Source: Alloprevotella sp.
GTDB lineage: Bacteria; Bacteroidota; Bacteroidia; Bacteroidales; Bacteroidaceae
Assembly (NCBI GenBank): GCA_963651485.1
Contig: CAVJPT010000002.1
Span: forward strand, 138,154-202,153
Reading direction: 5' to 3'
Length of the DNA stretch: 64,000 bases
How positions within the stretch are numbered: the first letter of the stretch is position 1; each line of letters starts with the position of its first letter. The notes below the pieces were generated by a model that worked only from the letters and a program-made list of their open reading frames with translations, was not told the DNA's origin and ran no database searches. The translations under genes and the position numbers were made by a program. Shown piece after piece: positions 1 to 64,000 of this stretch.

Positions 1-1968
1 AAAGGTGCGGTGTCCTTCGAAGTGGAGCGTTCCGGCAGCGAGCTGCGCCTTTCATGTATGCGTGATGCGTGGGGAAACAAACTTCCCGACGCGACGGTAC
101 GCCTTGGCGAAACGGCAAATACCCCGGCGGGACGGCTGAGTATAGTGCGCGGCTCGTCCTATGGACGCTGGGACGGCAGCACGGTAAGCGTGTACCACAT
201 GACGCGCAAAGAAGCCACAGTCCGCTATTGTGCCGAATTGGGCGTGTCCGAGTACGACAAGGAAAGCTCGCTCATTGTGCTCACTTGCCGCGACATCTCG
301 CCCAAGCGCGCGGAGGACATTCTCTCTACCTTGTACGACAGCTACAAGGAAGACGTGGTGGAAAACAAAAACCGCGTGGCGGAAAGCACAGCCCGTTTCA
401 TAGAAGAGCGCATAGCTTTGATAGGCAGCGAACTTAGCGCCGTGGAGGACAAGCTTGCCGCTTTCAAGAAGAAAAACCAGCTGCTCGATTTCGACAAGAC
501 TTCGGCGGCGGTGATAAGCGAGACTTCGGCGGCGCGCCAGCAGAGCCTGCAGGCGGAGACGCAGCTGCGTGTGGCGCAGTATGTGGGAGACTATATCGCC
601 GACAACGCCAACAGCCACGACCTCATTCCCGCGCTCAACATAGGCGATGCCTCTTTCACCCAGCAGGTAGGCGTATACAACGACGCCATGAACAAGCGCA
701 ACTCGCTTGCGGCAAACTCCAGCGAGTCGCAGGCCGTCGTGCGCGACCTTGACCGGCAGTTGCAGCAGATGAGGGCGAGCATCAATTCGTCACTGCGCTC
801 GTATATAAAGACATTGCAGCTCCGGGTGAACGATGCCCGCGCCAACGAGGCGCAGCTCACCGGCCGCGTGAACACCGCGCCCGACCAGGAAAAGAGCGGG
901 CTTGACATCCAGCGCCAGCAGTCCCTCAAAGAAGCTCTTTACACCTACCTTCTCAACAAGCGCGAGGAGGTCGCGCTGCAGCAGGCCATCAACGAGGCAA
1001 ACGTGCGGCTGGTAGAAGGACCGCTTGGCAGTGTGCGCCCCGTCGAGCCGCGCGCCACTCTCATTTTGCTTGTGGCGCTGCTGATAGGCATAGTCATCCC
1101 CTCCGCAGTGGTATGGCTTATGATTGCGTCCGACGTGACGGTGCACGGACGGTCTGACTTGGAGAAAAACACATCGATGCCCATACTTGGCGAAATTCCC
1201 CGTATGGGCGACAATGTGCCGGGCAAAATCATCACTGGGCTGCACTCCGATGCCCCGCTCGTGGAGGCTTTCCGCATACTCCGCTTTTCGCTCGGCTTCA
1301 TTCCCGGCGACCCGCGGGTGCTGCTTACGACAAGTTCGACGCCGGCGCAGGGAAAAAGTTTCGTTGCCCGCAACATGGCGGTGATACTCGCAATGGCGGG
1401 ACACAAGGTCGTGATGGTGGACGGCGACATCCGCAAGCGTACGCTGAGCAAGCGTTTTGCCGCAGGGCAGGGACTTACTTCCTATCTTGCGGGCGATATG
1501 GACGACGTGTCGGCCTTCATACGCAAAGACGGACTGGCAAAGGGCGTGGACCTGCTTCCCGCCGGGCCGCAGCCGCCCAACCCGACCGAGCTGCTTATGT
1601 CCCCGCGCTTGGGAGAAATCTTCGCGCAGCTTAGGAGCGCGTACGACTATGTCCTTGTCGACGGTACGCCTTACTTCTCCATTGCCGATGCCAGCGTGCT
1701 CGACAAGTTTGCTGACCTCACGCTCTTCGTCGTACGTGCCGGTCGCGAGCGCAGGGACTTCCTTCCCAATCTTGAGCGCATGTACAAGGAGGGCAGACTG
1801 AAGCACATCTGTACCGTGGTAAACGACGCAGACGTGAAGATATCGCGCTATGGCGGCGGCTGCGGCTACGGCTATGGCTACGGCTACGGATACGGCAGCC
1901 GGGCTTTGGATGAAGATGCACGCCGCGGCGGTATGGCCGGGAAACTGCGCAGGCTCTTCGGCAAGTAG
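1..1968 (+). CDS. wzc: Polysaccharide co-polymerase / tyrosine autokinase (Wzc/GumC family), 5'-truncated by window edge
   Basis: Frame is open from base 1. Coiled-coil region, TM segment, Walker A (PAQGKSF), DGDIRK motif, and a C-terminal Tyr cluster YGGGCGYGYGYGYGYG. Confidence 0.9.
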   Translation, partial: KGAVSFEVERSGSELRLSCMRDAWGNKLPDATVRLGETANTPAGRLSIVRGSSYGRWDGSTVSVYHMTRKEATVRYCAELGVSEYDKESSLIVLTCRDISPKRAEDILSTLYDSYKEDVVENKNRVAESTARFIEERIALIGSELSAVEDKLAAFKKKNQLLDFDKTSAAVISETSAARQQSLQAETQLRVAQYVGDYIADNANSHDLIPALNIGDASFTQQVGVYNDAMNKRNSLAANSSESQAVVRDLDRQLQQMRASINSSLRSYIKTLQLRVNDARANEAQLTGRVNTAPDQEKSGLDIQRQQSLKEALYTYLLNKREEVALQQAINEANVRLVEGPLGSVRPVEPRATLILLVALLIGIVIPSAVVWLMIASDVTVHGRSDLEKNTSMPILGEIPRMGDNVPGKIITGLHSDAPLVEAFRILRFSLGFIPGDPRVLLTTSSTPAQGKSFVARNMAVILAMAGHKVVMVDGDIRKRTLSKRFAAGQGLTSYLAGDMDDVSAFIRKDGLAKGVDLLPAGPQPPNPTELLMSPRLGEIFAQLRSAYDYVLVDGTPYFSIADASVLDKFADLTLFVVRAGRERRDFLPNLERMYKEGRLKHICTVVNDADVKISRYGGGCGYGYGYGYGYGSRALDEDARRGGMAGKLRRLFGK

Positions 1969-2101
1969 ACCGTTTCCCCGCTGACGCAGACTGCGTCCCT
2001 TTCCGCAAGCATGCTTTCCCGCACGTTCCCCTCTCGGACGGCGTAAGACACCGTCCGCCGCCGTATAAGGCAATATTGTACAATCCCGCGAGACTACGCT
2101 A

Positions 2102-3142
2102 ATGGAGCAACCGCATATCCCCAACATACTAATCATATACACGGGCGGCACCATCGGCATGATTGAGAATCCCGAGACCGGCGCGCTGGAGAACTTCGAC
2201 TTTGAGCAGTTCCGCCACTACGTGCCCGAGTTGAAGCGGTTCAACTACCACATTGACGCGCTCGCCTTTGACCCGCCGATAGACTCCAGCGACATGGAGC
2301 CGCGCTACTGGGTAAAGATGACGCGCATCATTGCCGACCACTACGACCGCTACGACGGATTCGTGCTGTTGCACGGCACGGACACGATGGCGTATACCGC
2401 GTCGGCTTTGAGTTTCCTCCTGGAAAATGTGGGCAAGCCCGTGGTGATTACCGGCTCGCAACTTCCCATCGGGCAGCTGCGCACGGACGGAAAGGAAAAT
2501 CTCCTGACGAGCATCGAGATTGCCGCCGCCCGTGACGCGTACGACCGTCCCGTGGTGCCCGAGGTGTGCATTTTCTTCGAGAGCCGCCTGATGAGGGGCA
2601 ACCGCACTACGAAGACAAACGCCGAAGGCTTCAGCGCTTTCCGCAGTTTCAATCTCCCCTCGCTTGCCCATGCGGGCATACACATCAAGTACGAAACCCA
2701 CCTCATACGCCGTCCCGCCCCCGGGGCGCGTTTCACGCCGCATTTCCTGCTTGACACCAACGTGATGATACTCACGCTCTTCCCCGGCATCCGCCGCGAG
2801 GTGGTGGACACTTGCCTTTCCGTCCCCGGCTTAAAGGCCGTCATCCTCAAGACATACGGGGCAGGCAACGCGCCTCAGAAGCCGTGGCTCGTGGACAGCA
2901 TCCGCCAGCTTGTCAACCGCGGAGTCCTTGTGGTCAACATTACGCAGTGCTACAAGGGCACGGTGGAGATGCACCGCTATGAGACGGGTCTGCAGCTTTT
3001 GCAGGCGGGCGTGGTGAACGGATACGACAGCACGGTGGAGTGCATGCTTACGAAGCTGATGTTTCTCCTCGGGCACGGATACAAGGGCGAAGAGCTTATC
3101 CGCTTGACCAATACGAGCATCTGCGGCGAGATTACAGTTTAG
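2102..3142 (+). CDS. ansA: L-asparaginase, type I (cytoplasmic)
   Basis: YTGGTIGM and HGTDTMAY asparaginase motifs, TGSQ, no signal peptide. Confidence 0.93.
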   Translation: MEQPHIPNILIIYTGGTIGMIENPETGALENFDFEQFRHYVPELKRFNYHIDALAFDPPIDSSDMEPRYWVKMTRIIADHYDRYDGFVLLHGTDTMAYTASALSFLLENVGKPVVITGSQLPIGQLRTDGKENLLTSIEIAAARDAYDRPVVPEVCIFFESRLMRGNRTTKTNAEGFSAFRSFNLPSLAHAGIHIKYETHLIRRPAPGARFTPHFLLDTNVMILTLFPGIRREVVDTCLSVPGLKAVILKTYGAGNAPQKPWLVDSIRQLVNRGVLVVNITQCYKGTVEMHRYETGLQLLQAGVVNGYDSTVECMLTKLMFLLGHGYKGEELIRLTNTSICGEITV

Positions 3143-3197
3143 ACGACAAACAACGGGCTACCGTAGCGGCAAAGCCGCTCTCCTTATAAAAGACCTT

Positions 3198-4400
3198 ATG
3201 CAGACAGACGTATACACGCGCGCCTTCGAGGCGTGGAAAGCTTTCCTGTGCGGAAAGCGTACGCCCTTTCTGTCTTTCTGCACCGTGTCGCTTGTCTGCG
3301 TGTCGCTTTCCCTCTTGTGCGGCTGCGGCGGCAAGGGCAGGGGTAGCGAGGTCAAGCTAAAAGAGATAGCGGTGCGCCGTGCCACGCTCCTCAGTATGGA
3401 GGAGGCGGACAGTTTCACTTACGTCGTGGTGCGCAATCCGTGGAAAAAGGGCGGCGGGGAACGTCTCGCCGCTTATGTCCTTGTGCCGCATGACCGCCCG
3501 GTGCCCAGTGTGCGGCCGGACGGAGTGCTGCTGCGTACGCCGCTGCGCCGCGCGGTGGTGACGACTGCGGTGCACGCGGCTCTTTTGGACGAACTGGGCG
3601 CGCTTCCGCGTGTAGCGGGTGTCACCGAGGCCGAATATATTGTTTCACCCTCGCTTCGCGAAAAGCTGGCTTCGGGCGCACTGCCCGCCTTGGGGAGTGC
3701 CTTCCGTCCCGATTTGGAGCGTCTGCGTGCGGCTAAGGCGGACGCAATGCTTGTCTCGCCGATGGAAAACTCCGGCGCGGGTGCATTGGCTGCGCTGAGC
3801 GTGCCTTTGGTGCAGTGCGCCGACTACCTCGAGACCTCTCCCCTTGGACGTGCCGAGTGGATGCGCTTCTACGGACGGCTTTTCGGCTGTGCGGAGAAAA
3901 GCGACTCTCTCTTTGCGGCAGTGGAAAGCGCGTATGAGGACTTGCGCAAGAAAGCTGCCGACGGGCGCGGGAAGGGTACGCGCCCTGTCGTGCTTTGTGA
4001 CCTCAAGACCTCTGCCGTGTGGTATCAGCCGGCAGGGAAAAGCACAATAGGGCGGATGCTTTCGGACGCCGGGGCGGCACATCCCTGGGCGGACACGCAC
4101 GAAAGCGGAAGTCTTGCGCTGGACTTGGAGACAGTCTTTGCCAAAGCGTCTAACGCGGATGTATGGCTGGCGAAATATGCTTCGCCCGTCCCGCTCACTT
4201 ACAAGACGATGGCACGCGACTGCCCGCAGTACAAACTCTTCCGCCCGTGGAAGGCACGCCGTGTCTGGGGCTGCAACACCCTTGACGTCCCCTTTTACGA
4301 AGAAACCCCGTTCCATCCCGAAAGGCTTTTGCGCGAGTGGCACGCGATATTCAATGGCAGTACTGCCCCCGGACGCTACTACCGCCCCTTGTCGGAATGA
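3198..4400 (+). CDS. ABC transporter substrate-binding lipoprotein (cobalamin/Fe-chelate, BtuF-like)
   Basis: Lipobox LLCGC; YLETSPLGRAEW motif typical of Bacteroidetes Fe/B12 periplasmic binding proteins. Start codon uncertain. Confidence 0.8.
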   Translation: MQTDVYTRAFEAWKAFLCGKRTPFLSFCTVSLVCVSLSLLCGCGGKGRGSEVKLKEIAVRRATLLSMEEADSFTYVVVRNPWKKGGGERLAAYVLVPHDRPVPSVRPDGVLLRTPLRRAVVTTAVHAALLDELGALPRVAGVTEAEYIVSPSLREKLASGALPALGSAFRPDLERLRAAKADAMLVSPMENSGAGALAALSVPLVQCADYLETSPLGRAEWMRFYGRLFGCAEKSDSLFAAVESAYEDLRKKAADGRGKGTRPVVLCDLKTSAVWYQPAGKSTIGRMLSDAGAAHPWADTHESGSLALDLETVFAKASNADVWLAKYASPVPLTYKTMARDCPQYKLFRPWKARRVWGCNTLDVPFYEETPFHPERLLREWHAIFNGSTAPGRYYRPLSE

Positions 4401-4475
4401 CGCGCCGGCGGAGCAAGCCCGTGGCTGCCCCGCTAACGCCGTCTCCGCGCTTATGTCTATATACAGGAATACGAA

Positions 4476-5219
4476 ATGAGTCTTTGGAATCACCGCACCT
4501 TGGTGCTTAATCCCCGCTTTGAGGGCTTGCGTGACTTTATGCTTTCTCTTCCGTCCCGTTTTGAGGCGGGCGAGGGGGAGGTGATTCACGACGGGCGCAA
4601 CCAGCTGCGTATCGTCCGCTACGAGGGGACGGACTATGTGGTGAAGCGCTTTGGCCGCCCCCACGTTGTCAACCGCTGGGTGTATGGCCTGTTTCGTCCC
4701 TCAAAGGCATTGCGGGCTTACCGCAACGCCCTGCTTTACCTGAAAATTGGCGTTGGCACGCCCTTCCCCGTCGGCTATCTTAATGTGCGGCGCGGCCTGG
4801 CTTTCGGGGACAGCTATTTCGTCACCCTGCGGTCCGAGTGTCCTTACCGGTACGAGCATCTGTTTTCTTTCGATGCCGCCCAAGCCGACAAGGTACTGCG
4901 CGAGGTGGGGCGCGTGACGGCGGTGCTGCACGAGCACGGGCTTGCCCACAAGGACTATGGCCGCGCCAACATCCTCTTTGCGATAGACGGGGAAGGGCGT
5001 GTGCGTCTGGACATCGTCGACCTCAACCGTATGGCCGTAGGACCGCTTGACATGCGGGCAGGGTGCAAAAATTTTGAGCGGCTTCCCGCTACGGCGCACA
5101 TGCACCGCGTGCTTGCTGAGGCATACGCCGCCGCCCGCGGTTTCGATGCGGAGGAGTGCTACCGCCTGATGCGCCGTTTCCGTAGTGTGCAGCCGGGGCA
5201 GGTTGAAGGCGAATTCTGA
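4476..5219 (+). CDS. Lipopolysaccharide/sugar kinase (Kdo/WaaP/InaA-like)
   Basis: GRN..VVKRF N-lobe, HKDYGRANILF catalytic loop, IVDLNR. Confidence 0.8.
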   Translation: MSLWNHRTLVLNPRFEGLRDFMLSLPSRFEAGEGEVIHDGRNQLRIVRYEGTDYVVKRFGRPHVVNRWVYGLFRPSKALRAYRNALLYLKIGVGTPFPVGYLNVRRGLAFGDSYFVTLRSECPYRYEHLFSFDAAQADKVLREVGRVTAVLHEHGLAHKDYGRANILFAIDGEGRVRLDIVDLNRMAVGPLDMRAGCKNFERLPATAHMHRVLAEAYAAARGFDAEECYRLMRRFRSVQPGQVEGEF

Positions 5220-5231
5220 TACGCTCACACT

Positions 5232-6155
5232 ATGGAAAAGAAAGTCTATGTGATAGCCGTGGTGGTCACCTACAACCGCCTCCCGCTCTTGCGGCGCAAC
5301 ATCGCTTGCCTGCGTGCCAATGCGCCGGTCGGGCACATCATCGTCGTAGACAACGGCAGTACGGACGGCACGGCGGAGTGGCTTGAGGGCGAGCGCGGCG
5401 AGTGCCTCACTGTCATACGCCAGGAGAATGTGGGCGGCTCGGGCGGCTTCCATCGCGGTATGGACGAGGCCGTCAAGGCCGGCGCTGACTGGGTGTGGTG
5501 CATGGACGACGATGTCTTTCCCCGGCCGGACTGTCTGGAGAAGATGCTGCCTTTCACGGCGGACGACACCCTCGGGCTTATCGCTCCGCGCAGGCTGATG
5601 GAGGGGCGGGTTTTCACCAACGACTTTACGGGCTACGACTTCGTACATCCGTTCCGCTCCCTTTACACGGGAAAGATAGGGAAAATGCCTGTACCGCCGT
5701 CCGAAGCCACGTTCATTGCCGGCACGGCGTTTGAGGGACCGCTCATCCGTGCCGCGGCGGTAGAGAAAGTGGGGCTGCCCAACCGCGACCTCTTCATCTT
5801 TTGCGACGACACCGACTACTGCATCCGTCTCTGCCGCGCAGGCTACCGCCTCCTGTCCGTGCCGCAGGCTCTGATGGACAAGGAAAAGTTTTTCAGCAAC
5901 GACACATGGGCGGAACGCAACCGCAAGAAGAAATGGAAGCGTTTCTACCAAGTGCGCAATTCCGCTTACCTCAACCACCATTACGGCCTCAACCCCTTCG
6001 TGCGCTACGGGCGCGGCTTGCTTTGCGTCTTGGGATACGCGTTCCCGGCTCTTTTCACTTGTGCCTTCTCAAAGGCGTGGAAGCTGGGCGATGTGGCAAA
6101 ACTCTGGCGGGCGTATCTTGACGGAGTCAACGAACGCTTGGGGCGCATCGGTTAG
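5232..6155 (+). CDS. Glycosyltransferase family 2, probable galactofuranosyltransferase (GlfT1-like)
   Basis: VVVTYNR, VDNGSTDGT, ENVGGSGGF, WCMDDD motifs; adjacent to glf. Confidence 0.85.
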   Translation: MEKKVYVIAVVVTYNRLPLLRRNIACLRANAPVGHIIVVDNGSTDGTAEWLEGERGECLTVIRQENVGGSGGFHRGMDEAVKAGADWVWCMDDDVFPRPDCLEKMLPFTADDTLGLIAPRRLMEGRVFTNDFTGYDFVHPFRSLYTGKIGKMPVPPSEATFIAGTAFEGPLIRAAAVEKVGLPNRDLFIFCDDTDYCIRLCRAGYRLLSVPQALMDKEKFFSNDTWAERNRKKKWKRFYQVRNSAYLNHHYGLNPFVRYGRGLLCVLGYAFPALFTCAFSKAWKLGDVAKLWRAYLDGVNERLGRIG

Positions 6156-6262
6156 GCAAACGTCACGCAAATGTTTTGCGGGCAAAGTTTCCCGCGCACT
6201 TTCGGCTTGCCCGAAGCGGGCAATGGATGGTTTTCAGATATCAGAAAAAACAATCAGGCACT

Positions 6263-7378
6263 ATGGCACAGTACGATTATCTTATTGTCGGCGCGGGACT
6301 GTTTGGCGCGGTCTTCGCCCACGAGGCTAAGAAAGCGGGAAAGTGCTGCCTCGTGGTAGAGAAGAGACCTCACACGGGGGGAAATATCCATTGCGAGAAT
6401 GTCAAGGGCATCGCCGTCCACCAGTACGGCGCGCACATCTTCCACACGTCCAGCCGCGAGGTGTGGGACTATGTCAACGCCCTTGCCGAGTTCAACCGTT
6501 TCACCAATTCGCCGCTCGCGTCCTATAAGGGGCGGCTCTACCATCTGCCCTTCAACCTCACCACCTTTTACGAGCTTTGGGGCGTACGCACCCCCGCCGA
6601 GGCACAGGAAAAGCTTGACGAGCAGCGCGGCGAGTATGCAGGCATTACGCCCCGCAACCTTGAAGAGCAAGCACTCAAACTTTGCGGGCGCGACATCTAC
6701 GAGACGCTCATAAAGGGCTATACCGAGAAGCAGTGGGGCTGTGCCGCCACCGCGCTCCCGCCTTTCATCATAAAGCGCGTGCCCTTGCGCCTCACGTTCG
6801 ACAACAACTATTTCGACGACCGCTTTCAGGGTGTGCCTGTCGGTGGATACAACAAGCTGACGGACACCTTGCTGGACGGCATAGAGGTACGCACCGGGGT
6901 CGACTTCTTCCAGCAGCGTGACGAGTTGGAAGCACTTGCGCGGCATACCGTCTTTACGGGCTGCATAGACGAGTATTACGGATACCGTGAAGGGCATTTG
7001 GACTACCGCAGTCTGCGTTTTGAGACGAAAGAGCTTCCCTTGCCCAATTTCCAAGGCAACGCGGTCATCAACTACACGGAGCGCGACGTACCCTACACGA
7101 GGGTTATCGAGCACAAGCACTTCGACCTTGACACCCCGCCTTCCGCCGTCCCTTGCACGGTGGTCACTTATGAATACCCGGACAGTTTCGCTCGCGGGAA
7201 AGAACCCTACTATCCGGTCAACGACGGGCGCAATTCGCAGGTATACGCCCGATACAAGTCTTTGGCTGAAAAAGAAAGCCGGGTGTCGTTTGGCGGGCGG
7301 CTCGCTTGCTACACCTATTCCGATATGGACGACACGGTGCTTGCGGCGTTGCAGCTAAGCCGCAAGCTGCTGGGATAA
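6263..7378 (+). CDS. glf: UDP-galactopyranose mutase
   Basis: GAGLFG FAD-binding motif, YGAHIFHT, GYTEKQWG, TRVIEHKHF, EPYYP. Start set at ATG 6263 (MAQYDYLIVG). Confidence 0.95.
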   Translation: MAQYDYLIVGAGLFGAVFAHEAKKAGKCCLVVEKRPHTGGNIHCENVKGIAVHQYGAHIFHTSSREVWDYVNALAEFNRFTNSPLASYKGRLYHLPFNLTTFYELWGVRTPAEAQEKLDEQRGEYAGITPRNLEEQALKLCGRDIYETLIKGYTEKQWGCAATALPPFIIKRVPLRLTFDNNYFDDRFQGVPVGGYNKLTDTLLDGIEVRTGVDFFQQRDELEALARHTVFTGCIDEYYGYREGHLDYRSLRFETKELPLPNFQGNAVINYTERDVPYTRVIEHKHFDLDTPPSAVPCTVVTYEYPDSFARGKEPYYPVNDGRNSQVYARYKSLAEKESRVSFGGRLACYTYSDMDDTVLAALQLSRKLLG

Positions 7379-7426
7379 GCTTTCGCAGCTTCCGTAGTCT
7401 TTCTCCAATAATCCGTCCGTCTTGCC

Positions 7427-8419
7427 ATGAAGCTTTCCGTTTTGCTTTTCCTCCTGCTTTTCCCCGCCGCGCTGCTTTTGGGCAGCGTGTGGATAGAGCC
7501 GGTAGAGGTGTGTGATGCCCTGTTTGCGCCCGAAAGAGCGGGAGAGACGGCGCGTTTCATCGTTTGGGAGGCGCGTCTTCCGCAGGCGCTTACGGCCGTG
7601 CTTTCGGGAATGGCGCTTGCGGTTTCGGGACTTGTGATGCAGAGCCTTTTTGCCAATCCGCTGGCCGACCCCTCGCTGCTTGGCGTGAGCAGCGGCGCTT
7701 CTTTCGGTGCCGCCGTGGCTATGCTTTGCGGCGGGGCGGGGGCGGCCGCAGTGGGCGTGGCGGAGTGGGGGAGCGTGCTTCTGACCGTGACGGCGGCCTT
7801 TGCGGGAGCCTTGGGCGTAATTGCGCTTCTGCTTGCGTGCAGCGCGTTGCTGCGCGGAAATCTCGCGTTGCTTATAGCCGGCGTGATGATAGGCTTTGCG
7901 TTTTCGGCCGTGATTTCGCTTATGAGTTTCCTTGCTACGGAGGACGGCCTGCACTCTTACATCCTGTGGGGTATGGGCGATTTCTCCGGGGTCGGGATGA
8001 GGCTCTTGCCGCTTTACGCCGCGCTTGTGCTTGTGCCGGCGCTTGGCGTGCTTGCCCGCCCGCATTTGCTTGACGCATTGCTTTTGGGTGACGACTATGC
8101 CGCAAACCTCGGCGTGCGGGTGCGCCGCGAGCGCACGCTGCTTCTGCTGCTTACCGGACTGCTTACCGCCTCGGTGACGGCCCTTTGCGGGCCAATCTCC
8201 TTCGTGGGGCTTGCCGTGCCACACATTGCCCGCCTCTTTTCGCGCACGGCGTTGCACCGCCGTCTGCTTCCCGCTACGTGCGTATGGGGTGCGGACGTGG
8301 CGCTGTTTTCCCTCGTCCTGACCCATTTGCCCGGCACGCGCGGCTTGCTTCCCCTTTCAGCCGTCACTCCCCTTTTAGGCGTTCCGGTCGTTTTCTATAT
8401 ACTGCTGAAAAGGCGGTAA
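7427..8419 (+). CDS. Iron-chelate/cobalamin ABC transporter permease (FecCD/BtuC family)
   Basis: RLPQALTA, NPLADPSLLGVSSGA, GPISFVGLAVPHIAR; multiple TM segments. Confidence 0.92.
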   Translation: MKLSVLLFLLLFPAALLLGSVWIEPVEVCDALFAPERAGETARFIVWEARLPQALTAVLSGMALAVSGLVMQSLFANPLADPSLLGVSSGASFGAAVAMLCGGAGAAAVGVAEWGSVLLTVTAAFAGALGVIALLLACSALLRGNLALLIAGVMIGFAFSAVISLMSFLATEDGLHSYILWGMGDFSGVGMRLLPLYAALVLVPALGVLARPHLLDALLLGDDYAANLGVRVRRERTLLLLLTGLLTASVTALCGPISFVGLAVPHIARLFSRTALHRRLLPATCVWGADVALFSLVLTHLPGTRGLLPLSAVTPLLGVPVVFYILLKRR

Positions 8420-8519
8420 GGGGGCAGTGCCGCGTGGCGAGTGGTTTTGAAAAAGTGCGAAAAATCTTTACAAATCTGCAGCCGTCTCTGGCGAAATTTT
8501 TATGAAAGTTTAAGGGTGC

Positions 8520-8748
8520 GGCTTGGGTGTTGTGGCCACTGAAAGGGGCTCCCGGGACACGGAAAGGGGCTTAGTGGAAACTAAGACCGGCCCCGTAGCG
8601 ACCAAGACCGGCTTAGTCGCTACGGGATGTACACTTTTCAGTCTTGTAAGTCGCTGATATTCAATAATGGAAAAGCGGGGATACGCAACCGTTGCGCATC
8701 CCCGCTTTTCCATACACAAAGATAATACATTTTTCTCCGTTTTCCAAA
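8520..8748 (-). repeat. Dispersed intergenic element, copy A (promoter + hairpin + IHF-like box + TGTACA + 21-bp repeats)
   Basis: 8624-8748 (reverse complement) aligns without gaps to 32631-32755, with about 16 mismatches in 125 nt by hand count. Palindrome at 8667-8713; 21-bp repeats at 8531-8635. Confidence 0.9.
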
Positions 8749-8958
8749 TCGGCTTCGGCGCTCGCCGGCGCGGCTGGACGGCTTAAAAGTGCGAAATTCC
8801 TTGACAAAACCCGTGCTTGACGTCTGCATATCCCAAACAGTTAGTCGTAAGACTTCGCTACCTGCCCCGCCGTTGGCATTGCGCCCGGATGCCTTATAAT
8901 ATATATGGCGTATGCGGCGAGGCGCACATCGTGCGGCGGGCGAGTGAAAGGTTTTTCG

Positions 8959-8966
8959 TACTTTTG
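8959..8966 (+). promoter_or_regulatory. Bacteroidetes sigma-70 -7 element (TAnnTTTG) upstream of the TlpA-like gene
   Basis: TACTTTTG about 90 nt upstream of ATG 9056. Confidence 0.55.
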
Positions 8967-9055
8967 CCGATGCAGAATAATGCCACTCAAAACGGGCCGC
9001 AGGACTGGCAGAAGGCACTTCCGCCCTTGCCCGTGCCGCCCAAAGGAAACACTAT

Positions 9056-9610
9056 ATGAGAAAAGCACTGATACTCGCCGCCGCCGCGCTGACAGTAGCG
9101 ACAGGCTGCGCCAAGCGTCCCGCCGCAGAGCCCGCAAATGCAGAAGCCGCTGCCGTGGCAGCCGCAGACTCCGCCGCATACACCGTGAAGACCATCCCCG
9201 AAAGCGTGCACGGAGCAGACATCCTGCCCGCCATTGCCAAAAACTACAAAGGCAAGGTGGCGCTCATAGACTTCTGGGCGACGTGGTGCGGTCCCTGCCG
9301 CATGGCGATGAAGCAGGTGGACGCGATAAAGCCCGAGCTTGCCAGGAAAGGGTGTGTCTTTGTCTACGTGACGGGGGAGACTTCGCCGTTTGCCGACTGG
9401 CAGCGCATGCTCCCGGGCATAGCCGGCGATCACTACCGGCTCACCGACAAGCAGTGGGGCGAATTGTGCCGCGACCTCGGCATTTCGGGCATTCCCTCCT
9501 ATCTCCTTTTGGGAAAGGACGGAGAGAAAGCGTATGACAACATCGCCGAGGGAGGCTATCCCGGCAACGAGAAGCTGCAAAACAACATTGAGGTTGCGCT
9601 GACAAAATAA
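9056..9610 (+). CDS. TlpA-family thioredoxin-like lipoprotein
   Basis: Lipoprotein signal (VATGC); IDFWATWCGPC motif. Confidence 0.88.
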   Translation: MRKALILAAAALTVATGCAKRPAAEPANAEAAAVAAADSAAYTVKTIPESVHGADILPAIAKNYKGKVALIDFWATWCGPCRMAMKQVDAIKPELARKGCVFVYVTGETSPFADWQRMLPGIAGDHYRLTDKQWGELCRDLGISGIPSYLLLGKDGEKAYDNIAEGGYPGNEKLQNNIEVALTK

Positions 9611-9660
9611 AGGGCGTTGCGGACTGGCGCGTTTTCCAGTCTTAAACAACTTTGCCGCGT

Positions 9661-10590
9661 ATGGCAAGAAAGAGGAAAAGCATAAGCCCCGCCGCCTTGC
9701 TGATGGCGGCCGCGCTTTTGGCCGCAGTATGGGCGGTTTCGTCCCCGGGCTGCAATGCGCGGCAAGACCAGAGAGCCGGAGACGGCTGCACGGAGACCGG
9801 CGCCGTTGACAGCTCCGTACTCCCGCTGCGGGACGACGGAAAAGATGCTGCTGGCACTCTGCCCGCCAATGAGGCGGAAGAACGTGAAGAGGACGGCGCG
9901 GAAGAGCTGCCGCGCGGCATAGAGATACCCCGATACGAAAGCAGCCGCGGCGGGCAGACAATACGCCACACGGGCTTCACGCTTTCGTACGATGCCGACT
10001 ACAAGACGCCGCAGTGGGTGGCGTGGACACTCACGCGGGCAATGACGCTCGGTACGGAAAAACGGAGCAACAAGTTTTGTCCCGACCCGTCAGTGCGGGG
10101 GGCGCAAGCCTACACCAAGGACTATACGGGCTCGGGCTTCGACCGCGGCCACATGGCACCGGCGGGTGACATGAAATGGAGCCGGCAGGCCATGGCGGAG
10201 TCGTTTTACCTCAGCAACGTCTGCCCGCAGAACCGCAATCTCAACCGGGGAGACTGGAAAGACCTTGAAGAGCTTACACGCGAGTGGGCGGCTGCATACG
10301 GCAGCGTGAGCGTCGCGGCGGGCCCCATATACGCCACGAAATACCCCGCCCGCATCGGTGCCAACAAGGTGGCGGTGCCGGACGCTTTCTTCAAAGTCGT
10401 GCTGGTGGGGTACCCCAAAAATCCCAAGGCGTACGGCTTCATCTTCCGCAACGAGGCGGGCAGCCGTCCCCTTTCCTACTATCAGCTGAGCGTGGACGAG
10501 GTGGAACGCCGGACGGGGATGGACTTCTTTTCGGCTCTTCCCGACAAGGTCGAACAGCGCATAGAGGCGGAGACACCCGCCTTGCCGTGA
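9661..10590 (+). CDS. DNA/RNA non-specific endonuclease (NucA/EndA family), exported
   Basis: DRGHMAP active site, FYLSNVCPQ, N-terminal hydrophobic anchor. Confidence 0.92.
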   Translation: MARKRKSISPAALLMAAALLAAVWAVSSPGCNARQDQRAGDGCTETGAVDSSVLPLRDDGKDAAGTLPANEAEEREEDGAEELPRGIEIPRYESSRGGQTIRHTGFTLSYDADYKTPQWVAWTLTRAMTLGTEKRSNKFCPDPSVRGAQAYTKDYTGSGFDRGHMAPAGDMKWSRQAMAESFYLSNVCPQNRNLNRGDWKDLEELTREWAAAYGSVSVAAGPIYATKYPARIGANKVAVPDAFFKVVLVGYPKNPKAYGFIFRNEAGSRPLSYYQLSVDEVERRTGMDFFSALPDKVEQRIEAETPALP

Positions 10591-10638
10591 CCGCGCGGCC
10601 AACATCCAACATAGACGACAAATACTTATCCGTAAAAG

Positions 10639-12075
10639 ATGAACATCAAGCATCTCGCTTCCCTCCTTATACTTTCGGCCTGCACCCTCGGCGCAGCGGC
10701 ACAGACAGACGGAAGCTCCGGCGGAGAAGACGGCGGCAGCGAATACAAAAAGGTAGAACGCCTGTACCGTTTCCGCGTCAGTCTGAAAGACAAGAAAGCA
10801 AACGGCTATTCCGTTTCCCGCCCGCAGGACTTTCTTTCAGCCAAATCCATCGAGCGGCGCAAGCGCTACGGACTGAAAGCCGACGAGCACGACTTGCCGC
10901 TCACACAGTCCTACGTGAAAGGCTTGGAGAAGCAAGGCTTCAAGATATGCACGCGCAGCAAATGGAACAACACCGTTGTGGTGGAGACGGCAGACAGCGC
11001 GCTCGCCGCCCGTGCCGTGCAGCTGCCCTACGTCCGCGAGAGCCGCTGCGTATGGGTAGGTCCGGACAGCGTGCCTGTTGCGCCGGTCAACCTTGACCGC
11101 GCTTCCTACATAGAGAAAGACAGCGTGCGCAGCGACACGCTGAGCGACTACTACGGCGTGGCAGCGGAGCAGGTGCGTCAGCTCAATCTGCAGAAACTGC
11201 ACGAAAAGGGTTTGTGGGGCGAAGGCATCACCATCGCCGTGCTTGACGGCGGTTTCCTCAATACCGACCTCGTGGAAGGGCTTGGAGCTGCGTGCATCCT
11301 CGGTACGCGCAATTTCGTCCGCCCCTCCACAAGCGTCTACGCCGAACTGAGCCACGGCACGATGGTGCTTTCCACCATTGCCGCGAATACGCCCCACGCT
11401 TTCGTGGGTACAGCGCCGAAGGCCAGTTTCTACCTCCTTGTCAGCGAAGACGGCGAGAGCGAGCAGGAAATAGAGGAGGACTACTGGACGGCCGCGCTCG
11501 AGTATGCCGACAGCCTTGGCGCGGACATCGCCACAAGCTCGCTCGGCTACACGCAGTACGACCACGTGTGGATGAACCGCAAGTACTCTGCGCTCGACGG
11601 GCGCACGGCGTTTGTCAGCCGCACGGCAGCACTGGCCGCAAGCCGCGGCATGCTGGTGGTGAACAGTGCAGGCAACAGCGGGATGGACAGCTGGAAGAAA
11701 ATAGGCGTACCGGGCGATGCGGCGAACATACTTACCGTAGGCGCGGTGGACTGCGACGGGCTGAATACGCCGTTCTCTTCCATCGGCAACACGGCGGACG
11801 GACGCATAAAGCCGGACGTCATGGCGCAAGGTCTCGCAGCCGCCGTGTATTTCCCGGACGGCACGGCGGGGTGCGCCAACGGCACGTCCTTCTCTTGCCC
11901 CATCATGTGCGGCGCGGCTGCATGCCTTATGCAGGCATTCCCGTCCGCACGTCCCGAAAAGCTCATAGACGCGCTGAAGAAGAGCGCCAACAACGCGCAG
12001 ACTCCCGACAATATCTACGGATACGGCATCCCCGATCTCGAAAAAGCATACAAAGCACTCGGGGAAAAACAATAA
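10639..12075 (+). CDS. S8 (subtilisin-like) serine peptidase, exported
   Basis: Signal peptide; catalytic IAVLDGG, HGTMV and GTSFSCP; NSAGN oxyanion motif. Confidence 0.92.
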   Translation: MNIKHLASLLILSACTLGAAAQTDGSSGGEDGGSEYKKVERLYRFRVSLKDKKANGYSVSRPQDFLSAKSIERRKRYGLKADEHDLPLTQSYVKGLEKQGFKICTRSKWNNTVVVETADSALAARAVQLPYVRESRCVWVGPDSVPVAPVNLDRASYIEKDSVRSDTLSDYYGVAAEQVRQLNLQKLHEKGLWGEGITIAVLDGGFLNTDLVEGLGAACILGTRNFVRPSTSVYAELSHGTMVLSTIAANTPHAFVGTAPKASFYLLVSEDGESEQEIEEDYWTAALEYADSLGADIATSSLGYTQYDHVWMNRKYSALDGRTAFVSRTAALAASRGMLVVNSAGNSGMDSWKKIGVPGDAANILTVGAVDCDGLNTPFSSIGNTADGRIKPDVMAQGLAAAVYFPDGTAGCANGTSFSCPIMCGAAACLMQAFPSARPEKLIDALKKSANNAQTPDNIYGYGIPDLEKAYKALGEKQ

Positions 12076-12154
12076 GTCCCGCCGTCCTCTGTCATAATAC
12101 CTGAAAATAACGGCGGCAAAGTTCCGCCGAAAAACCAAAAAACCGGAAAAAGCA

Positions 12155-15022
12155 ATGAAATGTCTCCTTTCGCTGCCGCCGCACGTCGTCGCAGCATTCC
12201 ACGATATAACGGGACTTTCCCATAACGAATTTTTCTGCACCTGCGACCCGCAGGACAAGAAGCTCGGCTCCGGCGGCGGCACGGCATGGCTGCTCGCTGC
12301 CGCCCACGAGGCTGAGGGAACGGGAAAGACCTTCGGAGAATGGCTCTCCGAAGAAAAGCGCGTGCTGCTGCATGCCGGCGGACAGAGCCGCCGGCTTCCG
12401 GCATACGCCCCAAGCGGCAAGATTCTTACGCCTATCCCCGTTTTCCGCTGGGCACGCGGGCAGCGCATAGACCAAAGTCTGCTCGACCTCCAGCTTCCGC
12501 TCTACGAAGACATTATGGCCAAGGCACCGGCTTCGCTGCACACGCTCATAGCAAGCGGAGACGTGCTGCTGCGTGCCACCGAGCCGCTTCAGGACATACC
12601 CGAGGCGGACGTGGTTTGCTACGGCTTGTGGGCAGCCCCCCAACAGGCTTCCCACCACGGCATGTTTGCCATGAGCCGTCAGAGTCCGGGCAAGCTGGAC
12701 TTTATGTTGCAGAAGCCCTCTATCGAGCAGCAGGCACAGCTCGCCGCGACGCACTACCTGCTGATGGACATCGGCGTATGGCTCCTGTCCGACCGCGCCG
12801 TAGAGGTGCTGGCAAAGAAATGCGGCATGGACTTCAATGCGGCGAAGGGCACGGCCTCCGTCCCCGGATACTACGATCTTTACTCCGACTTCGGTTGCGC
12901 CCTCGGCTGCAACCCCTCGCGGCCGGACAAGGCTGCGGAAGGGCTGAGCGTGGCTATATTGCCGTTGCCCGGCGGTGAGTTCTACCACTACGGGACGGGC
13001 GAGGACATGATAGGCTCTACCACTGCCGTGCAAAACCTCGTAAAGGACCAGCGCTTCATCATACAGCGGGGAATAAAGCCCCAAAGCTCTGTTTTTACGC
13101 AGAATTGCATCATAGCCAACCGCCCCGCGCCCGACACGCGTCAAGTATGGATAGAGAACTCGCGCCTTGGCGAGCATTTCCGCTACACAAGCCGCAATAT
13201 CGTCACTGGCGTGCCGCAGAACGACTGGCACGTCACCCTTTCCGAGGGCATCTGCCTTGACGTCGTCCCGGTAGGCGAGAAGGGCTACGCCCTGCGTCCC
13301 TACGGCTTCGACGACGCTTTCCGCGGAGACGTGACCGCCGAAAGCACGCTCTATCTCGGCAAGCCCGTCGCTCAGTGGCTGGCACAGCGCGGCATAGCCC
13401 CGGACGAGCTGGGGCGCACGGACGACCTGCAGGCCGCCGCGCTGTTCCCCGTCACGGAAGACATAGACGAGCTGGGGTTGCTGCTTGAATGGTTTACGTC
13501 TGACACCCCCGACAAAAAAGTAACGGAGCTTTGGCGCAAACTGCCGCGCTACTCCGCGGACGGCCTTTCGGCGGTGGCAAACCTCGTGCGCCTGTTTGCA
13601 CAGCGCAGGGAAATAGAGGGCGAGACGATTCCCGCCTTGGCGAAGAACTGGCAGAGGAGTGTTTTCTATCAGACAAACCTTCAGCGCACGGCGCACAAGT
13701 ACGCGGAAGGCGGATGGACGCTGCCTGAGCCGTTGCCCGAGGACGCGCCGCTCATGTCGCGCATACACGACGCGATGTTCCGTGCGGAAGTAGCGCGCGG
13801 CACCGACAGCGAAGCCGCTGCACGCCACGAAGGCGAGGCGTTTGCGCTCCTGCGCGACGGACTTACGCAAGGCGCGGCACGCCGCCCGTGCCACCCGCAC
13901 GCCACCACCTATGCCGACCAGATAGTATGGGGACGCAGCTCCGTGCGCATTGACCTTGCCGGCGGATGGACGGACACGCCGCCCTACTGCCTTACTGCCG
14001 GCGGCAATGTGGTCAACCTTGCCATTGAACTGAACGGGCAGCAGCCGCTGCAGGTGTACGTGAAGCCCTGCAAAGAGCCTGTGGTGATATGCCGTTCGAT
14101 AGACCTTGGAGCTACGGAGCGCATAGAGACTTTCGATGAGCTGCGACAGTACAACAAGGTGGGTTCGCCTTTCTCCATTCCCAAAGCGGCACTCACGCTG
14201 GCAGGTTTCCTTCCCGAGTTCTGCACCGAACGCTACGCCACGCTGCGCCAGCAGCTCGAAGCCTTCGGCAGCGGCATAGAAATCACGCTCCTTTCCGCCA
14301 TTCCCGCAGGGTCCGGTCTGGGAACGAGCAGCATACTCGCTGCCACGGTGCTTGGCGCGGTAAGCGATTTCTGCGGACTGGGCTGGGACAAAAGCGAAAT
14401 TTGCAACCGCACGCTCGTCCTTGAGCAGCTGCTCACTACGGGCGGAGGCTGGCAGGACCAGTACGGCGGCGTGCTGCACGGGCTGAAACTGCTACAAAGC
14501 GGCACGGGCTTCGACCAAAGCGCTATGGCGCGTTGGCTGCCCGACACGCTCTTCACCGCTCCCGAGACCGCGCCCTGCCACCTGCTCTACTACACGGGCG
14601 TGACGCGCACGGCGAAAAACATCCTCGCGGAGATAGTGCGCGGCATGTTCCTGAACAACTCGCGCCACCTGCGTCTGCTTGACGGGATGAAACAGCACGC
14701 GCTCTCGCTCTTCGACACGATACAGACTGGCGACCTCGCCGCTTTCGGCAGCAAGGTACGCGAGACCTGGGAGCAGAACAAAGCGCTTGACAGCGGCACC
14801 AATCCGCCCGTCATCGACGCGCTCTGCCGGCGCATCGACGACCTTTGCCTTGGCTACAAGCTGCCCGGCGCGGGCGGCGGCGGCTTTATGTATATGGTAG
14901 CGAAAGACGCCGAAGCCGCAGCACGCATCCGCAAGACGCTGACGGAGAATCCGCTTACGCCCAACTCGCGCTTCGTAGAGATGAGCGTTTCGCGCACGGG
15001 TCTGCAGATTAGCCGCAGCTAA
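12155..15022 (+). CDS. fkp: Bifunctional L-fucokinase / GDP-fucose pyrophosphorylase
   Basis: LGSGGGT, HAGGQSRRLP, RIDLAGGWTDTPP, GHMP motif PAGSGLGTSS, GAGGGG; 955 aa. Confidence 0.95.
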   Translation: MKCLLSLPPHVVAAFHDITGLSHNEFFCTCDPQDKKLGSGGGTAWLLAAAHEAEGTGKTFGEWLSEEKRVLLHAGGQSRRLPAYAPSGKILTPIPVFRWARGQRIDQSLLDLQLPLYEDIMAKAPASLHTLIASGDVLLRATEPLQDIPEADVVCYGLWAAPQQASHHGMFAMSRQSPGKLDFMLQKPSIEQQAQLAATHYLLMDIGVWLLSDRAVEVLAKKCGMDFNAAKGTASVPGYYDLYSDFGCALGCNPSRPDKAAEGLSVAILPLPGGEFYHYGTGEDMIGSTTAVQNLVKDQRFIIQRGIKPQSSVFTQNCIIANRPAPDTRQVWIENSRLGEHFRYTSRNIVTGVPQNDWHVTLSEGICLDVVPVGEKGYALRPYGFDDAFRGDVTAESTLYLGKPVAQWLAQRGIAPDELGRTDDLQAAALFPVTEDIDELGLLLEWFTSDTPDKKVTELWRKLPRYSADGLSAVANLVRLFAQRREIEGETIPALAKNWQRSVFYQTNLQRTAHKYAEGGWTLPEPLPEDAPLMSRIHDAMFRAEVARGTDSEAAARHEGEAFALLRDGLTQGAARRPCHPHATTYADQIVWGRSSVRIDLAGGWTDTPPYCLTAGGNVVNLAIELNGQQPLQVYVKPCKEPVVICRSIDLGATERIETFDELRQYNKVGSPFSIPKAALTLAGFLPEFCTERYATLRQQLEAFGSGIEITLLSAIPAGSGLGTSSILAATVLGAVSDFCGLGWDKSEICNRTLVLEQLLTTGGGWQDQYGGVLHGLKLLQSGTGFDQSAMARWLPDTLFTAPETAPCHLLYYTGVTRTAKNILAEIVRGMFLNNSRHLRLLDGMKQHALSLFDTIQTGDLAAFGSKVRETWEQNKALDSGTNPPVIDALCRRIDDLCLGYKLPGAGGGGFMYMVAKDAEAAARIRKTLTENPLTPNSRFVEMSVSRTGLQISRS

Positions 15023-15073
15023 GCAAAGCCGGAGCGCGTGCGCCCGAGACAGAAGATTATTTCCCAAAAGACA

Positions 15074-16687
15074 ATGAACAAGACAGTCAGACACCTTGCC
15101 GCGCACGCCCTCGCGCTGCTTGGCTTGTGTGCAGCGCCCCTCGCAGCGGCGGCGCAGACCGAGGTGGCCATTTTCTCCATAAACGATTTCCACGCGGCGT
15201 TTGTGCGCAACGACGACAAGGGCATTGCCGGCGCGCCCGCCGTATGGCAGACGCTCGACTCGCTGAAGGCGGTCTATCCGTACCACATAACCGTGTCGGC
15301 GGGCGACAACTTCGGCGGCAGCTATTTCTACAACGCCACGCACGGCGCGCTTCTTCCCGCTTTCTTCGACGGACTCGGCATACGTCTGTCCGCCGTCGGC
15401 AACCATGAGTTTGACGACGGGCAGGAAGCACTTGCCGCGAAATGGAACAGTCTGCCCCAACGCCCCGCGGGCTGGGACATCACCTATGTGTGCGCCAACA
15501 CGCGCTATGCGGAGAGCGGCGAGGTGCCTCCCTATTTCGAGCCGTTCGTCACCGTGCCGGTGGCTCTGCCGGGCGGCAAGACCTTTGCTGTGGGTTTCGC
15601 CGGACTGCTCACCTCTTCCACGCCGCTCCAAGCCAGCAAGCGCCGCCTTGTAGGGCTTACGTTTGACGGGAAGTACAACGCCGTGCTCGACTCCGTGCTG
15701 CGTCTGCCGCAAGCCGCGCCTTTGCGCGATGCCAACGCAAAGATTCTGCTCACGCACATAGGTACAAAGACGGGCACGGACGGCAAGCCGCAGTGGTTTG
15801 ACGCGGACAGTGCAGAACTCGAAAAGATTGACGCGGGTACGTGGCAGGGAATGCTTTCCTCACATACCCACGAGTACGTCTGCGGTCGCATCAACGGCGG
15901 CACGCTGCCCGTGGTGCAGGGACGATGGCACGGGGACTACATAAGCTACCTTGTATGCACGGTGGACACGGCCACGATGCGCGTCACGTCGGTTACGCCG
16001 CACACGCAGCGTGTCACGCCCAAGGCGCACCTCTCCGCAGGTCCCGCGCGTCTGCAAGCGCAGATAGACTCGCTGCTGCTCAACACGCGCACAGCGGGCG
16101 GCACGCCCATCGGCGAACAGCTCGCCGTGGCTACGCACACACTGCGGCATGACCGCAGCGACAAGTTCTGCCAGACGGAGCTCGGAACGCTTGTGTGCAA
16201 AGCATACGCGGAGGCGTTCCGCACCGCTGCCAAGAAAAGCGACAAGGACGCCATAGTGGGGTGCAGCCATTTCGGCAGCATACGCGCCGGGTTTGCCAAG
16301 GGGAAAGTCAGCGTGCTTGACGTTGGCGAGGCTCTGCCTTTCGCCAACCGCCTCCTTGCTTTCCGCGTAACGGGAAAGCATCTGAAATCTCTTGTCGGCT
16401 TCGGGCTGCACAATACGCAGTACGGGTGGATACAGACGGGAAACCTTGAAATAGCCACCGACAAGCAGGGCGCGGTGACCGGGCTTGTGTATGTCAGCCC
16501 GCAGGGCAAGAAGCGCAAGCTCAAGGATACGGACACGTGCTACATTGTCGCGGACGAATTTATGGCAAACGGCGGCGACGGGTACGACAAGGCGTTCTTC
16601 CCCAAAGACAGCGCAGTGTCGGCGGACGGCATGCCTGTCACGACAGACGCTTTCATTGACTTCCTGAAAAAGTTGAAGCAAATCTGA
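15074..16687 (+). CDS. 5'-nucleotidase / bifunctional metallophosphoesterase, exported
   Basis: Signal peptide; NDFH, GDNF, GNHEFD motifs; C-terminal 5'-nucleotidase domain (LPFAN, GGDGY). Confidence 0.88.
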   Translation: MNKTVRHLAAHALALLGLCAAPLAAAAQTEVAIFSINDFHAAFVRNDDKGIAGAPAVWQTLDSLKAVYPYHITVSAGDNFGGSYFYNATHGALLPAFFDGLGIRLSAVGNHEFDDGQEALAAKWNSLPQRPAGWDITYVCANTRYAESGEVPPYFEPFVTVPVALPGGKTFAVGFAGLLTSSTPLQASKRRLVGLTFDGKYNAVLDSVLRLPQAAPLRDANAKILLTHIGTKTGTDGKPQWFDADSAELEKIDAGTWQGMLSSHTHEYVCGRINGGTLPVVQGRWHGDYISYLVCTVDTATMRVTSVTPHTQRVTPKAHLSAGPARLQAQIDSLLLNTRTAGGTPIGEQLAVATHTLRHDRSDKFCQTELGTLVCKAYAEAFRTAAKKSDKDAIVGCSHFGSIRAGFAKGKVSVLDVGEALPFANRLLAFRVTGKHLKSLVGFGLHNTQYGWIQTGNLEIATDKQGAVTGLVYVSPQGKKRKLKDTDTCYIVADEFMANGGDGYDKAFFPKDSAVSADGMPVTTDAFIDFLKKLKQI

Positions 16688-16737
16688 CCGCGGACTACAC
16701 GTCAGTTTTCCCTTAACCCCAACAGACACGCACCGCT

Positions 16738-17874
16738 ATGTCCCTATTCAGCCTGCCCCCCGCTTCCCCGCAAGCCGACCTCAACCTTTCGCTTTTCCTC
16801 GGCGGCAACGGCGGAAACTCCTCACATACGCTGAGCCGCACGCTCGCAGCGGAATGGTTCCCGCAAAGCGGCGTGCAGATAGCCTGGCCGCATGCCGGGA
16901 CGGACTGGGCTTATATGCTCGGCGAAATCACAGAATGCTACCTGCGCCTCGCCTATGAGATAGCCACGCGCGAGCCGTTGCTCATCGTCACGCCAGAGGC
17001 CGGTGCGCTGCAAAGCCTGCTTGCGGAGAAACTGCCCGCCCGCGCGACGGACAACATAACGATACACGAATGCCCCACCAATGACACGTGGACGCGCGAC
17101 TACGGACTGCTCACAGTCGTTGGCAGCGAGGGCGCAGAGCTCCTTGATTTCCGTTTCAACGGCTGGGGCGGAAAATTTGCAGCGCAGCTTGACAACGCAG
17201 TGAGCCGCTGTCTCACGCAAGGGGACTTGCCTGCGTTGCGTGGGAGATACGTAGACTGCAACGACTTTGAGCTTGAGGGCGGAAGCATAGAGAGCGACGG
17301 GCAAGGCACATTGCTGACAACGGCGCAATGTCTGCTCAACCCCAACCGAAATCCGCAGCTTGACCGCGCGGCAAAAGAGAAGCTGCTCTGCGAACGCCTT
17401 GGCGTAAAGCGCATACTGTGGCTCGAGCACGGCGCATTGGCTGGTGATGACACAGACTCGCACATCGACACGCTTGCACGCCTTTGCCCGCAGGACACCA
17501 TCGTCTACACGCGTTGCACCGATGCGGCAGACGAACACTATACCGAGCTGCACGCCATGGAGCAGCAGCTTCGTGCCTTCCGTACGGATAAAGGCGAGCC
17601 GTACCGCTTGCTCGCCCTTCCCCTCCCCGCCGCGATATGTGACGAGAACGGCGAAAGGCTGCCCGCCACATACGCCAACTACCTTGTGCTGAACGGTGCA
17701 GTGCTTTACCCCACCTACGCCCAGCCCGAAAACGACGCAGCGGCCGCACGTGTGCTGCGACAGGCGTTCGCTGACCGCGACATCGTGGGCATAGACTGCC
17801 GCGCGCTCATTCGCCAGCACGGCTCCCTGCACTGTGCCACCATGCAGTACCCGCGCGGAGTGCTTTCGCGGTGA
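16738..17874 (+). CDS. aguA: Agmatine deiminase
   Basis: AEW, WTRDYG, LEGGSIESDG, DDTDSHID, GSLHCATMQ. Confidence 0.92.
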   Translation: MSLFSLPPASPQADLNLSLFLGGNGGNSSHTLSRTLAAEWFPQSGVQIAWPHAGTDWAYMLGEITECYLRLAYEIATREPLLIVTPEAGALQSLLAEKLPARATDNITIHECPTNDTWTRDYGLLTVVGSEGAELLDFRFNGWGGKFAAQLDNAVSRCLTQGDLPALRGRYVDCNDFELEGGSIESDGQGTLLTTAQCLLNPNRNPQLDRAAKEKLLCERLGVKRILWLEHGALAGDDTDSHIDTLARLCPQDTIVYTRCTDAADEHYTELHAMEQQLRAFRTDKGEPYRLLALPLPAAICDENGERLPATYANYLVLNGAVLYPTYAQPENDAAAARVLRQAFADRDIVGIDCRALIRQHGSLHCATMQYPRGVLSR

Positions 17875-17929
17875 AAAGGACGGGTGCGGATTTTTCCAGA
17901 ATAAGAACAAACAACGCCGAAGAACTACC

Positions 17930-18826
17930 ATGACCAATAAGGATACCACGCTGCGCGTGGCGATCATACAGCAAACCTGTTGCGCAGATACCGAGGAAAA
18001 CAAGCGCAAGCTTGCCCACAGCATCGCCGAGGCGGCGAAAGGCGGGGCTAAGCTTGTCGTGTTGCAGGAACTGCACAACTCGCTCTATTTCTGCCAGACG
18101 GAGGACACGCGCAACTTTGATTTGGCAGAGCCTATCCCCGGCCCTTCGACGGATTTCTTCGGTACGTTGGCAAAGACTTTCGGCATAGTGCTTGTCACCT
18201 CCCTTTTCGAACGCCGTGCGGCGGGCCTCTACCACAACACTGCCGTGGTATTTGAGGCAGACGGCAGCATCGCGGGAAAATACCGCAAGATGCACATCCC
18301 CGACGACCCGGCCTACTACGAGAAGTTCTACTTCACCCCCGGCGATCTTGGTTTTCACCCCATCGACACCTCCGTGGGGCGGCTCGGCGTGCAGGTGTGC
18401 TGGGACCAGTGGTATCCCGAGGGAGCGCGGCTGATGGCGCTGCAAGGCGCGGAAGTGCTGATATACCCCACGGCGATAGGCTATGAAAGCAGCGACACGC
18501 CGGGCGAGCAGGAGCGGCAAAGGGAGGCGTGGACTACCGTGCAGCGCGGGCACGCCGTAGCTAACGGTTTGCCGGTCATAGCGGCAAACCGTACGGGGCA
18601 CGAAGACGACCCGTCGGGACAGACAAACGGCATTGACTTCTGGGGCTCGAGCTTCGTGTGCGGGCCGCAGGGGGAAATGATAGCAAGAGCCTCAAAGGAG
18701 AAAGAGGAAATACTTTTTGCCGACATTGACCTGCGCCGCTGCGAAAACGTGCGCCGCTGGTGGCCTTTCCTGCGCGACCGCCGCATTGAGGAATTCGGTC
18801 CGCTCACACGCCGCTTTATTGACTGA
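17930..18826 (+). CDS. aguB: N-carbamoylputrescine amidase (carbon-nitrogen hydrolase)
   Basis: Nitrilase triad motifs LQELH, YRKMHIP, CWDQWYPE; RDRR tail; follows aguA. Confidence 0.88.
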   Translation: MTNKDTTLRVAIIQQTCCADTEENKRKLAHSIAEAAKGGAKLVVLQELHNSLYFCQTEDTRNFDLAEPIPGPSTDFFGTLAKTFGIVLVTSLFERRAAGLYHNTAVVFEADGSIAGKYRKMHIPDDPAYYEKFYFTPGDLGFHPIDTSVGRLGVQVCWDQWYPEGARLMALQGAEVLIYPTAIGYESSDTPGEQERQREAWTTVQRGHAVANGLPVIAANRTGHEDDPSGQTNGIDFWGSSFVCGPQGEMIARASKEKEEILFADIDLRRCENVRRWWPFLRDRRIEEFGPLTRRFID

Positions 18827-18956
18827 AAATAAAGTCAGCCAAAGCGTGCGGGCGTATAAGCTGGCCGTACTCCCAAGACGGCATTCCGCATCTTGAAACA
18901 GCCGTGAAAGGGCGGTACTTCCCGCTTCTTGCCGCAGTAATAAACGGTAACGGAGA

Positions 18957-19080
18957 ACTGGAAAACGGAAGAAATGCTTTGTCTCCGTATAGAAGAAGGC
19001 GGGGAGGCGCACTTATTGCGCTTCCCCGCTTTCGCATTATAGAGAATCAATGGCTTGCGATGGGGAAAGTGCGCAACCTG
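18957..19080 (+). repeat. Dispersed intergenic element, degenerate copy D
   Basis: GGAAAACGGA..AAATG start, hairpin at 18995-19033, AATCAATGGCTTG box at 19045-19057, GAAAGTG; collinear with copies A and B. The -7 box is decayed. Confidence 0.7.
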
Positions 19081-19247
19081 GATAGTCGCGGCTTGTCTTT
19101 TTCGCTTCAACTCCTGTCTATGCCTACACAAAGCCTCTGCTTGTGTATTGGGGATGCATACCTCTGTCTGGCACGCCCAAGCCGGACTCTTGACTTGCAT
19201 CGAACGCTCGCCTAAGATGGCTTGCAAAATGCCCCGACCCTACCTTA

Positions 19248-19290
19248 TTATATGTTGTCTGCGGCTTTTTTATATGTTGTCTGCGGCTTT
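19248..19290. repeat. Direct tandem duplication, period 22 bp
   Basis: TTATATGTTGTCTGCGGCTTT at 19248 and 19270. Confidence 0.85.
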
Positions 19291-19400
19291 GCTTTGCGTG
19301 AGTACGCCGCGCGGGCTTTTGCCCCCGTTCGCAGATTTTGTGCGGCGGTTCGTATACGTCCCTCGCCCGTTCTTTTCTTTCCGTAATATGCGCGGAGATG

Positions 19401-19432
19401 CTTGCCGGTTAGGATAAAAAAGACTAACTTTG
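19401..19432 (+). promoter_or_regulatory. Promoter of the str operon (-33 TTG / -7 TAACTTTG)
   Basis: TAACTTTG at 19425-19432 with CTTG 20 nt upstream; about 85 nt before rpsL. Confidence 0.7.
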
Positions 19433-19517
19433 CCGCCCGAAAGGTGTAGTGTATACTTTTCGCACTGATTCAAGCAGAAATAAAAATACATACAACATAA
19501 ATCAAAATCAAAACTAA

Positions 19518-19901
<384 letters not shown>

Positions 19902-20107
19902 AAAGGCAAAATAGGGCTTAGGAATTTGGGAATGGCTGTGCGGCCGCAGGGCGATTCCCAAATTCCGTGTAAAACCCTCAAGCCGGCAAGTCTGCCGCAA
20001 GGCGGGCGAAAAGGAAAGAAAATTTGGTTGCCGCGGTTGAGTAAACGCCTGCGAGAGCGGGAAGTTGAAGACTGAGTGCAGCCCCAAACAACCAAACCAA
20101 CAAACAA

Positions 20108-20584
20108 ATGAGAAAAGCAAAGCCTAAGAAGCGTGTGATCCTCCCCGATCCCGTCTTCGGAGACCAGAAGGTTTCCAAGTTCGTGAACCACCTTATGTAC
20201 GACGGCAAGAAGTCCATATCGTACTCCATCTTCTACAAGGCCCTCGAGATTGTAGGGGAGAAGATGAAGGACCAGGAGAAGAGCGCGCTCGAAATCTGGA
20301 AGACCGCACTTGACAAAATCACCCCGCAGGTGGAGGTTAAGAGCCGCCGCATCGGCGGTGCCACTTTTCAGGTGCCTACGGAGATACGCCCCGACCGCAA
20401 AGAGTCCGTGTCGATGAAGAACATGATTGGCTACGCTCGCAAGCGCGGCGGCAAGACTATGGCCGACAAGCTCGCAGCCGAGATTATGGACGCTTTCAAC
20501 GAGCAGGGCGGCGCGTACAAGCGCAAGGAGGACATGCACCGCATGGCCGAGGCTAACCGCGCTTTCGCACACTTCAGATTCTAA
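20108..20584 (+). CDS. rpsG: 30S ribosomal protein S7
   Basis: [24 protein letters not shown]. Confidence 0.99.
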
Positions 20585-20607
20585 TCACCTGAACAGGTAA
20601 ACATAAG

Positions 20608-22728
20608 ATGGCTAAGAACGATTTACATTTGACCCGCAACATCGGTATCATGGCGCATATCGATGCCGGCAAGACTACGACCTCGGAGCGTATCCTCTTC
20701 TACACGGGCAAGACCCACAAGATAGGCGAGGTGCACGATGGCGGCGCAACTATGGACTGGATGGCCCAGGAGCAGGAGCGCGGTATCACCATCACTTCCG
20801 CCGCCACCACCTGTTTCTGGCACTGGAACAACAACCAGTTCAAGATAAACCTTATTGACACCCCGGGACACGTTGACTTCACCGCTGAGGTGGAGCGTTC
20901 TCTTCGCGTACTCGACGGCGCTGTGGCTACCTACTGCGCAGTAGGCGGCGTAGAGCCCCAGTCGGAGACCGTGTGGCGTCAGGCCGACAAGTACAACGTA
21001 CCCCGTATCGGCTACGTGAACAAGATGGACCGCTCCGGCGCTGACTTCTTCGAGGTTGTGCGTCAGATGAAGGACATCCTCGGTGCTACTCCCTGCGTCC
21101 TCTCCATACCTATCGGTGCGGAGGAGAAGTTCAAGGGCATCGTGGACCTCATCAAGATGAAGGCCATCTACTGGCACGACGAGACGATGGGCGCGGAGTA
21201 TGAGGTGGACGATATCCCCGCAGACCTCCAAGCCGAGGCTCAAGAATGGCACGACAAGCTGCTGGAGACGGCAGCCGAGTGCGACGAGTCGCTGATGGAC
21301 AAATTCTTCGACGATCCCTCTACCATCACGGAGGAAGAGCTTATCGCTGCCATCCGCAAGGGTACGCTCGCTATGGACATCGTTCCGATGACGCAGGGTT
21401 CTTCGTTCAAGAACAAGGGCGTGCAGACCCTGCTCGACTATGTCTGCATGTTCCTGCCCTCTCCCCTTGACACGCCCAACATCGTGGGTACTAACCCCGA
21501 CACCGGCGAAGAGGAAGACCGCAAGCCCAGCGAGGACGAGCACACTTCCGCGCTCGCGTTCAAGATTGCTACCGACCCGTACGTGGGACGCCTTACGTTC
21601 TTCCGCGTATACTCTGGCAAGGTTGAGGCTGGCTCGTATGTGTACAACAGCCGTTCGCGCAAGAAGGAGCGTGTGAGCCGTCTTTTCCAGATGCACTCCA
21701 ACCACCAGAACCCCGTTGAGGTTATCGGCGCTGGCGACATAGGCGCAGGCGTAGGTTTCAAGGATATCCACACGGGCGACACGCTCTGCGACGAGGATGC
21801 ACCCATCGTACTCGAGTCTATGGACTTCCCCGATCCCGTTATCGGTATCGCTGTTGAGCCCAAGACGCAGAAGGACCTTGACAAGCTTTCGCAGGGTCTC
21901 GCCAAGCTGGCTGAGGAAGACCCGACCTTTACGGTGAAGACCGACGAGCAGAGCGGTCAGACCGTCATCAGCGGTATGGGCGAGCTGCACTTGGATATCA
22001 TCATCGACCGCCTCAAGCGCGAGTTCAAGGTAGAGTGCAACCAGGGCAAGCCTCAGGTTAACTACAAGGAGGCCGTGACCAAGACGGTCAACCTCCGCGA
22101 GGTTTACAAGAAGCAGTCCGGTGGTCGCGGTAAGTTTGCCGACATCATCGTGAACGTTGGTCCCGTAGACGAAGACTTCAAGGAAGGCGGTCTGCAGTTT
22201 ATCAACAAGGTGACTGGCGGTAACATCCCCAAGGAGTTCATCCCCTCCGTACAGAAGGGCTTCGAGAACGCCATGAAGAGCGGTGTGCTCGGCGGTTTCC
22301 CCTTGGACAGCCTCAAGGTAGAGTTGCTCGACGGTTCGTTCCACCCCGTGGACTCCGACCAGTTGTCCTTTGAGATAGCAGCGCTCCAGGCTTACAAGAA
22401 CGCTTGCGCTCAGGCCGGTCCCGTCCTTATGGAGCCCATTATGAAGCTCGAGGTGGTAACCCCCGAGGAGAATATGGGTGACGTAATCGGTGACCTCAAC
22501 AAGCGCCGCGGTCAGGTAGAGGGTATGGAGAGCAGCCGCAGCGGTGCACGCATCGTCAAGGCGATGGTGCCTCTGGCTGAGATGTTCGGTTATGTGACGG
22601 CACTCCGTACCATCACTTCCGGCCGTGCAACGAGCTCCATGCAGTACGACCACCACGCTCCCGTATCTTCCAGCATCGCTCGCAGCGTGCTTGAGGAGAT
22701 CAAGGGTCGCGTAGACCTTGTCAAGTAA
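20608..22728 (+). CDS. fusA: Elongation factor G
   Basis: [30 protein letters not shown]; 706 aa. Confidence 0.99.
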
Positions 22729-22905
22729 AGACATGACCTTTTAAGGAGAATACGGCTGCGGCTTGCCCCGGCTGGGACGGGACGCTGCCGTGTACTCCTC
22801 CGGGTCTATTCCGGGCATAGAACACATCCCTCCGCCAACCCCGCTCATAACGAATGACTCTTATGGCGAAAGGCGACGGGGGAATAACCACAACAACCAA
22901 ACAAA

Positions 22906-23211
22906 ATGAGTCAGAAAATTCGTATCAAGCTGAAAAGCTACGACCACACGCTCGTGGAGAAGTCCGCTGAGAAGATTGTGAAGAACGTGAAGGCTACGGG
23001 TGCTATCGTAAGCGGTCCCATCCCCCTTCCCACGCACAAGCGCATCATCACTGTGAACCGTTCGACCTTCGTCAACAAGAAGAGCCGCGAGCAGTTCCAG
23101 ATTTCTTCCTACAAGCGTCTTATCGACATCTACAGCTCTACGGCCAAGACCGTGGACGCGCTGATGAAGCTCGAGCTTCCGTGCGGTGTAGAGGTTGAAA
23201 TCAAGGTGTAG
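22906..23211 (+). CDS. rpsJ: 30S ribosomal protein S10
   Basis: [23 protein letters not shown]. Confidence 0.99.
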
Positions 23212-23298
23212 TTTGACGCTATCCCGATTCTTTCCCTTAGAGGAAACCCTTTTATAGGGCATTCTTATTGTAGGGGAAAGCAGCAAAGGGAAAAGTAT

Positions 23299-23990
23299 AA
23301 GCCCCGCGTATGGACAACGGTCTGTGCGCGGGGCTTTTTGTATGCGCTGCCGTGTTCCTTGGTTGGGGTATGCTACGGTGAAAAGGATGCTGAGCCTTTA
23401 TTTGAATCGTTCGATTCCGTAGAAACCTTTGCGGTTCGTGGCGAAAGGGGAATATAGGTCATTGCAGCAAGAGTCCTGCGTAAGGACAACTCCCCGTACG
23501 CGGGGCTTTTGAATGCGTAGCAGTGCTCTTGCAAAAGGTGTCCTATGGCGAAATGAATGCCGAGCCCGTCTTTGCCTCGTTCGATGTCGTAGAAACCGCT
23601 GTGAGGTGCGGCGAAAAGTGGGAGCAGCCCAATGCAGCGAAAAGCCCCGCGTAAGAGCAGAGACCATGCGCGGGGCTTTTTGTATGCGTTTCCGTGATCT
23701 TGTAATGGGTTACTTATGGCGAAATGAATGTCGAGCCCGTCTTAGCCTCGTTCGATGTCGTAGAAACCGCTGCGAGGTGCGGCGAAAAGTTGGGAGCAGC
23801 CCAATGCAGCAAAAAGCCCCGCGCAAGGACAACTCCCGTGCACGGGGCTTTTGTATGCGTGGCAGTATTTTGTGGATTTAGAAGGGATACCCTATGGCGA
23901 AATGGATGCCGAGTCCGTCTTTGAAGCGTTCGATGTTGTAGAAGCCGCTGCGGGTTGTGGCGTAGGGGGCATGCAGTCCGATGCCGCAGT
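23299..23990. repeat. Tandem array of ~172-bp units: bidirectional terminator-like hairpin plus a copy of the tamL 3' end (three degenerate copies plus the gene itself)
   Basis: Hairpins start at 23299, 23471, 23642 and 23814. The shared anchor CGTTCGAT occurs at 23408, 23578, 23749 and 23927, the last inside tamL. Confidence 0.92.
23811..23853. terminator. Intrinsic bidirectional terminator directly downstream of tamL
   Basis: AAAAAGCCCCG...CGGGGCTTTT stem with A/T tracts on both sides, lying between convergent rpsJ and tamL. Confidence 0.7.
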
Positions 23991-26436
23991 CAAGGCGCAG
24001 AACGAGGAAATCGAGGTCGTAGCGTATGCCCAGGCCCGTGCCAAGGGCGATGTTCTTAAGCGTGGAGGTCGTAAGCTGCCCGCCCGGTCGTTTGGGGTCG
24101 TCGCGCATCAGCCACACGTTGCCCGCATCGAGGAACACCGCGCCGTATAGGCTGCCGAAGAGGTGCGCCCGCAGCTCCGCGTTGGCTTCAAGTTTGATGT
24201 CGCCGGTTTGGTCCATATACGAGTACTTGGACTTTCCCGCGTGGTATGCGCCCGGCCCGAGCGAGCGCACGGTGAAGGCGCGTATGCTGTTGGCCCCGCC
24301 GGCGTAGAACTGGTCGGCGTAGGGGGCGGACTGGCTGTTGCCGTAACTGTATATTATGCCGCCGAAAAAGCGCGTGGCGAGTTTGAGATCGCCCGATAGC
24401 TTGAACGTCTTGTGTACCTCTGCCGTAACCTTTACGAATTGGGCAAAAGGATTACCGAACAGGTTTTTGTCTCGTTTCCCGAACTTCTGCCCTGCGGCAG
24501 CGTAGAGCGCGGAGGTCACGTTGCCCGCCTCCTTCGCGAAGAGCTGCACCCAAAGCGGGTTGCGTGCGGCGGAGCTTGTCTGGTAAGTGAACGTGTAGCT
24601 CAGCGAGGGGACAAACTGGTCGCGCATGGAGAGGTAGAGCGCGGGGTTAGCGTTCATTATGGAGTCAAATCCCGCCGTCGTGTGCAGCAGCTTGTCGAAA
24701 TCGAGGCTGAAAAGCGTGAGCGAGTGCTCGGCGTTGGTGCGTCTGTGCCAGTCGTACGTGACGCTAAGCCCAGTGCTTACCATGTTGTAGAATTTTGAGC
24801 GGTTGCGCCAGTCCGCGTCCAGGGCAAAAACCGTAGAGCCCGGGAAACGCAGTCTGCGCTTGCTCACGCCGGGGAAGACAAAGCGCGGGAAACAGAGAGA
24901 GAGTTTCGTTCCCAATTCGTAAGAGTTGAGCAGCGAGTTGTGGCCTTTCGCCCCCGCTCCGGTCTGCCATTCGTATGAGCCGAAAATCTTGAACGCCACT
25001 TTTTCCCCGCCTCTGAAAGCGTTGCGCTTGGCGAGTTCGTACGATACGCCCGGGCCTATCTGCTGGTTGCTCTTCATTGTGGCGTTCATCTCAAAGGTAG
25101 AGTCGTAAAGCTTGTCCATCAACGCGGACACCATTACGTCGAGCGTGTCGCAAGTGGCGGACGTGTCGCGCGGCACGTAGCTTACGTCCATCTGTCCCAG
25201 CACCCCCATCGCGCTCAGCTTTTCCAGAGTGGTCTGCTGGTCTTTCAAGCGGTACTCCTCCCCGCGCCGGTGTACGATGGCGTGTCGCCACATCCCCGGC
25301 TTGAGGGGCATTTTCTCGCCAGAGTAGTTGAAGGTGTACGAGCGGCGTTTGAGGCTCTTGTCCAGTACTTCGTCTTCGCTGCGGCGCATATTCACGTAAG
25401 TGCGTCCAATGTACCACGGATGCTCGGCTTTGGCGGGCAGCTGCGCGGCGGGTACAACTTGCAGCTGCACATAGCCGGGGCGTGCCACCGTGTCCGCGCG
25501 GAAAGTGGTGTAGGAAGAGTTGTAGTAATAAAAACCGTTGCCGCGCATCAGCTCCTCAATGCGCGACTGTTCGGCGGAAAGGTTCACCACGCTGAAAGCG
25601 TCGCCCGCGTGCAGCTTGCTGCCGCTTTCGTTTGCCCGAAGCAACTTGTCCATATAGGCGGGGAAACCCTTGTACGCCACGCTGTCAAGCCGGTAAAGCT
25701 TGCCCGCCCGCACGTCGTAGCGCACCTTGGCCTTTTTCGGATTGGTTTGCGGCTGTACCTCGTAGCCCACTTTCCCTTGAAAGTATCCGTAGTTGTGCAG
25801 CGTGTTGGTGGCGACTTTCGTGCGCATTTCCGGGCTAACCGTGCTGACGAGCACCGGCTCTGTGCCAAAGGTGCGGTACACCCATTTCCCCAGTTTGCCT
25901 TTGCTGTCCGCGAGTCCGTTGTGTATCCACAGGCCAATCTGCAGCGGGCTTCGGTACTTGGACGAGCCGAATAGCGCGTTGTTGGGCGGGTAGGCGAGTA
26001 CCGCCTCCACCTCTTCGCGAGCCGTGGAAAAGTCCGCTTCTTCGCGTTTCTGCGCCTCCTTCTCCTCTTTCCGCTCGGCGGAAGTCTGCGCCTTGCCTTT
26101 CGCCAGCGCGTCGCCTATTTTCCCCGTACCCTTTCCGCTCAGCACGTCGCTTACCGCCTCGACGGCAGTCCCCACGGCGGTGATGACTCCCACAGAGTCG
26201 CTTTTCAGCGTTTTCTTGCGCTGGGCGGGCGTGTCGGTGTAGGTGATGTCGGATATGCCCGTGTAAAGCTGCTCGCCCTCTGGCAGTGCGGAGGTGGTGG
26301 AGCAGCCGGCGCACAAAACGCCGCACAATATCGCCAGTGCCGCAGCTGTGGCGGCGCAGGACGGTTTCTTGTGTGAGGATATATGGCTCATTGCGGAGAT
26401 TTTCTGATTATAGGGACGGCGTATGTACGGTGTCAT
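23878..26436 (-). CDS. tamL: Omp85-family outer-membrane assembly lipoprotein (TamL/TamA-like)
   Basis: Lipobox LCAGC, POTRA-like region, YAGGANSIRAF loop-6 motif, C-terminal beta-signal IHFAIGYPF; follows tamB. Alternative start at 26391. Confidence 0.88.
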   Translation of the reverse strand: MTPYIRRPYNQKISAMSHISSHKKPSCAATAAALAILCGVLCAGCSTTSALPEGEQLYTGISDITYTDTPAQRKKTLKSDSVGVITAVGTAVEAVSDVLSGKGTGKIGDALAKGKAQTSAERKEEKEAQKREEADFSTAREEVEAVLAYPPNNALFGSSKYRSPLQIGLWIHNGLADSKGKLGKWVYRTFGTEPVLVSTVSPEMRTKVATNTLHNYGYFQGKVGYEVQPQTNPKKAKVRYDVRAGKLYRLDSVAYKGFPAYMDKLLRANESGSKLHAGDAFSVVNLSAEQSRIEELMRGNGFYYYNSSYTTFRADTVARPGYVQLQVVPAAQLPAKAEHPWYIGRTYVNMRRSEDEVLDKSLKRRSYTFNYSGEKMPLKPGMWRHAIVHRRGEEYRLKDQQTTLEKLSAMGVLGQMDVSYVPRDTSATCDTLDVMVSALMDKLYDSTFEMNATMKSNQQIGPGVSYELAKRNAFRGGEKVAFKIFGSYEWQTGAGAKGHNSLLNSYELGTKLSLCFPRFVFPGVSKRRLRFPGSTVFALDADWRNRSKFYNMVSTGLSVTYDWHRRTNAEHSLTLFSLDFDKLLHTTAGFDSIMNANPALYLSMRDQFVPSLSYTFTYQTSSAARNPLWVQLFAKEAGNVTSALYAAAGQKFGKRDKNLFGNPFAQFVKVTAEVHKTFKLSGDLKLATRFFGGIIYSYGNSQSAPYADQFYAGGANSIRAFTVRSLGPGAYHAGKSKYSYMDQTGDIKLEANAELRAHLFGSLYGAVFLDAGNVWLMRDDPKRPGGQLTTSTLKNIALGTGLGIRYDLDFLVLRLDCGIGLHAPYATTRSGFYNIERFKDGLGIHFAIGYPF

Positions 26437-29400
26437 TTCCCGCTTTTCCTTTTGAAGAGGAACAACTCGCCCAGACGGTCGGTCTTTCGCCGCAGCACCA
26501 GACCCGCGCCGCCTTTCGTGAGCTGTCCTTCCAGCGGATCCTGCGTGTCGCGGTCGTAAAACACCTTGACGTAGCGCGATGCGCCTTGGTCGAGGCGGTA
26601 CTCTACGGACACGTTGTTGATGAAGCTGCCGGCGGTGTTCTGCGCGTCGGCTCCGGTGCTCACCTTTCCGCCGAGTATCACGCTGATGCGGTTGCCCCAG
26701 AAACGCTTGGCAAACTGGAAAGAGTAGTCCGTCGTGCTTGTACCCGTTTCCGACGTGCCGCTCTCCACGCCAAGGCTTATGTCTATGGTCTTCAGTGCCG
26801 AGCCTGCGATGTTCTGTATCTCGCTTTGCAGGAAAGCGTTCAGCGCGTTGCTTGCCTTGAAGCCCGTGCCCGACATCGTGCTTTCGTCCGTCATGTACAT
26901 GCCCGTGGCCATCATTGCCACCGCCGCCTTTCCGCGCTGCTCTTTGGACATTGCCGCAAGCTGGTTCTGCACGTTCAGGTCCTCGGGCGCTTCGATGGTA
27001 AACTCAAGCCCCATCTTGTCAAGCGGCTGCGTCAGCTGTACGCCCACGTCGAAGCTGACCGAACGCTGCTGGTCGTTTTCGGTGACTACGGCCTTGGTGC
27101 GCTCTTTCGCCGTGATGTTCAGCGTAGGGTTCATCATGTCTCCCGTAAACTCGACGTAGCTTCCCTGCACAAGCTGGAACGTTTTCAGGGGGATGACCGG
27201 CAGGGCGTATTTCATTTCGCCGCTGTTCACCGTAAAGCGTCCCGTAAGGCGCGTGTCTCCCTGCTGCGTCATGCGCATCGTGAGGTCCCCGCCGCCTTCA
27301 ATGTTGACGTAGCTTTGCCCGTCTTCGCTGAGGTTGCAGTGGAACTGCGCGGCGTCGCTCACCGAGATGCCGAGCGTCATGTCAAAACCGCTTTCTGCCG
27401 CCGTCTTCATTTCTTCCGTGGCGGTGGTGTCGGAGAAATCGACAAACTGCACAAGGTCGTGCAGGCGGTCGTCTACGGAAAGCGGCGAGTCTTTGAGAAT
27501 GTAGGTCACGTCCGTGCGGTCGAGCACTTCCAACTTCCCGCGCATGTATAAATTGTCCGCCGTGCCTTTCATCGTGCCGTTGAAGTTGGCGTACACTTTT
27601 CCGAAGACCATCGACTTGGCTTTCTTCTTCGTGTTGATAAGCTCGAAGTTCTGCGCCCGCATTGCGAAGTCCAGCCCGATGCGGCTGAAGTCCGACATGT
27701 CCAGCTGCCCGTCCAGGACGAGCGGCTGCTTGCCCGTGGAGTAGAGGTTGTATTCCTTGAAAAGCAGTCGGCTGTCCTTTATCTCTACCGCCCGCTCGTC
27801 CGTGCGGAAGTCGAAGCCGTACACGTCCGAGTAGATGTGCGCTTCGTCAAGGTCGAGACTGCCGTTCAGCACGGGGCGTGCAAGCGTGCCCTTCACGCTC
27901 AGGTCGCCTTTCGCTATGCCGTTGAGCGCGATGTCCGAGCCGGCAAGCATGCCGTTCAGCATTTGCAGGGGAAAATCGTGCAGCTGGGCGTTGCCCTCAA
28001 ATGTCCCGTCCCCGTCTCCCGGCGTGTCGTGGTATGTGCCGTTGCAGGCAAGCACCTCTTCCCCGTTAGAGCTTATGAAGGCCGAGGCATGGTGTTCGCC
28101 GCCGCCTTTCGGGAGATATATCGCCTCTATGCCCACGTCCCCGAGGTCCGTGCCCTCATACTTGAAGCCTTCTGCGTCAAGCGATGCCATTGCCGATATT
28201 TGCTCGGTGCGCGGATTTGCCGTGACGTGTATGTCGCCGTCAAGCTTTCCGCCCAAGTGCGGCAGGTAGGGCATCACGGTGGAAAGCTCGGCGAGGTTCA
28301 CTTGCCTTACGCTAAGGGTGAGGTCGTTGAGGCTGTCGTTGGGCGTGTCGTATATCTGCAGTCCGGTGCCGTCGTCCGCCAGCAGGTCGATGTTGGCCTT
28401 TATGCTTTTGTCCTTTCCAAGGAAAATGTAGTTGTCGGCGTTTACGCGGAAGTTGCGGTAAGCCAGCACGGGGTGTTCGGGGTAAAGGTGCAGGCTTATC
28501 CCGTCTTCCGCCACGTTGGCTTGCAGTCCGAGGTTCACGCCGGTGTCACCCTCTTCGTCAAGGTAGGTCAGCTCGATGCCCGCGCCCGTGGCGAGAATGT
28601 ACGATTTGAGCCTTACGTCCAGCGGAGTCGGGTTTGTCTTTTTGTAGTTCTTCACCACGCCGTAAAGCTGTACGCCCGTCGTGTCCTGCACGATGTGCGT
28701 GTCGATGGTGTCAAGCTGCAGATTGCCGAGGTCTATCCCGCCTACGCGTGCCGCGCCGGTCATGCCGAGGTGCGGGTCCGTGTTCAGGTTGAGGTAAGCC
28801 GACGTGAAAGAGTATCCTTTGAAGCGTGCGATGTTGTAGAGCGGGTTGTCCTGTCCCGCTTCAAGGTATAGCGCGGCGGGCGGGAGCAGTTGTTTCAGCC
28901 GTTCCTGGTCGATGGAGCGCCGCTCGGCTTGCGCCGTGAGTTCGGCGGCGATGCGTCCGCAAGCCTCCGTGATGCGCGTGAGGCCGCCCCCCGCGCCGAG
29001 GCGCAGTACGAGGTCGCCGGCCGAAACCCTTGCCGTGGTGGTGTCGCGCGAGGTCTCGAAAGCGAAGTCAAGGTCTTTCGCCATCATGCTGCGGCGCGGC
29101 GTGGTGAAGTGGTTGGCACGCAGGCTGCCGTTTACGCCGTAAGCCGTGAAGCTGCGGTCGGTGTGTCCTTGCAGGTCTATGCTTGTGCCGAATACCACCG
29201 AGTCTTGCGTCGCGCCAATCTCGCGGAGGTCAATGCCCGGGATGTCGGCTTGCAGTCCTATGTCTATCCGCCGCTTGCCTATCGTGGCCAGGAGCGTGCC
29301 GTCCGCGCGTAGCTGCTCGTTGGGAGAATGGAAGACGCACTTTGCCTGCCCGTCGCGCAGACGCGCGTCCAGCGTAAGCCCAGACAGGTCGTACTTTGCG

Positions 29401-31025
29401 TAGGCAAAGCGCGACACGTTTGCCTCCGCCGTCAGCCGGCAGCGGCTTGAGAGCGGGTCGAAGCCGCAGCCCTCCGCCTTCACGCGTCCGCTGAACGGCG
29501 TCACGTCCAGCCCGCGCACGAATGAAGCCACGGGGAAGGCGTTTGCCGCCAATGCGGCGCGGTAGGTCTCCTTGCGCGTGTCGGCTTGTGCTTTTGCCGC
29601 AAGCGTTCCGCCGCGTGCCGTAAGGCGCATGTCGGCGGTGTAGGCGGTGTGGTCAAAACTTATATTGCCTTTTGCCGCCGTCCCGTCCGGAATGTCGAAC
29701 GAACGGCGCACGGAGGCCGGCATCAGGCGGCGCAGCGGCGCAAGCCGCACGGTGGTGAGCGTAAACGAAGCCGTGCCGCGCCGCCAGTCTTCCAGGGGCG
29801 ATGTGGTCTCGGCTTCTGCCGTGACCTTGGCAATGCCGGGGAGCGAAAGGCTCAGTTGCTCGATGACGGCGCGGCGTGTATTGCCGTGCGCCTTGGCAGC
29901 CAGTGTCACGGGCGTTGCGGGCAGGGCTTTCAAATAGTCTGCGGGCAGGAAACCGCGCCCTAAGATGCGCACGTCTTCCGTTCCTATCTCCGCGCTGACA
30001 TTTGCTTGGCACACGCCGCGCCCCTTCGGGGAAAATGCGTCGAACGGAACGGACGCGTCAGCCGTAATTTGGGTGTGCGGGGTATAGAGCCGCAGTGCGG
30101 TGACTTTCAGAAGCGAGTCGCGGAGCGCGATGCCGCCGCCGAGGTCGGTGACGTGCAGTCCGCATTTCTCTTTAAGTGCGGCTTTCCTTATCCCCGCCGT
30201 CACGCACATGCCTTTCTCTCCCTTGTACGAAAGAGTGTCTGCGATGAGTGAAAGGGAGGTGAGGGAAATGTGGTTGGCGTCTATGCCCGCCGCCGGCTTT
30301 TCGTAGGGCAAGTCGTAGTCCACTCCGCAGTCGCGCAGGGCGATGCTTTTAAGCGAATAGGCGTTTTTGCCCGTGTCAAACACTCCGCCGCGCAGCTGCG
30401 CTTTTCCTATCCGTGCCGCTATGCGCATAGAGTCGCCGGGCATGGAAAGTCTCACGGCAGCGTTGTCAAGGTCCGCCGCTTTCAGGGTGATTACCCACCG
30501 TGCCGTGCTTTCCGTCGTGTCTTTCTTTGCCGTGTCGCTCAGCGCGATGTCAAAGTCTGCCCCGCTCAGCCGCACGTTGTCCAGGCTTACGCGCTCTTCC
30601 GCCCATTCTATGCCGTGCGCGGCGGCGCTGAGACAGTCTGCCCGGCCCTTTATGTGCGTGTCGCTGACGTAGCTCTTGGTGTCTATTTTCACTCCGCGCA
30701 GCTCGAAGCCGTCCACGTCCGCGCGCCCCTCGAAGAGCGGCAGAAGCCGCACGCTTAGTCTGAGGCTCTTCGCCTCAAGCAGCGTGTCGCCTTTCTCTCT
30801 CGCCCTTGCGCCGTGTATGGAGAGGTCGAGGGGAAAGGCAAGTCTCACGCGCTCCACGCTGAAGTCCGTCCCCGTGGATGCGGAGAGCGCGGACGCAACC
30901 CGCTGCACGGCGAAATTTTGTACGGGGGGAATGTAGAGAAGTATGGCGAGCAGCAGAAAAAGCGCGACGGGCGTGCATATCACGCCCGCGAGCCATTTCG
31001 CGGCCTTTGCGGTTTTCTTTTTCAT
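26433..31025 (-). CDS. tamB: Translocation and assembly module TamB (DUF490)
   Basis: 1530 aa; N-terminal anchor (LLYIPPVQN), beta-rich body, DUF490-like C-terminus; coupled to the Omp85 gene. Confidence 0.87.
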   Translation of the reverse strand: MKKKTAKAAKWLAGVICTPVALFLLLAILLYIPPVQNFAVQRVASALSASTGTDFSVERVRLAFPLDLSIHGARAREKGDTLLEAKSLRLSVRLLPLFEGRADVDGFELRGVKIDTKSYVSDTHIKGRADCLSAAAHGIEWAEERVSLDNVRLSGADFDIALSDTAKKDTTESTARWVITLKAADLDNAAVRLSMPGDSMRIAARIGKAQLRGGVFDTGKNAYSLKSIALRDCGVDYDLPYEKPAAGIDANHISLTSLSLIADTLSYKGEKGMCVTAGIRKAALKEKCGLHVTDLGGGIALRDSLLKVTALRLYTPHTQITADASVPFDAFSPKGRGVCQANVSAEIGTEDVRILGRGFLPADYLKALPATPVTLAAKAHGNTRRAVIEQLSLSLPGIAKVTAEAETTSPLEDWRRGTASFTLTTVRLAPLRRLMPASVRRSFDIPDGTAAKGNISFDHTAYTADMRLTARGGTLAAKAQADTRKETYRAALAANAFPVASFVRGLDVTPFSGRVKAEGCGFDPLSSRCRLTAEANVSRFAYAKYDLSGLTLDARLRDGQAKCVFHSPNEQLRADGTLLATIGKRRIDIGLQADIPGIDLREIGATQDSVVFGTSIDLQGHTDRSFTAYGVNGSLRANHFTTPRRSMMAKDLDFAFETSRDTTTARVSAGDLVLRLGAGGGLTRITEACGRIAAELTAQAERRSIDQERLKQLLPPAALYLEAGQDNPLYNIARFKGYSFTSAYLNLNTDPHLGMTGAARVGGIDLGNLQLDTIDTHIVQDTTGVQLYGVVKNYKKTNPTPLDVRLKSYILATGAGIELTYLDEEGDTGVNLGLQANVAEDGISLHLYPEHPVLAYRNFRVNADNYIFLGKDKSIKANIDLLADDGTGLQIYDTPNDSLNDLTLSVRQVNLAELSTVMPYLPHLGGKLDGDIHVTANPRTEQISAMASLDAEGFKYEGTDLGDVGIEAIYLPKGGGEHHASAFISSNGEEVLACNGTYHDTPGDGDGTFEGNAQLHDFPLQMLNGMLAGSDIALNGIAKGDLSVKGTLARPVLNGSLDLDEAHIYSDVYGFDFRTDERAVEIKDSRLLFKEYNLYSTGKQPLVLDGQLDMSDFSRIGLDFAMRAQNFELINTKKKAKSMVFGKVYANFNGTMKGTADNLYMRGKLEVLDRTDVTYILKDSPLSVDDRLHDLVQFVDFSDTTATEEMKTAAESGFDMTLGISVSDAAQFHCNLSEDGQSYVNIEGGGDLTMRMTQQGDTRLTGRFTVNSGEMKYALPVIPLKTFQLVQGSYVEFTGDMMNPTLNITAKERTKAVVTENDQQRSVSFDVGVQLTQPLDKMGLEFTIEAPEDLNVQNQLAAMSKEQRGKAAVAMMATGMYMTDESTMSGTGFKASNALNAFLQSEIQNIAGSALKTIDISLGVESGTSETGTSTTDYSFQFAKRFWGNRISVILGGKVSTGADAQNTAGSFINNVSVEYRLDQGASRYVKVFYDRDTQDPLEGQLTKGGAGLVLRRKTDRLGELFLFKRKSGK

Positions 31026-31099
31026 GTCGTTGTTGGGCGAATACAGGGCTGGGCGGGTGCGGAATAGCTCGCTTCAAGGGCCAAGCCGCCTGTATGATG

Positions 31100-31107
31100 C
31101 AAAGATA
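31100..31107 (-). promoter_or_regulatory. -7 element (TATCTTTG) for tamB-tamL
   Basis: Matches TAnnTTTG about 75 nt upstream of the tamB start. Confidence 0.6.
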
Positions 31108-31168
31108 GTGCAACCCGCCCTTAAACAGCGGATAGTGCGCTGCATTGCGTGCCAGTGCCCCCTTTTTG

Positions 31169-32338
31169 TCAGCGTACGAGCATGCGCGAGGTTCGCAAGT
31201 GCCAGTAGACGACGGCGGGCAGGCCTATCACCGCACCCGCTATGCCTATGTAAGAAATGGCTGCGTACGTGCAGACAACGCCGCCGATGAGCGTGCCGCT
31301 TCCTATGCCGAGATTGAAGATGCCGGAGTAGACGGACATGGATACGGCAGTCCCCTCCGGCGGCGTGCAGGCGATTATTTGCGACTGAAGCGCCACGTTG
31401 AAGGCCGTGGCGGCCGCGCCCCATACCGCGCAAGCCGCGATCTCGGCGGGCATACTTCCGGAAAGGGGCAGCAGGGCGAGCAGGCAGAGACACAGGGAGA
31501 GTGTGCAGAGCGTGACAAACAGTCCCGGCGCTTTGGCGTAGAACTTGGAGAAGAGCGCGCTGCCTATCAAGCCTGCGGCACCGAATACCATAAGCGTAGC
31601 GGTGACGAGGCTGTCGGCGAAGCCAGCCGTCTGTTTGAGGAATGGCTCGATGTAGCTGTAGCCCGTAAAGTAGGCTGTGGCGATGAGCAGCGTGAAGAGG
31701 TAGATGCGCAGCAAAAGCGGGTCGAACACCATGGAGGGCAGCTTTTTCAGGGCGAAGCCGCCGCGGCTGGGGACGGACGGGAGCGTGTGGCGCAGGTAGA
31801 GGAAAGTGAGCAGCGACACGCCGCCGATGCTCATAAAGGTGGCGCGCCAGCCTATGTGCAGGCCTATCACGCGCCCGAGCGGCATCCCGAATATCATCGC
31901 TATGGCCGAGCCCGTGACTATTACGCTCAGCGCGAGTGCCTTGTTGCGCGGCGGCACGATGCGCACGCCCAGCGGCGAAACGATGGACCAGAAGATGGAG
32001 TGCGTGCAGGCCACGCCGATGCGGGCAAACATCAGGGCGTAGTAGCCCGGCGACAGGGCGGAGCAGACTTGAAAAAAGGCAAAGAGGAAGACAACCCAGA
32101 GCAGCAGTTTGCGGAGATTCATCTTCGAGCATGCCAGCATGAGCGGCAGGGAAAGCAGCGCCACCATCCAGGCATATACGGAGATGAGCATTCCGGCTTT
32201 TGCCTCGGTGACGCGGAAGTCTGCCGCGATGTCGGTGAGCAGCCCGATGGGGATAAACTCCGAAGTGTTGAAAACGAAAGCCGAGCAGGCCAGGCCGGCG
32301 AGCGCGAGCCAGCCTTTCAGGGATAGCTTGCCATCCAT
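31169..32338 (-). CDS. MFS transporter (SotB/sugar-efflux-like)
   Basis: FNTSEFIPIGLL, GWRATF, about 12 TM segments. Confidence 0.88.
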   Translation of the reverse strand: MDGKLSLKGWLALAGLACSAFVFNTSEFIPIGLLTDIAADFRVTEAKAGMLISVYAWMVALLSLPLMLACSKMNLRKLLLWVVFLFAFFQVCSALSPGYYALMFARIGVACTHSIFWSIVSPLGVRIVPPRNKALALSVIVTGSAIAMIFGMPLGRVIGLHIGWRATFMSIGGVSLLTFLYLRHTLPSVPSRGGFALKKLPSMVFDPLLLRIYLFTLLIATAYFTGYSYIEPFLKQTAGFADSLVTATLMVFGAAGLIGSALFSKFYAKAPGLFVTLCTLSLCLCLLALLPLSGSMPAEIAACAVWGAAATAFNVALQSQIIACTPPEGTAVSMSVYSGIFNLGIGSGTLIGGVVCTYAAISYIGIAGAVIGLPAVVYWHLRTSRMLVR

Positions 32339-32438
32339 GGGAAAAGCGAAATGGGTTGTTGGGTTAAGTCTGTTTGTCGCCGCCCCGTAGGGCGTGCAGT
32401 GCTTGCCTTTGCGTCTGCAAAAGGCGTCAAAGCGTCTG

Positions 32439-32446
32439 CAAAATTA
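32439..32446 (-). promoter_or_regulatory. -7 element (TAATTTTG) for the MFS gene
   Basis: Matches TAnnTTTG about 100 nt upstream of the start. Confidence 0.55.
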
Positions 32447-32630
32447 CAACAACGCGGCCATTATGCAGAACGGGAAAGCGGGTCACTTCGGGTATGTGCT
32501 TTCACTTGTGTCTCGTTCTCGCATTTTCCCATGCGTCCAAGCCCTCATACACCTTGTCCCGAGGGCGCGGAAAACCCCGAAAAATGGTCGCATTTCTTAT
32601 CCTCGAACATGCAAAAATGGTTAACGCCCG

Positions 32631-32822
32631 TTTGGAAAGCGGAGAAAAATGTATTATCTTTGTGTATGGAAAAGCGGGGATACGCAACGGTTGCGCATCC
32701 CCGCTTTCGTGTTGTTGAATATCAGCCACTTACGGAGTCGGAAAGTGTACATCCCCGCGCTCCGGGGTGTACATCCGGGAGCTACAGCCCCTATTCCCGT
32801 CGCTCCGGGGCCTATCCCTGCC
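32631..32822 (+). repeat. Dispersed intergenic element, copy B
   Basis: TTTG 32631, TATCTTTG 32655, palindrome 32671-32707, TATCAGCCACTTA 32720-32732, TGTACA hairpin 32746-32773, then 21-bp repeats. Confidence 0.9.
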
Positions 32823-32935
32823 GGAAAAAGGTGCTTTGCAGTGCGTCGGGAGTCTTTTTTGCGTTGGGCGAGGACGGGAGGTGCCGTTAATCTTTCCTAA
32901 AAATTTTATGCGGGGATTTTTCCCGGCGGGGCGGC

Positions 32936-34300
32936 TCACTGTTTGTCCCAAGCCAGATGGAACTCCGTTACTGCCTCGATGCCCTTGCGGAGCATGTCGA
33001 GCGGGAAGTTCTCATTGGGGGAGTGGATGGCGTTGCTTTCCAGGCCGAAGCCCATAAGCACGGTCTTTACCCCGAGCACGCGTTCAAAGTCGCTTATGAT
33101 GGGGATGCTGCCGCCGCGCCTTACTGCAAGCGGGCGTTTGCCGAAGGCTTTCTCAAAGCCCATTTCGGCGGCGCGGTACGCAGGCAGCGTGATGGGGCAG
33201 ACATAGCCCTCGCCGCCGTGCATCGGCGTGACTTTGACGCGCACGCAGCGCGGCGCGATGCTTTGCACGTACTCGCAGAAGAGGGCGGAGATTTGCTCGT
33301 GCTTTTGGTGGGGTACAAGGCGGGCGGAAACTTTGGCAAAAGCCTTTGACGGGAGTACGGTCTTGGAGCCTTCGCCCGTATGGCCGCCCCAAATGCCGCA
33401 CACGTCAAAGGACGGGCGGCAGGCGTTGCGCTCTATGGTGGAGTATCCCTTTTCGCCGCGCAGCTCGTCCACGCCGATGGCGGCCTTGTACTTTTCCTCG
33501 TCAAAGGGGATGGAGGCTATCATATCGCGCTCGGCGGCGGGCAGCTCTTCCACGTCGTCGTAGAAGTGGGGGATGGTGATGCGCCCGTCTTCGTCCGTCA
33601 TCTTGGCGAGCATCTCGCAAAGCACGTTTATGGGGTTTGCTACCGCTCCGCCGAAGTGCCCGGAGTGGAGGTCGCGGCAAGGCCCGGTCACTTCTATCTC
33701 CCAGTAGGCAAGGCCGCGCAGCCCCGTCGTGAGGGAGGGGAGGTCGGCAGAAAGCATGGAGGTGTCGCTCACCAGTATGACGTCGGAGCGTAGCAGCTCG
33801 CGGTGCTTTTCAAGGAATGCGCCGAGCGAGGGAGAGCCAATTTCTTCCTCGCCTTCGAGAATGAACTTTACGTTGTGGCGCAGCAAACCGCCGCGCACGA
33901 GGTACTCAAAGGCTTTGAGCTGCACGAAGCTCTGTCCCTTGTCGTCGTCTGCCCCGCGGGCGTAGATGCGCCCGTCGCGCACCTGCGGCTCGAAGGGCGG
34001 GGTGTCCCAAAGCGAGTCGGGGCTTGTGGGCATCACGTCGTAGTGCCCGTACACCAGCACCGTACGTTCTGCGCCCGGCACGCGCTTTTCTGCGTATACA
34101 AGCGGATTGCCCGCAGAGGGCATCACCTCGGCGGTGTCTGCGCCCGCCGCAAGCAGCAGCTCGCGCCAGCGTTCGGCGCAACGCTCCATATCGGTGCGGC
34201 GTGCGGGCTCGGCGCTTATGCTCGGGATGCGTATGAGGCTGAAAAGTTCGTCAAGGAAACGCGGCTCGTTTTCGCTTATATAAGTGCGTATGTCTGTCAT
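32936..34300 (-). CDS. M20-family dipeptidase
   Basis: YGHYDV, RGADDDKG, EGEEEIGS, HSPNE. Confidence 0.92.
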   Translation of the reverse strand: MTDIRTYISENEPRFLDELFSLIRIPSISAEPARRTDMERCAERWRELLLAAGADTAEVMPSAGNPLVYAEKRVPGAERTVLVYGHYDVMPTSPDSLWDTPPFEPQVRDGRIYARGADDDKGQSFVQLKAFEYLVRGGLLRHNVKFILEGEEEIGSPSLGAFLEKHRELLRSDVILVSDTSMLSADLPSLTTGLRGLAYWEIEVTGPCRDLHSGHFGGAVANPINVLCEMLAKMTDEDGRITIPHFYDDVEELPAAERDMIASIPFDEEKYKAAIGVDELRGEKGYSTIERNACRPSFDVCGIWGGHTGEGSKTVLPSKAFAKVSARLVPHQKHEQISALFCEYVQSIAPRCVRVKVTPMHGGEGYVCPITLPAYRAAEMGFEKAFGKRPLAVRRGGSIPIISDFERVLGVKTVLMGFGLESNAIHSPNENFPLDMLRKGIEAVTEFHLAWDKQ

Positions 34301-34325
34301 GGTAGAAACGTGTTGGGGGTTAGTG

Positions 34326-34739
34326 TCAGTCTTCGTGCTTCCACTCTACGGTAAGCGTGTTGTCCGCCACTTGCCGTCCGGCTATCATCACCGAGAAGCT
34401 TGCGGAGAAACGCCCGCCGGCGGGGGAAAGGGTGAAGTCGGTCTTGTGTGTGTAGATGCTCAGGTCTATGTCGCCCGCCCGCTCCGTATGGTAAGGGCAG
34501 GGGAGCATACGGCCCTGCACGAAAGTCATGCGCGAGGTGGTGTCGCCCCTGCGCTTCAGGTCGGCGAGCGTGTCTGTCAGCAGCAGGGTCGCCGTGCCTT
34601 TGTTCTCTTTCTCGGCGTAGCGCAGCATCACGCCGTTTTCCTCAATGAGGCAGCCGCCTGTGCTTTCCGTGCGGATTACGTCCTCGCCGTTTTCCGTGAC
34701 GGACACAAGCACCGTCTGTATTGTAGCTCGTTTCAGCAT
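34326..34739 (-). CDS. DUF1934 (YwiB-like) small beta-barrel protein
   Basis: 137 aa; pattern LRYAE...LKRRG...MTF..G...PYHT..G.I.L.I.T recalls DUF1934. Confidence 0.65.
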   Translation of the reverse strand: MLKRATIQTVLVSVTENGEDVIRTESTGGCLIEENGVMLRYAEKENKGTATLLLTDTLADLKRRGDTTSRMTFVQGRMLPCPYHTERAGDIDLSIYTHKTDFTLSPAGGRFSASFSVMIAGRQVADNTLTVEWKHED

Positions 34740-34775
34740 AGTGGAGAAATGAAAATGCCTTTATGTACGGCGGCT

Positions 34776-36695
34776 CTAACGCAGTACCTTTTCCGCGCGA
34801 GCCGCTCCGTGCCGCTTGACGGACACGCCGTGCCGCGCGGGCGCGGTGACCCGTCTGCCGGAGATGTCGTACCAGACGGTATCTTCTTGCGTGCCGTTTT
34901 GCCCGGACAAGGGGAGCGCGCCGATGCCGTCCGTGTCGGGCACGGTGAAGTGCAGCGTTTGCACGACGGGCCATATTTTCCGCACGCGCAGCACGTAGCT
35001 CTTGCCGGGGGTGAGTCCCGGGAAGGTCGCCTCGTCCGTCACGCTGCCTCCGGCGGGCATATATATATAATGCGTGTAAGTGTCCCCGGTCTCGCTGTCT
35101 TCGTCCGCCACGTCGTAGACAAAGCGTTCGGCGGCGCGTTCGGCGGACGAGGGGTTGGAAAGTCGCACCCGCACGGTGGCGGTAGTGTTGTCGGCAAACG
35201 TGACCTCCGGCGTGTCTACCGTAATGCTTTGGCTGCTGCCCGCAGCTACGTCAATGGTTTCGCTCCAGATAGTCCCCTCGCCGTCGGGCGTTATGCTCAG
35301 CTTCACTTTCCCCGATGCCGTCAGACGCGCGTGCAGGGACACCTCCGCGCTTTCGCCGGCAGCGAGCGTGCAGCCGGTCATGGCGAGCCATTGCGCCTGC
35401 TCAAACAGAGCGGTGTCGGCGGGCTGGTTTTGCAGAAGCGCGAAAGGCGTGGTAAGGGCTTGGGGCGTGGTGTTGCGCAGTCTCACCCTCAACTCCGTGA
35501 GTCGCCCGGTCATGGGCTGAACGGGGAAGGTGACGCTCTCCACCGCAATTTCTTTTCCCGTCCGCGCGAGTGTGTCGGGAAGGGTTTCGTCTACCTCGTC
35601 GGGGCAAAGGACGATGGCTTCCTGGTTGCAGAAGTAGCCGGATGTGACATAGTTGTCGCGGTCGGCGGCCGGCTGGCTGGGGCAAAGCACGTCAAGGCGG
35701 AAGTAGCCGTCGTATTCTCCGCCGCCACCCCAATTGACATGGAAGAAGCCGTCTCCGTCCAAGCCGTCAATGACAAAGGCGTGCCCGTTTGTCTCCATAA
35801 CCGCTCCGGCAAAGTATACCGGGCGGTGCGCGGCGATTTCGGACGCAATGATGTCCCAGTAGTCTGCCGGGGCGTATTTGTAGCTGTCCAGATAGTGCAC
35901 ATACTTGTATCCGAAGACGCGCTGCAGCGGACCGACAAGGCGCACGCTGTTGGCGCCGCTTGAGGACTCTCCCCAGTTCATCCGTGCCGCCATGCCGAGA
36001 TAGTAGGACAGGCGGCCTACGGCGTCGGCCTCATCCTCTGTGTATGCCTCCGTGTCGTAGTTGTCGAGTATCAGGCGCGTGTCCACGGTCTCGCCGGGCA
36101 GCACGTCGTCAATCTTGTAGTGTGCCGTTTCCCATCCGTGCAGCGTGTCGAGCAAGGTGACTTGCCGGCGGTAGTAGGCGATTATCTGCTCCATGGCTGT
36201 GGCCACGCAACCCACGACGCAGCGTTCTTCGCTGACCGTTCCGTCGTCGCGTGTGTAGTAGGGGCATTGGCTGTTGTAGGGTTCTTCCTGATGGTGTGCC
36301 GTCGTGAGCAGCTGGGGGACAGCTTCCCATTTCGTCACGCCGGAGGGCGGGTAGGCTGAGGCTTTTGACGAAAGCAGGGCTTGCAGAGCCAAGGGCATCT
36401 TCCCACGGCGAGCCGTAGTGCCGTAGCCCAGTACGGGCGCGTCGCTGCCGTCCTTGGATACAAGCGCAAAACGCCCGTCTGCCGCGCTCAGCAGGTATCC
36501 TCGCGGCACATTGCGCAGCGTGAGCGCGGACGGGGAAACGGCGGAGCCGACGGAAAGTATGCTGTTTTCTCCCATACGCGCTATCACGGCGGCGGCGGTG
36601 CGCCTTGCCTCTTCTTCCGTCGTGGAGCGGGCGGAGAGTGAAAGGGCGTAAACCAGCAAGAGCGGTAGGGAAAGCAGGAGTCTGAGCTTTTTCAT
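34776..36695 (-). CDS. C10-family cysteine peptidase (streptopain/interpain-like) with probable T9SS C-terminal domain
   Basis: Signal peptide, prodomain (PVLGY), Q..PYN, GCVATA, GHAFVIDG, HVNWG; C-terminal WYDISGRRV. Confidence 0.9.
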   Translation of the reverse strand: MKKLRLLLSLPLLLVYALSLSARSTTEEEARRTAAAVIARMGENSILSVGSAVSPSALTLRNVPRGYLLSAADGRFALVSKDGSDAPVLGYGTTARRGKMPLALQALLSSKASAYPPSGVTKWEAVPQLLTTAHHQEEPYNSQCPYYTRDDGTVSEERCVVGCVATAMEQIIAYYRRQVTLLDTLHGWETAHYKIDDVLPGETVDTRLILDNYDTEAYTEDEADAVGRLSYYLGMAARMNWGESSSGANSVRLVGPLQRVFGYKYVHYLDSYKYAPADYWDIIASEIAAHRPVYFAGAVMETNGHAFVIDGLDGDGFFHVNWGGGGEYDGYFRLDVLCPSQPAADRDNYVTSGYFCNQEAIVLCPDEVDETLPDTLARTGKEIAVESVTFPVQPMTGRLTELRVRLRNTTPQALTTPFALLQNQPADTALFEQAQWLAMTGCTLAAGESAEVSLHARLTASGKVKLSITPDGEGTIWSETIDVAAGSSQSITVDTPEVTFADNTTATVRVRLSNPSSAERAAERFVYDVADEDSETGDTYTHYIYMPAGGSVTDEATFPGLTPGKSYVLRVRKIWPVVQTLHFTVPDTDGIGALPLSGQNGTQEDTVWYDISGRRVTAPARHGVSVKRHGAARAEKVLR

Positions 36696-36716
36696 GGGCG
36701 GTGGATGCTTGGGCGG

Positions 36717-37193
36717 TTATTGCTGTCCCGCAGATATGTTGAACTGTTTGCCGTCTCGTCCGTCCTCAAAGCCTTTGGCGTACCCTTCTTGGTAGCCGCG
36801 GGCGTAGGTGGAGCGGTCTGAAGAGGAGGAAAACGTGCTGCTGTCGTCGTATCCGGCGTCTTTCGTGTCTGCCGCGCCGTCGTCGCATCCCGTGGCATAT
36901 CCGTCTTCGTACCCGGCCTCATAGGGACCGCGCTTGTCGCGGCCGAGGATGGAGTCGGGCAGGGCTGACACCGCTACGGTGTCTGGGGCGAGCGGCAGGG
37001 AGGAAGTGTCTGCGGTGGTGTCGGGGATGGCAACTTGAGTCTCTTTGTTTGCATTATTAGTGTCGGCAGTCTTTTCCGCCGTAGTCTGGGTAGTGGTTTT
37101 CAGGAAAACTATTCCGGCGGTCAGCAGTCCGCCTATTATGATGACAAGTGCTATGCGCTGGCGGTTGTTTTGTTCTTTCTTGTTGTAGTTCAT
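36717..37193 (-). CDS. Hypothetical single-TM protein with GYxxG repeats
   Basis: Basic N-terminus, one TM segment, Thr/Ala-rich linker, YEAGYEDGY and YARGYQEGY blocks. Confidence 0.7.
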   Translation of the reverse strand: MNYNKKEQNNRQRIALVIIIGGLLTAGIVFLKTTTQTTAEKTADTNNANKETQVAIPDTTADTSSLPLAPDTVAVSALPDSILGRDKRGPYEAGYEDGYATGCDDGAADTKDAGYDDSSTFSSSSDRSTYARGYQEGYAKGFEDGRDGKQFNISAGQQ

Positions 37194-37284
37194 ACGTCGG
37201 TGTGAATACTTTCTCTTAGTGTTTTTGAATAGTGTGTATAGTTTTTGGCAATGTCGCGGCATTGCCGGCGGGCGGGTTCTGCGG

Positions 37285-38751
37285 TTAGTTGACCGTGCGC
37301 CTTAGCTTGCGCCCCGCGTCCATTCTCAGGAATATGAAAAGAAGCAGCGTGAAGCCCCAAAGCGAGGAGCCGCCGTAGCTGAAAAACGGCAGCGGTATGC
37401 CTATCACCGGGGTAAGCCCCATAACCATGCCTATATTGATGAACACATGGAAGAGCAGGATGCTCACGACGCAGTATCCGTAGACGCGGGCAAAGGCGGA
37501 CGCTTGCTTTTCGGCAAGGTGTATGAGGCGCAGTATCAGCGCGAGGAAAAGCAGCAGCACGCCGGCTGAGCCGAGGAAGCCCTGCTCTTCGCCTACGGTG
37601 CAGAAGATGAAGTCGGTGTCCTGCTCGGGCACGTATTTCAGCTTTGTCTGTGTGCCGTTCATAAAGCCCTTTCCCTCCAGTCCGCCGGAGCCGATTGCTA
37701 TCTTGCTTTGGTTGACGTTGTAGCCCGCGTCGCGGTTGTCTTCGTTCATTCCGAGCAGCACCTGTATGCGCACGCGCTGGTGCTGCTCGAGTATGTTGTC
37801 GAGCGTATAGTCGGAGGTGTAGAGAAAGGCCATACTGCCGAGGGTGAAGAGCGCGATGAGTATGCCGCGGTTGGTATGAAGCTCAAGCGACTCCCATACA
37901 AGGTAGCAGGCAAGCAGCACGCACAGTCCGACGAAAGCCCAGGTTATGTCGAAGGGGACAATGAAAGCGGAGACGAGGTGCGTAACCAGAAGCACCCCCG
38001 CGCCGGCCGGCAGGAAATAGCGGAAAACCCGCGTGCGGGGGACGTAGACCCGGGTCATGCCCATAGTGAAGAGCCATATCATCACAAGCACCGCGTACTC
38101 TCCCACAGAGGACAGCGTGCCGGGAAGCGGGGTCTCGCCGTAGCGTATGCCTACGACGAAATACACAATGGCGGCCACGGCGATGAAGAGGATGCTTCCC
38201 GGCATGCCCTCGCGGTAGAACATCAGGAAAAACGCGCAGTAGACGAGCGCGGAGCCCGTCTCCCGCTGCATTACGATTAGCACCATCGGCAGCAGGATGA
38301 GCGCAGCGGCTTTGAAAAGGTTGCGCGTGTCGCTCAGGGTGAAGCCGTACTGGTTTATAAGCTTTGCCACAGCGAGCGCAGTGGCGCATTTCGCAAACTC
38401 GGCCGGCTGCACGTTGCATATCCCTATGTTTATCCACGAGCGCGACCCTTTGATGTCGTGCGCCACGAATGGCGTGACAAACAGAACCGCCATCATGCCC
38501 CAGTAAAGCAGTCCCGCGAGGGTGTCGAAGTATCGGTCGTCAAGCATCAAGAGCACAAAGGCGAGCGAAACGCCGCAGCCTATCCACACAAGCTGTTTGC
38601 CGGTACGCGTGCCCCAGTCGAGGAAGTTGGTGTCGCCGAGCTCGTGCGTCGCGCCGCAGATGCTCAGCCAGCCGCATACCATCAGCACGAGGTAGAGCGC
38701 AACCACTACCCAGTCAACGGTATAAAGGGGAGAACGCAGGTCCTTTTGCAT
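37285..38751 (-). CDS. rodA: Rod shape-determining protein RodA
   Basis: QPAEFAK, SKIAIGSGG, PEQDTDFIF, LPFFSYGGSS. Confidence 0.95.
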   Translation of the reverse strand: MQKDLRSPLYTVDWVVVALYLVLMVCGWLSICGATHELGDTNFLDWGTRTGKQLVWIGCGVSLAFVLLMLDDRYFDTLAGLLYWGMMAVLFVTPFVAHDIKGSRSWINIGICNVQPAEFAKCATALAVAKLINQYGFTLSDTRNLFKAAALILLPMVLIVMQRETGSALVYCAFFLMFYREGMPGSILFIAVAAIVYFVVGIRYGETPLPGTLSSVGEYAVLVMIWLFTMGMTRVYVPRTRVFRYFLPAGAGVLLVTHLVSAFIVPFDITWAFVGLCVLLACYLVWESLELHTNRGILIALFTLGSMAFLYTSDYTLDNILEQHQRVRIQVLLGMNEDNRDAGYNVNQSKIAIGSGGLEGKGFMNGTQTKLKYVPEQDTDFIFCTVGEEQGFLGSAGVLLLFLALILRLIHLAEKQASAFARVYGYCVVSILLFHVFINIGMVMGLTPVIGIPLPFFSYGGSSLWGFTLLLFIFLRMDAGRKLRRTVN

Positions 38752-38794
38752 AGCTTCTGTCTCTGTTCGGTGATGTGCGGTGTCCGGCCCGCGC

Positions 38795-40648
38795 TTAGCG
38801 CACGTAGTCGCCGTACTTGATGTGCATATTCTGGAAATGTTGCGCCTTTTTCTCCGAGGCGGGGGAAAGCTTCCCGTTGAGGTACTGCTCCATTATGAGC
38901 GCGCCGATGGGTACGCCGTACACGTTGCCGAAGCCGCCGTTTTCCACGTACACCGCCACGGCGATGCGCGGGTCGTTCATCGGGGCGAAGCCCATAAAGG
39001 CGGAGTGGTCGTGCCCTCGGTTCTGCGCCGTGCCGGTCTTTCCGCAGACCTCGTATCCCGGCAAGTCGGCTCCGCGGCATGTACCGCTGAGTACGGCGCG
39101 TCGCATCCCCGCCACGGCATACTCGTACCAGCGTCGGTCCACGCCCGTATAGCGTTTCTCGTAGTAAACGGGCTCGAGCACGCCGTCCTGTATGGAGTGC
39201 GCCACGTGCGGCGTGATGAAGTACCCGCGGTTGGCGACTGTGGCGGCAAGGTTGCATATCTGCAGGGGCGTGGCGGTGACCTCGCCCTGTCCGATGGCGA
39301 TGGAGATTACGGTGAGTCCGTTCCACGACTTGCGGTATGCCTTGTCGTAGTAGTCGGCGTTGGGAATCATTCCGCGCTTCTCGCCGGGCAGGTCAATGCC
39401 GAGCTTGTATCCGTAGCCCATCTTTACCATATAGTCCTTCCACACCGTCATTGCGTGCTGCACCGAGCCGTACTTGCGCTTGTTGCTTATCATACGGAAG
39501 AGATTCCAGCAGAAGTAGGAGTTGCAAGATGTGCCGATGGCGGGCACGAGGTTGATGGGTGAGGCGTGTCCGTGGCAGCCTACGTGCAGTCCCTTGTAGT
39601 TGAAGCCGTGGTGGCAGGGGAAGGAAATCTGCGGGTCAATGCTACCCTCTTGCAGGCCCGTGAGTGCTTGCGTAATCTTGAACGTGGAGCCCGGCGGGTA
39701 CGTACCCATTATGGCGCGGTTGAGGAGCGGCTTCATGATGTCGCGGCTCAGAGCCTTGTGGTTCTTTCCCCGGTCGCGCCCGGTCATTATGCGCGGGTCG
39801 TAGGTGGGGGCTGAGGCCATGCAGAGTATCTCTCCCGTCTTCGGCTCTATGGCGACTATCGCGCCGAGCTTGCCCTCGAGAAGCCTTTCGGCAAGTTCCT
39901 GCAAGTCGCGGTCAAGGCCGAGCGTGAGGTTTTTGCCGGGTTGGGCGGCGCGGTCGTATTTCCCGTTCTGGTAATGTCCTTGTGTGCGTCCGCGCACGTC
40001 GCGCAGCATGATGCGCATCCCCTTTTCGCCGCGCAGCTGCCGTTCGTAGGAGCGTTCGACGCCGAGTTTGCCGATGTAGTCCCCGCTCCGGTAGTAGCCG
40101 TCGGAGTCGTTGGCGAGCTCGCGCTCGTTTATTTCGCCCACGTCCCCCAGGAGATGGGCGGCAATCTTGCCCGAGTATTGGCGCGTGGAGCGTTTCTCTA
40201 CGCTGAAACCGTTGAAGCGGAACAGCTTTTCCTTGAAGAGCGAGAACTCCTCCGCCGGAATCTGCGACATGAAGAGCTGGGGCGTATAGCGGGAGTAGCC
40301 GGGATTTTTCGCCGGGTCCTTAATCTCCGCCATGCGCTGCTTGTAGTATTCGGGCGTGATGCCTACGGTGCGGCAGAAGTCAAGCGTGTCCACGCCCTGC
40401 TGCTCTTTCATCACCACCATAATGTTGTACGACGGCTCGTTGTACACAAGGATGCGCCCCTTGCGGTCGAGTATCAGTCCGCGAGAGGGGTATTGTATTT
40501 CCTTCCGGAAAGCGTTGGAGTCGGCGTTCTTCTTGTAGTCGTCGCTCCACAGCTGCAAGGTGAAAAGGCGCACGGTATATATCAGCACGATGGCGATGGC
40601 AACGCCGCCGATGACGTACTTGCGCAGTTCGTAGTTGTTGGGTGACAT
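38795..40648 (-). CDS. mrdA: Penicillin-binding protein 2
   Basis: RGLILDR, STFK, SCN, KTG motifs; located in the mre operon. Confidence 0.95.
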   Translation of the reverse strand: MSPNNYELRKYVIGGVAIAIVLIYTVRLFTLQLWSDDYKKNADSNAFRKEIQYPSRGLILDRKGRILVYNEPSYNIMVVMKEQQGVDTLDFCRTVGITPEYYKQRMAEIKDPAKNPGYSRYTPQLFMSQIPAEEFSLFKEKLFRFNGFSVEKRSTRQYSGKIAAHLLGDVGEINERELANDSDGYYRSGDYIGKLGVERSYERQLRGEKGMRIMLRDVRGRTQGHYQNGKYDRAAQPGKNLTLGLDRDLQELAERLLEGKLGAIVAIEPKTGEILCMASAPTYDPRIMTGRDRGKNHKALSRDIMKPLLNRAIMGTYPPGSTFKITQALTGLQEGSIDPQISFPCHHGFNYKGLHVGCHGHASPINLVPAIGTSCNSYFCWNLFRMISNKRKYGSVQHAMTVWKDYMVKMGYGYKLGIDLPGEKRGMIPNADYYDKAYRKSWNGLTVISIAIGQGEVTATPLQICNLAATVANRGYFITPHVAHSIQDGVLEPVYYEKRYTGVDRRWYEYAVAGMRRAVLSGTCRGADLPGYEVCGKTGTAQNRGHDHSAFMGFAPMNDPRIAVAVYVENGGFGNVYGVPIGALIMEQYLNGKLSPASEKKAQHFQNMHIKYGDYVR

Positions 40649-40677
40649 ACTTGAAGCCGTGGGTTGGTGTGTCGGGG

Positions 40678-41181
40678 TCAGCGGGTGCGGGCGTACTCAA
40701 GCACCGCAACCACAAGCAGCGTGAGCATCGTGCTGGCTGCCACGCTCAGCGCAAGCGCTACGGGGTCGTGTAAACTGAACGCCTCAAGCGTAAGGAAACA
40801 CAGACAGTGCAGCAGGCAAAGGGTGAAGGCGTAGCGCAGGAAGCCGCCCCATTTCATAGTGCGCCGCGAGGGATAGAAAGCGTTGTCATCGTCGTCCGAT
40901 GGCGCGAAAAGCCGCAGCGCCCACGGGGTGACAAGACCGCAGAGCGTCATCGATGCGGCGGCTACGCCGGGCGTGGTGGTAAAGAGGTCGAGGCTGAAGC
41001 CAAGGGCAAAGCCCAGTGCCACGTAAGCCCAGCGCGGCGTGCTGTCGGGGAGGATGAGCAGAAAGTATATGTACGGCATCGGGGTGGCGTATCCGTATAT
41101 ATGTATATGGTTGAACACGAGCGCCTGCAGGAGCAGCAGCCCGGCAAACCACAGGATGCGGGAGACGACGGTCTGTATCAT
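40678..41181 (-). CDS. mreD: Rod shape-determining protein MreD
   Basis: Hydrophobic ~167-aa protein between mreC and mrdA; start at MIQTVV. Confidence 0.85.
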   Translation of the reverse strand: MIQTVVSRILWFAGLLLLQALVFNHIHIYGYATPMPYIYFLLILPDSTPRWAYVALGFALGFSLDLFTTTPGVAAASMTLCGLVTPWALRLFAPSDDDDNAFYPSRRTMKWGGFLRYAFTLCLLHCLCFLTLEAFSLHDPVALALSVAASTMLTLLVVAVLEYARTR

Positions 41182-41248
41182 TTCTTCTCTTTTTTTCTTT
41201 CCTTCTGCCTTGCCCTGCGCTTTGGCGGCGGCTTTGCAGCGTGCGGTG

Positions 41249-42106
41249 TCAGTCGGCGGGCTGGGCTGCCTCGGCACGGGCGCGCAGCGTGTCTATCTCG
41301 GCTTTGTAGGGCGTGGTCACTACGGCTACGTCGCGCAGGTTGGAGAAATTGGTGCCGAGCGCCACGTCAAGTTTGAACGACTGCCCGTCGGCCGAGTTTC
41401 CCACAGAACGCACGCGTCCTACGAATATGCCCGGCGGGAAGACGGCGGAGTATCCGCTTGTCTCCACTACGTCGCCTTGCTTCACGCGGGCATAGCGCGG
41501 CACTTCGTCAAGCGTGGCGCGGCGTCGGCTCGTTCCGTCCCATTGCAGGAAGCCGAAGTAGCCTTGCCCGCGCACGCGGCAGCTTATGCTGCTCTTGCGG
41601 TTGGTGATGGGGATGACGAGTGAGTTGTGCGAGCCGGTAAGGTAGACTATGCCCACAACGCCTCCGCCTCCGACAACGCCCATTTCCGGCCGTACGCCGT
41701 CTGTCTCGCCGCGGTCGATGACAAGGAAATCGTTGGCGCGTCCGCAGCCGTTTGACACCACCTTTGCGGGCAGCATGTCGTAGCCCGCAAGCCGCTCGCG
41801 CATGAGCCGTTCGGTCAGCGTGGTGTCGCGGGTGGCGTCGGCCAGCGCGCCGCGCAGTGCGTCGTTTTCCTGTTGGAGGCGTATGTTGGCGGCGGTGAGG
41901 TCGCCGTTCACCTCGCGCAGCTGCAAGAATGCGGCGGTCTGCTGGTAAAGGCCGTCTACCTGCGCTACGGCGGAGTTTGCCGCCGTGAAGCACACGCTGC
42001 CGTGGTAGCTGTTGAACCTGAACATCAGCGCCAGGCTCAGGGCTTCAAGCAGGAGGAAAACAAAGAAATGGTTGTTGCGTTGTAGGAAATCGAGCAGGTT
42101 GCGCAT
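41249..42106 (-). CDS. mreC: Rod shape-determining protein MreC
   Basis: TM segment, coiled coil, GVVG, TSG.S.VFPPGI.VG. Confidence 0.92.
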   Translation of the reverse strand: MRNLLDFLQRNNHFFVFLLLEALSLALMFRFNSYHGSVCFTAANSAVAQVDGLYQQTAAFLQLREVNGDLTAANIRLQQENDALRGALADATRDTTLTERLMRERLAGYDMLPAKVVSNGCGRANDFLVIDRGETDGVRPEMGVVGGGGVVGIVYLTGSHNSLVIPITNRKSSISCRVRGQGYFGFLQWDGTSRRRATLDEVPRYARVKQGDVVETSGYSAVFPPGIFVGRVRSVGNSADGQSFKLDVALGTNFSNLRDVAVVTTPYKAEIDTLRARAEAAQPAD

Positions 42107-42271
42107 TGGGCGTATGCTTTGTCCGTGCGGGGCTTGTCCGCGCGCTTATGCGGCTTCAAGCCCCTCGGCCTTCCCGCGCGGCGGGTGGGCGAAGGGGCTT
42201 GGGTGTGTTGTGCGTGTCTGTCTTTCCGCCGGTGCGGCCGGCGGCGGGCTGGCGTGTGTGCCGCCCTGTCG

Positions 42272-43303
42272 TCACCTCATGAGGAAGGTGAAGTTTTCGA
42301 TGTTTTTCAGTGCGATGCCCGTGCCCTTTGCCACGCAGAGCAGCGGGTCTTCCGCTACGTGGAAAGGTATGCCCATCGCGTTGGCGAGACGTTTGTCAAG
42401 TCCGCGCAGGAGCGCTCCGCCGCCGGTGAGGTAGATGCCGTTCTTCACGATGTCGGCGTAAAGCTCGGGTGGGGTGTTGGTAAGTGCGTTGAGCACGGCC
42501 TGCTCTATCTTCTTGATGGGGTCGTTGAGGCACTTGGCAATCTCCTGGTAGCACACGGGCACTTCCATAGGCATCGTGGTCACGCGGTTGGGTCCGTGCA
42601 CCACGTAGTCTTCGGGCGCGTCGGGGAGGTCGGGCAGGGCTGCGCCGACCTTTATCTTGATGCGCTCGGCCATGCGCTCGCTCACGCTCATCTGGTGCGT
42701 CTCGGTCATGTGCGCCATAATTGCCTCGTTGAAGTCGTCGCCCGCCATCTTGATGGAGTTGTTGGACACGATTCCGCCAAGCGAAATCACGGCAATCTCC
42801 GTTGTGCCGCCGCCGATGTCAACCACCATGTTGCCCTCCGGCGCGTTCACGTCCAGGCCGATGCCGATGGCTGCTGCCATAGGCTCGTAGAGGAGAAACA
42901 CGTCGCGTCCGCCGGCGTGCTCGGCAGAGTCGCGCACTGCGCGGAGTTCTACCTCCGTGCTTCCCGAGGGTACGCCTATCACCATACGCAGCGAGGGGGA
43001 GAAGAGGCGCTTGCCTTTGTGCACTTTCTTTATAAGCCCGCGCATCATGAGCTCGCAGGCATTGAAGTCCGCAATCACGCCGTCGCGCAGGGGACGCACG
43101 ACGCGTATGTTGCTGTTGGTTTTCCCGTACATCAGCTTGGCCTGGTCGCCCACGGCAATCATCTTTTCCGTGTGCTGGTCAAGGGCGACGAAAGACGGCT
43201 CGTTGACGGCGATGGAGCCGTCGGCGAGTATGATGGTGTTGGCCGTACCGAGGTCTATCGCCAACTCCTGCGTGAATGAGAAGAACTTTGAGAATATGCC
43301 CAT
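42272..43303 (-). CDS. mreB: Rod shape-determining protein MreB
   Basis: IDLGTANT, DIGGGTTE, LTGGGALL. Confidence 0.97.
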   Translation of the reverse strand: MGIFSKFFSFTQELAIDLGTANTIILADGSIAVNEPSFVALDQHTEKMIAVGDQAKLMYGKTNSNIRVVRPLRDGVIADFNACELMMRGLIKKVHKGKRLFSPSLRMVIGVPSGSTEVELRAVRDSAEHAGGRDVFLLYEPMAAAIGIGLDVNAPEGNMVVDIGGGTTEIAVISLGGIVSNNSIKMAGDDFNEAIMAHMTETHQMSVSERMAERIKIKVGAALPDLPDAPEDYVVHGPNRVTTMPMEVPVCYQEIAKCLNDPIKKIEQAVLNALTNTPPELYADIVKNGIYLTGGGALLRGLDKRLANAMGIPFHVAEDPLLCVAKGTGIALKNIENFTFLMR

Positions 43304-43354
43304 CGTCTGTCTGTCTGTCTTGTTTTCTTGGATTGCCTTGCGCTTGTCGCGGGC

Positions 43355-43951
43355 TTATTTGCCCTCAAACCATGCGTGGATGGCGGTGTCGTAGTGGCTG
43401 CTCACGCCAAAGGCGCGGGTGGCAAACCAGCGGCGGTCTTCCAGCTCGGTCTGCGCGCCGTTTTTCTTCACGATGTCCAGGAGCGGCTTGTACTCGGCCT
43501 TGGAGGGGACAATCACCACGTCGCTGAAGTTTTTCGCTCCGGCGCGTATGAGCGAGATGCCGCCTATGTCAATTTTCTCTATGATGTCCGCTTCGCCGGC
43601 GCCGCCCGCAACGGTCTCCTCAAAGGGGTAGAGGTCGACGATGACGAGGTCTATCTCGGGTATGGCGTACCGCTCCATTTCTTCCTTGTCCTCCGCCAGT
43701 GCGCGGCGGCCCAGTATGCCTCCGAAGACTTTCGGGTGCAGCGTCTTCACGCGCCCGCCGAGGATGGAGGGGTAGGTGGTGAGGTCTTCCACCTTTTGGC
43801 AGGGGTAGCCCAGGGACTCAATGAACTTTTGCGTGCCGCCCGTGGAGAGGAACTTTACCCCCTGCGCGTGCAGCGCGGCGAGCAGCTCGTCCAGCCCGTC
43901 TTTGTGGTAAACGGAGACGAGGGCGGTCTTGATGGTTTTTGTAGCGGACAT
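43355..43951 (-). CDS. purH: IMP cyclohydrolase domain only (N-terminal half of PurH)
   Basis: ALVSV..K, STGGT, GRVKTLHP, IDIGG; ends at 198 aa with no transformylase domain. Confidence 0.85.
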   Translation of the reverse strand: MSATKTIKTALVSVYHKDGLDELLAALHAQGVKFLSTGGTQKFIESLGYPCQKVEDLTTYPSILGGRVKTLHPKVFGGILGRRALAEDKEEMERYAIPEIDLVIVDLYPFEETVAGGAGEADIIEKIDIGGISLIRAGAKNFSDVVIVPSKAEYKPLLDIVKKNGAQTELEDRRWFATRAFGVSSHYDTAIHAWFEGK

Positions 43952-44006
43952 ATCGGTTTTCCGGGATGAATTTCGGATGTTTTCCCCGCGTTTGGGGTTT
44001 TGCTTG

Positions 44007-44014
44007 CAAAATTA
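44007..44014 (-). promoter_or_regulatory. -7 element (TAATTTTG) for the purH-mre operon
   Basis: Matches TAnnTTTG about 55 nt upstream of the start. Confidence 0.6.
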
Positions 44015-44209
44015 CTTTTTTCCCTTGAAAGTCAAGCTGCCCGCCGCTGCCAAATTGCTTGCGCCCGCTCCAAGCTCTCCGTGCCGCCACTCGCGGAGAT
44101 TGTCGCTCGGGGGTACGACAGGGTGTTTCCGGCGTCTTTTTCGGCTTGCCCGGACTGCATATCCGCTGCATATCTATGCATTCCGCTCGGGGCGGGCCGA
44201 CGGAGACGA

Positions 44210-44412
44210 TTTGCATTTCGCCTTTTTATTTCGTAACTTTGTGTAGCGAAAAGAGAGCAGATGCGGCGTTGCGTCTGCTCTCTTTTTGCCTGCATTGAAA
44301 ATCAGCAAGTTACGCTGTAGAAAAGTGTACATCCCGGAGCGCGGGGATGTACATGCCGTAGCTGCGGAGCCTATTCCCGTAGCTACGGAGCCCGGCTTAG
44401 TCCGCACAAAGT
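44210..44412 (+). repeat. Dispersed intergenic element, copy C
   Basis: TTTG 44210, TAACTTTG 44234, hairpin 44246-44289, AATCAGCAAGTTA 44300-44312, TGTACA hairpin 44326-44353, 21-bp repeats CCGTAGCT.CGGAGCC. Confidence 0.88.
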
Positions 44413-44645
44413 CTGTTTCGCTCTTTCCAGAGTGCTTTAGGGGAGCGCCCGGATGCTTTTCTGTAGTTAAAGATTCTTAAAGTTTTTGCCCTGTCCGCCG
44501 GCTTTTATGCAGAAAAACCTGCATAAGTATGCAAAGCGGCGGGACTGTGGCGTGGGGCGGCGGGCGGGTATTCGCAAATCCCTAAAAATAGGTAAAAACA
44601 CACATTCTTATATATAGCGGCTTCGGCGGGAACGGAAAAAGGGCT

Positions 44646-44653
44646 TAACTTTG
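44646..44653 (+). promoter_or_regulatory. -7 element (TAACTTTG) for rsfS-ftsH-cdsA
   Basis: Matches TAnnTTTG about 115 nt upstream of rsfS. Confidence 0.6.
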
Positions 44654-44766
44654 CGCGGAAATGCGGCGGAGCGCAACGCGTGTGCCCGCCGTGTGGAATT
44701 TTTCAGAAACACAACAGAGCTAAGACACCCGCGCGGCGGCGAGACGTACCGCGCAGAAAGATTTTT

Positions 44767-45129
44767 ATGGCAAAGACAACAGAACAACTCGTAGAGACCA
44801 TCATCAAAGGCATACAGGAAAAGAAGGGCCGCGGCATAGTCGTGGTAGACATGCGCGGCATTGAGACCGCCCCCGCAGCCTATTTCGTGCTCTGCAACGG
44901 CGGTTCGCCGCAGCAGGTACAGGCCATCGAGGACTCCGTCGAGGAGTTTGCCCGCAAGGAAGCGCAGGAAAAGCCGGCGAAAGTGGCTGGCATGCAAAAT
45001 GCAGAATGGGTGGCGATGGACTACGGTACGGTGATGGTGCACATTTTCCTGCCTGATGCCCGCGACTTCTACGACCTTGAAAGCCTTTGGGACGATGCCA
45101 AGGTGACCACCGTGCCCGATCTCGACTGA
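44767..45129 (+). CDS. rsfS: Ribosome silencing factor
   Basis: KKG..IV..D, WVAMDYGTVMVHIF, FYDLESLW. Confidence 0.93.
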   Translation: MAKTTEQLVETIIKGIQEKKGRGIVVVDMRGIETAPAAYFVLCNGGSPQQVQAIEDSVEEFARKEAQEKPAKVAGMQNAEWVAMDYGTVMVHIFLPDARDFYDLESLWDDAKVTTVPDLD

Positions 45130-45293
45130 CACGGCTCTTTGCGCCCGGCTACGGCGCGTGTCCATTGGCGTGGATGCGGCGGACGGCGCAGAGAAATGTT
45201 TTCCCAAGAAAGACTGCACGCTTAGGGCGCAATAGCCCGCCGCGGGAAGAGCGGAAAGCGGCAGTCTGACACAAACAAGAAGATACTTTGAAG

Positions 45294-47477
45294 ATGAGCA
45301 ATAACCAACCGGGTATGCCGGGACAGCGCGGCAACGGCGGAAACGGAGGCGGCCAGCCCGGCGGGCGCATGCCGCGCTTCAGCCTTTCCTGGCTTTATAT
45401 CGTCATCATCATAGCCCTCGGCTACATGCTCTACCAGGGCAACCGCGGCGACAGCGGCGGCATGAACAAGGAAGTGGACTACTCCGCTTTCCGCGCCTAT
45501 GTGCAGCAGGGCATGGCCAAGGAGGTCGTGGTCAACAAGTCCGACGGAGTGGCACGCATCGTGCTCCGCCCGGAATACATCCGGCAGATATTCCACGCCG
45601 GCACCGACCAGGTGGGCACAGCCCCGACCGTGTCAGCGAAATACCCCTCCATCGAAAACGTGACGAGCTATCTCGACGCGACGTACAAGGGCCCGCTGCG
45701 CTATGAAGAGAACGACCGCCTCTTTGTCACGCTCCTGAGCAGCGTGCTGCCTATCCTCCTGCTCGTCTTCCTGTGGTATTTCCTCATGAAGCGCATGGGC
45801 GGCGGCGCTATGGGCGGCGGCATCTTCAATGTGGGCAAGAGCAAGGCCCGGCTCTTTGAGAAAAACGGCAAAAACTCCACCCACGTCACTTTCAAGGACG
45901 TAGCGGGGCAGGAGGGAGCCAAGCAGGAAATACGCGAAATTGTGGATTTCCTGAAAAATCCGCAGAAGTACACCGAACTGGGCGGCAAGATACCCAAGGG
46001 CGCGCTGCTTGTAGGGCCTCCGGGCACGGGTAAGACGCTTCTGGCAAAAGCCGTCGCGGGCGAGGCAGACGTGCCGTTCTTCTCCATGTCGGGCAGTGAC
46101 TTCGTAGAGATGTTTGTGGGCGTGGGCGCAAGCCGCGTGCGCGACCTCTTCGCGCAGGCCAAGGAGAAAGCCCCGTGCATCATCTTCATCGACGAAGTGG
46201 ACGCCATCGGCCGTGCCCGCGGGAAAAATCCCTCTATGGGCGGCAACGACGAGCGCGAAAACACGCTCAACCAGCTGCTCACGGAGATGGACGGCTTCGG
46301 CACCAACACCGGCGTCATCGTCCTCGCCGCTACAAACCGCGTGGAAATACTCGACAAGGCACTGTTGCGCGCCGGGCGTTTCGACCGTCAGATACACGTC
46401 GACCTGCCCGAGCTTTCGGAGCGCGTGGCCATATTCAAGGTACACCTCAAGCCGCTCAAGCTCGACAAGGACCTTGACATCGAACTGCTTGCCCGCCAGA
46501 CCCCGGGCTTCTCGGGCGCGGACATCGCCAACGTGTGCAACGAGGCGGCGCTCATCGCTGCCCGCCACGACAGCAAGACCGTAGGGCGGCAGGACTTCCT
46601 CGATGCCGTGGACCGCATCATCGGCGGTCTGGAGCGCACGTCAAAGGTGATGACGGAAGAGGAAAAGCGCAGCATCGCCATACACGAGGCGGGACACGCC
46701 TCCGTGTCCTGGCTCCTGCGCTACGCCAATCCGCTTGTGAAGGTCACCATCGTTCCGCGCGGACAGGCGCTCGGCGCGGCATGGTACTTGCCCGAGGAGC
46801 GCAGCATCACCACGCGCGAGCAGATGCTTGACGAAATATGCGCCACGCTCGGCGGCCGCGCTGCGGAGGAACTCTTCACGGGGCACGTCTCCAGCGGTGC
46901 GCTCAACGACCTCGAGCGCGTGACAAAGCGGGCGTACGGAATGGTTGCCTACTTGGGCATGAGCGAGTCTCTGAGCAATCTGTGCTACTACAACAACGAC
47001 GAGTACGGCTTTACAAAACCCTACTCGGAGAAGACGGCCGAGCGCATAGACGAAGAAGTTTCGCGCCTCGTCAGCGAGCAGTACGAGCGTGCCAAGAAAC
47101 TCCTTACCGACAATGCCGGGAAGCACGCAGAGCTTGCCTCCATTCTGGTAGAGCGCGAGGTGATATTCACCGAAGACGTGGAAAAAATCTTCGGGCCGCG
47201 CCCGTGGAAGAGCCGCGCCGACGTGCTGATGGAAGAAGAGGCTCTCAAGCTCGCGGAAGAGCGGGCAAAGAAGCCCGAAACCGGTACAGACGGCGGACAG
47301 GACGCTCCGGAAACCGAAAAGGAGACAACGTCCGCCGGCAAAGAGGCATCGGAAGAAGGCAAAGACGCTGCTGACACTACGCAGGCGGCTGAAAAGCGCG
47401 AGGCGTCGCATTCGGACGACAACACGAAAGTCTTTACCCCCGCGCCCAAAGCGGACAACAAAGAGACGGAAGAATGA
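45294..47477 (+). CDS. ftsH: ATP-dependent zinc metalloprotease FtsH
   Basis: Two TM segments, GPPGTGKT, second region of homology, HEAGH. Confidence 0.97.
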
Positions 47478-48325
47478 AAAATCTGCTTACACGCACCCTC
47501 ACCGGGCTTGTATTCGTGGCGGCGATAGTAGCTTGCACGCTCTACTCCCCGGTCTCTTTCGTCCTGCTCTTCGCTGCCGTGACGGCGCTTACCGTATGGG
47601 AGTTCTCCACAGACGTGAACCTCTACGCGGGCGCGTCAGTAAACAGGCTCATCAACACCGTGGCCGCCGTGTACCTTTTCCTTGCTTTTGCAGGTTTTTG
47701 CGGCGACCTCGTCCCTTCGCGGGCGTTTATCCCCTACCTTGTGTCGCTGATATACCTCACGGTTAGCGAACTCTATCAGCAAAAGCCCGACCCACTGCGC
47801 AACTGGGCGTTTGCCTTCGCTTCGCAGATGTACATCGGCCTCGGCTTCGCGCTTCTGTGCGTGTTGGCGTTCCATTATGACGCGATGGCAGGGCGCACCG
47901 TTTTCGAGCCGTGGTATCCGCTGGCGGTCTTCCTCTTCCTCTGGTCCAACGACACCGGGGCATACGTCTTCGGCAGCCTGCTGCACAAGCGTTTTCCCGC
48001 CAAGCTTTTCGAGCGCGTTTCGCCCAACAAGTCCTGGGTGGGAAGCATCGGCGGCGGAGTGCTTTGCCTCGCTGTGGCTGCGCTGTTGTGGCGTCTTCTC
48101 CCGCAAGGCTCGCTGACGCTTCCGCAGTGGCTGGGCCTCGGGCTTACCGTCTGCGTCTTCGGCACGTGGGGCGACCTCAGCGAAAGCCTCTTCAAGCGCC
48201 AGCTCGGCATAAAGGACAGCGGCACGATACTGCCCGGACACGGCGGCATGCTCGACCGTTTCGACTCCGCGATGCTTGCCATCCCCGCCGCCGTGCTTTA
48301 CCTCTACACCATCTGCTCTTTCTGA
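47474..48325 (+). CDS. cdsA: Phosphatidate cytidylyltransferase
   Basis: SPNKSW.G, KDSG.ILPGHGGMLDRFDS. Confidence 0.95.
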   Translation: MKNLLTRTLTGLVFVAAIVACTLYSPVSFVLLFAAVTALTVWEFSTDVNLYAGASVNRLINTVAAVYLFLAFAGFCGDLVPSRAFIPYLVSLIYLTVSELYQQKPDPLRNWAFAFASQMYIGLGFALLCVLAFHYDAMAGRTVFEPWYPLAVFLFLWSNDTGAYVFGSLLHKRFPAKLFERVSPNKSWVGSIGGGVLCLAVAALLWRLLPQGSLTLPQWLGLGLTVCVFGTWGDLSESLFKRQLGIKDSGTILPGHGGMLDRFDSAMLAIPAAVLYLYTICSF

Positions 48326-48521
48326 CGCGGCGGCGGACGTATTCGGCGCATCGACAACCGTGCGGCCGCACAGAGCGGACAGACGACAAACATCTTTCCC
48401 GCCGCCCCGCCGCGTCTACGGCTGTGGCGGCGGCTTCTTTTTATGGTATGTCTCCGCCGAGGCAAAGGCAGAGCAGACGCAGATACACACAATAATATAT
48501 ATAACAACCAAGACAGAGCTA

Positions 48522-50660
48522 ATGAAGAAAATCTTTACATTCTGTGCCGCGTTCCTCCTCGCGCTTTCCAACGTACGCGCTGACGAGGGAATGTGGCTGC
48601 TCACGCTCATGCAGCAGCAGCACCTTGAGGACTCCCTGAAAAAAGCCGGCCTCCTGCTTCCCGCTTCCGAGCTTTACAGCGAAAGCGCGCCGTCCCTGCG
48701 CGAGTGCGTGGGCATCTTCGGCGGCGGCTGCACCGGAGAGGTGGTCAGCGCCGAGGGACTTGTGCTGACCAACCACCACTGCGGTTTCAGCTTCGTGCAC
48801 CAGATGAGCGGCATCGGCCACGACTATATGAAGGACGGCTACTTCGCGCAAAGCCGCGCCGAAGAGCTTCGCACGCCGGACGACCTCACCTTTACTTTCG
48901 TGCTGCGCATTAGCGACGTGACCGATATGGTAAACGCCGTCGCGAAGAAGATGGGCCTGGGCGACTCTTTGTATATTCCTATGAGCGAGGGTTTCCTCGA
49001 ACCGATAGCCGACGAGATGCTCAAGAAGAGCGACCTCAAGAAGAAGAAAGGCGTGACAGCCCGCATTGTTCCCTACTTTGGCGGCAACCGTTACTACATT
49101 TTCTACGAGCAGACCTTCCTTGACGTGCGCCTTGTGGCAAATCCGCCCTACAACGTGGGACAGTTCGGCGGCAACACCGACAACTGGATGTGGCCGAGGC
49201 AGAACGCAGACTTTGCCATGTTCCGCATCTACGCCGACAAAAACGGCAACCCCGCGCCTTACAGCAAGAAAAACGTCCCCCTGAAGGTGCGCAAATACCT
49301 CCCCATCTCCCTCAAAGGCATGGAGAAGGGCGACTACACGATGGTGATGGGCTTCCCCGGCACCACCTCCCGCTACCTTACAGCCGCTGAGGTGAAAATG
49401 CGCTGCGAGTGCCTCAACGACCCCATTGTGATGGCGGGCGAGCCCCTGCTGCGCTTCTACAAAAAGCTGATGGACACGAGTGACTCCCTGCGCCTTGCCG
49501 TGGAAGACGAATATTTCTCCTGGGGAAACACCATAAAGAACTTCGGCGGCATGAACGAGGCCGTCAAGTCCAACGGACTCATCGAGGAGAAAGAGGCCGA
49601 AGAGGCACGTTTCCGCGCCTTCGCAAAGCAGAGCGGAAAGCCAGAGTACCAAAACGTGATAGAGTGCATCGACTCAGTGTGCGCAGCCAACCACGACGTG
49701 GCCTACGACCTCATGCTTTCGCGCATCACGCTGCAGGACCAGGGCTTCTCCATCCCCCTCACCGTTGCGGGCGCGTACCAGCAGGCTCTCATACAAAAGG
49801 ACAAGAAGATGATTGCGGCGGCAAAGCAGCTCATCCGCTCGTATTGGAGCAGCGTGGTGAAGAAAGTGAACCTCGACATCGACAAAGCCAAGACGAAACT
49901 CCTCACCCCGTACTTCCTCAAGCACCACAAGCTTGACCTCGTCCCCGCCTACCTCGAGGAGGGAAAGGACTGGGAGGCCTTTATCGACACCGTATACTCG
50001 GAGAGCATTTTCACCGACAGCCTGAAAATGGAAAAGGCGCTTGCGCTTAACGACTTCGGTGTCATTGAGCGCGACCCGCTCATGCGCCAGTCCAACAATA
50101 TCTCCGATGCCACGCCCATCGTCGAGGCGGAGTACTACAGTTCATGCCGCAGCATGCTCGACAAGATATACGTGCGCGGGCTCTGCGAGATGTACGGCTG
50201 GACAAAGTCCCCCGACGCCAACTTCACGCTCCGCATGACCTACGGGCACGTGAACGACCTGCGCCCCAACGACTCCGTCGACAAGGGATGGCGCACCGTG
50301 ATAGACGGGATGTTTGAGAAGGAAAGCAAAACGGAGAGCGACTATTTCGTCAACGAGAAACTGCGCTCTCTCTACGAGGCAAAGGACTTCGGTCGCTACG
50401 CCCGCGAGGACGGAAAGCTCCCCGCCTGCTTCCTCTCCGACAACGACATCACCGGCGGCAACTCCGGCTCGCCCGTCCTCAACGCTAAGGGCGAACTCAT
50501 CGGTCTGGCTTTCGACGGCAACATCGAGAGCCTCAGCTCCGACCTGAAATTCAATCCCGCCCTCCAGCGCTGCATCAACGTAGACATACGCTACGTCCTC
50601 TTCATCATAGACAAGTTTGGCGGCAGTAAGTACGCCATAGACGAACTCGACATCCGCTGA
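48522..50660 (+). CDS. S46-family dipeptidyl peptidase (DPP7-like)
   Basis: ADEGMW, TNHHC, DITGGNSGSP; LAFDGN has Gly at the S1 position as in DPP7, rather than the Arg of DPP11. Confidence 0.9.
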   Translation: MKKIFTFCAAFLLALSNVRADEGMWLLTLMQQQHLEDSLKKAGLLLPASELYSESAPSLRECVGIFGGGCTGEVVSAEGLVLTNHHCGFSFVHQMSGIGHDYMKDGYFAQSRAEELRTPDDLTFTFVLRISDVTDMVNAVAKKMGLGDSLYIPMSEGFLEPIADEMLKKSDLKKKKGVTARIVPYFGGNRYYIFYEQTFLDVRLVANPPYNVGQFGGNTDNWMWPRQNADFAMFRIYADKNGNPAPYSKKNVPLKVRKYLPISLKGMEKGDYTMVMGFPGTTSRYLTAAEVKMRCECLNDPIVMAGEPLLRFYKKLMDTSDSLRLAVEDEYFSWGNTIKNFGGMNEAVKSNGLIEEKEAEEARFRAFAKQSGKPEYQNVIECIDSVCAANHDVAYDLMLSRITLQDQGFSIPLTVAGAYQQALIQKDKKMIAAAKQLIRSYWSSVVKKVNLDIDKAKTKLLTPYFLKHHKLDLVPAYLEEGKDWEAFIDTVYSESIFTDSLKMEKALALNDFGVIERDPLMRQSNNISDATPIVEAEYYSSCRSMLDKIYVRGLCEMYGWTKSPDANFTLRMTYGHVNDLRPNDSVDKGWRTVIDGMFEKESKTESDYFVNEKLRSLYEAKDFGRYAREDGKLPACFLSDNDITGGNSGSPVLNAKGELIGLAFDGNIESLSSDLKFNPALQRCINVDIRYVLFIIDKFGGSKYAIDELDIR

Positions 50661-50820
50661 CCGTTTCTTCCCGCTGCGGGGTGACGCACGCAATAATCCC
50701 GCGAGGGCTTGCAGCTATACAATGCCGCAAGCCCTCGTTTCTTATTATAAGTCCCCCCAATCCCGCATCCTCAAAGCACGCCCCGCGTCCCGGGCATATC
50801 CGCGCAAGCCGCCTTTTCGC

Positions 50821-50828
50821 TATCTTTG
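50821..50828 (+). promoter_or_regulatory. -7 element (TATCTTTG)
   Basis: TAnnTTTG about 230 nt upstream of the radical SAM ATG. Confidence 0.6.
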
Positions 50829-50832
50829 CACC

Positions 50833-50985
50833 CATACTGCGCGATGCTGCCCAGCGATAATTCCTTTTGCGGGAAACGCGGCAAACGGCATCTTGCGTAC
50901 AAGAGATTTTGCCGAATGCGTAAGAACTCTGTAGGAGTACAAGACCGGCGGATCTTACACTTGCAATTATTCCCTATGTGCCGCT
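50833..50985 (+). ncRNA. Candidate structured RNA, possibly Bacteroidales-1/6S-like
   Basis: Starts just after a -7 box; central hairpin at 50886-50914. The 3' half CGTAAGAACTCTGTAGGAGTA...CGGATCTTACAC resembles the family as I recall it; the 5' half pairs poorly. Confidence 0.35.
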
Positions 50986-51060
50986 CGCTTGGACATGTGA
51001 CAAGCGGGAGCGGGTGGGGGATAGGTGATAACTAAGTATCCCTTTGGGGACAGGAAAGCA

Positions 51061-51867
51061 ATGAACGAAACAGCAAGCAATGAAGCCCCGCGTGTGGGGA
51101 TAGTGTACCCGTCCCCCATCTTCGGGCCTGTGCACAGCAGACGACTCGGCGTTTCGCTGGGAGTCAACCTTATGCCCGCCGATGGAAAGCTGTGTACTTT
51201 CGACTGCCTGTACTGCGAGTGCGGCTTCAACGCTGCGCACCGCCCTTCGCTGCCGCGGCCGACGCGGGAAGAGGTGGCGCAAGCCCTTGAAGCGCAGCTT
51301 AAGCGTATGGCGGCGGACGGACCGACGCCCGACGTGCTCACTTTCGCCGGGAACGGCGAACCTACCGCGCACCCCGACTTTCCCGGCATCATAGACGACA
51401 CGCTGCGTCTGCGCGATGCCTATTTCCCAAGTGCGAGGGTGAGCGTGCTGAGCAACGCCACTTTCGCCATGCGCCCGGCCGTGAGGGATGCTTTGCGGCG
51501 GGTGGACAACAACATTCTGAAACTTGACACCGTGTCGCCCGACTACATCCGCGCGGTAGACCGCCCGGCGGGAAAATACCGCGTGGAGGACGTGGTGGAG
51601 GCTATGAAGGCTTTCCAAGGGCACGTCATCGTGCAGACGCTCTTTATGAAAGGCCGGCACGCGGGCTTCAATGTAGACAACACGACGGACGAGTACGTGC
51701 AGCCGTGGCTGGAAGCCGTGAAAAGCATCGGACCGGAGCTTGTCATGGTCTACACGATAGACCGCGCCACGCCCGCAGCGGGACTGGAGAAAGCCTCGCA
51801 CGCCGAGCTTGACCGTATCGCCGCCCTTGTACGCGCGGCGGGCATTGCCGTCGAGACGGCGTATTGA
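51061..51867 (+). CDS. Radical SAM protein (COG0731/TYW1-like bacterial family)
   Basis: FGPVHSRRLGVSLGVN, CTFDCLYC, GNGEPT. Confidence 0.88.
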   Translation: MNETASNEAPRVGIVYPSPIFGPVHSRRLGVSLGVNLMPADGKLCTFDCLYCECGFNAAHRPSLPRPTREEVAQALEAQLKRMAADGPTPDVLTFAGNGEPTAHPDFPGIIDDTLRLRDAYFPSARVSVLSNATFAMRPAVRDALRRVDNNILKLDTVSPDYIRAVDRPAGKYRVEDVVEAMKAFQGHVIVQTLFMKGRHAGFNVDNTTDEYVQPWLEAVKSIGPELVMVYTIDRATPAAGLEKASHAELDRIAALVRAAGIAVETAY

Positions 51868-51924
51868 GAGTAGAAACGGGTAATCTGTGGAAAACAGTCA
51901 ATGTCTACCAAATAGCAAATCCTT

Positions 51925-53205
51925 ATGCTGATAGCCCTCAGTGGCGGCGCGGACTCTGTAGCGCTTTTGCTTATGGCGATAGAGCGCGGAGAGGACGTGC
52001 AAGCCGCCGCCCACTGCAACTTTGGTCTGCGCGGCGCGGAGAGCGACCGCGATGAGGCTTTCGTCCGCAAACTTTGCGGGCGGCTGGGTGTGCGGCTCTT
52101 TGTGCAGCATTTTGCGACGCTGGAAGAAGCGGAGCGCGCGGGCGAGAGCATAGAAATGGCGGCACGAAGGCTGCGCTACGAATGGTTTGCGCAGCTTTGC
52201 CACGAACACGGCTTTGACCGCGTGGCGGTGGCCCACCATCAGGACGACAACGCCGAGACCCTATTGCTTAACCTCGCGCGCGGTACGGGACTGCGCGGAC
52301 TGACGGGTATGGAGGCAGACGGGGTGCAGGTGGTGCGTCCGCTCCTGCACCTTACGCGGAAAGACATACTTGCCTACCTTGCGCGGAAAGGGCAGGACTA
52401 TGTGACCGACAGCACCAACACCGACACGCACTATAAGCGCAACCTCATACGTCGCGAGCTGCTGCCGCTGCTTGCGCGGCTCAATCCCTCCATTGTGCGC
52501 TCGCTCAACGACACGGCGCACCGCTTGGGGGAGGCAGAGAAAATCTATGAGTACGGTCTTGCCGCCTTGCGCGGAAAAGTATGCCATAGCTACCGCGCTG
52601 ACGGTCTACGCATAGACTTCGCCGCGCTGGTCGACAGTCCCGCGCCCGCCACGCTCCTGCACGAATGGCTCTCGCCCTTCGGCTTCACGGCGCGGCAGTG
52701 CGAAGAGGCATTGCATATGCGCACGGGGGCTTATACCGAAGCGGGAGAGCATATACTTACGCGGTCCTCGGACGCGCTGTTGGCTGCCCCCCGTCCCGTT
52801 CCGCTTGAAGATACTGTTTTGCCCCGTGCGACGGAAGAAGAGACGGCGGTTGCGCTTCCCTTGCAAAGGTCAAAGCTCCTCATACGCCGCCAGCCATTTG
52901 CGGGACTGGACGCGATACCGCGAGCCGCAGCCCAGGTCGCATTGGATGCCGGCACGCTATGCGGGGAGCTGCGCGTGCGCTCGGTACGCGAGGGCGACCG
53001 TTTTGTCCCGTTCGGGATGAAAGGCACGCAGCTTGTGAGCGACTACCTTACCGCCCGCCGCCGCTCGCGCATAGACAAGCTTGCCGCCCTTGTCGTGACA
53101 GACGACAAAGGCATAGTGTGGCTCGCGGGCGAACGTCCCGCTGCACGCTGCGCCGTCACGGCAAGCACAAAAGAAATAGTCACGCTCACCCTCACCGCTT
53201 TATAA
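51925..53205 (+). CDS. tilS: tRNA(Ile)-lysidine synthetase
   Basis: SGGADS PP-loop, AAR..RY, AHHQDD, RPLL, RNLIR; C-terminal TilS domain. Confidence 0.93.
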   Translation: MLIALSGGADSVALLLMAIERGEDVQAAAHCNFGLRGAESDRDEAFVRKLCGRLGVRLFVQHFATLEEAERAGESIEMAARRLRYEWFAQLCHEHGFDRVAVAHHQDDNAETLLLNLARGTGLRGLTGMEADGVQVVRPLLHLTRKDILAYLARKGQDYVTDSTNTDTHYKRNLIRRELLPLLARLNPSIVRSLNDTAHRLGEAEKIYEYGLAALRGKVCHSYRADGLRIDFAALVDSPAPATLLHEWLSPFGFTARQCEEALHMRTGAYTEAGEHILTRSSDALLAAPRPVPLEDTVLPRATEEETAVALPLQRSKLLIRRQPFAGLDAIPRAAAQVALDAGTLCGELRVRSVREGDRFVPFGMKGTQLVSDYLTARRRSRIDKLAALVVTDDKGIVWLAGERPAARCAVTASTKEIVTLTLTAL

Positions 53206-53216
53206 AGTCCGAAACG

Positions 53217-53597
53217 ATGAAAGCCACATTCCCCCTGTTTGCAATGCTTGTCTCCGCCCCCCTGCTTTACACGGCTTGCGGAGACGACCGCAGCGGAGAG
53301 CAGCCCTTTGCCCCCACCGTGCAAAGCGTGTCCGCCGTAGCGGCGGGCGACTCGGCGCAGCTCACGGGCTTCGTCACGTCTTCGCCAAACAGTTCGCTCA
53401 CAAAGTGTGGCTTTGTCTACGGTAACGACACTTTGCGCAAGGAAAAAGCCGCCGAAGAGGCGGGCGTGTCGTTCAGTGTAACGACCGACTCGCTCGGAGC
53501 GGGCGACTACTACGCCGTGGCATACGCCCAAAACGGGGTGGGGAAGGGCTACGGCGACACGCTCCGTTTTACCATAACCGGCGAAAACGTCCAATAA
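53217..53597 (+). CDS. Small hypothetical lipoprotein (FN3/Ig-like)
   Basis: Lipobox LYTAC; Y..VAYAQN.VG..YG beta-sandwich pattern. Confidence 0.7.
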   Translation: MKATFPLFAMLVSAPLLYTACGDDRSGEQPFAPTVQSVSAVAAGDSAQLTGFVTSSPNSSLTKCGFVYGNDTLRKEKAAEEAGVSFSVTTDSLGAGDYYAVAYAQNGVGKGYGDTLRFTITGENVQ

Positions 53598-53809
53598 GCC
53601 GCGTGTCTTAGAGACAGCAAGCTTGTGCCGTAATCTGTGTAGGCGTTCATTGCCAACATTGCCGCCCGGAAAGGCAACGGCAAACTTGTGACACGGTGCG
53701 CGGTCAAGGCATTGTACTCGGCTTCCCGTTCCCGAAAAGAACCTTGCTGCTCTTTCGTTTCCCATTGCCCCGTTTCGCCGCCGGCAGCGCGTGAAAGGCG
53801 GCGGCAAAT

Positions 53810-53841
53810 CTTGGTTCTGTTGTTACCAAATACTAACTTTG
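53810..53841 (+). promoter_or_regulatory. Promoter of the nuo operon
   Basis: TAACTTTG at 53834-53841 with CTTG 20 nt upstream. Confidence 0.65.
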
Positions 53842-53927
53842 CGGCGCAAAAGACGAATGTCGTGAATTGGGGTTGCTATGTGAGCATGCCCCCTGCGGGG
53901 CGTGCAACTGGTAAAAAATCGTATTAT

Positions 53928-53962
53928 GGCGGCGGACAAGCGTGTCCGTCCGCCGGTTTTTT
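53928..53962 (+). terminator. Terminator-like hairpin within the nuo leader
   Basis: GGCGGCGGACA-AGCG-TGTCCGTCCGCC followed by GGTTTTTT. Confidence 0.5.
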
Positions 53963-54091
53963 GTGTCCGCAAGCCGGGTGTTCCCCAACGCCGGCGGGGC
54001 GGACTTTTTCGTCTTTGCAGGCGACCCGCACGGCAGAAGTCAGAAGAGAGAGAACAACAAATCAAGTATTAACAATAACATTTAGAGAGCT

Positions 54092-54442
54092 ATGAACTTT
54101 ACCTTGTTCGTCACCGCGCTGGTGACGGGGCTGGCGTTCGTAGGCGTCGTGACGGTGTTGGCCAAGCTGATATCGCCGCGCAGCTACAACGCTCAGAAGG
54201 AAGAGGCATACGAGTGTGGTATCCCCACGCGCGGCCGCTCGTGGATGCAGTTCCGCGTTGGCTACTACCTCTTTGCCATCCTCTTCCTTATGTTCGACGT
54301 GGAGACCATGTTCCTCTTCCCCTGGGCGGTGGTGATGCGCTCCCTCGGGCCGGCAGGTCTTTTTAGTGTGCTTTTCTTCCTGTTCATATTGGTTCTGGGC
54401 TTGGCATACGCCTGGAGGAAAGGAGCTTTGAAATGGCAGTGA
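54092..54442 (+). CDS. nuoA: NADH-quinone oxidoreductase subunit A
   Basis: YECG, FLMFDVE, three TM segments. Confidence 0.95.
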   Translation: MNFTLFVTALVTGLAFVGVVTVLAKLISPRSYNAQKEEAYECGIPTRGRSWMQFRVGYYLFAILFLMFDVETMFLFPWAVVMRSLGPAGLFSVLFFLFILVLGLAYAWRKGALKWQ

Positions 54443-55071
54443 CGAAGAAAGCGAAAATCAAGTCCATCCCCTACGAGGAATTCAAGGACAACGAGACATA
54501 CGAGAAGCTTGTCGCCGAGCTCAACGCCGGCGGAGCCAACGTGATAGTGCGCAAGCTGGACGACCTGATAGACTGGGGACGCTCCAACTCGCTCTGGCCG
54601 CTCACGTTTGCCACGAGCTGCTGCGGCATCGAGTTTATGGCAGTGTGCGCCGCGCGTTATGACATAGCACGCTTCGGCTTCGAGGTGACGCGCAACAGCC
54701 CCCGACAGGCTGACGTCATCCTGGTGTGCGGCACAATCACGACTAAGATGGCTCCGGTACTGCGCCGCCTCTACGACCAGATGGCAGACCCTAAGTACGT
54801 CGTGGCTATCGGCGGCTGCTCTATCAGCGGCGGTCCGTTCACCAAGTCGTACCATGTACTCAACGGCGTGGACAAGATAATCCCTGTGGACGTCTACGTG
54901 CCCGGCTGCCCGCCGAGACCGGAGTCGTTCTTGTACGGAATGATGCAGCTGCAGCGCATCGTCAAGGTGGAGAATTTCTTCGGTACTACCAACCGCAAGC
55001 AGAAAGACCCCTACCGCGCCGAGGCTGCGAAGAAAGAAGAAGAACTTTATAACGAGGAGGAACAGGCATGA
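54433..55071 (+). CDS. nuoB: NADH-quinone oxidoreductase subunit B
   Basis: SCCGIE, SPRQAD, PGCPPRPE. Confidence 0.96.
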   Translation: MAVTKKAKIKSIPYEEFKDNETYEKLVAELNAGGANVIVRKLDDLIDWGRSNSLWPLTFATSCCGIEFMAVCAARYDIARFGFEVTRNSPRQADVILVCGTITTKMAPVLRRLYDQMADPKYVVAIGGCSISGGPFTKSYHVLNGVDKIIPVDVYVPGCPPRPESFLYGMMQLQRIVKVENFFGTTNRKQKDPYRAEAAKKEEELYNEEEQA

Positions 55072-56768
55072 GCGAAGAATTGAAACCTACGGCCAACAAC
55101 GGCGCAGAGGCGCAGCAACCCGCCGCTCCTGCCAAGCCCGCAGCTGCGGCACGCCCCGCAGTGAAGCCCGCAGCCCCCGCGAAGCCGGCTGTGAACGAGC
55201 TTAAGCCCCGCGAGGTAGCGCCCGCCGAGCTGCACGCCGAGATGAAGCGGCTGCACGACGAGGAAGGCATGGACTTCCTGCTCAACCTCACCGGCGAAGA
55301 CTGGATGGAGGACGGCATCGGCGTGGTGTACCAGCTTGAAAACACCGCAAACGGAAAGCAGGCGTGCGTGAAGTGCGCCGCGGCTGACCGCGACAATGCC
55401 TACATCCCCTCGGTCAGCGACCTTTGGGATATAGCTAATATATACGAGCGCGAGGTTTACGACTACTACGGCGTAATCTTCACGGGGCATCCCGACATGC
55501 GCCGCATCTTCATGCGCGAGGACTGGGTAGGGCATCCGTTCCGCAAGGACAACGACCCGGAGAAGGACAATCCTTTCGACCCACAGCACATGACCAACGA
55601 GCCGCTTGCCGACGTGACCACCGAGTACCAGCTCCACGAGGACGGCACGGTGACGAAGACCGAGCACGAGATATTCGGCAAGGACGACTATGTGGTGAAC
55701 ATAGGTCCGCAGCATCCCTCGACGCACGGCGTGCTGCACTTCCGCGTGAGCCTCGAAGGCGAGATGATACGCAAGATAGACCCCGTGCTGGGCTACATAC
55801 ACCGCGGTGTAGAGAAGATAAGCGAGAAGATGACCTATCCGCAGACGCTCGCACTTACCGACCGCCTCGACTATCTCGGAGCTATGCAGAACCGCCACGC
55901 GCTGTGCATGTGCATCGAGCAGGCTATTGGCGTGGAGGTGAGCGACCGCGTGCAGGTTATACGTACCATAATGGACGAGCTGCAGCGTATAGACTCGCAC
56001 ATTCTCTTCTTCGGCTGTCTTTGCCAGGACCTCGGAGCCACGACGGCGTTTCTTTACGCTTTCCGTGACCGTGAGAAGATACTCGACATCTTCGAGGAGA
56101 CTTGCGGCGGACGCTTGATTCTCAACTACAACACCATCGGCGGCGTGATGTACGACATTCACCCCAACTTCCAGAAGCGGGTGAAAGAGTTCATCGCCAC
56201 GATGCGCAAGAACATCAAGGAGTATGACGACATCTTCACGGGCAACGTGATTTTCCAAAACCGCTCGAAGGGCGTGGGCGTGCTTACCAAAGAGCAGGTG
56301 ATATCCTTCGGCTGCACGGGCGGCACGGGGCGCGCCTCCGGCTGGCACAACGACCTGCGCAAGCTGCATCCCTATGCGGCTTACGACCGTGTGCAGTTCG
56401 AGGAAGTGGTGCGCACGGAGGGTGACTCCTTTGCCCGCTACATGGTGCGCCTTGACGAGATACGCCAGAGCCTGAACATCATCGAGCAGCTCGTGGACAA
56501 TATCCCCGAGGGAAGCTACCAGGAGAAGATGAAGCCCATCATAAAGCTGCCTGTCGGCACTTTCTACAGCGAAGTGGAGGGAAGCCGCGGACGCATGGGC
56601 GTGTTTATCGAGAGCAAGGGCGACAAGAGCCCGTACCGCCTGCACTACCGCTCCACGGGACTGCCTCTCGTGGCAGTGATGGACACGGCGTGCAAGGGCA
56701 ACATGCTTGCCGACCTCATCACTATCGGCGGCACGGTGGACTACGTCGTGCCTGACATAGACCGATGA
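55068..56768 (+). CDS. nuoCD: Fused NADH-quinone oxidoreductase subunit C/D
   Basis: ERE.YD.YG..F.GHP (NuoC) followed by NIGPQHPSTHGV (NuoD) and ending DIDR. Confidence 0.95.
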   Translation: MSEELKPTANNGAEAQQPAAPAKPAAAARPAVKPAAPAKPAVNELKPREVAPAELHAEMKRLHDEEGMDFLLNLTGEDWMEDGIGVVYQLENTANGKQACVKCAAADRDNAYIPSVSDLWDIANIYEREVYDYYGVIFTGHPDMRRIFMREDWVGHPFRKDNDPEKDNPFDPQHMTNEPLADVTTEYQLHEDGTVTKTEHEIFGKDDYVVNIGPQHPSTHGVLHFRVSLEGEMIRKIDPVLGYIHRGVEKISEKMTYPQTLALTDRLDYLGAMQNRHALCMCIEQAIGVEVSDRVQVIRTIMDELQRIDSHILFFGCLCQDLGATTAFLYAFRDREKILDIFEETCGGRLILNYNTIGGVMYDIHPNFQKRVKEFIATMRKNIKEYDDIFTGNVIFQNRSKGVGVLTKEQVISFGCTGGTGRASGWHNDLRKLHPYAAYDRVQFEEVVRTEGDSFARYMVRLDEIRQSLNIIEQLVDNIPEGSYQEKMKPIIKLPVGTFYSEVEGSRGRMGVFIESKGDKSPYRLHYRSTGLPLVAVMDTACKGNMLADLITIGGTVDYVVPDIDR

Positions 56769-56902
56769 CATTTGGTTGAAGAGTTCGGGGGCAAGCGAGC
56801 CGGATGCGGAATAGCTTCGCGCGACGTGGAAACGGAGAGAAGAGCGCGGAGACGGCGCGGACGGCGCGACTACCCCAAATCTAAAAACTAAAAACTCACG
56901 AA

Positions 56903-57988
56903 ATGTTTGATTTTTCAATAGTAACAACTTGGCTGCACGGCTTCCTCACGCAGACCTGCGGCTTCGCCGAATGGGGCGCAATCCTTACGGAGAGCGTGCT
57001 CGTGGCGCTGGCCATCATCACGCTCTACGCCGTGTTTGCCATTGCACTTATCTATATGGAGCGCAAGGTTTGCGCTTTCTTCCAGTGCCGCCTCGGCCCG
57101 ATGCGTGTGGGCAAGTGGGGCGTACTCCAGGTATTCAGCGACGTGTTCAAGATGCTGACGAAGGAGATTATAAGCATGCGGCAGAGCGACCTCTTCCTGC
57201 ACAACTTGGCACCGTTCCTCGTCGTGACGGCTTCGATGGTCACCTTCTCCTGCCTGCCCTGGAACAAGGGCGCGCACATCATTGACTTCAATGTGGGCGT
57301 GTTCTTCTTCCTCGCAGTCTCCTCTGTAGGCGTCGTGGGCATACTCCTCGCCGGATGGAGCAGCAACAACAAGTTTTCCCTGATAGGCGCAATGCGAAGC
57401 GGCGCGCAGATCATCAGCTACGAGCTGAGCATCGGCATGACGATGCTGGCGATGATATGCCTTACCGGCACGATGTCGTTCAGCGAGATATGCCAAGACC
57501 AGTACGTAAATGGTTGGAATATCGTGCGCGGGCATATCCCCGCCGTCATAGCGTTTTTCATTTACCTCGTGGCAGGCAACGCGGAGTGCAACCGCGGCCC
57601 GTTTGACCTCCCCGAGTGCGAGAGCGAGCTGACGGCCGGTTACCACACCGAGTACTCCGGCATGCACTTCGGCTACTACTACCTCGCCGAGTACCTTAAC
57701 CTCTTCATCTGCGCCGGCATGGCTACCACCATCTTCCTCGGAGGCTGGGCACCGCTGCACATCTGCGGCCTGAGCGGCTTCAACGGTGTGATGGACCTGA
57801 TACCCGGTGCGGTGTGGTTTGTAGGCAAGACGTTCTTCGTCGTGTTCCTGCTGATGTGGCTGCGCTGGACGTTCCCGCGTCTGCGAATCGACCAGATACT
57901 CTCGCTTGAGTGGAAGTACCTCGTGCCGTTCACTATGGTAAACCTCGTGCTCATGGCGCTCTGCGTGTCTATGGGCTGGACTTTTTAA
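56903..57988 (+). CDS. nuoH: NADH-quinone oxidoreductase subunit H
   Basis: ERK....Q.RLGP, NRGPFDLPE.ESEL, PRLRIDQ. Confidence 0.96.
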   Translation: MFDFSIVTTWLHGFLTQTCGFAEWGAILTESVLVALAIITLYAVFAIALIYMERKVCAFFQCRLGPMRVGKWGVLQVFSDVFKMLTKEIISMRQSDLFLHNLAPFLVVTASMVTFSCLPWNKGAHIIDFNVGVFFFLAVSSVGVVGILLAGWSSNNKFSLIGAMRSGAQIISYELSIGMTMLAMICLTGTMSFSEICQDQYVNGWNIVRGHIPAVIAFFIYLVAGNAECNRGPFDLPECESELTAGYHTEYSGMHFGYYYLAEYLNLFICAGMATTIFLGGWAPLHICGLSGFNGVMDLIPGAVWFVGKTFFVVFLLMWLRWTFPRLRIDQILSLEWKYLVPFTMVNLVLMALCVSMGWTF

Positions 57989-58006
57989 AAAGTAGATTTC
58001 TCTCTT

Positions 58007-58471
58007 ATGGAAGATAAAAGCTATATAGGCGGCATAACGGGGGGGCTGAAGAGTCTCTGCACGGGGTTGAAGACCACGATGCGTGAGTTCTTCACCCCGA
58101 AGATAACCGAGCAGTATCCCGAGAACCGGGCTGAGAACGTGATGTTCGACCGTTTCCGCGGCGCGCTCACCATGCCGCACAACGAGAACAACGAACACAA
58201 GTGCGTAGGCTGCGGTCTGTGCCAGATGGCTTGCCCCAACGGCACGATAACCGTGACCAGCGAGTTCTACGAAACGCCGGACGGAAAGAAAAAGAAGCGC
58301 CTCGTGAAGTACGAGTACGACCTGGGCGCCTGCATGTTCTGCATGCTTTGCACGCGGGCTTGCCCGCACGGCGCGATCACGTTCGACCAGAGCTACGAAA
58401 ACGCCGTATTCGACCGCACGAAGCTGGTGCGCACGCTCAACCGCCCCGGCAGCCATGTGGAGGAAAAGTAA
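58007..58471 (+). CDS. nuoI: NADH-quinone oxidoreductase subunit I
   Basis: Two CxxCxxCxxxCP motifs. Confidence 0.95.
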   Translation: MEDKSYIGGITGGLKSLCTGLKTTMREFFTPKITEQYPENRAENVMFDRFRGALTMPHNENNEHKCVGCGLCQMACPNGTITVTSEFYETPDGKKKKRLVKYEYDLGACMFCMLCTRACPHGAITFDQSYENAVFDRTKLVRTLNRPGSHVEEK

Positions 58472-58490
58472 ATAAACTCAAACAATATCC

Positions 58491-59015
58491 ATGGACTCAC
58501 AGAATATAATGTTCGTCATACTGGCGGTGCTGATAGCCCTTTCGTCTGTTGCCACCGTACTGACAAAAAGCATTGTGCGTGCGGCCACCTACCTGTTCTT
58601 CGTGCTGCTTGGCACGGCCGGGCTGTATTTCCTTATGGGGTACACGTTCCTCGGCTCGGTGCAGGTGATGGTGTACGCCGGAGGCATCATCGTGCTCTAT
58701 GTCTTTTCCATTCTCCTCACGGAGGGCGCAAGCGACAAGACGTTTGCCCGCAAGGCAAAGGACGCTTCGTGGGGTCTGCTGCTCAGCCTTGTAGGCTTTG
58801 CGGCGTTTGTCAGCGTGGTGCTGACGCACGACTTCAAGGAGCATATGCCGCTTTCCGCACCCAGCGAGGCAGAGAATCCCGTCACCTCCATCAGCTCGAT
58901 AGGCGCGAATATGCTCTCCACGGGCGAACTCGGCTATCTGCTGCCCTTCGAGGCTGTCAGTGTGCTGCTGCTCGCGTGCATCGTGGGTGCGCTGATAATT
59001 GCACGCAAACGATAA
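58491..59015 (+). CDS. nuoJ: NADH-quinone oxidoreductase subunit J
   Basis: QVMVYAGGI.VL, LPFEA.S.LLL. Confidence 0.94.
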   Translation: MDSQNIMFVILAVLIALSSVATVLTKSIVRAATYLFFVLLGTAGLYFLMGYTFLGSVQVMVYAGGIIVLYVFSILLTEGASDKTFARKAKDASWGLLLSLVGFAAFVSVVLTHDFKEHMPLSAPSEAENPVTSISSIGANMLSTGELGYLLPFEAVSVLLLACIVGALIIARKR

Positions 59016-59119
59016 CAGGAAGCCTGGGCACGCAGCCGCCTTGCAGCCGCCGCTCTCTCTCTCTCTCTGAGGGCGGAAACCGCCGGGCGGACGTTCCCCA
59101 CAAAAAGAAATTTGCAACA

Positions 59120-59428
59120 ATGATTCAACTGGAATACATTCTCATCATTTCGGCGATTATGATGTTTGCAGGTGTTTTCGGCTTCTTGACACGTCGCAGC
59201 ACCTTGGCAGTTCTGCTTTCGGTGGAGCTGATGCTTAACGCCACAGACCTCAACTTCGCGGTGTTCAACCGCATGCTTTACCCCAACGGTTATGAGGGCT
59301 ATTTCTTCGCGCTTTTCTCCATAGCCATCTCGGCTGCGGAGAGTGCCGTGGCCATTGCCATTATGATCAACATTTACCGGATGGCTAAAAACATCTCGGT
59401 AGACGGGCTGGAGAAGATGAAGTGGTAA
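59120..59428 (+). CDS. nuoK: NADH-quinone oxidoreductase subunit K
   Basis: SVELMLNA, AAESAVA; real start at ATG 59120 inside the listed ORF 58769-59428. Confidence 0.94.
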   Translation: MIQLEYILIISAIMMFAGVFGFLTRRSTLAVLLSVELMLNATDLNFAVFNRMLYPNGYEGYFFALFSIAISAAESAVAIAIMINIYRMAKNISVDGLEKMKW

Positions 59429-59512
59429 GGTAAAACGGTTTAAGTTGTAAAGCCCGGCGCCGCTCCCGCTTTCCGGTAGGCGCGGCGTACGGCCTCACAA
59501 ACTAAGATTAAA

Positions 59513-61414
59513 ATGGATTACACAATTCTGATACTTTTGCTGCCATTCTTCTCGTTTCTCCTTCTCGGTGTATTCGGGAAATGGTTCAGCCATAAGGCGG
59601 CGGGTCTGACCGGCACGGCTGTGCTGGCTGTCGTGGCGGTGCTTTCGTACTACACGGCCTACCAGTATTTCTTCTGCACCCCGCGTGTGGAGGGCGTGCT
59701 TCCCACTCTCACGCCTTACAATTACACTTGGCTCCCGTTCTTCGTGAAAGGGCTGACCTTCGACTTGGGCATTATGCTCGACCCCATATCCGTGATGATG
59801 CTTATCGTCATCACTACGGTGTCGCTTATGGTGCATGTCTACTCTTTCGGCTATATGCATGGCGAGCGTGGCTTCCAGCGCTACTACGCGTTCCTCAGCC
59901 TCTTCACCATGTCTATGCTTGGGCTCGTGGTAGCCACCAACATCTTCCAGATGTATATGTTCTGGGAGCTTGTGGGCGTGTCTTCCTACCTGCTCATTGG
60001 CTTCTACTACACCAGCCCGGCTGCCATCGCCGCTTCCAAGAAGGCGTTCATCGTGACTCGTTTCGCTGACCTCTTCTTCCTTATCGGCATCCTCATCTAC
60101 GGGTACTACTGCCAGTCGTTCGGCTTCGACTTTAGCCAGGCAGGCTTCGCGCAGGGCGCGTTCATGCTTCCCCTCGCGCTGTTCCTGATGTTTATCGGCG
60201 GTGCCGGCAAGAGCGCAATGTTCCCTCTGCACATCTGGCTTCCCGATGCAATGGAGGGCCCCACTCCCGTGTCCGCCCTTATCCATGCCGCCACGATGGT
60301 GGTTGCGGGCGTATTCCAGATAGCCCGTCTCTTCCCGCTTTGGACGTCGTACGCCCCCGGCACGCTGCACATCGTGGCCTGGGTAGGCGCGTTCACGGCG
60401 TTCTACGCCGCTGCGGTAGCTTGCTGCCAGAGCGACATCAAGCGCGTGCTCGCGTTCTCCACCATTTCGCAGATAGCGTTTATGATGGTATCTCTTGGCG
60501 TGTGCACGGAGTTTGTGACCGGACACGAGCACGTAGGCTCGCTGGGCTATATGGCTTCTATGTTCCACCTCTTCACGCACGCAATGTTCAAGGCGTTGCT
60601 CTTCCTCGGCGCGGGCTGCATCATCCACGCCGTGCACAGCAACGAGATGTCCGCAATGGGCGGCCTGCGAAAGTACATGCCCGTCACGCACATCACCTTC
60701 CTCATTGCTTGCCTTGCCATCTCGGGCATTCCCCCGTTCTCCGGATTCTTCTCCAAGGACGAGATACTTACGGCAGCCTTTGCCTATATGCCCGCGATGG
60801 GCTGGATAATGACCGCCATCGCAGCTATGACGGCGTTCTATATGTTCCGCCTCTATTACGGCATCTTCTGGGGAACCGAGAACAAGGAACTCCACGCAGA
60901 GCATACGCCGCACGAGGCACCGCTCACGATGACTTTCCCGCTCGTGTTCCTTGCCGTGGTGACGTGCGTAGCCGGCTTCATACCTTTCGGTCACTTCGTG
61001 AGCGCGGACGGCCAACTGTACGACATACACCTTGACTGGGGCGTTGCCGGCACTTCCATCGTGATAGCCGTGCTTTCCATCCTCCTTGCCACCTATATGT
61101 ATATGGGCGAGCGCCAGCCCAAGGCAGACGCGCTCGGCGAGAAGTTTGCCAAGCTCCACCGCTGGGCATACAAGCGCTTCTACATGGACGAGGTATACCA
61201 GTACATTACGCACCGTGTCATCTTCGCCCATGTCTCCAAGCCCATTGCGTGGTTTGACCGCCATGTGGTAGATGCGTTCTTCGACTTTCTCGCTTGGGGC
61301 GCAAACGCGCTCAGCTTCCGCATCCGCGGCTTGCAGAGCGGTGCAGTACAGGGCTACGCTTTCGTTTTCCTGCTCGGCACGCTTATCCTCCTCGCGATTA
61401 TGGCTTTCGCCTGA
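59513..61414 (+). CDS. nuoL: NADH-quinone oxidoreductase subunit L
   Basis: WLPDAMEGPTPVSALIHAATMV, THAMFKALLF. Confidence 0.96.
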   Translation: MDYTILILLLPFFSFLLLGVFGKWFSHKAAGLTGTAVLAVVAVLSYYTAYQYFFCTPRVEGVLPTLTPYNYTWLPFFVKGLTFDLGIMLDPISVMMLIVITTVSLMVHVYSFGYMHGERGFQRYYAFLSLFTMSMLGLVVATNIFQMYMFWELVGVSSYLLIGFYYTSPAAIAASKKAFIVTRFADLFFLIGILIYGYYCQSFGFDFSQAGFAQGAFMLPLALFLMFIGGAGKSAMFPLHIWLPDAMEGPTPVSALIHAATMVVAGVFQIARLFPLWTSYAPGTLHIVAWVGAFTAFYAAAVACCQSDIKRVLAFSTISQIAFMMVSLGVCTEFVTGHEHVGSLGYMASMFHLFTHAMFKALLFLGAGCIIHAVHSNEMSAMGGLRKYMPVTHITFLIACLAISGIPPFSGFFSKDEILTAAFAYMPAMGWIMTAIAAMTAFYMFRLYYGIFWGTENKELHAEHTPHEAPLTMTFPLVFLAVVTCVAGFIPFGHFVSADGQLYDIHLDWGVAGTSIVIAVLSILLATYMYMGERQPKADALGEKFAKLHRWAYKRFYMDEVYQYITHRVIFAHVSKPIAWFDRHVVDAFFDFLAWGANALSFRIRGLQSGAVQGYAFVFLLGTLILLAIMAFA

Positions 61415-61504
61415 ACATAGCAGCGCGGGCTTCCCGCGTCCCATCCGCCTTCGGGCGGTGCGGGACTGCGGAGAGCTTGCAAAACCATAAACATAAACAC
61501 ACTT

Positions 61505-63013
61505 ATGAATTTTCTTTCATTATTTGTACTGATACCCTTGGTCATGCTGCTTGGCTTGTGGCTGGCCCGCGGCGTGAACGGCGTGCGGGCGGTGATGGTG
61601 ACGGGCAGCACGGCATTGCTTGCGCTGGCCGCCTATCTCGTGGTCACTTTCCTGGGCGACCGCGCTGCGGGGGCTACGGGCGAGATGCTCTATACGGCGT
61701 CTTTCTCGTGGTTTGAGCCGCTTCATATAAAATACTCCGTGGGTGTGGACGGCATCTCCGTCGCTATGCTTCTGCTTTCAGCGGTGATTGTGTTCACTGG
61801 CACGTTCGCCTCCTGGCAGCTCAAGCCCCTCACGAAGGAATACTTCCTTTGGTTCACCCTTTTGAGCCTTGGCGTTTTCGGCTTCTTCATCTCCGTGGAT
61901 ATGTTCGCCATGTTCATGTTCTACGAGATTGCGCTCATCCCCATGTATCTCCTTATCGGCGTATGGGGCAGCGGCCGCAAGGAATATGCGGCTATGAAGC
62001 TTACCCTGATGCTTATGGGCGGCTCCGCTTTCCTTATGTGCGGCATCTTCGGCATCTTCTACGGTGCCGGCGGCAATACGATGAACATCGTGGAGATTGC
62101 CAACCACACCGACGGCGCGCATGCCATCGCCTTCTCTCAGCAGTGCGTGTGGTTCCCGCTCACGTTCATCGGCTTCGGCGTGCTGGGCGCGCTCTTCCCG
62201 TTCCACACATGGTCTCCCGACGGCCACGCTTCCGCGCCTACGGCCGTGTCCATGCTCCACGCCGGCGTGCTGATGAAGCTCGGCGGCTACGGCTGCTTCC
62301 GCATCGCCATGTACCTGATGCCCGAGGCTGCCAATGAGCTGGGCTGGATATTCCTTATCCTTACCGGCATCTCCGTGGTTTACGGTGCGTTCTCCGCCTG
62401 TGTGCAGACCGACCTCAAGTACATCAATGCGTACAGCTCCGTGTCCCACTGCGGTCTGGTACTCTTCGCCATACTGATGCTCAACCAGACGGCTTGCACG
62501 GGTGCGGTGCTCCAGATGCTCAGCCACGGTCTTATGACCGCCCTCTTCTTTGCCCTCATCGGCATGATTTATGGACGCACGCACACCCGCGACATCCGCG
62601 AGCTTAACGGTCTGATGCGCATTATGCCCTTCCTCTCCGTGGGCTACATCGTGGCGGGTCTCGCCAACCTCGGCTTGCCTGGCTTCTCTGGCTTCATTGC
62701 GGAGATGACCATCTTTGTGGGTTCGTTCCAGAATGCCGACGCGTTCCACCGTGTGCTTACCATCGCAGCCTGCTGCTCCATCGTCATTACGGCGGTCTAC
62801 ATCCTCCGTGTGGTGGGCAAGATACTCTACGGCACTTGCACCAACGAGCATCACCTCAAGCTTACCGACGCTACTTGGGACGAGCGCTTCGCTGTCGTGT
62901 GCCTCATCTTGGCTGTAGCCGGTCTGGGTCTTGCGCCGCTTTGGGTGAGCGACATGATCAATACGGGCGTTGCCCCCATCGTCAACCACATTCAGGCTGC
63001 CGCCGCGCTGTAA
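61505..63013 (+). CDS. nuoM: NADH-quinone oxidoreductase subunit M
   Basis: PFHTWSPDGH, LMKLGGYG, AYSSVSH. Confidence 0.95.
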   Translation: MNFLSLFVLIPLVMLLGLWLARGVNGVRAVMVTGSTALLALAAYLVVTFLGDRAAGATGEMLYTASFSWFEPLHIKYSVGVDGISVAMLLLSAVIVFTGTFASWQLKPLTKEYFLWFTLLSLGVFGFFISVDMFAMFMFYEIALIPMYLLIGVWGSGRKEYAAMKLTLMLMGGSAFLMCGIFGIFYGAGGNTMNIVEIANHTDGAHAIAFSQQCVWFPLTFIGFGVLGALFPFHTWSPDGHASAPTAVSMLHAGVLMKLGGYGCFRIAMYLMPEAANELGWIFLILTGISVVYGAFSACVQTDLKYINAYSSVSHCGLVLFAILMLNQTACTGAVLQMLSHGLMTALFFALIGMIYGRTHTRDIRELNGLMRIMPFLSVGYIVAGLANLGLPGFSGFIAEMTIFVGSFQNADAFHRVLTIAACCSIVITAVYILRVVGKILYGTCTNEHHLKLTDATWDERFAVVCLILAVAGLGLAPLWVSDMINTGVAPIVNHIQAAAAL

Positions 63014-63060
63014 GCGGGGGCTGAACCCTTTTCTTTCATCATACACACAATAAAAGAAAA

Positions 63061-64000
63061 ATGGACTATTCGCAATTTCTCTATATGCATGAGGAGCTGT
63101 CCCTGCTTGCGGTGATAGTGATACTGTTTGTGGCGGATCTCTTCATGTGTCCCGACAAGAAGAGCGGACGGGGTGTTTACAACACCTGCCTGCCCGTCGT
63201 GCTGCTTGCCGTGCATACCGTTGCCAACCTTCTTCCGTGCTGCGGCGCGCAGGCGGAGGAGGCTTTCGGCGGGATGTACCAGCACACGCCCATGATGACC
63301 ATCCTGAAAAGCGTCCTCAGCGTGGGCACGCTCGTCGTATTCCTCATGTCGCACAAGTGGATGAGCCGCGAGGAAAACCTTGTGAAGCAGGGAGAGTACT
63401 ACATGCTCACGCTCTTCACGCTGCTTGGCATGTACTTCATGATATCGAGCGGGCACTTCCTTATGTTCTTCATCGGTCTCGAGCTTGCCTCCGTGCCAAT
63501 GACCGCCCTTGTGGCCTACGACAAGAAGCGCAGCGAGAGTGCCGAGGCGGGCGCAAAGTACATTCTGCTTGCCCTCTTCTCCAGCGCGCTGCTGCTTTAC
63601 GGCGTTTCGCTTGTGTACGGTGCCACCGGCACGCTTTACTTCAGCGAGATCGGCGCGGCTCTTGACGGCTCGCTGCTCAGCATCTTCGGTCTTGTACTCT
63701 TCCTCACGGGCATGGGCTTCAAGATATCGCTTGTGCCTTTCCACCTCTGGACTGCCGACACCTACGAAGGCGCGCCCACTGTGGTGACGGGCTACCTCAG
63801 CGTCATCTCGAAAGGCTCTGCGGCTTTCGTACTCTTTACCGTGCTTGTCAAGGCCTTTGCCAACAGCGACCTTGCCTATAGCTGGAACACGGGGCTTTGG
63901 TGGATTATCATCGCTTCCATAACCGTGGCTAACCTTTTCGCCATCCGTCAGACCAACCTCAAGCGCTTTATGGCTTTCTCCGCCATTTCGCAGGCCGGTT
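63061..64000 (+). CDS. nuoN: NADH-quinone oxidoreductase subunit N, 3'-truncated by window edge
   Basis: ATG at 63061, open to the window end (absent from the ORF track); [33 protein letters not shown]. Confidence 0.93.

Follow-up and report, generated by a model that had tools for sequence, protein, structure and literature searches.

Dispersed extragenic repeats are common, and their function has been argued for decades. In enterobacteria, the BIME or RIP (REP-IHF-REP) elements are extragenic, number in the hundreds, stand at the 3' ends of transcription units and combine palindromes with an IHF site, and roles in termination, mRNA stability and nucleoid organisation have been proposed for them. 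REPs themselves are palindromes of 20-40 nt in alternating orientation, linked to RAYT transposases, while the Correia elements of Neisseria end in inverted repeats, go with a TA duplication and are found mainly upstream of genes. A further point of reference is given by Mu, Tn7 and Tn3, for which target immunity is known and whose immunity-conferring ends are inverted pairs that go with 5-bp duplications and depend on element-encoded proteins. For Correia elements, more than 100 copies per genome of about 2 Mb are moreover described, with strong promoters and an IHF-binding site, hairpins in their transcripts and an influence on neighbouring genes (PMC10969869). The BrickBuilt element of Porphyromonas gingivalis is described with 19 copies, tandem arrays that reach 22.8 repeats and 12-nt terminal inverted repeats of the IS5 type (PMC4596501), and naRNA4, an RNA derived from REP325, is described as acting with HU in nucleoid condensation (PMC4550694). 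The repeat family analysed here is, in its best reading by analogy with these systems, a lineage-specific, non-coding, extragenic family that appears as a composite of BIME/RIP-, Correia- and BrickBuilt-like features.

The starting point was a window of 64,000 nucleotides from an Alloprevotella sp. assembly (the focal genome: 2,317,901 bases, 37 contigs, 59% G+C), in which the initial annotation had described the same order of parts at four sites. All four copies are found as stated, and their sites are right; the limits were too short, the extents given by nhmmer being larger, and the whole unit measures about 330-390 bp. Copy B occupies 32567..32908 on the plus strand (C2:170720-171061 in contig coordinates, 292.9 bits, profile positions 13-346) and lacks the right-hand version of a motif, X, which was defined from the genome-wide copies and whose degenerate left-hand version can be read from the sequence at 32579..32602. 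The unit continues with a predicted Bacteroidetes-type promoter at 32631..32662 (TTTG at 32631-32634, a 20-nt spacer and TATCTTTG at 32655-32662) and with hairpin 1 at 32670..32707, in which an A-tract, a GC-rich stem and a short T-tract make a terminator-like arrangement on both strands. The conserved box TTGAATATCAGCCACTTAC at 32715..32733 comes next, its positions 32720-32732 fitting the IHF-type consensus WATCARNNNNTTR, and is followed by two TGTACAT sites (32746-32752 and 32768-32774), 22 nt apart from start to start. Imperfect repeats that recur about every 21-22 nt, detected as two-copy direct repeats at 22 and 43 nt, fill 32775..32885 and lead to the right-end box GTTAATCTTTCCTAAAAAT at 32886..32904, which is kept in both species compared below and in a third, more distant species.

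Copy A lies on the minus strand at 8463..8789 and is recovered by nhmmer in two segments (C2:146942-146769 and C2:146755-146616), with profile positions 210-244 deleted. Its predicted promoter is located at 8748-8717, the hairpin at 8710-8669, the box at 8664-8646, a single TGTACAT at 8633-8627 and the right-end box at 8514-8496. The gapless likeness reported for copies A and B is reproduced, at 89% identity over 125 nt, and both copies are indeed aimed at gene 3' ends, copy A at that of a FecCD permease gene and copy B at that of an M20 peptidase gene. According to Pfam, copy A stands after the FecCD permease gene and before a thioredoxin-like gene, and copy B between an MFS gene and the 3' end of the M20 peptidase gene, each being antisense to both neighbours. 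Copy C, at 44210..44502 on the plus strand (nhmmer 44228-44502; C2:182381-182655, 175.4 bits), represents a diverged subfamily with a different hairpin stem and is set, by Pfam assignment, in the divergent region upstream of rsfS-ftsH. The decayed copy D, at 18898..19071 on the plus strand (C2:157051-157224, 62.7 bits, profile positions 18-193), is placed by the same means between a CN-hydrolase gene and the S7/EF-G operon; it comprises the left half only and breaks off where the first TGTACAT would stand. The initial annotation missed the flanking parts of the unit, the IHF-consensus reading of the box and the even spacing of the copies.

The family is by no means confined to the window. A BLAST search with copy B gives 114 matches in the focal genome, and a profile built from 65 long copies gives 181 hits at E<0.001, those of 100 bits or less being mostly palindromic parts that match the other strand. 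Of the BLAST matches, 94 extend over 80 bp or more, and 97 of the profile hits exceed 100 bits, the limit that we used for a strong copy. Such a recurrence is far beyond chance and bears out the prediction of many more copies genome-wide; 97 copies correspond to about 1.4% of the genome. In the sister species G014, 78 copies are present in 1,069,068 fetched bases. As anticipated, no described Rfam family accounts for the element: the window has 0 matches at gathering scores, and in E-value mode copy B gives chance-level hits only, the best reaching 23.6 bits against a gathering score of 100.

The placement of the copies was analysed with crude gene calls (1560 genes covering 84% of the focal genome), according to which 0 of the 97 copies overlap a gene. 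Convergent genes flank 38 of the 97, compared to 161 convergent regions among 1430 intergenic regions. In tandem gene pairs, 24 copies run in the direction of both neighbours and 20 against it; nine are flanked by divergent genes, and six stand at contig ends. No association of copy orientation with GC skew or with the local gene-strand majority was found. The REP/BIME-type trait of an extragenic position, a high copy number and a bias to gene 3' ends is therefore present. The likeness to BIME/RIP elements extends to the combination of palindromes with a site that matches the IHF consensus; unlike these, each copy is a single ordered and oriented module of about 330-390 bp with its own predicted promoter, its downstream repeats are direct and not alternating palindromes, and a Y1 transposase is not found in the focal genome.

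From alignments of copies with their flanks, which set the unit length at about 330-390 bp, the unit is seen to begin with X, GTTAAY, promoter, hairpin 1, the box TTGAnTATCARnnnnTTAC and two TGTACAT sites, and to continue with degenerate 21-22-nt repeats, the tail box GTTAAAnTTTCATAAAAAT, about 25 variable GC-rich nucleotides and X again. Motif X is 20 nt long (GAAAAGTGTCCTATTTTTCC) and stands in direct orientation at both unit ends, with GTTAAY about 25 nt downstream of the left one. Its 17-nt core occurs 37 times in the focal genome when up to 2 mismatches are allowed, nearly always beside a copy. Beyond these limits, 29 full-length copies of G014 have no common flank, except for one pair over 38 nt; the possibility that the unit extends past the profile is ruled out by these unlike flanks.

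The sequence TTTG-N19-21-TAnnTTTG is the consensus described for the Bacteroidetes primary sigma factor (PMC7366714). Strict matches to it number 168 in the focal genome and 6 in a reversed-genome control, and 83 of the 168 are inside elements, all in the sense orientation. Among the 85 outside, 76 are intergenic and 58 have a co-oriented downstream gene, at a median distance of 75 nt. These downstream genes and the reversed-genome control indicate that the strict motif marks real promoters in the focal organism. The strict motif is present in 81 of 95 scored focal copies and in 49 of 73 copies of G014, and the -7 box alone in 90 of 95 and 69 of 73; judging from this match to the consensus, the element probably has a promoter of its own, as had been proposed.

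Hairpin 1 begins about 8 nt past the -7 box and has a stem of 14-19 bp. Compared to shuffled sequences, its folds in the window have z scores of -8.4 in copy A, -6.8 in copy D, -7.1 in copy C and -4.3 in copy B (sense strand); the antisense hairpin of copy B reaches -7.3, and the inverted repeat there spans 18 nt at 94%. The z score of copy C agrees with the remark that this copy has its own stem sequence and keeps the pairing. Covariation was analysed in an alignment of 89 sequences from two species, and supports the first hairpin: 13 of 17 pairs have changed on both sides, 88.9% of the cells are paired, against 28-62% in slid controls, and the covariation score was reached in 0 of 500 shuffles. 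In fact, the stems of orthologous copies are often unlike in sequence, yet fully paired. With an A-tract and a short T-tract around the stem, hairpin 1 resembles a two-way intrinsic terminator, and a simple terminator scan makes no call at this position because the T-run after the stem is short.

Downstream of the hairpin, the box agrees in register with the enterobacterial IHF consensus WATCARNNNNTTR (R at position 6) in 143 of 168 copies; if one mismatch is allowed, 164 of 168 agree. Its four variable columns coincide with the four N positions of that consensus. The printed form WATCAANNNNTTR, which has A instead of R at position 6, fits 66 of the 168 copies only. Matches to the consensus, again the enterobacterial one, number 83 inside and 44 outside elements in the focal genome. 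The family thus accounts for half of the best promoter matches and two thirds of the IHF-consensus matches of the genome in 1.4% of its DNA. Candidate proteins for such a site are encoded in the focal genome, where HU/IHF-family genes give five matches; four to six are found in all five genomes searched, and these genes are equally present in element-free genomes.

The two TGTACAT sites are unchanged in 87-89 of the 89 aligned copies and keep a fixed distance of 22 nt; from their sequence and pairing in the unit, they look like sites for a dimeric DNA-binding protein. TGTACA as a word that is generally avoided or enriched was considered and discarded, the observed/expected ratio being 1.05, with 185 sites inside elements and 438 outside. 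A second hairpin, proposed for this part of the unit, is not supported: it lacks covariation, and in 58 and 68 sequences of the 89 its inner pairs are not formed. The TGTACA pairs of this proposed helix 2 never vary in the 89 sequences, a pairing that is trivial because TGTACA is a palindrome. An alignment fold of the full transcript region, made with an alignment that is not structure-aware, recovers only part of hairpin 1. Regarding the 21-bp repeats reported for the same region, the direct repetition is found, weakly and in two copies at 21, 22 and 43 nt, and a tandem array is not; Tandem Repeats Finder has no result for copies A, B or C.

Since the period of the repeats is a multiple of 3, the family was also considered as one of small-protein genes, in which the 21-nt period would be a seven-codon repeat read from the (A/G)TG of a TGTACAT site. 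One frame is open over 34-74 codons in 52 of 86 focal copies. The same frame is, however, shut after 3-4 codons in 34 of the 86 and after 3 codons in 62 of 71 copies of G014, and the other frame is shut after 3-4 codons in 50 of the 86 focal copies and after 3 codons in 37 of the 71. With frames from the TGTACAT sites that are not conserved across copies, this candidate was rejected, and we consider it extremely improbable.

The comparison with the two elements that carry promoters places the family near both. Like BrickBuilt, it belongs to the order Bacteroidales, is always intergenic, includes promoter elements, has a limited host range and shows a leader-repeats-tail layout, with repeats of 21-22 nt where BrickBuilt is described with 23 nt (PMC4596501). 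Differences, as far as the description of BrickBuilt goes, are the about 100 copies found here, the weak two-copy repeats, the lack of terminal inverted repeats and the covarying hairpin directly after the promoter. With Correia elements it shares promoters, an IHF site (here a match to the consensus) and a similar copy number in a genome of similar size, and it differs from them in having no inverted ends, in its gene-3'-end bias and in a promoter that faces a terminator-like hairpin.

On the arrangement of these parts, we tentatively favour, with a confidence somewhat below even, a reading in which DNA of mobile origin would now be maintained by the host as a transcription stop and a site for architectural protein, by a mechanism that may be outlined as follows. 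The promoter would fire within about 8 nt into the hairpin of 14-19 bp, with its flanking A-tract and short T-tract, after which would come an IHF-type DNA-bending site and two TGTACAT sites lying on the same face of the helix. The family probably spread as non-autonomous mobile DNA and was later kept by the host; each copy might then serve both as a bidirectional transcription stop and as a landing pad for an HU/IHF-type protein and a TGTACA-binding dimer, and the promoter might yield a short hairpin RNA. The even spacing of the copies, discussed below, could reflect an architectural role or the manner in which copies are inserted.

The same promoter and hairpin can be viewed from the transcript. 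In a multicopy family of small-RNA genes, the transcript itself would be the product, acting in trans or as a protein sponge, either as a 5' hairpin RNA of about 45 nt or as an RNA of about 270 nt that extends to the tail box and the right X. Consistent with this are the strict consensus promoter, in the same register in most copies, the covariation of the hairpin and the distribution of G.U and U.G pairs, which number 275 on the promoter-sense strand and 96 on the antisense strand (161 of the 168 copies with both anchors). Indeed, the sense fold is the more stable one in 120 of the 161 copies, the less stable one in 40 and equal in 1. Copy B is an exception, its sense fold (-25.9 kcal/mol) being weaker than the antisense fold (-30.9 kcal/mol), in agreement with the A.C mismatch that had been singled out in its stem. 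REP-derived RNAs that are described as acting with HU (PMC4550694) offer a precedent. However, stem sequences differ freely between copies, which leaves no shared seed for base-pairing to a target, helix 2 fails covariation and no supported structure is found downstream of hairpin 1, where the best-conserved parts are motifs of DNA type, that is, palindromes and the IHF-type box. An RNA product also leaves the spacing and the gene-3'-end bias unexplained, and we regard it as a rather improbable main function.

The mobile origin assumed in the favoured reading leads to a stronger alternative, namely that the family is purely selfish DNA, transposable but non-autonomous. Its copies would be moved in trans by a transposase or recombinase that is missing from the metagenome assemblies, a kind of assembly in which insertion sequences are often absent. 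The IHF-type site, together with the phased 21-22-bp repeats, would be the end to which the transposase binds, and the copies would guard about 8 kb from new insertions by target immunity, so that saturation would bring about an even spacing. The family is indeed small, non-coding and multicopy (97 copies of about 330-390 bp, with no conserved open frame), a trait of MITEs. On the other hand, the usual marks of transposition are not found. In 130 of the 168 copies with both anchors, the best 16-nt complementarity between the left and right ends of one copy is 9.72, against 9.69 for ends taken from different copies and 9.19 for shuffled sequence, and inverted-repeat scans of three copies show only internal palindromes and one non-recurring pair. 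A comparison of filled and empty states at nine sites reveals no clean junction and no target duplication, with 491-1256 bp of unaligned sequence in the filled site (491-643 in 8 of 9) facing 23-177 bp of the empty one; with no clean empty site recovered, the argument for mobility is made by presence and absence of copies. The left and right X motifs differ by 3.43 mismatches within a copy and by 3.58 between copies (n=23) and, being no more alike within a copy, indicate that X belongs to the unit and is not a target duplication. TTAA or X as a target duplication is ruled out by the junction comparisons and these mismatch counts.

The search for a mobilising enzyme gives a similar picture. The Y1 transposase family (PF01797) has no match in the focal genome or in a further element-bearing genome, G153; in G014, the single gene of this family stands between 99-nt inverted repeats that belong to an unrelated repeat. 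A link to RAYT is ruled out, the Y1 gene being absent from the focal genome and, in G014, placed beside another repeat family. PF00665 (rve), the DDE transposase family covered by the search, has no match in the focal genome, G014 or G153. Tyrosine recombinases number only two in the focal genome, and each is of a type that element-free genomes have as well. Among the profile hits, no copy is split by a large insert such as an autonomous partner would make. The linked transposase that might have been expected was thus found neither beside the copies nor in the rve and Y1 searches of the focal assembly, and the REP/MITE-like class suggested at first finds no support, as it was worded, in a family without terminal inverted repeats or target-site duplication and with no RAYT/IS200 gene in the focal assembly. 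The absence of rve from three element-bearing assemblies and of Y1 from two, the recombinases of shared types and the 0 of 9 clean junctions speak against purely selfish DNA, and so does the age of the copies, which are about 65-69% identical pairwise and are retained at orthologous sites, as described next.

The flanking genes of G014 are 85-92% identical to those of the focal genome. Among the 25 focal copies whose flanks can be mapped collinearly, 23 have a copy at the same site in G014 and 2 do not, the flanks of the shared-site copies being 87.6% identical between the species. Conversely, of 44 classifiable copies of G014, 23 are shared and 21 are absent from the focal genome. Insertion polymorphism between related genomes is therefore present, with 21 of 44 and 2 of 25 copies being one-sided, at junctions that are not clean. 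Both X motifs are kept in 14 of the 21 copies found in G014 only, compared to 7 of the 23 shared ones, and this, like the number of extra copies, is what a selfish element would lead one to expect.

Contrary to their flanks, orthologous copies are only 57-66% identical (12 pairs). In the 23 ortholog pairs, the box columns are 78.8% identical and the other columns 50.5%. A trace of common descent remains in the latter, considering that the non-box identity of non-orthologous cross-species pairs is 47.8% and that the ortholog value was reached in 1 of 2000 permutations. Within a genome, paralogs are 57.3% identical in non-box columns in the focal species and 59.2% in G014, above the 50.5% of orthologs, and each genome has variants of its own in the X motif, in the context of the first TGTACAT and in the first repeat. 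This likeness within genomes, also compatible with selfish spread, together with genome-specific variants, is concerted evolution or turnover at fixed sites: the same sites are held across species while the sequence is homogenised within each genome. The conservation of boxes and the species-specific variants could accordingly result from gene conversion or turnover rather than from selection on each site.

A striking property of the family is the regularity with which copies follow one another. The focal genome has 71 within-contig gaps with a mean of 22.1 kb and a CV of 0.42, of which 1 is shorter than 8 kb, against a mean of 26.0 under random placement; when copies were placed at random 2000 times among 1113 intergenic sites, the CV averaged 0.97 and never fell below 0.69. 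In G014, 69 gaps average 13.45 kb (SD 4.3 kb, CV 0.32, range 5.8-28.7 kb), and 3 of them are below 8 kb. Uniform placement on the same contigs, repeated 5000 times, gives 33.2 such gaps on average and never fewer than 20, with a mean CV of 0.96 and a lowest one of 0.67. Because missed copies can only lengthen gaps, the scarcity of short ones is robust. There is, clearly, an exclusion zone of about 8 kb between copies. We know of no dispersed extragenic repeat that is evenly spaced along a chromosome; in the literature searched, no report of even spacing of extragenic repeats, REPs included, was found, an absence that is not proof. In G153, at least 18 within-contig gaps among the matches listed measure 10.8-25.9 kb with incomplete detection, and in genome G096, likewise with incomplete detection, 8 gaps of 8.1-44 kb are obtained from 26 matches; the evidence for even spacing was drawn from the focal genome and G014 only.

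The gap distribution of G014 is reproduced by a car-parking simulation in which copies exclude one another over 8-9 kb and permissive sites occur every 2.5 kb: the simulated mean gaps are 12.3-13.8 kb, with a CV of 0.27 and a 5-95% range of 8.3-20.6 kb, and the values of G014 set against them are 13.5 kb, 0.32 and 8.1-20.1 kb. Within the terms of this model, the spacing is reproduced by pure exclusion and saturation and would need no function. The result suits a selfish element with target immunity, and so does the finding that gap size is independent of the relative orientation of neighbours, which is evidence against selection directed solely at deletions between direct repeats. As in immunity-conferring transposon ends, phased sites of about 22 bp stand beside an IHF/HU-type site and nearby copies are excluded; unlike in Mu, Tn7 and Tn3, no inverted pairs, 5-bp duplications or rve transposase were found here. 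Weighing this against the old and retained copies, we take purely selfish DNA as a possible but somewhat unlikely explanation.

A different interpretation of the same gaps is that the copies are chromosome-organising units, self-spacing modules that would cut the chromosome into segments of about 13 kb, the exclusion over about 8 kb being then a selected property. The modules would act as boundaries of transcription or supercoiling, or as loop anchors, by means of an HU/IHF-type protein and a dimer bound to TGTACA, together with hairpin RNA transcribed on the spot; we judge this to be unlikely. Two explanations of the spacing remain: target immunity that shapes a whole chromosome, or a repeat that was recruited to organise the nucleoid. 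A clade that bears the element would make either of them directly testable.

The element is restricted to few genomes. At the DNA level, strong matches are found only in G014, and the family is met in 2 of 41 relatives and, across the genus, in 6 of 148 genomes, the focal genome being counted in both. A covariance model that covered the promoter, hairpin, box and TGTACAT sites (19 candidates scored per genome, strict filters) detects diverged relatives, at E up to 1e-4, in 24 of the 148 genus genomes. Among 150 other genomes of the family, 6 of them from further species of the genus and 144 from 34 other genera, it detects none; five genomes that were searched singly with this model have 16-77 matches each. 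G153 retains the promoter, hairpin, box and tail box around a different middle part that lacks TGTACAT. This patchy presence within one genus can be added to the points in favour of selfish spread, as can the matches in the third species, which begin within a few tens of bases of many contig starts. The family breaks short-read assemblies of gut- and rumen-type Bacteroidales and marks points of rearrangement between species. The locus of copy B is itself rearranged in G014, where it is kept only up to the -7 box and continues into unrelated sequence. Plasmid and phage collections have no match to the family; three viral contigs match the promoter part only. A pattern scan of a contig collection gave at least 76 stretches, which, among the matches listed, are all in two records.

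Comparison of the Alloprevotella genome with that of G014, a sister species whose flanking genes are 85–92% identical, evidences that synteny ends exactly at copy B of the intergenic element (window 32567–32908, + strand; extracted stretches L045:1400-1600 and L040:1380-1500). At L045:1400-1600, where G014 carries the ortholog of the left flank of copy B, the left part of the element is retained up to the −7 box and is then followed by unrelated sequence, while the right-hand gene is located on a different contig, where it adjoins a degenerate promoter-like remnant. This break in synteny suggests that element copies may be rearrangement points. A truncated form is found in copy D (window 18898–19071, + strand), upstream of the operon encoding ribosomal protein S7 and EF-G; this copy has lost all sequence from the first TGTACAT site onward and has an intact hairpin and a degraded promoter-like part.

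The Alloprevotella genome has two Xer-type tyrosine recombinase genes, and one of them (C5:135273-135788) directly adjoins an element copy (C5:135922-136143). The best-matching counterpart of this gene in G014 (C11:21240-21755) appears to have an element copy close by as well, as judged from positions in a record presumed to be the same assembly. Only one conserved locus is concerned, and the adjacency could be due to chance.

Outside the window, the Alloprevotella genome contains a second repeat family, which is unrelated to the element. Its units are short hairpins such as GGGCTGAAAGCCC, and it forms tandem arrays with a period of 79–269 bp, several of them adjoining element copies. This family was located at C13:48749-49444, C19:23374-24958, C21:19126-19754, C1:51049-52263 and C2:205765-206542, as well as in an extracted stretch at L193:1302-1400 and L193:1867-1965. 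In G014, second-family sequence is present as 99-nt inverted repeats (83% complementary) flanking the sole Y1-transposase gene, an arrangement resembling that of a RAYT gene and its associated REPs. Near-perfect tandem arrays with a period of 63–65 bp, up to 6.3 copies and 98–99% matches are also found in the Alloprevotella genome (C23:15125-15539, C3:223192-223592 and C27:12170-13103), one of the three being immediately downstream of an element copy.

Among the 76 pattern-scan matches listed (L064-L139), 74 belong to a record labelled as an uncultured Oscillospiraceae bacterium. These stretches carry Bacteroidetes-type promoters together with the element, a Bacteroidales repeat, and therefore the taxonomic label of this record may be wrong.
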